32,000 bases of DNA from Pyrobaculum calidifontis JCM 11548 (GCF_000015805.1 NC_009073.1:270001-302000), one strand, 5' to 3'; positions 1 to 32,000 are shown, counted from the first letter of the stretch. Made by a program: numbers and translations. The notes: generated by a model not told the origin, from the sequence alone.

Positions 1-230
1 CCGCCCCCCGAGTAGAAGGCGTATCTGTCCATGGAGGCGGCCATGCGGTCCGCCAGCTTGACCACCTCCCTCGCCCACTCCGGCAGTTCGCCGTCTAGCG
101 GGCTCCCGCGGCGCACCTTGTTGAACATGTCCCAGGCCCGCTCCTCGTGGCCCTTTAGCCCCCACATTTTGTCGGGCGGGTCGTGGAAGAGGGCGTACGC
201 CTTTGTCAAAAAGAACTCGCGCAAGTCCAT
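1..230 (-). CDS. cmr2: Cas10/Cmr2 N-terminal fragment (HD domain region); gene continues beyond window start
   Basis: Not in the ORF track because it is truncated. My reverse-strand translation from ATG (228-230) gives MDLREFFLTKAYALFHDPPDKMWGLKGHEERAWDMF...VKLADRMAAS. This matches the Cmr2 N-terminal LHDPPDK / HEER / VKQAD pattern recalled from P. furiosus Cmr2. Confidence 0.8.
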   Translation of the reverse strand, partial: MDLREFFLTKAYALFHDPPDKMWGLKGHEERAWDMFNKVRRGSPLDGELPEWAREVVKLADRMAASMDRYAFYSGG

Positions 231-268
231 ACACTGGAAAAATTAAAATATTAAATCTTTTACAGTCT
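231..268. promoter_or_regulatory. 38-bp bidirectional AT-rich promoter region between cmr2 and cmr4
   Basis: Sequence is ACACTGGAAAAATTAAAATATTAAATCTTTTACAGTCT. The TATA-like core (243-257) lies about 20 bp from both start codons (230 minus, 269 plus). Confidence 0.55.
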
Positions 269-1171
269 ATGGACAGAGTTAGCAGGGGGCTCCTCATATA
301 CGCCGTCACGCCGCTGCACGTGGGCGTGGGGAGGGCCGAGGGGGCCCACGTCGACCTCCCAGTGCAGCGAGACGAGTTCGGCCTGCCCACCATATGGGCG
401 TCGTCGCTTAAGGGCAGCTTGAAGAGCCACGCGAGGAGCCGCTCGCCCAACGACGCCAAGCTCGTCTTCGGCCCCGACCCAGACGGGGGGCCTCCCGACC
501 ACGCCTCCGGCGCCGCCCTGTTAGACGCCAGGCTTTTGGCCATCCCGGCCCGCTCCGTGAGGGGGGTATGGGCCTACGTGACCTCTCCCCACATGTTGCG
601 GACCTTTGTAACCTACGCCGAGGCCCTCGGCGCGTTTCAGCCCCTTGCCGAAAAGGCCTGCGCCCTGCTTCAAGCTACTGCGGGCTTGAGCGAGGGGAGG
701 GCCGCGGTGTCGGACCACGCGCTCCTCCACGGGGGACGGCTCTTTCTGAACGAGGTGGAGCTCCAGGCGGAGGTGAAGAGGGAGGTGGGGGACTTCATAG
801 AGGAGTTAGACAAGGCGCTGGGGGGAGATCTCCCGAAGAAGGCCCTGGCCGTGGTCAGCGACGACGTTGCTAAAGAGGTGGTGAACAGGTCCACGCTTGT
901 CCAATACAGAGTGAGGCTGGACAGCGCTAGGAAGACAGTGGTAGAAGGCGCGCTGTGGAGCGAGGAGTACGTGCCCCAGTTCACCGTCTTCGCCTCAGGG
1001 GTGGTTTGTAGGCCCGTGGCGCTCAAAGACGCGACGATAAAGGCGGAGGAGATATGTGAAAAGTTTACAAAGCTGTTGACGAATGGGCAGGGGAACAAGG
1101 CCAACGTGTGGGTCGGGGGTAAGGAGACGATTGGGAAAGGGCTCATCTCGGTGTACATATGGACGAGGTAG
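269..1171 (+). CDS. cmr4: Cmr4 (RAMP, Cas7-family backbone subunit of type III-B complex)
   Basis: Motifs YAVTPLHVGVGR, HVDLPVQRD (catalytic Asp context), PTIWASSLKGSLKS, VRGVWAYVTSP, LWSEEYVP and GGKETIGKGL. ATG 269 is preferred over the track's TTG 203, which lies inside cmr2 and upstream of the TATA. Confidence 0.9.
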   Translation: MDRVSRGLLIYAVTPLHVGVGRAEGAHVDLPVQRDEFGLPTIWASSLKGSLKSHARSRSPNDAKLVFGPDPDGGPPDHASGAALLDARLLAIPARSVRGVWAYVTSPHMLRTFVTYAEALGAFQPLAEKACALLQATAGLSEGRAAVSDHALLHGGRLFLNEVELQAEVKREVGDFIEELDKALGGDLPKKALAVVSDDVAKEVVNRSTLVQYRVRLDSARKTVVEGALWSEEYVPQFTVFASGVVCRPVALKDATIKAEEICEKFTKLLTNGQGNKANVWVGGKETIGKGLISVYIWTR

Positions 1172-1584
1172 AGGTGGCAATTGAGTGCACCAAGGCGGTG
1201 GCCGAGGCGGCCGACGGCGACGTGAGGAGGAGGTACGCCCAGCGGTGCCGCGCGTTCCACGCCGAGATCTTCACCCTCGGGGTGGCCCACGTAGTGGCGC
1301 TAGCCGCGGCGCGGGCTGGCGCCAAGGCGGTGGAGGCGGGGCTTAGGCATTCCACCTGCGGCGAGGTGGTCAAGGCCGCGCTGGCGGAGGCCGGGGGCCC
1401 CGAGGAGAAGTCCTACGGCCTCTACGGCGCGGTACTGCTCTACGCGATGAGGAGGAGGGGCTATGTGAAGTCCACAACGCTCCTAGACGCGTTAGGCGAG
1501 CTGAAGGACCCCGCGCTAAACGCCGCGGCGTACCGAGCCGCCGAGTGGCTAAAGAGGCTTGCCGAGGCCTACTTTAAGGCATGA
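1159..1584 (+). CDS. cmr5: Cmr5 (small helical subunit, Cas11 family)
   Basis: 141-aa Ala-rich helical protein between cmr4 and cmr1. It overlaps the cmr4 end by 13 nt. Position, size and an LGVAHVVALAAAR / AAEWLKRLAEAY pattern fit Cmr5. Confidence 0.75.
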   Translation: MDEVEVAIECTKAVAEAADGDVRRRYAQRCRAFHAEIFTLGVAHVVALAAARAGAKAVEAGLRHSTCGEVVKAALAEAGGPEEKSYGLYGAVLLYAMRRRGYVKSTTLLDALGELKDPALNAAAYRAAEWLKRLAEAYFKA

Positions 1585-2744
1585 GGGCCCTCTTCAGAGC
1601 CACAATCGCCACCCCCCTCTCCCTGGGCTGGTACGAGCCGGGGGTCCTCGACGAGCGTTTCTACATCCGCCCCGCGTCTGTGAAAGGGGTTTGGCGCTGG
1701 TGGGCCAGGGCGTTTGTAGGCGGAGTGCTCTACGAGAGGGGGTGCCTAAAGGGGAGAAGGGGTAGGGACGTCTTCTTAGCCCCCACGCGGGAGGAGGCGG
1801 AGGCCGTGATGAGGCACGTTGGGAAGACGCTGGGGTTGGGATACGCCGGGGAGGAGGGGGCGCAGGCCTCACAGTTTAGGCTGAGGGTGAGAGTCCTCCG
1901 CAGGCCCGAGAAGGGCGTCGCCAGGCGCAGGGAGGGCCTCGTGAGAGTGGCCGGGCGGCAGGCCGCTCTGCAGAGGTTTAAGCTCCTCACGTTAAACAAC
2001 GACGTCGAATACGCAGTGGGGGGAGAGTTCGAGATTGAAGTAGAGGCGGAGGTGGACAGGAGGGTGTTCAACGCCTCTGTAGGCGTCCTCGCCGTGGCGC
2101 TTACGTTGAGCGGACTCGGCAAGGGCTCCCGCAAGGCCCTGGGAGACTTAGACGTAGTAGAGGCCAGGGGGGTCCAACTGCCCAACTCTCTCCCAAAGCT
2201 CGTAGAAGAGGTCAGGGCCGCCGTGGCGGAGCTGATTAGGGACAGGTGCCCGGGGAGGCCTCAGGGCCTGCCCCCAATGCCGGTGGTAACCGCGGAGAAG
2301 TGGAGCGGCGCAGAGCTCGCCGCGGTGTACGAGGCTGGGCTGGGCTTTGAGGACCTCCACAACTTCTTCCTCCGCCCCGCAAGGGCGAAGGCGCTGACGG
2401 GGAACTACGCCGCGCGCGACCCCCTGAGAGAGAAGCTGGCCGCGTGGGTCCTAGGCCTCCCGAGAGAGCAGAGGGGCACCGGCTACACGTCCCCCCTGGA
2501 GAGGAGGGCGTCCACCATCATCGCGGCCTACCACGGACAGCGGCACCTGGTGGGAGGCGGCCGCGGCTACTTGACCGTGTTAATCTCAGGCGACTGGCCC
2601 ACGGAGATTGAGTGGAGCGGCGCTGGCAGTGAGAGGATACGGATAGACGAGGCGAAGATCTTAGACGCGTATAAGACAGCGGTGGAGGAGTTCGCGGCAT
2701 ACGCCCAAAGGCTGAGGAGCAACGTCACGAAGATATGGCCGTGA
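1581..2744 (+). CDS. cmr1: Cmr1 (RAMP, Cas7-like)
   Basis: Has the IRPASVKGVWRWWARAF motif (Cmr1 hallmark xSIKGxxRWWxRA), plus LSGLGKGSRKALG and LGLPRE..RRAS. ATGA overlap with the cmr5 stop. Confidence 0.85.
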   Translation: MRALFRATIATPLSLGWYEPGVLDERFYIRPASVKGVWRWWARAFVGGVLYERGCLKGRRGRDVFLAPTREEAEAVMRHVGKTLGLGYAGEEGAQASQFRLRVRVLRRPEKGVARRREGLVRVAGRQAALQRFKLLTLNNDVEYAVGGEFEIEVEAEVDRRVFNASVGVLAVALTLSGLGKGSRKALGDLDVVEARGVQLPNSLPKLVEEVRAAVAELIRDRCPGRPQGLPPMPVVTAEKWSGAELAAVYEAGLGFEDLHNFFLRPARAKALTGNYAARDPLREKLAAWVLGLPREQRGTGYTSPLERRASTIIAAYHGQRHLVGGGRGYLTVLISGDWPTEIEWSGAGSERIRIDEAKILDAYKTAVEEFAAYAQRLRSNVTKIWP

Positions 2745-3529
2745 GGGGGAGGAGGGAGTTTGCGGGGGGAGACGACCCGCTGAGCCGCTACTGCCAAGAG
2801 GACTACAACGTCGTCTCTTGCATAAACCTCGCCTTCCTCGAGTGGATGCGGCAGAAAATCGGAAAGCCCGAGGGGGCACGGCAGAGGAGCGAGGGGCTAC
2901 CTGACTTCTCCCGCAGGGCCGTCTTGCACCTCTACAGACAGCCGCCGAGGGCCGCCCGCGAGGAGGTGGAGCGCTACGTACAAGCGATCTTCGACGCCGT
3001 CTCCCGCGCCTCTGCGATGGCGTTTAAGTACGAGTTCACCCTGGAGACCCCCCTCACAATACACACGAAGTGGCCCTACCTCCCCCTAGAGATAGGCCTG
3101 GCGTGGCACCCAATACTCAACGTCCCCTACATCCCCGCCAGCTCCCTCAAAGGCGCGGCCAGGGCCGCCGCCGTCAGCCCGCTGTGCGGCATAGAGCCAG
3201 AGGACCTGTTCGGAACGACGGAGGAGGAGGGCGACCTAATATTCACAGACGCCTATCCCACGAGGTGGGAGAGGCTGGTGGAGCCCGACGTAATTACGCC
3301 CCACTACAGAGAGACCGCCGGCGAAATCTCTGAAGCCCAAGCGAGGCCGGTCCCCCTAGTCTTCCCCGTGGTCCCAGCCGGCACCACCTTCACCTTCGTA
3401 GTCGCCTTTAGGCAGATGGTGGGCCAGGAGTGCTGGGGCGAGACTCTGCGGTGGTTGCAACAGGTGTTGACAAGGGGCCTGGGGGCAAAGACGCAGCTGA
3501 GCTACGGCGTCTTCAGAAGACAGACATGA
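2735..3529 (+). CDS. cmr6: Cmr6 (RAMP)
   Basis: Motifs NVPYIPASSLKGAARAAA, LIFTDAYP, VITPHY, PVPLVFPVVPAGTTFTFVV and C-terminal GLGAKTQLSYGVF, which together are the Cmr6 signature. 10-nt overlap with cmr1. Confidence 0.9.
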   Translation: MAVRGRREFAGGDDPLSRYCQEDYNVVSCINLAFLEWMRQKIGKPEGARQRSEGLPDFSRRAVLHLYRQPPRAAREEVERYVQAIFDAVSRASAMAFKYEFTLETPLTIHTKWPYLPLEIGLAWHPILNVPYIPASSLKGAARAAAVSPLCGIEPEDLFGTTEEEGDLIFTDAYPTRWERLVEPDVITPHYRETAGEISEAQARPVPLVFPVVPAGTTFTFVVAFRQMVGQECWGETLRWLQQVLTRGLGAKTQLSYGVFRRQT

Positions 3530-5220
3530 CGCCGGCCCCCTGCCACGAGGACCTAAAGGCCTACGACTACGTGCTAATAGTCGCACCAATGGGGGCGCTG
3601 GGCGGCTATAGAGAAGTTAAGTACGTCATACCAAGCCGGGGCAGTGTGGGCGAGGAAAAGGGCGGACAAGACAGCGATAAAAAACACTGGGCCGTAGCTT
3701 TTGCATTATATGATTATGTACAAGGCGTAAGTAAGGAATTATACGCATTTATTCAAGACACAATAATTGTAAATTTAGTCAAACCTCAAAATAAAGAAAA
3801 ACCAGTAAAACAAGAAATAGTTGAACAATTAAAGTTACTACTTAACTGTAATGATGACAGTTGTACCATAGATGAGAATTTAATTGACACTTTACTTAAA
3901 TTAGAAGGAAAGACATCGGAGGCTCAAAAAACTATAGATAGACTGAAAGAATTACGTAAAGAGGCAAAGATTCACTTTGTGCCAGGCGTCATCACTAGAT
4001 GGATAGAGGAAGTGTTAGTGACGTGGAGAGGCGGCAACCAGTTCTACGACGTGCTAAAGGGCACGCTTGTGTACTATATCCTGTCGGCGCTCAAGAAGAG
4101 TTGTCATAAAAGAATTGCCATATTTGTGGATACGTCACACGGCATAAACTACTTCGTCACCGCCTTAAAAGAAGCCGTGCCATTAGCCGCCACGCTTTAT
4201 CTTATCCACAGAATTGCCGACGGGGAGCCGGTGGAGAAACTCGACATATGCTCCTACAACTCTGACCCATATCCAACTCCATCAAGGGAGTGCCAGTCGC
4301 AAAAGGGCGGAGATGCGCAGAAAGATAAAGCTGAGCAAGCGGACAAAGAAACGCCGAGCCTAAAGATCCACTTAGTAGAAAGATTCGAAATGGTTTATAC
4401 TCACAAATCGGAGACTGAGACGTATACATCAATTAACCTATACCCGGTAAGGAGCCTTGTCGAAGACCTATTTCTCACCATGGGGTTAAAAGGCATTGTC
4501 AATTACTTAAATCAAAAGTGGGCACTCGGCGAAGATAAGTGGAAGAGCATAACGGCGTCTGTAGTTCTCTTTCTGCGCGGCATCCTTGGATGGAGCCTCA
4601 GCATCGCCCACAGCTCCAATGAGGACATGCTCGCTGAAATAGGCGAGACAGTGAAAAAGCGCGGAATTAGAATAGAGCAGAGAAGCGATAAGAATGAAAT
4701 AGCAATAACTTACATATGGGGTAGCAATAGAAAGATCGGCACAGACGTTGTAACCTTTGCCTCTATACACTCATCACTAAACAGATTAGGCAGATGTTTA
4801 GCAACGCCAAGAATGATAGAAGGGTCTCCATACGTGTGTTACCCGACTAAAGAGTTAGAGAAATACATAGAACAATTCTATGCGCCGCCCTACAGGGAGA
4901 TAAACCTAAACGAATTGGCTTCCGTAAGGAATTACCTAGAGGGGAAGAAGAAGTCAGACGAATCCTCTGTAAGAGACAGTCTAGAAGAGAAGTCGAGAGA
5001 TCGTGAGTATTGTAAGCCCTTGGAGGGGGGCAAGGGGTTTATATGTGGGAAGAGAGAAGACGCAGATCAGCAGGCCGAGGGCGCAAACCCGAGGAATTTC
5101 TACGCCCACGCCGGCCTCTCGTTCGAGCTTGATTGGGGCGCCCTCAAGGAGGAAGGAGAGCTCCTGTGCTTCAGCAAGGAGGTGGAGAGAGTCATAAACA
5201 TTTTAGCGAGTAGCGGGTGA
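3526..5220 (+). CDS. csx1: Csx1-family CARF + HEPN ancillary ribonuclease (DxTHG-family variant)
   Basis: ATG 3526 overlaps the cmr6 stop (ATGA). N-terminal Rossmann-like YVLIVAPMGALGG, then VDTSHGINYF (DxTHG-type motif with Ser), then C-terminal ANPRNFYAHAGLS (R-x4-H HEPN motif). The track ORF start 3430 lies inside cmr6. Confidence 0.8.
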   Translation: MTPAPCHEDLKAYDYVLIVAPMGALGGYREVKYVIPSRGSVGEEKGGQDSDKKHWAVAFALYDYVQGVSKELYAFIQDTIIVNLVKPQNKEKPVKQEIVEQLKLLLNCNDDSCTIDENLIDTLLKLEGKTSEAQKTIDRLKELRKEAKIHFVPGVITRWIEEVLVTWRGGNQFYDVLKGTLVYYILSALKKSCHKRIAIFVDTSHGINYFVTALKEAVPLAATLYLIHRIADGEPVEKLDICSYNSDPYPTPSRECQSQKGGDAQKDKAEQADKETPSLKIHLVERFEMVYTHKSETETYTSINLYPVRSLVEDLFLTMGLKGIVNYLNQKWALGEDKWKSITASVVLFLRGILGWSLSIAHSSNEDMLAEIGETVKKRGIRIEQRSDKNEIAITYIWGSNRKIGTDVVTFASIHSSLNRLGRCLATPRMIEGSPYVCYPTKELEKYIEQFYAPPYREINLNELASVRNYLEGKKKSDESSVRDSLEEKSRDREYCKPLEGGKGFICGKREDADQQAEGANPRNFYAHAGLSFELDWGALKEEGELLCFSKEVERVINILASSG

Positions 5221-5733
5221 GGACCCGAGGCGTATAAGCACGCCGCCGCACAGCTCCTCTCCGCCATTCAGCCTCTTTAAAGCGTCGTCTATCAACAGCG
5301 GGAAGAAGTCCATGGTATAGTGTATCTGCTGGAGCAATCCCACCACCAAACTTGCGACGGACCCATGCGGCGTGTACCCCTTCCTCACCCACACCCACTC
5401 GGCGTGGTGGTACACCGTGGCCTCTGTCTCAGGCCGCACGCTGGGAGCCGCCGTGGCCGCTGCTACAAGCGCAATGTGCGAAAGCTTGCACAACACCCCA
5501 CGCGCCTCCGAGTCGTCGAGTCTCTTCGCCGCAACTTCTACGTCGTATTGCCAGCCCCTCCACAGCTCTGGATACGTCACGCCCAGGTAGCATACGTCCC
5601 CCCTGTGGTTCATGTAAAGAGCATAGCTGCCGCAGTTGACGACGTCGCCGACTTCCCCCGGCGCCTCGGCGCAACCAAGCGCCTTAGCCGCGTCCTCTAC
5701 GTCTCCACAGTTGACGGCAACTAGGAGCACCAT
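5203..5733 (-). CDS. Hypothetical protein, 176 aa, last gene of the ATPase cassette
   Basis: ORF with balanced, protein-like composition from ATG 5733 (MVLLVAVNCGDVEDAAKALG...). The upstream 67 codons of the track ORF are Arg/Gly-rich and overlap other ORFs. No family recognised by eye. Its 3' end overlaps the csx1 3' end by 18 nt. Confidence 0.5.
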   Translation of the reverse strand: MVLLVAVNCGDVEDAAKALGCAEAPGEVGDVVNCGSYALYMNHRGDVCYLGVTYPELWRGWQYDVEVAAKRLDDSEARGVLCKLSHIALVAAATAAPSVRPETEATVYHHAEWVWVRKGYTPHGSVASLVVGLLQQIHYTMDFFPLLIDDALKRLNGGEELCGGVLIRLGSSPATR

Positions 5734-5834
5734 GAACACACTCTGCAGACCTTTTCTCCACAGTACGCCACTTCCCACCTCTTCCTCAGCGCATCTTCCA
5801 CGCCTTTGCCCGCGCCACGCAGTATCACCACCAT
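5721..5834 (-). CDS. Possible 37-aa micro-ORF (MVVILRGAGKGVEDALRKRWEVAYCGEKVCRVCSWCS)
   Basis: My own translation. The ATG is 3 nt after the ORF104 stop and in the same frame. It overlaps the ORF176 start by 13 nt. It could equally be a fragment of a decayed longer gene. Confidence 0.2.
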   Translation of the reverse strand: MVVILRGAGKGVEDALRKRWEVAYCGEKVCRVCSWCS

Positions 5835-5837
5835 GCG

Positions 5838-6152
5838 CTAACCTTGTCCTGAGAAGTTCTGGAATTTGGCATCTACGTCCTTTTCCAGCTTTGCCGGCTC
5901 CTTCAACGTCCTTGAGCCAGGCTGGACGTTGCATCTACATTCAATTACCATCGCTATGCGCTTTGTCCCGAGAATCTCAACTAGATAGCAGTCTGGCATC
6001 TTATCCCCCACCACCTCGCATGCAGGTATTTTGCTCGTGTTGTTCTGGTCGGGCGTGCATACACATATCCGCTTATCACATGTAAAACCAAGCTCGGAGC
6101 CGCAAGCGAGGGCCTGTATGTTTGTGAGCTTAAGTACGGGATATTGCGGCAT
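5838..6152 (-). CDS. Hypothetical Cys-rich protein, 104 aa
   Basis: The ATG overlaps the ATPase 3' end by 23 nt, suggesting translational coupling. It has 8 Cys residues. G+C is lower than in the neighbours. No family recognised. Confidence 0.4.
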   Translation of the reverse strand: MPQYPVLKLTNIQALACGSELGFTCDKRICVCTPDQNNTSKIPACEVVGDKMPDCYLVEILGTKRIAMVIECRCNVQPGSRTLKEPAKLEKDVDAKFQNFSGQG

Positions 6153-6966
6153 AGGCCAGCCTCTCCCTCTCGGCGTACTTCGCTACGTCGAATACGTCCT
6201 TTATGGGGTGGAAGACCCCGCCGTCGACGTAGTAGACCCTCCACCCGGCGTCAAGCGCCGCCTTTAGAGTGGCCATTAAGTGAGACTCAGCGATTACTAA
6301 AGCGCTGGTCTCCTTCAACACTTGTATGAGGTCGACTGCCAAGTCGTAGTGGAGCCCCGCCTCGAAGGCCTCTACGAGGAGCACGTCTGCGCGCCGCGCG
6401 GCGATGAGCATGGCCAAGGCCCTCCTATAGCCGTAGGCGAGGGTCTGCACGTCGATCCACCTCCCCCCGACCTTCACCCGGCCGCCGTACACGTCCTCCA
6501 CCCCCGCCACTGCGCCCACCCTCCTAAGCCACTCGGCGTCTTCGGGGTCCTCCACCTCTAGGTCGGCGCCCTCGCACAAGTGGAACCGCCAGCTCTCCCA
6601 CGCCGCCGTGCAGGGCCCCACATAGGCAACGCGCGCTTCGATGAGCTTGAATGGCGGATACCCCTGCTTCTCGTTATCTACCCACACCGACGTATCGCGG
6701 CCTATTTCCAGCCTGTACCTCCGCCCGTCGACCACCGCCTCTACGGCCCCCGCCTCGGCCCCGCGGCGGACCCAGAGGGCCAGATTATCGGGCACGAGGC
6801 CCCGCAGAACGCCGCCGGATATTGCGTAGAGCAACGCCGCTACGCCGAGTATGAGGGAACTCTTGCCAGCCCCGTTGGGCCCGTAGAGGAGGGTCGGCCC
6901 CCCAACCTCTACGCACTGGCCGCCCACGGCCAAGAAGTCCCTCAAGCACACCCTTTCAATACGCAT
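6130..6966 (-). CDS. Minimal ABC/SMC-type (AAA_15/AAA_21-like) ATPase, 278 aa
   Basis: Walker A GPNGAGKSS; signature-like LAYGYRRALAML; Walker B region VLLVEAFEAGLH, where EA replaces the canonical DE; H-loop VIAESH. Confidence 0.8.
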   Translation of the reverse strand: MRIERVCLRDFLAVGGQCVEVGGPTLLYGPNGAGKSSLILGVAALLYAISGGVLRGLVPDNLALWVRRGAEAGAVEAVVDGRRYRLEIGRDTSVWVDNEKQGYPPFKLIEARVAYVGPCTAAWESWRFHLCEGADLEVEDPEDAEWLRRVGAVAGVEDVYGGRVKVGGRWIDVQTLAYGYRRALAMLIAARRADVLLVEAFEAGLHYDLAVDLIQVLKETSALVIAESHLMATLKAALDAGWRVYYVDGGVFHPIKDVFDVAKYAERERLAYAAISRT

Positions 6967-7052
6967 TGCACATGACTCGTCGGCGATATAAAAATTAACG
7001 CCTTCGCCCCAGGGCCGGCAGAAAGGCTTAAAAGAGGTGTGGATGACAGTCT

Positions 7053-7640
7053 ATGGACGACTTTAGGCGCCAGTTGGAGGAGGTTAAGAGGGCGTTTAGG
7101 GAGAGCGTGGCCGCGGGGATTAGGGAGGGGGTGGAGGGCGTGTTGCAGGAGATGCGGGGGATTATAGAGGTCTTGGAGGAGGTCTCCCTAATGATTGACA
7201 GGTACTCTAAGACTCTCCGCAACCACTCCTCCCTGCTGGAGGCCCACCTCAACGCGTTGAAGGAGCACACAGACACTATGAGGGCCGTGTCGGCGGCGGT
7301 GAGGGAGGTCAACGCCTCTCTGGGGGAGCTCATGGCCCTAGTGCGTGTGTCGCTGGAGCGCATGGGGGATATGGCGAGGGATTTTGCCCTCGCACTGTGC
7401 AAGGCGCTTGGGGGCGAGGCAGAGGAGGCGGGGCCGGGCCTCGCGCTGTGCCACATCGGCTGGGCAACCCACCTCATATACGCCGCGGCCGTGGCGACGG
7501 TGGAACACGTGGAGAAGCTGAAGGGCATAGATGCGGGCGGGGCGAAGAAGGTGCTCGCGGCCTTGATTGCGCATAGAGACGCAGTGGAGGCAGCCAAGGC
7601 CCTGGGGATAGAAATCGCGGCGGGAGGCGTATCGCCCTAG
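7053..7640 (+). CDS. Hypothetical coiled-coil protein, 195 aa
   Basis: The N-terminal ~110 aa are heptad-like and Glu/Leu/Arg-rich (MDDFRRQLEEVKRAFRES...). The C-terminus is an Ala-rich helical region. A TATA-like CTTAAAAG lies about 25 bp upstream. No family recognised. Confidence 0.6.
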   Translation: MDDFRRQLEEVKRAFRESVAAGIREGVEGVLQEMRGIIEVLEEVSLMIDRYSKTLRNHSSLLEAHLNALKEHTDTMRAVSAAVREVNASLGELMALVRVSLERMGDMARDFALALCKALGGEAEEAGPGLALCHIGWATHLIYAAAVATVEHVEKLKGIDAGGAKKVLAALIAHRDAVEAAKALGIEIAAGGVSP

Positions 7641-7744
7641 CGCCTAAATTCGGCAATTTTCGGCACAAGACCCTCGTTACAGAATAAGTCTTCAGATTTA
7701 CTGACGCACTTTAACATACTTACAACTTCTATCCTCCTTAAGTC

Positions 7745-7908
7745 CCTTCTACCCCCCTTGTGTATTCTCAGTGGCTGGCCAGCGGGCTGGCGGACTTCGC
7801 GGGGATACAAGCTGAGTTTCTACCCCCTTTGGGGATTCTCTGAGTGGGGCAGTTTAAGTTTACCTCGGTTTACACCCAACTTCCTTTCTACCCCCTTTGG
7901 GGATTCTC
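7745..7908 (-). CRISPR. Mini-CRISPR array with 3 repeats (2 near-identical, 1 degenerate) and 2 spacers
   Basis: Plus-strand repeat (C/G)TTTCTACCCCCTTTGGGGATTCTC occurs at 7816-7840 and 7884-7908. A degenerate copy at 7745-7769 matches 21 of 25 positions. Spacers are 46 nt (7770-7815) and 43 nt (7841-7883). The minus-strand reading GAGAATCCCCAAAGGGGGTAGAAAG ends in GAAAG like crenarchaeal repeats, and the degenerate repeat is then leader-distal. Confidence 0.7.
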
Positions 7909-8252
7909 CGCTCATGTCCTCGGCTCTTGTGGTTTTTTAAGTTTTTCCCTCGTTTTTGTGGGGTCGGCGCGTCCTTTTCAACCCCCTCTTTACATACACG
8001 TACGTCCGTTGTCCCGCGTTGTGAGACGCCATTCTTCACAGTGCCACTTACGCAGACGTCGTTGTAAGCGCGCCATTCTTCGCGGTCACAATCGCAGTGT
8101 CACGTTTGTATGTCTGTCAAGGAGGGTTGTCCGCAGAAAGTGTGCACATCGGCGTTTGCCGCTGTGTTGTATGTCGTATTTGCTCTTGACCAAGACCTAT
8201 ATTGGCTTTTTCGTTTACACATTTCGATGTTTGTAAAGTGGGACGAGCATAA
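7909..8252 (-). promoter_or_regulatory. Putative CRISPR leader with TATA-like TTAAAAAA (complement of 7933-7940)
   Basis: AT-rich, ORF-poor stretch flanking the non-degenerate end of the array. The TATA-like element lies 25-32 nt upstream of the first repeat on the minus strand. Confidence 0.35.
8017..8084. repeat. Imperfect tandem direct repeat in the putative leader
   Basis: CGTTGTGAGACGCCATTCTTCACA (8017-8040) versus CGTTGTAAGCGCGCCATTCTTCGCG (8060-8084), sharing the core CGCCATTCTTC. A third CGTTGT occurs at 8007. Confidence 0.4.
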
Positions 8253-8681
8253 ATGGGAAGGGTTTTAACCGTGTCCTTCATCGCGCCTATGTACCTCTAC
8301 TTGGGCGTCGTCGTGGTGAGGGGTCTGCGTGGGTATATGTGGCTTCTCGGCCGCCGGCTCTACTTCAAGACGTCGTGGAGGGCCCGCGACACCCACTACC
8401 TAGGCCGACTTGAGGACCTTCTGTCGGCGTCGGCGAGGCTTAGGCGCCTGATACCAAGGCCGGTGGACGTTAGGACAGTCGTCGTTGCCGTCGCCAAGGC
8501 GTTGGCCATGGCCCACTACCTCGCGAAGAGGTGCAGGGGCTCGCCCACGTGGCGATACCTCCCATTTGAGGTGGAGATGGCCATTGAAGAAGCGGCGCGG
8601 TTATTAACGGCCAGGTGGCCAAGCGCGGCGAAGTACTTTGGGGGGTCGCGTTGGGGCAGTTCGGCGACGTGGTTGACGTAG
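8253..8681 (+). CDS. Hypothetical protein, 142 aa
   Basis: ORF only. The composition is plausible (YLGRLEDLLSASARLRRLIP...EVEMAIEEAARLL) but no motif was recognised, and the start is uncertain. Confidence 0.3.
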   Translation: MGRVLTVSFIAPMYLYLGVVVVRGLRGYMWLLGRRLYFKTSWRARDTHYLGRLEDLLSASARLRRLIPRPVDVRTVVVAVAKALAMAHYLAKRCRGSPTWRYLPFEVEMAIEEAARLLTARWPSAAKYFGGSRWGSSATWLT

Positions 8682-8848
8682 CTGGGAGGCGGCGTGTTTT
8701 AGCTCATTTGCTTCAACTGTTGTGGCCATGTAGCGTGGGGCTGTGGGGTGGGTGAAGCTCGCGTTGGCCGCATTTTGAGGCGGTCGTGTATATGGTGCAC
8801 TTGTGGCCTCAGACGCCCCATGTGCCAACTGTGGGCGCGGTGGGGTCG

Positions 8849-9448
8849 TCAGAACCCCACTCTCCTCTTTAGCTCCTCCAGTAGCGCGGCTACGGCCTCT
8901 TTGGCTGTCTCGTCGTCTGGGAAGTTGCTCAACACGCCGGAGGGGTCTGGCCCGTTGTACTGGTACTCGTGTAGCTGGAGCGCGAGGGCTGTGTAGGCGG
9001 AGACCCCCGGCTCCACTGCCTCGAGCGCCGCGGCTATTTGCAACAGGCGCGACGTGGGCGCCGTCCACTCGGCGTAGTCCACCTCTCCTCGCGGCGCCGC
9101 CTCCGCGAGCAACTCCCTGTGTCTTATGGCGAGGTGGGATATGTACGCCTTCCAGGCTTGAAAGGCCTTGCCTGCGGCGTCGCGGATGGCGCCGGCTTGT
9201 AGAAGTTCTGCCGCGAGTGCCGCCTCTGCCTTGGCTTCGGAGAGCCTCAGCGCGGCGAGGTGGTCCACGTCGGGGGCTACCCCATGGCGCCGTGCCTTCA
9301 CGTATTTATAAGCCTGTTTCTCGTAGACGTGGAGGTGGCGTTGATTAGGGGCGGAGTGGGCGATGTGACGTTGGACGAGGAGTGGCAGGTGGAGCTTGTC
9401 CGCGCCGCGGCGGCTGGGGGGCGGTGGCTGTGGAGGAGGGGGCCCCAC
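8849..9448 (-). CDS. PaREP1/PaREP8-like helical protein (HEPN-like fold, tentative)
   Basis: ELLQAGAIRDAAGKAFQAWKAYISHLA and ALALQLHEYQYN parallel the PaREP1 pattern (GDLLQAGEKYWGAVAAL ... EALHANFYHN) seen in the other copies in this window. The Pro-rich N-terminus suggests the true start is further downstream. Confidence 0.5.
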   Translation of the reverse strand: MGPPPPQPPPPSRRGADKLHLPLLVQRHIAHSAPNQRHLHVYEKQAYKYVKARRHGVAPDVDHLAALRLSEAKAEAALAAELLQAGAIRDAAGKAFQAWKAYISHLAIRHRELLAEAAPRGEVDYAEWTAPTSRLLQIAAALEAVEPGVSAYTALALQLHEYQYNGPDPSGVLSNFPDDETAKEAVAALLEELKRRVGF

Positions 9449-9991
9449 TGTGCTGGGCCTTTTGGCTAAGCTTGCCGCTTGGAGGTGTACGTGTGACCGC
9501 TGTGAGAGAGGTGGGGGCCGCCTGAGGTTGACCCGAGGTATCCCCTCATCGTCGCCGACTTGGACGGCGGCGTGGTAGGAAGGGGCCGACTAGTGGGGGT
9601 GTGAGTAAGACGTGGCTTGGCGCCGTCTTGGAGGAGCGCTTGTGGCTGTCTTTCTCTTGGCCTTGGTTAAGGGGGGCGGGGTGGTGTATTGGGCGAGGCC
9701 TACTCGCGACAGGCGCCGGGCGTTGAGCGGCTGTTTGACGAGGGGCTACTTAGGCTTTGGAGGGCGCCGAGGAACGCGGCTGTCCTTGCGCAGTACATTG
9801 AGCTGGTTAGGGAGATGGCTGAGGGAGGCCTACGCCGTGTTTAGCGACTCTGGTCTCGACGCGGTGGGGGAGGTGGTTTCTCAGGGGGAGGGGCGTGGAA
9901 GGTGGACGTGGGGAGGGCGCTGGTGGTGGAGGAGGTGAGGAAGTGGCTTCGGGGGGTGTTGAAGTTTTTAAGCTAGTGGATTTCTGGGGCA

Positions 9992-11170
9992 ATGGCCCGC
10001 ATTGCTAGGTACTACAGGGAGTATGGGATTAGGCTTGTGAGGGGGTACCTGCAGTATGTGTGGGACGACTCGGGGAGGCGCTACGTGGACTGTAACACGA
10101 ATCACGGGGTGGCCTTCCTCGGCCACGCCAATCCCAAGATCGTCGAGGCTGTGAAGAGGCAGGTGGAGGAGCTGTGGGTTGCGCCGTTGAACTTCTACAC
10201 GCCGGCGAGGGAGAGGTTTATCGAGGAGTTTTCCCGCCTTCTCCCTGCCGGCTTCGGCGTAGTGTTTCTGCAGAACACTGGCACAGAGGCGGTGGAGGTG
10301 GCTGTAAAAATCGCCAAGAAGGTCACTAGGAGGCCCACCATCGTTGCCTTTACCAACAGCTTCCACGGGAGGACCATGGGCTCTCTCTCCATCACGTGGA
10401 ACGAGAAGTACCGCAAGGCCTTCGAGCCCCTGTACCCCCACGTGCGGTTTGGCAAATTCAACGTGCCCCACGAGGTGGACAAGGTGGTAGGGGAGGACAC
10501 CTGCTGCGTGGTGGTGGAGCCCATACAGGGCGAGGGCGGGGTGAACCCGGCCACCCCGGAGTTCCTCAAGGCCCTCCGGGAGGAGGCTACCCGCAAGGGG
10601 GCCCTCTTGATCATTGACGAGGTTCAGACGGGGTTTGGGAGGACGGGCGCTGTGTGGGCTTTCCAGCGCTACGGCGTAGAGCCTGACATATTCACTGCGG
10701 GGAAGCCCGTGGCGGGGGGCCTGCCCATAGGGCTGGCGGTGGCGAGGGAGGAGTTCGGCGACGTGTTTGAGCCGGGGGAGCACGGCTCCACCTTCGCCGG
10801 CAACGCGGTGGTGATGGCCGCGGCGGCCGCCGCCTCTAGGCTACTCCGCGAGGAGGACGTCCCAGCCAAGGCCGAGGCCATGGGGGCCGAGTTGGCCAAG
10901 GCTCTCCAGTCCATAAACAGCCGCCTGGCGGTGAGAGTCAAGGGGGCGGGCCTCATGTTGGGCCTAGAGCTCAGAGTGAAGGCGGACCAGTTCATCCGCC
11001 CGCTCTTGGAGAGGGGGGTCCTGGCCCTGACCGCCGGGGTGAACACCCTCCGCTTCTTGCCCCCCTACATGATCACCAGAGAGGATGTGGAGGTGGTGGC
11101 CGCCGCGGTGGAGCAGGTGCTGAGGGCGGCAGAGGCGGCGGGGGGAAGCCCGCTTGCGACCGCCACGTGA
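9992..11170 (+). CDS. lysJ: Class III PLP aminotransferase, acetylornithine / LysW-gamma-L-lysine aminotransferase
   Basis: Motifs LQNTGTEAVE, VVVEPIQGEGG, IIDEVQTGFGRTG, the FTAGKPVAGGLP Lys motif and GSTFAGN. Could equally be named argD. Confidence 0.9.
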   Translation: MARIARYYREYGIRLVRGYLQYVWDDSGRRYVDCNTNHGVAFLGHANPKIVEAVKRQVEELWVAPLNFYTPARERFIEEFSRLLPAGFGVVFLQNTGTEAVEVAVKIAKKVTRRPTIVAFTNSFHGRTMGSLSITWNEKYRKAFEPLYPHVRFGKFNVPHEVDKVVGEDTCCVVVEPIQGEGGVNPATPEFLKALREEATRKGALLIIDEVQTGFGRTGAVWAFQRYGVEPDIFTAGKPVAGGLPIGLAVAREEFGDVFEPGEHGSTFAGNAVVMAAAAAASRLLREEDVPAKAEAMGAELAKALQSINSRLAVRVKGAGLMLGLELRVKADQFIRPLLERGVLALTAGVNTLRFLPPYMITREDVEVVAAAVEQVLRAAEAAGGSPLATAT

Positions 11171-11183
11171 CGGCGTGGCGCGC

Positions 11184-11765
11184 CTATTTGTGTATCTCGA
11201 CTTTGTCGATGTAGACTGCGCACATGTCTCCTGCGGCGTTTACCGCCACTCTGCCCAAGTCTATTGCCTTTGTCTCCGTCTTTGATACCACCCGATAGTC
11301 TACTACGACGTCGGCGAAGGGTAGCGTCACGACTTTGTTGTCTGGCCCTTTGCACATGGCGTTTAGCGCGGCTAGTAGCTGTGAGTACCGTGTCTCAATG
11401 GTGACGTTGTAGATGTGGCTGTCGCGGATGACTTGGAAAGACGCCTTTACCAGGGTGTCGTTTGTCGGCGGCGGGGCGCCGCGGTATCGCAGAAAGACTA
11501 GCTCGAAGCCTCCCGCCGTTATGTTTTCAACTCTTATGCGCACGACTTTGCCCATCCTCCAGTAGGCCCCATCGTCGTACTTGTACAATTCTCCATTTAG
11601 ATAGTAGTATCTCTCCTCAAATGTTTTGTAGGGCGAGTACAGCCTGAGCTCAATAATCCACCCGGCCGACTCTTTGACTGCGCTGTTAACCGCGTTGTTG
11701 ACTGCGACGACGATCAGCACTACTGCTACCGCCGTAGCAACCGCGACAACGGGTACCTCCCTCAC
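11184..11765 (-). CDS. Hypothetical membrane-anchored protein, 193 aa
   Basis: GTG start, an N-terminal hydrophobic helix (VPVVAVATAVAVVLIVVAV), then a soluble beta-rich-looking domain. No family recognised. Confidence 0.5.
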   Translation of the reverse strand: MREVPVVAVATAVAVVLIVVAVNNAVNSAVKESAGWIIELRLYSPYKTFEERYYYLNGELYKYDDGAYWRMGKVVRIRVENITAGGFELVFLRYRGAPPPTNDTLVKASFQVIRDSHIYNVTIETRYSQLLAALNAMCKGPDNKVVTLPFADVVVDYRVVSKTETKAIDLGRVAVNAAGDMCAVYIDKVEIHK

Positions 11766-11832
11766 ATATGGTCCATTGCCCCACTTTTTATATGTGTGCC
11801 GAGGCGTGGGTTGTTTTAACGTCGCCGTCTGC

Positions 11833-12291
11833 TCAGCGGAGTAGTGGTGAGACGCGGCGTAGGAAGAGGGTTATCACTGCGAAGTCTGCTATTATCATTA
11901 TGTGCATGATTGTGCAGTATAGGCATACTGCCTTTAGGACTGCGAATTCTAGGTATAGTAGGTAGGGTAGTATTGCGAGGCCGAGGAGGCGCCACCAGAA
12001 GATGAAGGCGGCGGCCCGCCTGCTTAGGGTGCGGTATAGCCAGAGGGCGGCGGCTATGTTTACCATGAACCACGCCGCGGCGGCTACGTCGAGGGGGATT
12101 GGCCCTATGTAGGCGTAGGAGGAGGTGAGGACTTTGACGCAGTCTAGGGTGACCCCCGGGAGGAGCTCCGTCTCTGCGAAGCACCCCGGCGGCAACGTCT
12201 TGAGGAGGTAGAATAGGTATATCACGAGGAGGGACGAGGCGAGGCCGCCTGCGGAGAAGGCGAGGAGGAGGATTAGCCATCCCTTGCCCAT
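11833..12291 (-). CDS. Vitamin K epoxide reductase (VKOR) family membrane protein
   Basis: Four predicted TM segments, a loop Cys pair (PGC...DC), an SSYA motif and a CLYC (CxxC) in the last TM. Confidence 0.8.
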   Translation of the reverse strand: MGKGWLILLLAFSAGGLASSLLVIYLFYLLKTLPPGCFAETELLPGVTLDCVKVLTSSYAYIGPIPLDVAAAAWFMVNIAAALWLYRTLSRRAAAFIFWWRLLGLAILPYLLYLEFAVLKAVCLYCTIMHIMIIADFAVITLFLRRVSPLLR

Positions 12292-12331
12292 GTGGGTTGC
12301 TGGGGCCAGTTTAAAAAGTGTTAACGCGTCT

Positions 12332-13141
12332 ATGTGTGTGAGAGTTTACGAGGTGAGGGTTAAGAGGGCTCTTGCCCCCTCTGGCCTCCCGGAGTACGAC
12401 TACGCTCTCAACCCCTACGTGGGCTGTCTCCACGGCTGTCTCTACTGCTACGCCATGGATTACACCAGGGGGCCCCCGGCCGCGGCGTGGGGGAGCGTGG
12501 TGTATGTAAAGGTGAATCTGCTCGAGGTGCTGAGGCGCGAGGTGGGGAGGGTTAGGCCGGGGGTGGTGGGCTTGTCCACGGTGACAGACCCCTACCAGCC
12601 CCCCGAGGCGAAGTACAAGCTGACCCGCGGCGCAGTTTCAATCCTCGCCGGGGCGGGGTTCCGCGTGTCGATTCAGACGAAGTCGGGCATGGTGGTCCGC
12701 GACGTAGACGTCTTGGTTGCCCACAGAGAGGCTGTGGACGTGGGGGTCACCATCACGACGCTGGCCGACAAGGCGAGGATTTTGGAGCCCATGGCTGCCC
12801 ACCCCTACGCCAGGGCGCAGGCGGTGCGGAAGCTGGCCGCCGCGGGGGTAAAGACGTGGATATTTCTCGGCCCCATAATCCCCGGCTTCAACGACGGCGC
12901 AGAGGACATAGAGCCCGTGGTGAAGCTGGCCCACGAGACCGGCTCTGAGCTCTACTACGACCGCTACCGCCCCAAGCCGCGCGCAGACGCCTACTTAGCC
13001 GCCAAGTATAGGCCAGTCGCCGCGACCCCCAGCTGGTGGGCCGAGGTGAAGAAGACGGTGGAGGCCATATGCGCGCGGTACGGGGCCCGTTGCATAGACG
13101 CAGAAGAGGAGCGCAGAGCCGCTTTTAAAGCCAGCACATAG
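12332..13141 (+). CDS. Radical SAM protein, SplB-like (COG1533 type)
   Basis: LNPYVGCLHGCLYCYA contains the CxxxCxxC motif. ATG 12332 is preferred because the TATA-like GTTTAAAAAG at 12308-12317 lies about 20 bp upstream. The track starts at TTG 12284, which overlaps the VKOR start. Confidence 0.8.
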   Translation: MCVRVYEVRVKRALAPSGLPEYDYALNPYVGCLHGCLYCYAMDYTRGPPAAAWGSVVYVKVNLLEVLRREVGRVRPGVVGLSTVTDPYQPPEAKYKLTRGAVSILAGAGFRVSIQTKSGMVVRDVDVLVAHREAVDVGVTITTLADKARILEPMAAHPYARAQAVRKLAAAGVKTWIFLGPIIPGFNDGAEDIEPVVKLAHETGSELYYDRYRPKPRADAYLAAKYRPVAATPSWWAEVKKTVEAICARYGARCIDAEEERRAAFKAST

Positions 13142-13147
13142 CGCTTC

Positions 13148-13643
13148 GTGGACGTGTTGGCGGCCGTGGTGGAGGTGTTGAATGCTGAGGGTCTTGAGGT
13201 ATACTTAATAGGCGCGAGGGCCATGGCGTTCTACGGCGTGGTTCGCGAGACGAGGGGCTGGGACCTCATGATCGACGCCCCCTACACGCCTCAGTTGAGG
13301 GACCGCTTAACTAGGCGTCTCCGCGAATTGGGCCTCGACGTGCGGTGGAGCTGGTGGGGCTTCTCCGTCGAGGGGGCCCACGGATTCGCATAGAATAAAC
13401 TAAGCGGCGTTGCCGGTGGACGACGAACTTAGGAGAAGGGCGAATAGCTACGGCACGTTTAAAGTGCCCTCGGTAGAGGACCTCGTGATGATGAAGATCA
13501 TGGGTAGAGAAAAGGACTTGAAAGACGCCGTGAAGCTACTGCGCCTTGTCTCAGACTTCGACTACCTGCGCAGAAGGGCCGAGGAGGCTGGGCTTTTAAA
13601 AGAGCTGAGAAAGGCGGCGGCTAGGGCTGGGGTCAAGATATGA
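13148..13643 (+). pseudogene. Nucleotidyltransferase-fold protein split into two ORFs (13148-13393 and 13410-13643)
   Basis: The N-terminal part has YLIGARAMAFYGVVRETRGWDLMID, fitting the NTase G-x-A...D-x-D pattern. The C-terminal part has VPSVEDLVMMKIMGREKDLKDAVKLL. In related proteins as I recall them, these lie on one chain. They are separated by TAGAATAAACTAA (13391-13403), which closes all three frames. Confidence 0.6.
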
Positions 13644-13810
13644 GGCTGTTGCAACACTGCGCTGTGCCGCGCATCTGCGCGCTGACTGGCTGGCACGCCC
13701 TTGTATACCACTACGGCCACCCCTGGGCCCTCCCCTACCTCCCAGAGGCAGTAGACGCCGCGTGTCCACGGCTCCCGCGTCGCCTGCGTTAAGACGAGGC
13801 CGGTTAGCAT
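13562..13810 (-). CDS. Hypothetical ORF, 82 aa (doubtful)
   Basis: Its ATG abuts the stop of the upstream 64-aa ORF. However, its last ~80 nt overlap the well-supported NTase C-terminal ORF on the other strand. Confidence 0.2.
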   Translation of the reverse strand: MLTGLVLTQATREPWTRGVYCLWEVGEGPGVAVVVYKGVPASQRADARHSAVLQQPHILTPALAAAFLSSFKSPASSALLRR

Positions 13811-14005
13811 CTAGTGAGAGTCAGCCGCCAGGCCTCGGCCTCTGTGCACTGTAAACAAGACGATGGCCCTTAGTACATCTGCTAACTCTGGGTCAGAGGC
13901 TCTCAGCCGATCCAGTGCCTCGGAGACTGTGGTCTCGGGCACCACTCCGTGCTTTGCTAGGCGTCGCTTAAACTCTTCAAAAGCATCGACAACTCTCACG
14001 TGCAT
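13811..14005 (-). CDS. Hypothetical small protein, 64 aa
   Basis: A strong TATA (complement of TTTATATATAAATATT, 14020-14035) lies about 15-30 bp upstream of the ATG at 14005. Helical-looking, no family recognised. Confidence 0.4.
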   Translation of the reverse strand: MHVRVVDAFEEFKRRLAKHGVVPETTVSEALDRLRASDPELADVLRAIVLFTVHRGRGLAADSH

Positions 14006-14160
14006 GGTAATACTGTTTATATATAAATATTACAATATTACGTAGATCATGTGAGACCACACTGGCGCCTAAGCGAATAACTTGCAAGCGTCGGCAGGTT
14101 TTACCTGATGGATTTAAATCCCTGGGTTATTCTTTACCTGTGTATTACATATACGTGAAT

Positions 14161-14322
14161 ATGAGAAAGCGGAGAGTTTACCTGACTACACGCAAAATCG
14201 TCGGCGGTGGGTGGAGACTAGTCGCCGTGCGCCGCCACCGCGAGTTGGCAATGTCTGTGGCGAGACGTATAGCGGACAGGCTCGACTACGTCCTCGAGTG
14301 GGATGCCCCCACGTGCGGCTGA
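14161..14322 (+). CDS. Hypothetical small basic protein, 53 aa (doubtful)
   Basis: ORF only (MRKRRVYLTTRKIVGGGWRLVAV...). Its 3' end overlaps the PaREP1 gene on the other strand. Confidence 0.2.
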   Translation: MRKRRVYLTTRKIVGGGWRLVAVRRHRELAMSVARRIADRLDYVLEWDAPTCG

Positions 14323-14696
14323 CACGTTATAACGTCGAGGTACCGCCTTAGCTTCTCGATCAGAGCCGAGGCGTCTTCTTGGTGGCGGTAAAACGTCTCC
14401 TTGTCTAAGAAATTGTGATAGAAGTTGGCGTGGAGTCTCTCGGCCATGCCGAAGAGGCGGAGGACCTCCACGTCGCGCGTGTCTCTGTAGATTCGCTGGA
14501 TTATCAGCTGGTAGTCTCTGTGGCTGTAGTGGTCTAGGCCCAGTGCCTCTCCCACTGCGTTAAACAACGCGGCCACTGCGCCCCGGTGCTTCTCCCCAGC
14601 CTGTGGGAGATTGCCCTTTGCGTAAAGGTCTTCAGTCTCCCTCAAGTAGTCCTCCGAGAGCTTTAAGTACATCTCAACCCTCTCCCGAGGATCCAA
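14286..14696 (-). CDS. PaREP1-family protein (HEPN-like), domain-only copy
   Basis: GNLPQAGEKHRGAVAALFNAVGE, HYSHRDYQLII and AERLHANFYHNFLD closely parallel the upstream copy. The start is TTG 14696 or the internal ATG (VEMYLK). Confidence 0.75.
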   Translation of the reverse strand: MDPRERVEMYLKLSEDYLRETEDLYAKGNLPQAGEKHRGAVAALFNAVGEALGLDHYSHRDYQLIIQRIYRDTRDVEVLRLFGMAERLHANFYHNFLDKETFYRHQEDASALIEKLRRYLDVITCQPHVGASHSRT

Positions 14697-14699
14697 GCG

Positions 14700-14792
14700 T
14701 TAAACTAACAACTCGGCGAGGAAAAGCTCTATGTCTTTGCCACCGGCCGCCATTTTCAACGCCTCTACCAGCGCTGGGGAGAGCACCGCCAC
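14700..14792 (-). CDS. Possible 30-aa RHH-like micro-ORF (VAVLSPALVEALKMAAGGKDIELFLAELLV)
   Basis: My own translation. GTG 14792 is 3 nt after the upstream PaREP1 stop. The peptide aligns with the N-terminal strand-helix-helix part of the fused copy. It ends at a TAA that is in frame with the downstream PaREP1 domain, one codon before it. Confidence 0.4.
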   Translation of the reverse strand: MAVLSPALVEALKMAAGGKDIELFLAELLV

Positions 14793-14795
14793 GGC

Positions 14796-15269
14796 CTACC
14801 TCCTCTTAAGCGATATATACCGTTTGAGCCTCTCCACGAGGGCCAACGCGTCCTCTCTATGTCGCTCGAAGAGGTCACGGTCGAGGAAGTTGTGATAGAA
14901 GTTGGCGTGGAGGGCCTCGGCCATTCGGAAAAGCCTAACTACGTCTATGTCCCCCGTCTCGCGGTAGATGCGGGTTATGATCAGTTGGTAGTCTCTGTGG
15001 CTGTAGTGCTCTACCCCCAGCAGTTCGCCTATGGCGTTTAAAAGAGCCGCCACGGCCCCCCAGTACTTCTCCCCCGCCTGCAAGAGGTCGCCCTTCTTGT
15101 ACAACTCTTCGGCCTCGGCGAGGTACTTTTCGTGGAGTTCTAGGTAGGCCTCGGCTTTGGCGGCTGGGTCTATGGCGAGTTTCTCCAATAAGACCTCTGC
15201 CAGGGACTTCCCCCTGGCCCTTGCCTCCTCCTCAAGCCTAGAAAGCACCGCGGCGGGGATCACGTACAA
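14796..15269 (-). CDS. PaREP1-family protein with fused N-terminal RHH-like segment, 157 aa
   Basis: YVIPAAVLSRLEEEARARGKSLAEVLLEKLA (strand-helix-turn-helix pattern) is followed by GDLLQAGEKYWGAVAALLNAIGE, HYSHRDYQLII and RMAEALHANFYHNFLD (R-x5-H). The TATA is the complement of CCTATAAATAGC, 15281-15292. Confidence 0.85.
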   Translation of the reverse strand: MYVIPAAVLSRLEEEARARGKSLAEVLLEKLAIDPAAKAEAYLELHEKYLAEAEELYKKGDLLQAGEKYWGAVAALLNAIGELLGVEHYSHRDYQLIITRIYRETGDIDVVRLFRMAEALHANFYHNFLDRDLFERHREDALALVERLKRYISLKRR

Positions 15270-15501
15270 CTCGGTACCTCCCTATAAATAGCTAATGCCG
15301 AGCTATCTGGCTTAAAGGGGCCGTAATGGGGCAGTCGCCGACTCCCAAGCCTCGCCGTTGTGCCAACTCAAGGAGGGCCCCGGTGACACTCGTTAATCAG
15401 AGCCGTATGAGAGCCTTTGTGATGACACCTTGTCTCATTACGGCACATAAGGCGTAGTTTTCATACGCGCAAAACTTTTAATCATTGTAAAAATTGAAAT
15501 T

Positions 15502-16146
15502 ATGGACTTAGAGACGAACTTGTCGACTTCTGCCGCTTTTACTGGGAAAATTTTCAGCAATTGGGGCAGGTTGCTCCTCCTCATAGCTCTGAGCATAATC
15601 CCAATTGCCAACTTTATCGTGGTGGGGTACATGGCTAGGATTGTTAGAGAGAACCCGGACGAGCTGCCGAGGCTTGAGAACTATGCGGGACTCCTCCTCA
15701 ACGGTCTGCTGGTGTTCATCGCCTGGCTGATCTACGCCGCGGTTCCGTTGATTTTCATAATACTGGGGCTGGGCACTTGGCTTTTTTCAAGGACGTTGTC
15801 CCCGCTCGGCCTGGCGTTGTTCGTCGTCGGCGTTTTGCTCCTCTTGGGGGCCATGGTGATTGGCACAGTGGCCATAGGCTACACGATTAAGCGCGATATG
15901 GACTTTACCAAGATCTTCGCCTTCCAAGAGGTGTGGGGCATAATACAGCGGATTGGCGTGGGGCGCTACCTCGTGTGGTACTTGGTAATGTCCGCTTTGG
16001 GCCTTGTGGCGGCGGCGCTGGGGTGGGTGATTCCGTGGGTCGGAGGCGCCATTGCCGGCGTCTTCTTTGGTCTTTTTGCGAATAAGTCTCTGGCGCTGCT
16101 TCTCGACGAGGCGCTTAAGCCTCCTCAGCAGGCGGAGGGTAGCTAG
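15502..16146 (+). CDS. Polytopic membrane protein, DUF4013-like (tentative)
   Basis: About 5-6 hydrophobic segments, with an N-terminal IIPIANFIVVGYMARIV motif resembling the DUF4013 family as I recall it. Confidence 0.65.
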   Translation: MDLETNLSTSAAFTGKIFSNWGRLLLLIALSIIPIANFIVVGYMARIVRENPDELPRLENYAGLLLNGLLVFIAWLIYAAVPLIFIILGLGTWLFSRTLSPLGLALFVVGVLLLLGAMVIGTVAIGYTIKRDMDFTKIFAFQEVWGIIQRIGVGRYLVWYLVMSALGLVAAALGWVIPWVGGAIAGVFFGLFANKSLALLLDEALKPPQQAEGS

Positions 16147-17408
16147 AGGAAGAGCAGGAAGGGGAGGTAGATGGCCAAGTTCAACGCAGTGACCACAGCG
16201 CCGTATTTTGAGAACTGGGCGAAGGTTATCGTGGCGCCGTACCTCGTCTCTAGGACCTCCAGTATGATTATGTTGGAGGCGGCCCCCAGGAGGGTTAGGT
16301 TGCCGGCCACTGTGGCGGCCATGGCTAGGGTTAGCCACGCCTTTGGGTCCTCTACGCCGAGGTGGTGGAGGTAGGTGGCAAAGAGGCTTGTGAATGGGAC
16401 ATTGCTCAGAACTTGGCTTAGGGCGATGGAGAGGATGGTTATGGATAAGAGGTCTGTGGGCGTGCCGTGGTAGGCTGGGAGCAGTGCGGAGACCAGCGGC
16501 TGGAGCACGCCGCCGCGCCATATGGCGTCCATCGCTATGAACATTGTGGCAAAGAAGAGTATGGTCCCCCAGTCTACTCTGGCCAAGACCTCCCTGGGCT
16601 CTCTGGCGAGGAAGTACAGCGCGGCGGCGACGACGAAGGGTATAAGGCCTATGTTGTGTATGTGCGGCGCGCCTGAGAGTGCGGCGAGGTCGTTGGCCAC
16701 CATTGCTGCTACTGCGGACGCCAGCCCCACGGCGGCCAGCGCGGCGTCTCTCTTGTCTCTTATGTAGTCCCAGGGCGTTGCCACGTAGCGCACGGGGCCG
16801 TCCTCAATGCCCAAGACCTTAAAGAGGAGGAGGGGGACGGCGACTAGGTTTATAAGAGTGGGGATGGCGAGGGCGCCTAGGAAGGCCAGGAAGGGCGCCT
16901 TCATGCCCGACTCAACTGCTATCAACATATTCTGAGGGTTTCCAATGGGGGTCATGACGGAGCCCACGGTTAGAGAGAAGGCGAGTAGGAGAAACATGTC
17001 CCTGGGCCTTATCCCCGAGGCCCTTGCTATGGCGGCGGCTATCGGCGGCCCCATGAGCGCCACCGTGTCGTTTACCGCGAAGGCGGCTGTTAGGCCAAAG
17101 AGGAGGGACGACGCGACGTATATGGACCGCCTGGTCTTAAACGGCGAGATGAAGGCGTAGGCCAGCGCCTCCAGCAAGCCGCTCTTCTCGGCGAGGGCCA
17201 CTATGGAGAACATCCCCACGAGGAAGAAGAGGACTTCGAAGTTTACCACGTGGGGCACGTCGTCGATGGAGACCGGGCCGAGGACTATTGCCACAAAGGC
17301 GGCTAGCGACATTATGCTCCAGGTGGGCAGATGGGGGTAGAGGGGCCTGGCCGCCATGCCTCCTACCACAATGGCGAGGAGCAACAGGGCCACTAAGGCG
17401 TCGCCCAT
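16143..17408 (-). CDS. ArsB/NhaD-superfamily anion permease
   Basis: 421 aa with more than 10 TM segments. MTPIGNPQNMLIA and LLGAASNIIIL are typical of ArsB/NhaD/CitMHS-type permeases. Confidence 0.85.
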   Translation of the reverse strand: MGDALVALLLLAIVVGGMAARPLYPHLPTWSIMSLAAFVAIVLGPVSIDDVPHVVNFEVLFFLVGMFSIVALAEKSGLLEALAYAFISPFKTRRSIYVASSLLFGLTAAFAVNDTVALMGPPIAAAIARASGIRPRDMFLLLAFSLTVGSVMTPIGNPQNMLIAVESGMKAPFLAFLGALAIPTLINLVAVPLLLFKVLGIEDGPVRYVATPWDYIRDKRDAALAAVGLASAVAAMVANDLAALSGAPHIHNIGLIPFVVAAALYFLAREPREVLARVDWGTILFFATMFIAMDAIWRGGVLQPLVSALLPAYHGTPTDLLSITILSIALSQVLSNVPFTSLFATYLHHLGVEDPKAWLTLAMAATVAGNLTLLGAASNIIILEVLETRYGATITFAQFSKYGAVVTALNLAIYLPFLLFL

Positions 17409-17447
17409 TGGCGCGGGAGAGATTTAACCTTTTTATTGCTTGCCGCC

Positions 17448-17863
17448 GTGGAGTTTAGGCCGGTGGGGTTTGTGAGACACAGATACGGAGACGACGAGGT
17501 TAAGGCCAGGCGCGTGGTCGAAGCGGTGGTGGAGGTTTTGCCCGAGTTTGAGGAGGGGCTCCGGGCGTGGAGGAGTTCAGCCACTTGATCCTAGTCACGT
17601 ACCTCCACAAGTCTAGGGGCCGCCCTCTGGTGGTGAGGCCGAAGAGAGTCCCCGGCGCGCCCGAGGTGGGGGTGTTTGCCACAGACAGCCCCGATAGGCC
17701 GAACCCAATTGGTGTGACGATCGTGCGCCTTGTCAGACGGGAGGGCAGACTGCTCTACGTAGAGGGGGTAGACCTCTTCGACGGCACGCCGGTGTTAGAC
17801 ATAAAGCCTTTTACTCCCGCCAGATGCCCCGCCGACGTTAAGGCGCCGTGGTGGGCAGACTAG
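17448..17863 (+). pseudogene. trmO: tRNA methyltransferase TrmO/TsaA (YaeB) family, interrupted by a 1-nt frameshift (or homopolymer read error)
   Basis: Frame 0 from GTG 17448 reads VEFRPVGFVRHRYGDDEV...VLPEFEEGLR. The protein continues in another frame from 17567: VEEFSHLILVTYLH...VGVFATDSPDRPNPIGVT...DGTPVLDIKPF. The junction is at the G-run 17563-17565. Confidence 0.75.
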
Positions 17864-17898
17864 CGGTAAGGTTATAAACCCGTGGATTTTGTATACAC

Positions 17899-18063
17899 AT
17901 GCCGTCTCACGGTTCACTTACCAAGGCTGGAAAAGTGAGGAATCAGACGCCGAAGATACCGGCTAAGCCGAGGAAGAACCTCACGCCGAGGAGGCGCAAC
18001 ATTAGGAACTACAAGAGGAGGGTGCTTTACGCTTCTCAGCAGGCCGCCGCGGCTGAGGCCTAG
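17899..18063 (+). CDS. rps30e: Ribosomal protein eS30 (S30e)
   Basis: Below the ORF-track size cutoff. My translation gives [42 protein letters not shown]..., the [14 protein letters not shown] hallmark. TATA GGTTATAAAC lies about 25 bp upstream. Confidence 0.85.
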
Positions 18064-18563
18064 CCGCCGAGGTCGCCTCTGCCAAACCTGCTCAAGTAGA
18101 ATTCCACAATTTTCCTCAGCGCCCGCCTAAGCTTCCTATCCGCCGCCGAGGGCGATATGCCGGCGACGGCGGCGAGCTCCTTGAGAGAGATCTTTCTCCC
18201 ATCGTCGAAGTAGCCGAGGCGGTAGGCCAATTCCACGAGCTTGAGCTGGTCCTCCGTGAGCTGTGGGTCTCTGATGTACTTAGCCCTGCCGATGACCCTC
18301 GGCTGTAGCCCCCGGTAGTGCAACTCCCTTAAAATCCGGGAGATTTGGTAGGCGTTTGCGATGAGGATGAGCTCGGCTCTGCCTCCGCATATTCTGCCCC
18401 CAACCACCGCGGCGCCGTACTCAGCCACTACTTCGCAAGGCTCGCACTTCACCCTCGTCAAAGACTGATCTGCGAGAAGCACGTGGCCCATGTTTACCCC
18501 AACTACTTCGCCGCATACAGACCCGTCTCCATACTTGAAAGAGATTGTGAGCCGTAACGCCAC
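18060..18563 (-). CDS. HTH_10 (bacterio-opsin activator type) transcriptional regulator
   Basis: The C-terminal [51 protein letters not shown] is a clear HTH_10 pattern. GTG 18563 is preferred as start because 18570-18650 is an AT-rich promoter shared with the ferredoxin gene. Confidence 0.7.
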
Positions 18564-18656
18564 ACCGTTAAGTCCATATGCGTTAAAAATGTTGCACAGT
18601 GAATAGGTGCAAGATTTTACACGAATACTTATATTGAGCTGTAAATTGGGGATGCC

Positions 18657-18983
18657 ATGGCCGCGGAACTGTTGAAATACCAAAGGGTATTAATAGACCA
18701 AGACACTTGCATCAGTTGCGGCGCCTGTGTCGCCGCATGCCCCTACCAAGCGCTTGAGCTGGACGAAAACGGTAAGGCTAGAATGATCTGGGAGATGTGT
18801 AAAGACGACTTCTCCTGCGTCGCTGTATGTCCCGTCAAATGTATATACAAGATAAGCGAGGCACCTGCCGAGTTTAAGGCTAAGAAGGGGTGGTACAGGC
18901 TGGGCAAGGCGCTGTCGCCAGAGGAGCAGAAGGCTTTTCAGGAGTGGAAGGCGAAATACGGCGTCACAGCAGACCCAGTATAA
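18657..18983 (+). CDS. Ferredoxin, 2x[4Fe-4S]-type
   Basis: CISCGACVAACP and C...CVAVCP cluster-binding motifs. Confidence 0.85.
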   Translation: MAAELLKYQRVLIDQDTCISCGACVAACPYQALELDENGKARMIWEMCKDDFSCVAVCPVKCIYKISEAPAEFKAKKGWYRLGKALSPEEQKAFQEWKAKYGVTADPV

Positions 18984-19012
18984 CTTTTTTACCCAAGCCC
19001 CCCACTTTTTCC

Positions 19013-20104
19013 GTGGGTTTTTGCAAACTCTGTGGAAGAGTTGGTATCACAATTTCTAGCAGGCTGGGGGTCTGTGTAGACTGCCTTAGGAGGAGGCCGA
19101 GGGAGGCGTTGAAGATCGCCGAAGAGCTCCATAGGGCTAGCCGCCTGAGGTTTGGCCTCCCCCTCTCTCCTCCCCAGGGCGGCGTCCCCTGCGGCATATG
19201 TGGCAGGGGGTGCTCGGTGCCCGAGGGCGGCGTGGGATACTGCGGCCTTGTTAAAAACGTGGGTGGGCGCTTGACTAGGCCAGGCGGCGTGTACATGGGG
19301 GTTCTTGAGTACTACTACGACCCAATACCCACCAACTGCGTCGCCGACTGGGTGTGCCCAGCGTCAACGGGGAGGGGGTACCCCAAATACGCCAAGTCGC
19401 CCGCGGGCGAAGTTGGCTACTACAACTTGGCCGTCTTCTACGGCGCCTGTAGCCTCGACTGTCTGTACTGCCAGAACTGGCACTATAGGAAGTACCCGAG
19501 GCGCCCCGTGTTTGCCTCGGTGGAGGAGCTGGATAGGGCCATGGACCGCCGCGTGTCTTGCGTCTGCTTCTTCGGCGGCGACCCCGCGCCGCAGGTGGTA
19601 CACGCCCTACTTGTGGCAAAGAGGGCGGCGGAGAAGGGGGTCAGAGTGTGTTGGGAGACGAGCGGCCAACTGGCGCCGCACCTCTTGGACAAGGTGGTGG
19701 AGATCTCGCTTAAGACTGGGGGAATTGTGAAATTTGACCTCAAGGCCTTTACGCCGAGCGTCTACAAGGCGCTGACCGACGGCGAGGTGGACATAGTGCT
19801 TAGAAACTTCAAAGTGGCGGTGCGCCGTTTTAGAGAGCGGCCGGAGGTCCCCCTGGTCGTGGCCTCGATCCTCCTAGTGCCCGGCTACGTCGACGAGATA
19901 GAGGTAGACCTCCTCACCAAGTTTATAGCACGCCTAGAGCCAGAGGTGCCCACTAGATTTTTGGCATTCCACCCCGACTACCTCCTCGACGATCTGCCCC
20001 CGACCTCCATTCGCCATGCGGAGACAGCCGTAAAAATCGCACAGGAAAACGGCCTCGTAGAGGTGGACGTCGGCAACGCGTGGCTACTCGGCGACTACTA
20101 CTAG
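19013..20104 (+). CDS. Radical SAM activating-enzyme-like protein (PflA/COG1180 type) with N-terminal Cys-rich zinc-ribbon region
   Basis: CSLDCLYCQNW radical SAM motif, plus N-terminal CKLCG...CVDC and CGICG...C motifs. GTG 19013 is preferred because the track start 18890 overlaps the ferredoxin gene. Confidence 0.8.
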   Translation: MGFCKLCGRVGITISSRLGVCVDCLRRRPREALKIAEELHRASRLRFGLPLSPPQGGVPCGICGRGCSVPEGGVGYCGLVKNVGGRLTRPGGVYMGVLEYYYDPIPTNCVADWVCPASTGRGYPKYAKSPAGEVGYYNLAVFYGACSLDCLYCQNWHYRKYPRRPVFASVEELDRAMDRRVSCVCFFGGDPAPQVVHALLVAKRAAEKGVRVCWETSGQLAPHLLDKVVEISLKTGGIVKFDLKAFTPSVYKALTDGEVDIVLRNFKVAVRRFRERPEVPLVVASILLVPGYVDEIEVDLLTKFIARLEPEVPTRFLAFHPDYLLDDLPPTSIRHAETAVKIAQENGLVEVDVGNAWLLGDYY

Positions 20105-21255
20105 GGCTGTCTCCCCGGCGGCGTGCAGTAGGGCTTTATGTGTTTGTACACGTCGCTGAGCCTAGGCCTGTCCTTGAACAACACCACGTTTGGGAGCAGT
20201 TCCTTCCACGTGGCCATGGCGAGCTCCTCGCTCACAAGGACTAGGAGGGGCTTCTTCACCTTAGCCAGCTTTTCATACTTCCGCCTGAGGTAGTCCGGCG
20301 TCCAGAAGCCCACCACCTCGACGTACAAATCGCCTATCTTGAAGTCCGGTATGTACACTCTCTTGTCCACTACGAGGACCTCGGGCTCTCGCTCCACGCG
20401 GCAGACCCTAGACACTTGCCTGTAGAACTCCGCCTCTATAGAGCTGTCGAACTCCTCCTCCGGCGGAGGCTGGCGCGGCAGGTCGGGGGCCGTGCGCCAG
20501 TCCTCGCGGTATGTGTACACTCTGTCCCTCAGCTTTATCTGTGCCTCTATTTTCCACTGTCCGGCGGAGACTATGTAGGGCACGAGCTTGGCGAGCCTAG
20601 TGCCGTACCGCTCGGTCTGCCTAAGCGCGGAGACTGGGCCGTCGAAGTGGAACACGAGCCACCCCCCGTCCCCCTCCTCGGCTATGTACATTAGGCGGTA
20701 CCCCTTCACCGCCCTTATCAGCCTCTTCACCACCGCGGGGGCGTTGGGGACCCACGCCTTTACGTATAACGACTTGAACAAGAGCGTCTGCATAAGCGCG
20801 AGGTTGTACTCCCGCGCCAGCTCCTCCGCCGTAATGGAGGGGGGCTCGACGATCTCTAAGTTGTCCTCGTAGGCCTTTAAGAAGAGGCACCTCACCTCCC
20901 CGGGGTCTAGCCTGAGCTTGGACGCCACCGTGTTGAAGACAGCCTCCCTCGCCTCAGCTGTTAAGACGGGCCAGGATGCCGCCGCGGCTTTAAAGACCTC
21001 AAGCCTGATCCTGGAGACCAGGCGCCTGTCCACTGACTCAGCCTTGAGGAAGTGGCTGAGGACGTGGGCGAGGCCGCCCGCCAGCTTTTTGTCAAAGCCA
21101 AGCGCCTCCACCCTCCTCTTGAACTCGCCCAGCGTCTTGGCACCTCTCGCCGCCTCAATGACTTCAGCCGCCGCCGACGCGTCGGAGAGATACCTCGGCC
21201 TAATCTCTCCGCCCTTCCGCACGACGCGGAGGTAGTCTATGGACATCAACGTCAT
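20101..21255 (-). CDS. bax1: Bax1 (DUF790) nuclease, XPB partner
   Basis: ATGA overlap with the xpb stop. The C-terminal VYIPDFKIGDLYVEVVGFWTPDYLRRKYEKL matches the DUF790 nuclease core as recalled. Confidence 0.85.
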   Translation of the reverse strand: MTLMSIDYLRVVRKGGEIRPRYLSDASAAAEVIEAARGAKTLGEFKRRVEALGFDKKLAGGLAHVLSHFLKAESVDRRLVSRIRLEVFKAAAASWPVLTAEAREAVFNTVASKLRLDPGEVRCLFLKAYEDNLEIVEPPSITAEELAREYNLALMQTLLFKSLYVKAWVPNAPAVVKRLIRAVKGYRLMYIAEEGDGGWLVFHFDGPVSALRQTERYGTRLAKLVPYIVSAGQWKIEAQIKLRDRVYTYREDWRTAPDLPRQPPPEEEFDSSIEAEFYRQVSRVCRVEREPEVLVVDKRVYIPDFKIGDLYVEVVGFWTPDYLRRKYEKLAKVKKPLLVLVSEELAMATWKELLPNVVLFKDRPRLSDVYKHIKPYCTPPGRQP

Positions 21256-22622
21256 GACACGCCCCTCTTCCTCCTCCTGGCCATGTCCACCTCCCTCGTC
21301 TTCGCCGTCACCACCTCGTAGATCTTGGCCCTATGCGGCTTGAGCCTAAGCGCGCGGCCCATCCGCTGTATGAACTGCCTAACGCTGGACGTCCCGCCCA
21401 AAATCACCACCACGTCCACGTCTGGCACGTCCACCCCCTCGTCTAAGACTTTCCCAGTCACAATCGCCTTGACCTCCCCCCTGCGGAACATGGCCATTAC
21501 CTGCTCCCGCTCCTGGGGACTTATGTCGTGTGTGACCAGGGGTATGAGGTAGCGCTCGGAGACGGCTCTGGCAAGCGAGGTGTATTCAGTGAAGATGAGG
21601 ACCTTTGAGGCGGGGTGCCTCGCGAGTATTTCCCCCACCGCCTCCACCTTGGCAGAGGTCTCGTGGATAAGCCTCCTCATGATGTGCCAAGCCTCAAGCG
21701 CCCTCCTGGCCTCGGGGCTTCTCCCAGCCAGCGCCACCAACTTCTGGAAGTCAGAGGGCGACTTGAACCTCAGCCCCTTCTTCCTCAGATACGATAGGTA
21801 CCTCTGCTCCGCCTCTTTGTACACCATCTTCTCCTCCTCGGTCAACTCCACCTTGACCACCTCCACCTCGTAGTCTGCTACCCACACACCCCTGATGTCC
21901 CTCGCCGACATTTTGTACACCACAGGCCCCACGAGCCAGTCCAAGTCCACGTGTAGCTCATCCGCCCTCTCGGGAGTGGCCGTGAGACCCAGCCTATACG
22001 GGGCAGGGCTAAGCTCCGCTATCTGCCGGTAGGAGGGGGAGGGCAAGTGGTGGACTTCGTCGAAGACGAGAAACATGTACCTATTGCCCAGCACCTCCAC
22101 CGCGGCGTAGGCGGAGTCGTAGGTGATGACTGTGACACAGCTCTCCCGCTTCTCCTCGCCGTACCAAACCCCCACTCTCCCTGGAAAGTACTGGGAGAGC
22201 CTACTCCTCCACTGCTGGAGGAGCTCGACAGTGGGCACCACCACTAGGGCGGGTACCCTCATCTGCGCTATGGCGGCAATTGCCACGTAAGTCTTCCCAG
22301 CCCCCGTGGGCATGACCACCACGCCCCTCTTAGCCTTTGACCAAGCCGCCAGCGCCTCGGCCTGGTAGCTTCTCAGCTTAGCCTCAGCCGCGGCTCTCAC
22401 CTCGGCGCAGTGGAGAGACCACACCCGGTCCTCCACCTCAACCCCCAAGGCCCTAGCCGCCGCCAAAATCCGCGGGTAGTAGATTGCGAGGGCCCGGTAC
22501 TTCCCTACCCTCTCGTCGAATTTGAGAAAGGAGAGCTTGCGCAGTTCTTGGGGGAGAGAGCCCTCCACTAGGACTGTGCCCCTGTCCCAGGTAAGGACGA
22601 TTCTCGGCGTCGTCAATCCCAC
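21252..22622 (-). CDS. xpb: XPB/Rad25 (ERCC3) SF2 helicase
   Basis: LRSYQAEAL, Walker A MPTGAGKT, Walker B FDEVHH, LGLTATPERADE and helicase domain 2 motifs (TGKVLDEGVDVP, QRMGRALR). The start is GTG 22622 or TTG 22616. Confidence 0.9.
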   Translation of the reverse strand: MGLTTPRIVLTWDRGTVLVEGSLPQELRKLSFLKFDERVGKYRALAIYYPRILAAARALGVEVEDRVWSLHCAEVRAAAEAKLRSYQAEALAAWSKAKRGVVVMPTGAGKTYVAIAAIAQMRVPALVVVPTVELLQQWRSRLSQYFPGRVGVWYGEEKRESCVTVITYDSAYAAVEVLGNRYMFLVFDEVHHLPSPSYRQIAELSPAPYRLGLTATPERADELHVDLDWLVGPVVYKMSARDIRGVWVADYEVEVVKVELTEEEKMVYKEAEQRYLSYLRKKGLRFKSPSDFQKLVALAGRSPEARRALEAWHIMRRLIHETSAKVEAVGEILARHPASKVLIFTEYTSLARAVSERYLIPLVTHDISPQEREQVMAMFRRGEVKAIVTGKVLDEGVDVPDVDVVVILGGTSSVRQFIQRMGRALRLKPHRAKIYEVVTAKTREVDMARRRKRGVS

Positions 22623-23479
22623 GCCACCTCTACCCCGAGCCCTGTCCTCTGCGCCTTTTCAACGACGTAAAGGGCCATGGCCGCGTCAAAGAGGGGATTC
22701 CCCACAGACTTGTACACCTTAATTTCGCCGAAGTCGCAACGCGCGCCTCGGAGGAAGTCGCCCATGTAGACCCACTTGGGCGCCACGTCGTCGCTCTCCT
22801 CGGCGGCATGGGGGTTGTCCACAAGCATGCAGCCGGCCCTCCTCTTGACTTCGTCGTCGAGCTCTCTGACGGGGCGCGGCGCGCCTATGGTTATAACCAC
22901 GGCCCCAGCCTTTAGAGTCGCCCCGAGGACCACCGGCGACTTGGACGTAGTTGCCGCAATTACCAAGTCGCTGCCGAGCGCCTCGGCGTGTGTAACAGAC
23001 ACAGCGCCGTATTTTGCCGCCAGTTGCGCCGCCCTAGTGGGCTCTATGTCGTACACCTTGAAGCTTGCGCTGGGGTAAAGCGCCTTGAAGACCCGGAGGT
23101 GGTACTCCGCCTGGAGGCCTGCCCCAATGATGCCGATGGTCTCCGGCTCGGCGCCCATGGCCCTCGCCGCCACGGCGCTCGCCGCGGCCGTCCTCCACCC
23201 GGTGAGCTGAGTGCCGTTGATTAGGGCAAGCGGGGAGCCCCGCTCTGGGTCTATTACCATCACCACGGCCTTCACAGTGGGCCTCGCCCTGGGGTATATG
23301 CCCACAAGCTTCACCGCTATTTTGCCCCCCATGTGGGCCACCATGGGGGCAAACCACACGTCTCCCACAGTCAGCGCCTGCCGGGGGAGAAACTTTGCCT
23401 CCGTCAGATAGCCGCGCCTAATTGCCTCCACGGCCTCCCCTGGGTCGACCAGGGGGTCGATGTTGGGCAAGAGCAACAT
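22613..23479 (-). CDS. Ornithine cyclodeaminase/mu-crystallin family protein (archaeal alanine dehydrogenase-like)
   Basis: LTGWRTAAASAVAA and the Rossmann motif GIIGAGLQA. Its 3' end overlaps the xpb start by 10 nt. Confidence 0.85.
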   Translation of the reverse strand: MLLLPNIDPLVDPGEAVEAIRRGYLTEAKFLPRQALTVGDVWFAPMVAHMGGKIAVKLVGIYPRARPTVKAVVMVIDPERGSPLALINGTQLTGWRTAAASAVAARAMGAEPETIGIIGAGLQAEYHLRVFKALYPSASFKVYDIEPTRAAQLAAKYGAVSVTHAEALGSDLVIAATTSKSPVVLGATLKAGAVVITIGAPRPVRELDDEVKRRAGCMLVDNPHAAEESDDVAPKWVYMGDFLRGARCDFGEIKVYKSVGNPLFDAAMALYVVEKAQRTGLGVEVAWD

Positions 23480-23497
23480 GTCAACTGCCCCGGCCCC

Positions 23498-23509
23498 TCT
23501 TTAAAAAAG
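23498..23509 (-). promoter_or_regulatory. TATA-like element for the ocd-xpb-bax1 operon
   Basis: The complement of TCTTTAAAAAAG lies 20-30 bp upstream of the ocd ATG (23479) and overlaps the corA stop codon. Confidence 0.45.
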
Positions 23510-24145
23510 TTTGCCTAAGATGTATGCAAAGCCGGCGGTCGCCGCGGCTAGAATTACAAACACCGCGGGGGGATTGTCCGCGAGAGGGAGCCAGGAGAGG
23601 TTCATGCCATAGAACCCCGTGATTATGAGCGCCGGCAGAGCCACTGTGCCCAGCCACGTCAGCCTTTTCACAGAGACGTCCAGCGACATCTGCACCACTG
23701 TGCTGTACAGCAACCTGACGTCACGGGCAAATCTGCGGAGGAGGAGGGCTCTGCGGGCTAGAGACCGGGCGTATGCGTACTGCCTATACCCAACTAGCCC
23801 CCTCCTCTTAAGCTCCACGGCCAGTTGCCGAAGCTGAGACGCGGCGAAGTACAACATGTGCGAGTTGTAGAGCGCTGTGTACACCTCGCCGGGGGACACT
23901 CTCTCCTCTGTCTCCAGCCTAAACTCGAGGGTGTCCAACGACGACTCCACGGCGGAGATGGCCTCGGCGAGGCGCTGTAGCGCGCCGTAGAGGGCCTCTT
24001 GAACTGTTGAGTAGGGGCCGCTTACCACTCTGCCGTCTCTCTCGGCGACGAGCTCGACCACCTCCTCCTTGACCTCGCCCCCCTCAAGGGCCACGAGGGG
24101 GATTTGTAGGTGTATGAGACCGCCCTCGTCAAATATATACACCAT
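23501..24145 (-). CDS. corA: Short CorA-family Mg2+/Co2+ transporter
   Basis: C-terminal two TM helices carry the YGMNL (GMN) motif. At 214 aa it is shorter than typical CorA. Confidence 0.8.
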   Translation of the reverse strand: MVYIFDEGGLIHLQIPLVALEGGEVKEEVVELVAERDGRVVSGPYSTVQEALYGALQRLAEAISAVESSLDTLEFRLETEERVSPGEVYTALYNSHMLYFAASQLRQLAVELKRRGLVGYRQYAYARSLARRALLLRRFARDVRLLYSTVVQMSLDVSVKRLTWLGTVALPALIITGFYGMNLSWLPLADNPPAVFVILAAATAGFAYILGKLF

Positions 24146-24158
24146 GTAGTTTAGAGAC

Positions 24159-24668
24159 GTGGGCCTTAAAGAGGTTGAGGCCAGAGACGCCGCGGCGCTG
24201 GCCCTCCTCCTCGCGGTAATGCTGGCTCTCCCAAGCCCCCTCGGCTACTTAGCCGTATTTGCCGCCGTAGTGCCATATTACAAGAAAATTACGTGGGCCA
24301 CCTTCTCTCCAAGCCCTCTAGCCGCGGCCCTCCTGCTGTACACAACTACGTTTCTCGTCGACTATGCCACAGTGGGCATACCGACGCAGCGCCCCCCCTG
24401 GCTCACCGCCGTGGTCTTTGCGCCACTCGCCGAGGAGCTCGTCTTCAGAGCGCTCGCCTTCGCCCTACTGCCGACGCCCCTCTCCTGGGTCTTCTCAGTG
24501 GTCATCTTCGGCGTACTCCACCTGGACAACCCGCTGTTAGCCGCCCTATACGGAGCTGCCCTCTCCCTCGCGTACAGAGGCGGGGGGTACTTCGCCTCCT
24601 CCGCCCTACACGCCTTTAACAACGCCCTCTGGCTCTACCTAGCGCAATGCCTCCACGGATGCGCCTAG
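24159..24668 (+). CDS. CPBP-family (CAAX/Abi) intramembrane glutamic protease
   Basis: Motifs PLAEELVFRA, FGVLH and HAFNN. GTG 24159 is the track start. An internal ATG at 24219 is an alternative. Confidence 0.8.
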   Translation: MGLKEVEARDAAALALLLAVMLALPSPLGYLAVFAAVVPYYKKITWATFSPSPLAAALLLYTTTFLVDYATVGIPTQRPPWLTAVVFAPLAEELVFRALAFALLPTPLSWVFSVVIFGVLHLDNPLLAALYGAALSLAYRGGGYFASSALHAFNNALWLYLAQCLHGCA

Positions 24669-25059
24669 ACGCCGCTGGCCCCGGGCGCCCGCCGGCCTTT
24701 TGCCGCCTCCATAAGCATGTTTATTAGCCTCAACACCCCCTCTCTATGTTTCTCGAAGGACTCCCTTCTCATAAAGCCGTGGTAGAAATTTGCGTGGAGG
24801 CCCTCGGCCAGTCTAAACAGCGTGGAAAACTCTGGGTTCCCACTCTCCTCTACTAGCGCCTCTACGATGTCCCAAAAGTCTCTATGAGTGTAATGCGGCA
24901 TCCCCTCCTCTCCGCAATTGCGCTGAGAAGCGCAGTCACTGCCCCCCAGTACTTCTCCCCAGCCTGCACGAGGTCGCCCTTCGCGTAAAGCTCCTCGGCG
25001 TCAAGGAGGTACTTCTCCGCCAACTTGAGGTACGCTTCCACCCTGGCCTCTGGGCCGAG
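24665..25059 (-). pseudogene. PaREP1-family domain, frameshifted
   Basis: My translation of the upstream part gives LGPEARVEAYLKLAEKYLLDAEELYAKGDLVQAGEKYWGAVTALLSAIAERRG. The reading then shifts 1 nt at the C-run 24903-24906 into the track ORF 24665-24901 (MPHYTHRDFWDI...RLAEGLHANFYHGF). Confidence 0.7.
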
Positions 25060-25176
25060 CTAGTTCACCACAGCGTCTACCACTAGCTGTTCCACCGACT
25101 TGCCGCACCTAGCCGCCACGGTTTTAATCAACTCTGCAACCTCGGGCGGTAGCTCGATTGTCACAGCCTTCTCCAC
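25060..25176 (-). CDS. Possible 38-aa RHH-like micro-ORF (VEKAVTIELPPEVAELIKTVAARCGKSVEQLVVDAVVN)
   Basis: My own translation from GTG 25176. A TATA (complement of 25196-25207, ATTAAATTTAAG) lies about 20-30 bp upstream. It ends at a TAG in frame with, and immediately before, the PaREP1 domain. Confidence 0.4.
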   Translation of the reverse strand: MEKAVTIELPPEVAELIKTVAARCGKSVEQLVVDAVVN

Positions 25177-25227
25177 GTAATAGTCAACACACGCACTTAA
25201 ATTTAATACAGAGAAAGTAACTGCGTA

Positions 25228-26679
25228 TCACGACACAGAGCCGCAGGCCGCCTCTACGTACCGGCGGTAGCGCTGTCTCAGCTCCTCAGCGGCGTAGAAG
25301 CCCTTGACGTGGCTCCAGGGTAGCGGCTCCTCTCTGGGCCTAAAGACGTAGCTCAGAGCCCCCGCCTTCAACAGCCGCCTCCAGTACGCCATGGGCTTGT
25401 CAGACGACGCAGATTCAACTATGTGCCGCGACACGTCGCGGCCCCCCAGCGCAATGGCCGCCTGTATTGCCGCCAGGCGGGGGTCGTAGCTGGAGAACTC
25501 GCCGCGGTGCACCTCTCTAATGGACTCGATCTTCTCCTCAAGGGCCTGGGGCTCCTCCATTGGGTGATACTGGAGGGGGGTCTGCGGCTTTGGAATAAAC
25601 GGGTTTACGCTTAAGTACAGCTTGGCGTACCTAGCCGCCTCTTTTACGAGGGCTTTCACCGCCTCCAGATCCTTCTCCCGCTCGCAGGGAAGCCCCACCA
25701 TTAGGTACATTTTCAGCTTCATCCCCAGCTCCCCCGCCCTCTTTGCCACTTTTAACACGTCGGCGTCTGACACCTCTTTCCCCAGCGCCTTTCTGAGGCG
25801 TTCGCTGGTCTCGGGGGCTATGGTCAACGTCTTCTGGCCCAGCTTTGCCACAAGCTCCAGCGCCTCGTCGTCGAGAAGCTCGGCGCGGAGCGACGGCAGA
25901 GAAAGGGGGACCCACCTCCTCGCCGCCTCGGAGAGGAGCTCCTTGAAGCCTGGGTGGGCGTTGGCTGTGAGGGCAACGAGGGAGGGCCTCACCCCGTACC
26001 TCTTGTACAAAAGCTCGGCCTCTTCCAGCGCCTTCTCCCACCCCCTCGGCCTATAGGGCTTGGCGATGTAGCTCTCCATGCAGAATAGGCAGGAGAAGGG
26101 GCAACCCCTGGCCAACTCCACCGAGAGGCTAAACGCGGCCTCGGGCTCCGGCAGCCTTCTGTAGTCTGCCTCCTCCACGTCTTTGGCGTAGGCCACGGCG
26201 ACTTCGTACGGCCCGTCGGCTGGGTAGTACATGCCGGCGCCCTCCACTCTGTCCCCTGTGGCCAAGTACTGGACGACCTTATCCCACACGGCCTCTAGCT
26301 CCCCGAGCACGATTAAGTCGGCTAGGTCGGCCAGGGGCTCTGGGTTAGCCGTGACGGGGGGCCCGCCTACGACGACCTTCGGCCTCTCCCTCGCCCTGGC
26401 CCAGGGCTCTACGCCGGCCTCGATCAGCAACTTTGTCAAATTTATGTAGTCGAGCTCGTAGTGGACGGTGGCAACCACGTAGTCGAAGTGGGAGAGCGGG
26501 GTCCCCTCCTCCACGCCCCTTGGCCCCCTGTCCGCCGTGAACCTCTCCACGTAGAACCCCTCGTCTTGGAGCTTGAAGTAGAGCACGTGGTACACCGCGC
26601 TGGACATGGCAACGGAGTATGTGGAGGGGTACGCCAGGGCCACCTTGACCCCGCTCTTCCTGTAGCGGACCCGTCTCAC
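25228..26679 (-). CDS. Radical SAM protein with N-terminal B12-binding-like domain
   Basis: ARGCPFSCLFCME contains CxxxCxxC. An N-terminal Rossmann-like domain precedes it, for 483 aa in total. Confidence 0.85.
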   Translation of the reverse strand: MRRVRYRKSGVKVALAYPSTYSVAMSSAVYHVLYFKLQDEGFYVERFTADRGPRGVEEGTPLSHFDYVVATVHYELDYINLTKLLIEAGVEPWARARERPKVVVGGPPVTANPEPLADLADLIVLGELEAVWDKVVQYLATGDRVEGAGMYYPADGPYEVAVAYAKDVEEADYRRLPEPEAAFSLSVELARGCPFSCLFCMESYIAKPYRPRGWEKALEEAELLYKRYGVRPSLVALTANAHPGFKELLSEAARRWVPLSLPSLRAELLDDEALELVAKLGQKTLTIAPETSERLRKALGKEVSDADVLKVAKRAGELGMKLKMYLMVGLPCEREKDLEAVKALVKEAARYAKLYLSVNPFIPKPQTPLQYHPMEEPQALEEKIESIREVHRGEFSSYDPRLAAIQAAIALGGRDVSRHIVESASSDKPMAYWRRLLKAGALSYVFRPREEPLPWSHVKGFYAAEELRQRYRRYVEAACGSVS

Positions 26680-26711
26680 ACATATTTAAACCGTTGACCC
26701 TTTTTAAGCGC

Positions 26712-27149
26712 ATGGACGTGATAAGGACCCTCCGCAGGGGGGAGTACATCGCCTACCTAATTGTGCTAGGCCTCACCGCTGTTCTACTCGGCTTGTCAGT
26801 ATACCTGGCCGGGTACAGGCTTTACGAGCTTGCAACAACGGCGGCCTCAAGTCCGGCGGCGCTGTCTCAGGCGATATACAACGCGCTCTCCGACGTCTTC
26901 CTAGTGGTTATATTCGTCGAGTTAATTGACACCTTTGTCACATACTTGGAAAAGAAGCGGCTAATAGTCTACAGAATAATCGACGTGGCCTTGGTGGCCT
27001 TGGCGAGAGAGCTCTTCATATACTTAGCGCCTGTAAACGCGGAGTTCAAAATTGACAAAGGCGTTGCCCTAATATTGGCCACGGCCGTCATCGGCTTCGT
27101 GGACTACCTCCAGAGGAGGGGGATCACGCTTGGGAGAAGGAGGCGGTAG
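26712..27149 (+). CDS. PsiE-like small membrane protein (tentative)
   Basis: Four hydrophobic segments and VVIFVELIDTF, which resembles the PsiE family core. ATG 26712 is preferred, with TATA ATATTTAAA about 25 bp upstream. Confidence 0.55.
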   Translation: MDVIRTLRRGEYIAYLIVLGLTAVLLGLSVYLAGYRLYELATTAASSPAALSQAIYNALSDVFLVVIFVELIDTFVTYLEKKRLIVYRIIDVALVALARELFIYLAPVNAEFKIDKGVALILATAVIGFVDYLQRRGITLGRRRR

Positions 27150-27203
27150 GGCCGGCCCTCAGCTCTACGGGTCTGGCTGTAAAATTTATTAACATGCCCA
27201 GTT

Positions 27204-27590
27204 GTGTCGCCGGTGTCTGAGGCACAGTTTAATATACTGTCTCTAAGGGAGAACAAGCTGTTGGGGAGAAAGGAGGTGCTAGTGGAGATACTGCATCGAA
27301 AGTCTTCTACGCCCACGAGGCAAAGCGTGAGAGAGTGGCTTGCAAAACAGCTGGGGGTTGAGGTGGACAAGATTTTTGTGAGAAAGATCAAGACGGAGTA
27401 CGGGATAGGGAAGTCCAAGGCGGAGGTCCACGTATATACAGACGGGGCGCTGGCCCGGGTGATAGAGCCGCTCTATATCTTGGCCAGGAACTTGGGAGAG
27501 GAGGGCAAGAAGCTTCTTGAGGAGGCAAGAAAGAGGAGGAACGAGCGTAGGGAGAAGCGCAGGAGGAAGAAGAAGGGCGGCGGGAAGTAG
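27204..27590 (+). CDS. rps24e: Ribosomal protein eS24 (S24e)
   Basis: LRENKLLGRKEVLVEILHRKSSTPTRQSVREWLAKQLGV plus a Lys/Arg-rich tail. The start is GTG 27204 or GTG 27213. Confidence 0.9.
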   Translation: MSPVSEAQFNILSLRENKLLGRKEVLVEILHRKSSTPTRQSVREWLAKQLGVEVDKIFVRKIKTEYGIGKSKAEVHVYTDGALARVIEPLYILARNLGEEGKKLLEEARKRRNERREKRRRKKKGGGK

Positions 27591-27592
27591 CC

Positions 27593-27790
27593 ATGTCTAA
27601 GAAGGCGCCTGCCAAAGAGGGTAAGAAGCTGCCCCGCGCGGCGACTTGGTACGAGATTGACATGGAGAAGGGGGTGTTTAGGTTTAAGAACAAGCTCTGC
27701 CCCAAGTGTGGCTCTGTCATGGCCTTCCACCGCGAGCCCGTGCCGCGTTGGCACTGCGGTAAGTGTGGTTTTACTCAGTTCCAGAGGTGA
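27593..27790 (+). CDS. rps27ae: Ribosomal protein eS31 (S27ae), zinc ribbon
   Basis: CPKCGSVMAFHREPVPRWHCGKCG zinc-ribbon motif. It sits in the conserved position between rps24e and kae1. Confidence 0.9.
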   Translation: MSKKAPAKEGKKLPRAATWYEIDMEKGVFRFKNKLCPKCGSVMAFHREPVPRWHCGKCGFTQFQR

Positions 27791-28782
27791 TAATTGGGGT
27801 AGAGTCCACTGCGCACACCTTTAGCCTCGGCCTTGTATCTGGGGGCAGAGTTTTGGGACAGGTGGGGAAGACGTATGTGCCTCCGGCGGGTAGGGGGATA
27901 CACCCCAGGGAGGCCGCCGAGCACCACGCCAAGGCCGCTCCACAGCTCTTCCGCAAGCTCATAGAGGAATTCAACGTCTCGCTGGGGGATGTAGAGGCCG
28001 TTGCATATTCCGCGGGGCCTGGCCTGGGGCCGGCCTTGAGAGTGGGGGCGGTGTTTGCCAGGGCTTTGGCCATAAAGCTGGGGGTTCCCCTAGTCCCCGT
28101 ACACCACGGAGTTGCGCACGTGGAAATTGCCAGATACGCCACTGGGTCCTGCGACCCGCTTGTCCTCCTCATATCTGGGGGGCACACCGTCGTGGCGGGC
28201 TTCTCCGACGGGCGGTATAGAGTGTTCGGCGAGACTCTAGACGTGGCCATTGGCAACGCCATTGATATGTTTGCGAGAGAGGTGGGGCTCGGCTTCCCCG
28301 GCGTCCCCGCGGTTGAGAAATGCGCCGAGGCGGCTGAGGAGCTGGTGGCGTTTCCCATGCCCATAGTTGGGCAAGACCTCTCCTACGCCGGCCTCACCAC
28401 ATACGCCCTACAGTTGGTCAAGAGGGGGATCCCCCTGCCGGTGGTCTGCAGGTCGCTTGTGGAGACGGCGTACTACATGTTGGCGGAGGTCACAGAGCGG
28501 GCCCTCGCCTTTACCAAGAAGAGGGAGCTCGTGGTGGCGGGCGGCGTGGCTAGGAGCAGGAGGCTGCGGGAGATCTTGTACGAGGTTGGGAGAGAGCATG
28601 GGGCCGAGGTGAAGTTTGTCCCAGACGAATACGCCGGCGACAACGGGGCCATGATCGCCCTCACCGGCTATTACGCATATAGGAGGGGCATCGCCGTGGA
28701 GCCAGGGGAGAGCTTTGTCCGCCAGAGGTGGCGCCTCGACACAGTGGACGTTCCCTGGTTCTACGATCTGTGCAATAGATAA
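27787..28782 (+). CDS. kae1: Kae1, tRNA N6-adenosine threonylcarbamoyltransferase (t6A synthesis)
   Basis: IIGVESTAHTF, PVHHGVAHVE, LLISGGHT, GNAIDMFAR and GDNGAMIA motifs. GTG 27787 overlaps the rps27ae stop. Confidence 0.9.
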   Translation: MIIGVESTAHTFSLGLVSGGRVLGQVGKTYVPPAGRGIHPREAAEHHAKAAPQLFRKLIEEFNVSLGDVEAVAYSAGPGLGPALRVGAVFARALAIKLGVPLVPVHHGVAHVEIARYATGSCDPLVLLISGGHTVVAGFSDGRYRVFGETLDVAIGNAIDMFAREVGLGFPGVPAVEKCAEAAEELVAFPMPIVGQDLSYAGLTTYALQLVKRGIPLPVVCRSLVETAYYMLAEVTERALAFTKKRELVVAGGVARSRRLREILYEVGREHGAEVKFVPDEYAGDNGAMIALTGYYAYRRGIAVEPGESFVRQRWRLDTVDVPWFYDLCNR

Positions 28783-28804
28783 ATAGGCAGAGAAACCAGA
28801 GGCT

Positions 28805-29137
28805 ATGAAGATGGTTGCCCTAAGCCTAGTGGCCGCCGGAGCGGCATTGGTGACCTTCGCCGTCGTCAACGCCTTGTTGCTCTACTTCGCAGGGGCGCCC
28901 AAGGTGTCTCTGAATATTACGGCTCCCCTGCTGGGGCAGACGATCACTGCGAGGATAAGCGGCGTCCCAGACCCATACGCCGTTGGCACCGCCGTGGCGC
29001 GGGGCGTAATTCTGCTCACCATAGGCCTCATAGGGGCAAAGCTACTGGAGGTGGGGCTGGGGGAGCTTAGGCGGCAGAGGGAAGAGGAGACTCGGCGGCA
29101 GTACTATGAACAGTATTACCAGTATCAACAATACTGA
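28805..29137 (+). CDS. Small two-TM membrane protein with Gln/Tyr-rich C-terminal tail
   Basis: Two hydrophobic segments and the tail RRQYYEQYYQYQQY. No family recognised. Confidence 0.5.
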   Translation: MKMVALSLVAAGAALVTFAVVNALLLYFAGAPKVSLNITAPLLGQTITARISGVPDPYAVGTAVARGVILLTIGLIGAKLLEVGLGELRRQREEETRRQYYEQYYQYQQY

Positions 29138-29141
29138 CCTA

Positions 29142-29432
29142 GTGTTTAAGTACTTCAAGGCCCTGGAGGAGAGGGGCCTCGGCGAGTGGGTAGATAGGGC
29201 GTTTCCCACGGCGGCTGTTTTTAGGCTTATTGAGGAGGCGGCCGGCGCCACCGCCGAAGAGGTGGTGGAAAGGCTTGTGGAGGTCATAGCTCCAAATATC
29301 CACCCCGAGGTGGCCGGGGAGGTGGTGGGGCATAGAGGCGAGGGGGCAGTTTTGGTCGTGGCAAGGGCTGTGGCTCTGTGGTATCTTCAAGTGGCTGAGG
29401 AGCTTGGAGTGGTAAGGGTGAGGAGGCGGTAG
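29142..29432 (+). CDS. Hypothetical protein, about 96 aa
   Basis: ORF only. GTG 29142 is 4 nt after the upstream stop (the track's ATG 29106 overlaps the upstream gene). The 3' end overlaps the convergent radical SAM gene by 46 nt. Confidence 0.3.
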   Translation: MFKYFKALEERGLGEWVDRAFPTAAVFRLIEEAAGATAEEVVERLVEVIAPNIHPEVAGEVVGHRGEGAVLVVARAVALWYLQVAEELGVVRVRRR

Positions 29433-30610
29433 GTCTCTAAGATGGCCCTACTGAGCCTTATCTGCTCCTCGAAGTATCCCTCTACCCTCTTCCTGTGGCG
29501 TTTTAAGAAGTCCCAGTAGAGTGGGTGCGGGGGCTTGGGCTCTCGGCCCCAGAGGGGGGTGCCCGGGAGCGGCATGAAGTAGTGTAGGCGGATGTGCGCC
29601 CCCATTGAGACCAGCCTCTCCATGGCTTTCACTGTGGCAACCACGTCCTCTTCCTCCTCGCCGGGGAGACCGGCTATTACGTCCACCACAGGCTTAAAGC
29701 CCATCTTCACCGCGGTGGCCGTCGCCTCCTCAACTACCGCTACGTCGTGGTCTCTCTTTGTCGACGCCAGGAGCCGCTCTGAGCCCGACTGGAGGCCGAA
29801 GGACAGCCGCCTATTTGCAACAAACGGCTTTATGGCCCCCAAGACGTCTCTGGTCACAGTCTCCGGCCTCGTCTCCGAGGGAAAGGTGCCTAAGTAGGGC
29901 CTGCCCCCCGCCTCTCTCACAGCGCGTAGCAGGCCGACTAACGCATCTACGTTTGGAGTTTTCCCGTCCGTGGATCCGTAGAGAAATCCTACAGGCGCTA
30001 TGAACCGAATTTCTTCACGTCCCGCGGCCACATAATGTTTCACCATTTGCGCCACGTTTTCCACTGGGCGGTAGCGGACTGAGCCGTGGAACCACGTTTG
30101 ACAAAAGGTGCACCTGTAGGCGCAGGACCTCATTATCTCTATGGGCGGGTACGCCCCGAGGGACGTGCTATAGGTCTTGTGGATTAGCTCCGCGTAAATT
30201 CGGCGGCCTGCCCTAACTCTCCCGTCGACGAGCATGAGGGTGTTGGGAGGCACCTCCTCCAAGCCCTCCGCCTCTCTTTCCACTATTGCGGGGAGGGCCA
30301 CCTCTCCGTCGCCTATTACTACGTATTTTACGCCGAGTTTGAGGAGGGTGATTGGATCCCCCGCGGCGTGGGGGCCGCCAGCCACCACTGGGTATTTAGA
30401 CGCCACTTCGCGCACCTCTTGCCAAATTTCGACGAATAGGGGCGTGGATAGGCTGTAGAGGACTAACACGCGCTCGCCGCGGCGCTGTAACTCATGGGCG
30501 TCTCTGAGGGGGTCCGTGGTGGGGACTACCTTGTACTTGTCCTCTATGGGGGCCACTGCATATGCCATGCCGTTGTTCGGGCCGGGGAACACCCTGGCGA
30601 GGAGTAACAC
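29387..30610 (-). CDS. Radical SAM protein with N-terminal B12-binding-like domain (MJ_1487/TIGR04013-like, tentative subfamily)
   Basis: MRSCAYRCTFCQTW contains CxxxCxxC. GTG start, 407 aa. Confidence 0.85.
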   Translation of the reverse strand: MLLLARVFPGPNNGMAYAVAPIEDKYKVVPTTDPLRDAHELQRRGERVLVLYSLSTPLFVEIWQEVREVASKYPVVAGGPHAAGDPITLLKLGVKYVVIGDGEVALPAIVEREAEGLEEVPPNTLMLVDGRVRAGRRIYAELIHKTYSTSLGAYPPIEIMRSCAYRCTFCQTWFHGSVRYRPVENVAQMVKHYVAAGREEIRFIAPVGFLYGSTDGKTPNVDALVGLLRAVREAGGRPYLGTFPSETRPETVTRDVLGAIKPFVANRRLSFGLQSGSERLLASTKRDHDVAVVEEATATAVKMGFKPVVDVIAGLPGEEEEDVVATVKAMERLVSMGAHIRLHYFMPLPGTPLWGREPKPPHPLYWDFLKRHRKRVEGYFEEQIRLSRAILETYRLLTLTTPSSSAT

Positions 30611-30638
30611 ATTTTATCCCCGTCGGGTTTTTAAAAGC

Positions 30639-31328
30639 ATGAAGTTGGCATATGTCAAGGGGCCTCTTGTGGCAGTATTCGCCGGGTCTTGGCTTTGTGA
30701 AAAATCCCCCGTGGACGGGGTGCCCATCCTCCTTGGAGAACCCATTGGGGAATGCGCGGGGGATGTGGCCAGGCTTATATCCATTGCCACAACTGTCAGA
30801 GCCGTCAAACGGCTGGGTGCCAGGGTGTACGTGAGCGAGGCCCTTGGCGCAGATGGCGTTGACGCGGCTTTTGCGGGTGGGGCAGACGGAGTGGTGGAGG
30901 AGCTTGGGGCCTCTAAAGACGCGGCCGGGGGGACGCAGGCCGTGGTCGTGGAGGCCGGCGACGTCGCCGAGCTTTTGAACAAGGCGAGGCGGCTGGGCGA
31001 GGAGGTCCGCAGGGGGTTCGAGGTCTTGGTTGCCGCACCATTTGACAAGGCTGTGGAGCTCGCTCCATTTGTTGACGGCGTGGTGTTGACTGGGGGGTGG
31101 GTGGAGGTTGGGCTGGAGGAGGTTGGACATGTGCCAGAGGTGGGGCGCTGTACGGCGTGTGGCGTGGACTACCTCATGTATGGGGAGACGATAAGGCGGT
31201 GCGTCTACTGTGGGAGGAGGCTTGTGAAAGTCATCACCTCAACGCGGCCGCCTAGGTCTAGACCGGTTTTTCGCGCCGTCGCGAAGAAATATTTAAAGTT
31301 GGCAATTCACAGATTTAAAGTCGTCTAG
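30639..31328 (+). CDS. Hypothetical protein with C-terminal zinc ribbon
   Basis: ATG 30639 has TATA-like ATTTTAT about 25 bp upstream. The C-terminus carries CTACG...CVYCG (CxxC...CxxC). The N-terminal part is Gly/Ala/Val-rich, possibly a barrel-like fold. No family assigned. Confidence 0.55.
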   Translation: MKLAYVKGPLVAVFAGSWLCEKSPVDGVPILLGEPIGECAGDVARLISIATTVRAVKRLGARVYVSEALGADGVDAAFAGGADGVVEELGASKDAAGGTQAVVVEAGDVAELLNKARRLGEEVRRGFEVLVAAPFDKAVELAPFVDGVVLTGGWVEVGLEEVGHVPEVGRCTACGVDYLMYGETIRRCVYCGRRLVKVITSTRPPRSRPVFRAVAKKYLKLAIHRFKVV

Positions 31329-31435
31329 ACGGCGGTATATTACATTATTTATCATTATAGATTTCTCCTTCTATAATTGCAGTATATAGTGCTATATATG
31401 AGTCAAACTTATATAACTGGCGTATACTCAGTTCA

Positions 31436-32000
31436 ATGCCGTTTATCAAGTGGATAACCGAGGTGGGAAAAAACGACGCCCTTTTGGTGGGCGGCAAGGG
31501 GGCTAACCTCGGCGAGGTGGCTAAGCTGGCGACAGTGCCCCCTGGCTTCATCGTCACGTCTGAGGCCTTTAGGTATTTTCAGCAGTCGGTAGGACTCGCC
31601 GAGAGGATAAGGGAGGTTCTCAACGCCTACATCAGGTCCGGTGAGCCTGAGGAGTATGAGAAGGCTAGCGCCGAAATTAGGAGGATGGTTGAGGAGGCCC
31701 CCCTCCCGCCTGAGCTAGAGAGGGCAATTGTAGAGGCGTATATGAGGCTCGGCGAGGAGGTGGGAATTAAAGACGTGGCGGTGGCCGTGAGGAGCTCAGC
31801 CACTGCTGAGGACATACCCGAGGCCTCTTTTGCGGGGCAACAGGACACCTACCTCAACGTGAGGGGGGCGGAGAAGGTGGTGTACTATGTGAAAAAGGTG
31901 TGGAGCTCTCTCTACACTGCCAGGGCCCTCTACTACCGCGACAAAATGGGTATACCTCACGAGAAGAGCCTAATGGCAGTGGTGGTACAGAAACTGGTCA
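31436..32000 (+). CDS. ppsA: Phosphoenolpyruvate synthase (pyruvate, water dikinase), N-terminal part; continues beyond window end
   Basis: My translation gives MPFIKWITEVGKNDALLVGGKGANLGEVAK...PPGFIVTSEAF...VAVRSSATAEDIPEASFAGQQDTYLNV. TATA CTTATATAAC lies about 20-28 bp upstream. Confidence 0.9.
   Translation, partial: MPFIKWITEVGKNDALLVGGKGANLGEVAKLATVPPGFIVTSEAFRYFQQSVGLAERIREVLNAYIRSGEPEEYEKASAEIRRMVEEAPLPPELERAIVEAYMRLGEEVGIKDVAVAVRSSATAEDIPEASFAGQQDTYLNVRGAEKVVYYVKKVWSSLYTARALYYRDKMGIPHEKSLMAVVVQKLV

Follow-up and report, generated by a model that had tools for sequence, protein, structure and literature searches.

Type III CRISPR biology is centered on Cas10 signaling to CARF or SAVED effectors. 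Accounts from 2014 and 2018 present a pair composed of an ATPase and an RFas protein, "Cas_RecF + RFas" (Vestergaard et al. 2014, PMC3973734; Shah et al. 2019, PMC6546367). In these accounts, the ATPase was accompanied by at least one RFas protein without database matches, and an N-terminal membrane anchor was suggested for cluster 108 (PMC3973734, PMC6546367). The clusters of the module are 17 plus 83/84/108/211, with Pcal_0278 as the exemplar of cluster 108, a cluster that directly adjoins the ATPase genes of cluster 17; according to the association scores, the RFas clusters are within the five strongest type III-associated families, and Cas_RecF/RFas is among the gene sets most strongly associated with type III in Crenarchaeota (Shah et al. 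2019, PMC6546367). The ATPase was speculated to give energy for target cleavage (Shah et al., PMC6546367). No experimental study of the Cas_RecF/RFas module was found in the literature searched.

The cassette of Pyrobaculum calidifontis

The window, which is the whole stretch of 32,000 nucleotides that was analyzed, represents bases 270001-302000 of Pyrobaculum calidifontis NC_009073. Counted from the first letter of the window, the features of the locus are as follows.

203..5220, plus strand: cmr4-cmr5-cmr1-cmr6-csx1 (Pcal_0273-0277), convergent with the cassette
5203..5733, minus strand: RFas (Pcal_0278, ORF176), 176 aa, exemplar of cas_RFas cluster 108, from PADLOC profile and identity
5721..6152, minus strand: Cys-rich, PD-(D/E)xK-like (VRR-NUC-like) putative small nuclease, one gene, composed of ORF104 (5838-6152, 104 aa) and ORF37 (5721-5834, 37 aa)
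5838..5840, minus strand: in-frame TAG splitting the putative nuclease gene, followed by CGC (5835-5837) and the ATG of ORF37 (5832-5834)
6130..6966, minus strand: ABC/SMC-type ATPase, 278 aa, annotated as "AAA family ATPase," from Pfam AAA_21, PADLOC AriA, and motifs
6985..6996, minus strand: A/T-rich TATA-like box, TTTTTATAT on the minus strand, about 24 nt ahead of the ATG of the ATPase, read from the sequence
7053-7640, divergent from the cassette: 195-aa ORF between the cassette and the three-repeat array
7746..7908, minus strand: CRISPR array "Crispr3" of the III-B repeat family, three 24-nt repeats

All four minus-strand ORFs of the original prediction were present where they had been placed, with the overlaps of 23 nt and 13 nt and the 3-nt gap being right. 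The proposal of a tightly coupled operon headed by a small ABC ATPase was borne out by the matches to AAA_21 and AriA (Pfam, 1.4e-10; PADLOC, 5e-11). A position of the cassette directly beside the CRISPR array had also been claimed, but the 195-aa ORF intervenes before the array is reached. The repeat copy at position 7746 of this array is 83% identical to the other repeats. At the other end, csx1 and RFas overlap with their stop ends by 18 nt. The candidate TATA-like box would be compatible with a leaderless transcript of the cassette operon. The coding status of the cassette ORFs is above chance, with dN/dS values compared to L001, a close metagenome relative, of 0.13 for the ATPase C terminus, 0.19 for the ORF104 part, 0.19 for the ORF37 part, and 0.29 for ORF176, and with an in-frame 3-nt indel in the ORF104 part.

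This cassette is not new: it is already catalogued as an accessory module, Cas_RecF/RFas, of archaeal type III CRISPR. It had been regarded as a candidate for a new defense module in which only the ATPase had a recognizable fold. ORF176, however, shows 100% identity to Pcal_0278, the protein that exemplifies cluster 108 in the pair already published, and it matched the PADLOC cas_RFas profile PDLC01070 with an E value of 3e-56 over profile positions 1-136 of 137. An ABC/SMC/RecF-type ATPase adjoins it in the operon, and cmr4-5-1-6-csx1 is located beside it.

By adjacency and motifs, the ATPase fits the published "Cas_RecF"/cluster 17 partner. It possesses a Walker A motif GPNGAGKS, the signature LAYGYRR, an atypical Walker B motif VLLVEAFEAGLH, and the H-loop ESH, all four being retained in the family alignment. 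In addition to AAA_21, which scored above the gathering score, the Pfam matches included AAA_29, AAA_23, and SMC_N. The best PADLOC matches were AriA, mad3, NsnB, AbiLi, and PtuA, but these were limited to the nucleotide-binding motifs at the N and C termini; PtuA was weak with 7e-5 at best, and GajA matched residues 1-40 only (E value of 0.004). The RecF equivalog TIGR00611 reached an E value of 0.08 and 12 bits, far under the cut-off of 172, which indicates that the name "Cas_RecF" stands for P-loop-level similarity only. Just about 120 residues lie between the Walker A and signature motifs, and a long coiled coil is not present. The Walker B motif of the family is hhhhE-(A/N/G)-F-E rather than hhhhDEPE, with the usual catalytic Glu missing. 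Its conservation in the metagenome loci is partly by construction because the same pattern served as the search pattern, and is independent only in six aligned ATPase proteins. A scan of the genome collection with the ATPase Walker A pattern yielded only unrelated bacterial P-loop proteins (L006-L018), and a scan of viral contigs yielded zero relatives of the ATPase.

The 176-aa RFas protein starts at M68 within a 243-aa ORF (5203-5934). The start of this longer ORF and the NCBI start giving 191 aa were both rejected because the profile match and all homologues start at M68 (position 5733). A Foldseek search on predicted structures had been suggested as a check; it was performed for RFas, for which a confident AF2 model was obtained (pLDDT of 88.1, pTM of 0.86), and gave no match in PDB or BFVD. 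Comparison of the RFas family with Pfam and PDB sequences returned nothing meaningful, and no likeness to CARF or SAVED was found. RFas is predicted from the model to be a soluble alpha/beta protein and not a membrane protein. The N-terminal membrane anchor was rejected since there are only six hydrophobic residues, modeled as a buried beta-strand with a block-mean pLDDT of 92 (residues 1-10). Another AF2 model, built from 4 near-identical sequences, reached a pLDDT of 52.7 and was discarded; the word-index homology searches, with 3, 1, and 7 matches, were too shallow for structure prediction. The 1,123-aa repetitive protein P0016 from the RFas search was rejected as a probable spurious repeat match.

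The split middle gene

ORF104 and ORF37 are in the same frame and are separated only by the TAG and the single codon CGC. The window and the metagenome contig L002 both carry the TAG; L001 has an Arg sense codon in its place, and L003 and L019 contain no stop. In L001, the middle gene is an uninterrupted 144-aa ORF. Because the two parts share a frame and L001 has a sense codon, they represent a single ORF, so that the cassette, which had been predicted to contain four ORFs, consists of three genes. ORF37 was rejected as an independent small gene and is the C terminus of the putative nuclease. ORF104 does not appear in the NCBI annotation. Two entries in the annotation of P. calidifontis need to be fixed, the missed split gene for the predicted nuclease and the wrong start of Pcal_0278.

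ORF104 had been considered not placeable in the PD-(D/E)xK family, but a D…PD…ExK signature emerged after joining it with ORF37 and aligning the homologues. The sequence pattern makes the middle gene a probable PD-(D/E)xK (VRR-NUC-like) nuclease gene. In an alignment of 16 diverged homologues, CxCxxD…PD…ExK plus a C-terminal Cys were kept; D35, C45, D54 (of PD), and E72 (of ExK) were invariant and C17, C32, and K97 near-invariant. The residue at position +2 to E72 was Lys in 9 of the 16 sequences, Thr in 5, with ExT in one large sub-clade, and Arg in the window copy, the core of which reads CVCTPD…MPDCY…IECRC. The catalytic Lys was looked for in this copy, which is also cut by the TAG, and is absent; among the aligned sequences, the Lys-to-Arg change is confined to the P. 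calidifontis lineage. The middle gene of the window encodes 12 Cys residues, including the C-terminal cluster CGEKVCRVCSWCS on the ORF37 part with a CxxxxCxxCxxC knuckle, and these Cys residues are mostly not conserved family-wide.

Database matches of the middle family were few. Pfam VRR_NUC matched one of the 16 members, the L074 homologue, exactly on PD…EFK with an E value of 2.3e-4, at 21.6 bits and thus under the gathering score of 23.8, and a PHROG "endonuclease" matched one family member with an E value of 0.011. The top-ranked links in a profile-profile comparison joined position-1 clusters but were weak (E values of 4e-5 to 8e-3, probabilities of 5-70%). Zero matches resulted when PDB sequences were searched with the family profile and with single sequences and when NCBIfam was searched with the family, and none of the PADLOC cas_RFas profiles matched the Cys-rich middle protein.

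Linkage to Cmr and possible function of the triad

The order of ATPase, Cys-rich protein, and RFas-like protein is kept in 24 metagenome loci, which reduce to about 8 lineages, all of them hot-spring Thermoproteales-like contigs; the overlaps are −4 to −26 nt in most. In L003, L005, and L019, for instance, the ATPase gene is followed by genes for 140-182 aa and 179-199 aa. The predicted linkage to type III-B CRISPR held up in the neighborhoods, with a cmr gene as the immediate neighbor in 15 of the 15 related loci with upstream sequence (at least 300 nt). In 8 of these 15 loci, the ATPase gene is co-directional behind cmr6, the gaps being −23 to +63 nt, so that its placement in several lineages fits co-transcription with cmr6. 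No copies of the triad away from cmr genes were seen in the approximately 8 lineages sampled, and no housekeeping counterpart of the triad was found.

The best explanation, with a probability of roughly 0.6, is that the cassette is a Cas_RecF/RFas module of type III-B (Cmr), a translationally coupled three-gene operon for an ATP-controlled nuclease serving Cmr. The ATPase would probably dimerize on ATP. The middle protein would be a Cys-rich PD-(D/E)xK nuclease of about 140 aa, with the N-terminal CxC…C and the extreme C-terminal Cys probably holding a metal center that ties both ends together, while RFas would probably be an adaptor or regulator. By analogy to other ABC-ATPase/nuclease defense pairs, the three proteins may form an ATP-gated nuclease complex, which could provide Cmr with an arm degrading nucleic acids, probably DNA, after Cmr has recognized the target transcript. 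Neither CARF, SAVED, or another signal-sensing domain nor a known link to Cas10 signaling was detected in the three proteins, and Cas_RecF/RFas is strongly associated with type III, yet without such a sensor domain. The triad might be viewed as a new kind of type III effector arm without CARF or SAVED, with RFas as a new sensor of the Cas10 product or as a Cmr docking subunit that releases or activates an ATP-gated PD-(D/E)xK nuclease, which clears invader DNA; in this specific form, the proposal is speculative and rather doubtful.

Alternatively, the triad may be a stand-alone ATPase-nuclease defense of the PARIS, Septu, or Lamassu-like kind that merely shares a defense island with Cmr and senses infection by itself, not via type III. 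The top PADLOC matches of the ATPase, led by AriA, the lack of a sensing domain in the three proteins, and a window cassette that is convergent to the cmr-csx1 operon with its own candidate TATA-like box would agree with this, but the constant cmr neighbors, the same-strand position behind cmr6 in 8 loci, the published association scores of the RFas clusters, and the failure to see a triad away from cmr genes in these lineages render it unlikely. The middle protein might also be a small zinc- or iron-binding Cys-rich subunit for DNA or RNA binding or scaffolding and not a nuclease, in a module that would be an ATP-driven clamp, loader, or remodeler for Cmr. The 12 Cys residues and the knuckle of the window copy, the lack of an above-threshold match to any nuclease family in the databases searched, the Thr replacing the ExK lysine in one large sub-clade, and the speculation of Shah et al. 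on energy for target cleavage point in this direction. This is nevertheless improbable since D35, D54, and E72 do not vary between clusters just 18-26% identical to the reference copy, the spacing of the acidic residues and their hydrophobic context match the PD…(D/E)xK strands with the only family match falling exactly there, and most Cys residues of the window copy are not those of the family.

In P. calidifontis itself, the amber codon and the change from ExK to ExR indicate that the module either works with a split protein or decays. A decaying remnant with a nuclease pseudogene, which would leave the module non-functional in this strain, is possible, with the odds somewhat against it. The TAG in the reference genome and in L002 contrasts with an intact ORF in relatives, the catalytic Lys was exchanged for Arg in this lineage only, a 45-nt in-frame deletion in L002 removed conserved RFas residues, and ORF104 was left unannotated by NCBI. 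On the other hand, the ATPase and RFas genes are uninterrupted and have dN/dS values of 0.13 and 0.29, both nuclease halves are at 0.19, and the ATG one codon past the stop means that re-initiation could yield two reassembling fragments. Moreover, decay would concern the P. calidifontis strain only and not the nature of the module.

Comparison with ATPase-nuclease systems

The analogy to defense pairs of an ATPase plus a small effector, as drawn in the original prediction, is reasonable. PARIS (AriA ABC ATPase plus AriB TOPRIM) and Septu (PtuA plus PtuB HNH) share with the triad a small AAA_15/AAA_21 ABC ATPase without coiled coil and its combination with a small nuclease effector, putative here, in an overlapping operon. 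The triad differs from both by a partner that is neither TOPRIM nor HNH, by RFas as an extra third gene, by its fixed position beside cmr genes, and by the Walker B motif of its ATPase (hhhhE-(A/N/G)-F-E versus hhhhDEPE). In Pfam and PADLOC, there was no TOPRIM or AriB match for ORF104, ORF37, or ORF176 that would indicate an AriB TOPRIM/DUF4435 partner and no HNH or PtuB match among the window proteins. A TOPRIM domain fused to the ATPase as in Gabija/OLD is absent, the 278-aa ATPase ending past the H-loop region. Lamassu combines the SMC/Rad50-family ATPase LmuB with the small adaptor LmuC and the effector LmuA, often a Cap4-type PD-(D/E)xK nuclease, and would resemble the triad with its putative nuclease in this composition, but the ATPase of the triad has 278 aa without a long coiled coil, and gene order and sizes differ; LmuA, LmuB, and LmuC profiles were not among the PADLOC matches listed.

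The middle protein resembles VRR-NUC/Cas4-type PD-(D/E)xK nucleases by its predicted D…PD…ExK core. Cys ligands staple the nuclease domain of Cas4/AddB, and the Cys residues at both ends of the middle protein recall them, but compared to Cas4, their arrangement is reversed (three N-terminal, one C-terminal) and the protein is much smaller with about 140 aa. No QxxxY motif like that of RecB/Cas4 was recognized in it. CRISPR-associated NurA-HerA and SbcC-SbcD are ATPase-nuclease pairs without CARF in archaeal CRISPR-cas cassettes (Vestergaard 2014 Table 5, PMC3973734); these belong to families unrelated to the triad and are paralogues of known DNA-end-processing machines.

With the published Cas_RecF + RFas, finally, the locus is the same module, in a Thermoproteales genome and with an adjoining III-B cassette; it differs in that ATPase, Cys-rich PD-(D/E)xK-like protein, and RFas follow one another in a fixed order and that RFas is predicted to be soluble. 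The catalogue entry is extended by the three-gene architecture, the probable nuclease, the conserved order and Cmr linkage, and the RFas model, and the apparently fixed triad turns an entry of "unknown small proteins" into a testable biochemical hypothesis. If the triad is indeed an effector arm released or activated through RFas, it would correspond to PARIS- or Lamassu-type ATPase-nuclease immunity in a form coupled to Cmr.

The Cas_RecF/RFas cassette and its neighbourhood

Four minus-strand ORFs were present in the ORF listing exactly as predicted from the sequence, with 23-nt and 13-nt overlaps and a 3-nt gap between them. They and the nearby repeats are listed here.

6130-6966, minus strand: ATPase ORF, 278 aa (ORF listing)
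5838-6152, minus strand: ORF104, 104 aa (ORF listing)
5721-5834, minus strand: ORF37, 37 aa (ORF listing)
5203-5733, minus strand: ORF176, 176 aa, starting at a Met inside a 243-aa ORF (5203-5934)
7746-7908, minus strand: CRISPR array with three repeats (repeat search)

The convergent operon also had the composition expected: Pcal_0273-0277 are cmr4, cmr5, cmr1, cmr6 and csx1 (Bernick et al. 2012, PMC3396285), and Pfam recognized a RAMP domain (cmr6) and the CARF domain of Csx1. The csx1 ORF as called mechanically (3430-5220, plus strand) starts with GTG, encodes 596 aa and overlaps cmr6 by 100 nt. The gene probably starts further downstream, since the CARF domain was matched from residue 49 onwards and the orthologue on the metagenome contig L001 has 546 aa. 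The stops of csx1 and of the last cassette gene overlap tail to tail by 18 nt.

The CRISPR array corresponds to Crispr3 of Bernick et al. 2012 (PMC3396285; 277746-277908, minus strand). Together with the gene list, these coordinates identify the window as bases 270001-302000 of NC_009073.1. The array is indeed near the cassette but not flush with it, because a divergent coiled-coil ORF of 195 aa (7053-7640, plus strand) lies between the ATPase gene and the array. This ORF matched the C-terminal tail of ZorA weakly and below threshold (NCBIfam, 2.4e-5, 23 bits with a cut-off of 190; PADLOC ZorA, 8.5e-5) and is not kept beside the cassette in other loci. A 16-nt direct repeat (8027-8042 and 8071-8086, CGCCATTCTTCACAGT / CGCCATTCTTCGCGGT, 44 nt apart) is located on the high-coordinate side of the array, where the leader of a minus-strand array would be expected. 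The low-coordinate repeat at 7746-7769 is degenerate, with 83% identity to the other two, and we would take it as the leader-distal, oldest repeat.

The original prediction of a new defence module did not hold. ORF176 and Pcal_0278 of Pyrobaculum calidifontis JCM 11548 have the same sequence (100% identity), which was matched over the whole profile by PADLOC PDLC01070 ("cas_RFas, cluster 17 associated"; E 3e-56). The "RecF-associated protein (RFas)" was defined by Vestergaard et al. 2014 (PMC3973734), and Pcal_0278 is the example locus of cluster 108 in Shah et al. 2019 (PMC6546367), whose database searches with the RFas clusters found nothing and who proposed a transmembrane signal at the N terminus. 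The cassette is a known, named type III accessory module that is functionally uncharacterized; no functional study of Cas_RecF/RFas later than these papers was found in the literature searched. NCBI annotates Pcal_0278 as a 191-aa protein with a GTG start at 5778 (minus strand). The PDLC01070 match begins at residue 69 of the 243-aa ORF, which favours M68 (5733): the cas_RFas profile and every homologue begin at this Met, and an RFas gene starting there has the 13-nt overlap with the gene upstream of it.

The middle gene and its putative nuclease product

The cassette contains three genes and not four. ORF104 and ORF37 share one frame, and three-frame translation revealed only a TAG (5838-5840) and a CGC (5835-5837) codon between them, followed by the ATG of ORF37. 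Close relatives of the cassette were found on two metagenome contigs. One of them, L002, is almost identical to the window and retains the TAG. The other, L001, with about 88% nucleotide identity, carries a sense codon at this position and has a single ORF for a 144-aa protein that begins where ORF104 begins and ends where ORF37 ends. Two further loci, L003 and L019, with an ATPase that is 41% identical, have a single 140-aa gene in the middle position. Between the window and L001, the middle genes differ by an in-frame 3-nt indel with all 12 Cys kept, and the dN/dS (Nei-Gojobori) was 0.19 for both the ORF104 and the ORF37 part, compared to 0.13 for the ATPase C terminus, 0.29 for RFas and 0.31 for Csx1. 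The middle gene is real, and its stop codon is particular to the P. calidifontis lineage. ORF104 was not called by NCBI, and only identical copies of it were present in an index of 5.8 billion proteins. The synonymous divergence of the ORF104 part (5838-6152) from L001 was pS 0.58, two to three times the values of 0.20-0.24 for the ATPase, RFas and csx1 genes around it on these two contigs; recombination may have exchanged the middle gene, or its evolution may be unusually fast.

The C-terminal half of the ATPase was used to query metagenomes, which yielded 80 loci, followed by local ORF calling and clustering. In 24 of them, the ATPase gene is followed by genes for a Cys-rich protein of about 135-190 aa and a protein of 170-220 aa. 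The Cys-rich, first-position proteins form five sequence clusters with weak profile-profile links (E 4e-5 to 8e-3, probabilities 5-70%). When 16 representatives were aligned, their identities to the L001 copy were only 18-37% (63% for the window fragment); D35, C45, D54 and E72 were invariant and C17, C32 and K97 near-invariant. The recurring pattern, CxCxxD … (P)D-hhhh … hhhh-E-x-K … KFxN … hhVhhS … C(S/A) at the C terminus, is the layout of a PD-(D/E)xK nuclease core as judged from the sequence. The member from one locus, L074, aligned with Pfam VRR_NUC exactly on PD…EFK (E 2.3e-4, 21.6 bits, gathering score 23.8), and a single member matched a PHROG "endonuclease" family (E 0.011). No match was obtained in PDB sequences, NCBIfam or any PADLOC cas_RFas profile. 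A PD-(D/E)xK nuclease is the probable identity of the middle protein, with a probability of about 0.6-0.65. Three of its conserved Cys are N-terminal and one is at the extreme C terminus, which suggests a metal centre that may hold the termini together in the way of Cas4/AddB-type nucleases.

The window copy reads IECRC, with Arg instead of Lys, and the amber codon puts its C-terminal Cys ligand on a separate polypeptide. The P. calidifontis nuclease is therefore either split or inactivated. On the P. calidifontis-like contig L002 (510-995), the RFas gene has a 45-nt in-frame deletion that removes the conserved YLGVTYPELW strand (T53, W58), which may reflect either genuine decay or an error of assembly. 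Both observations make local decay of the module in P. calidifontis a serious, if still doubtful, possibility.

The ATPase and RFas

The ATPase, annotated as "AAA family ATPase" in the P. calidifontis genome, matched Pfam AAA_21 above threshold (1.4e-10), with AAA_29, AAA_27, AAA_23 and SMC_N matches at the P-loop; its top PADLOC matches were AriA (5e-11), mad3, NsnB, AbiLi and PtuA. It is not RecF proper (12 bits with the RecF equivalog, cut-off 172), so that "RecF" is a name and not a membership. Six independent homologues keep Walker A (GPNGxGKS), the signature L(S/A)YGxRR and the H-loop E(S/T)H. Between Walker A and the signature motif there are only about 120 residues, which leaves the protein without a coiled coil. 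Walker B is unusual in these six, hhhhE-(A/N/G)-(F/L)-E-A-G-L-H, with Glu for the usual Asp and Ala, Asn or Gly for the catalytic Glu. From this motif, we infer that the ATPase may hydrolyse slowly and thus be an ATP-binding switch. A second sub-group of this ATPase family, with 230-260 aa (loci L033, L034, L041, L042, L052, L055, L092 and others), has no cmr neighbours, and the gene after the ATPase encodes an unrelated 136-aa protein ("MIVKGSLHSFLFE…") or is another small one. Its flanks contain large ORFs that resemble primases or helicases, and it may be a mobile-element form of the ATPase module.

The second-position proteins share an N-terminal M-x-L-h-h strand, a central hhA-h-h-T-x-x-P motif with a near-invariant P97, and a W/Y-rich strand thereafter. 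PDLC01070 matched 8 of 18 and the second cas_RFas model, PDLC01095, 4 of 18. When 1.84 billion representative proteins were searched exhaustively with phmmer, only 9 relatives were obtained, indicating a very small family. In the same search, six tandem stretches of a 1,123-aa, highly repetitive protein (P0016) matched residues 86-153 of RFas (E 3e-16), which was regarded as a repeat-driven chance match and not archaeal-looking. The AlphaFold2 model from 9 sequences was confident (pLDDT 88.1, pTM 0.86), with the order b1-a1-b2-b3-b4-a2-a3-b5-b6-a4-a5-b7-b8, predicts a soluble protein, and gave no Foldseek match in PDB or BFVD.

Linkage to Cmr and possible mode of action

Upstream sequence of at least 300 nt was available for 15 of the 24 triad loci, and in all 15 the immediate neighbour was a cmr gene. 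The ATPase gene follows cmr6 co-directionally in 8 of them (gaps -23 to +63 nt), and the triad is divergent from cmr4 or cmr1 in 7 (gaps 38-212 nt). Many of the contigs are near-duplicates, so that the 24 loci represent about 8 lineages. The order in P. calidifontis is exceptional, with the triad inverted and csx1 between it and cmr6. The ATPase-to-nuclease junctions are mostly overlaps (-4 to -26 nt) and the downstream junctions mostly overlaps or short gaps, indicating translational coupling. A scan of IMG/VR viral contigs for the ATPase revealed no relatives.

The three overlapping genes of the triad form a conserved operon with a fixed place at Cmr cassettes. They encode a protein with ABC-ATPase motifs, one in which the D…PD…ExK signature is conserved, and a third with a confident fold model for which no structural match was found. 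Of the original interpretation, the CRISPR linkage and the logic of an ATPase plus effector remain, without the novelty and the gene count. The nuclease assignment, the fixed order of the triad, the soluble RFas without a structural match and the split gene were not found in the literature searched. The module is of interest for its strong link to type III systems. ATPase, nuclease and RFas would form an ATP-gated nuclease complex that degrades nucleic acid, probably DNA, downstream of target recognition by Cmr, with RFas serving as an adaptor or sensor. The analogues for such a complex are PARIS, Septu and Lamassu, and also the CRISPR-associated NurA-HerA and SbcCD pairs.
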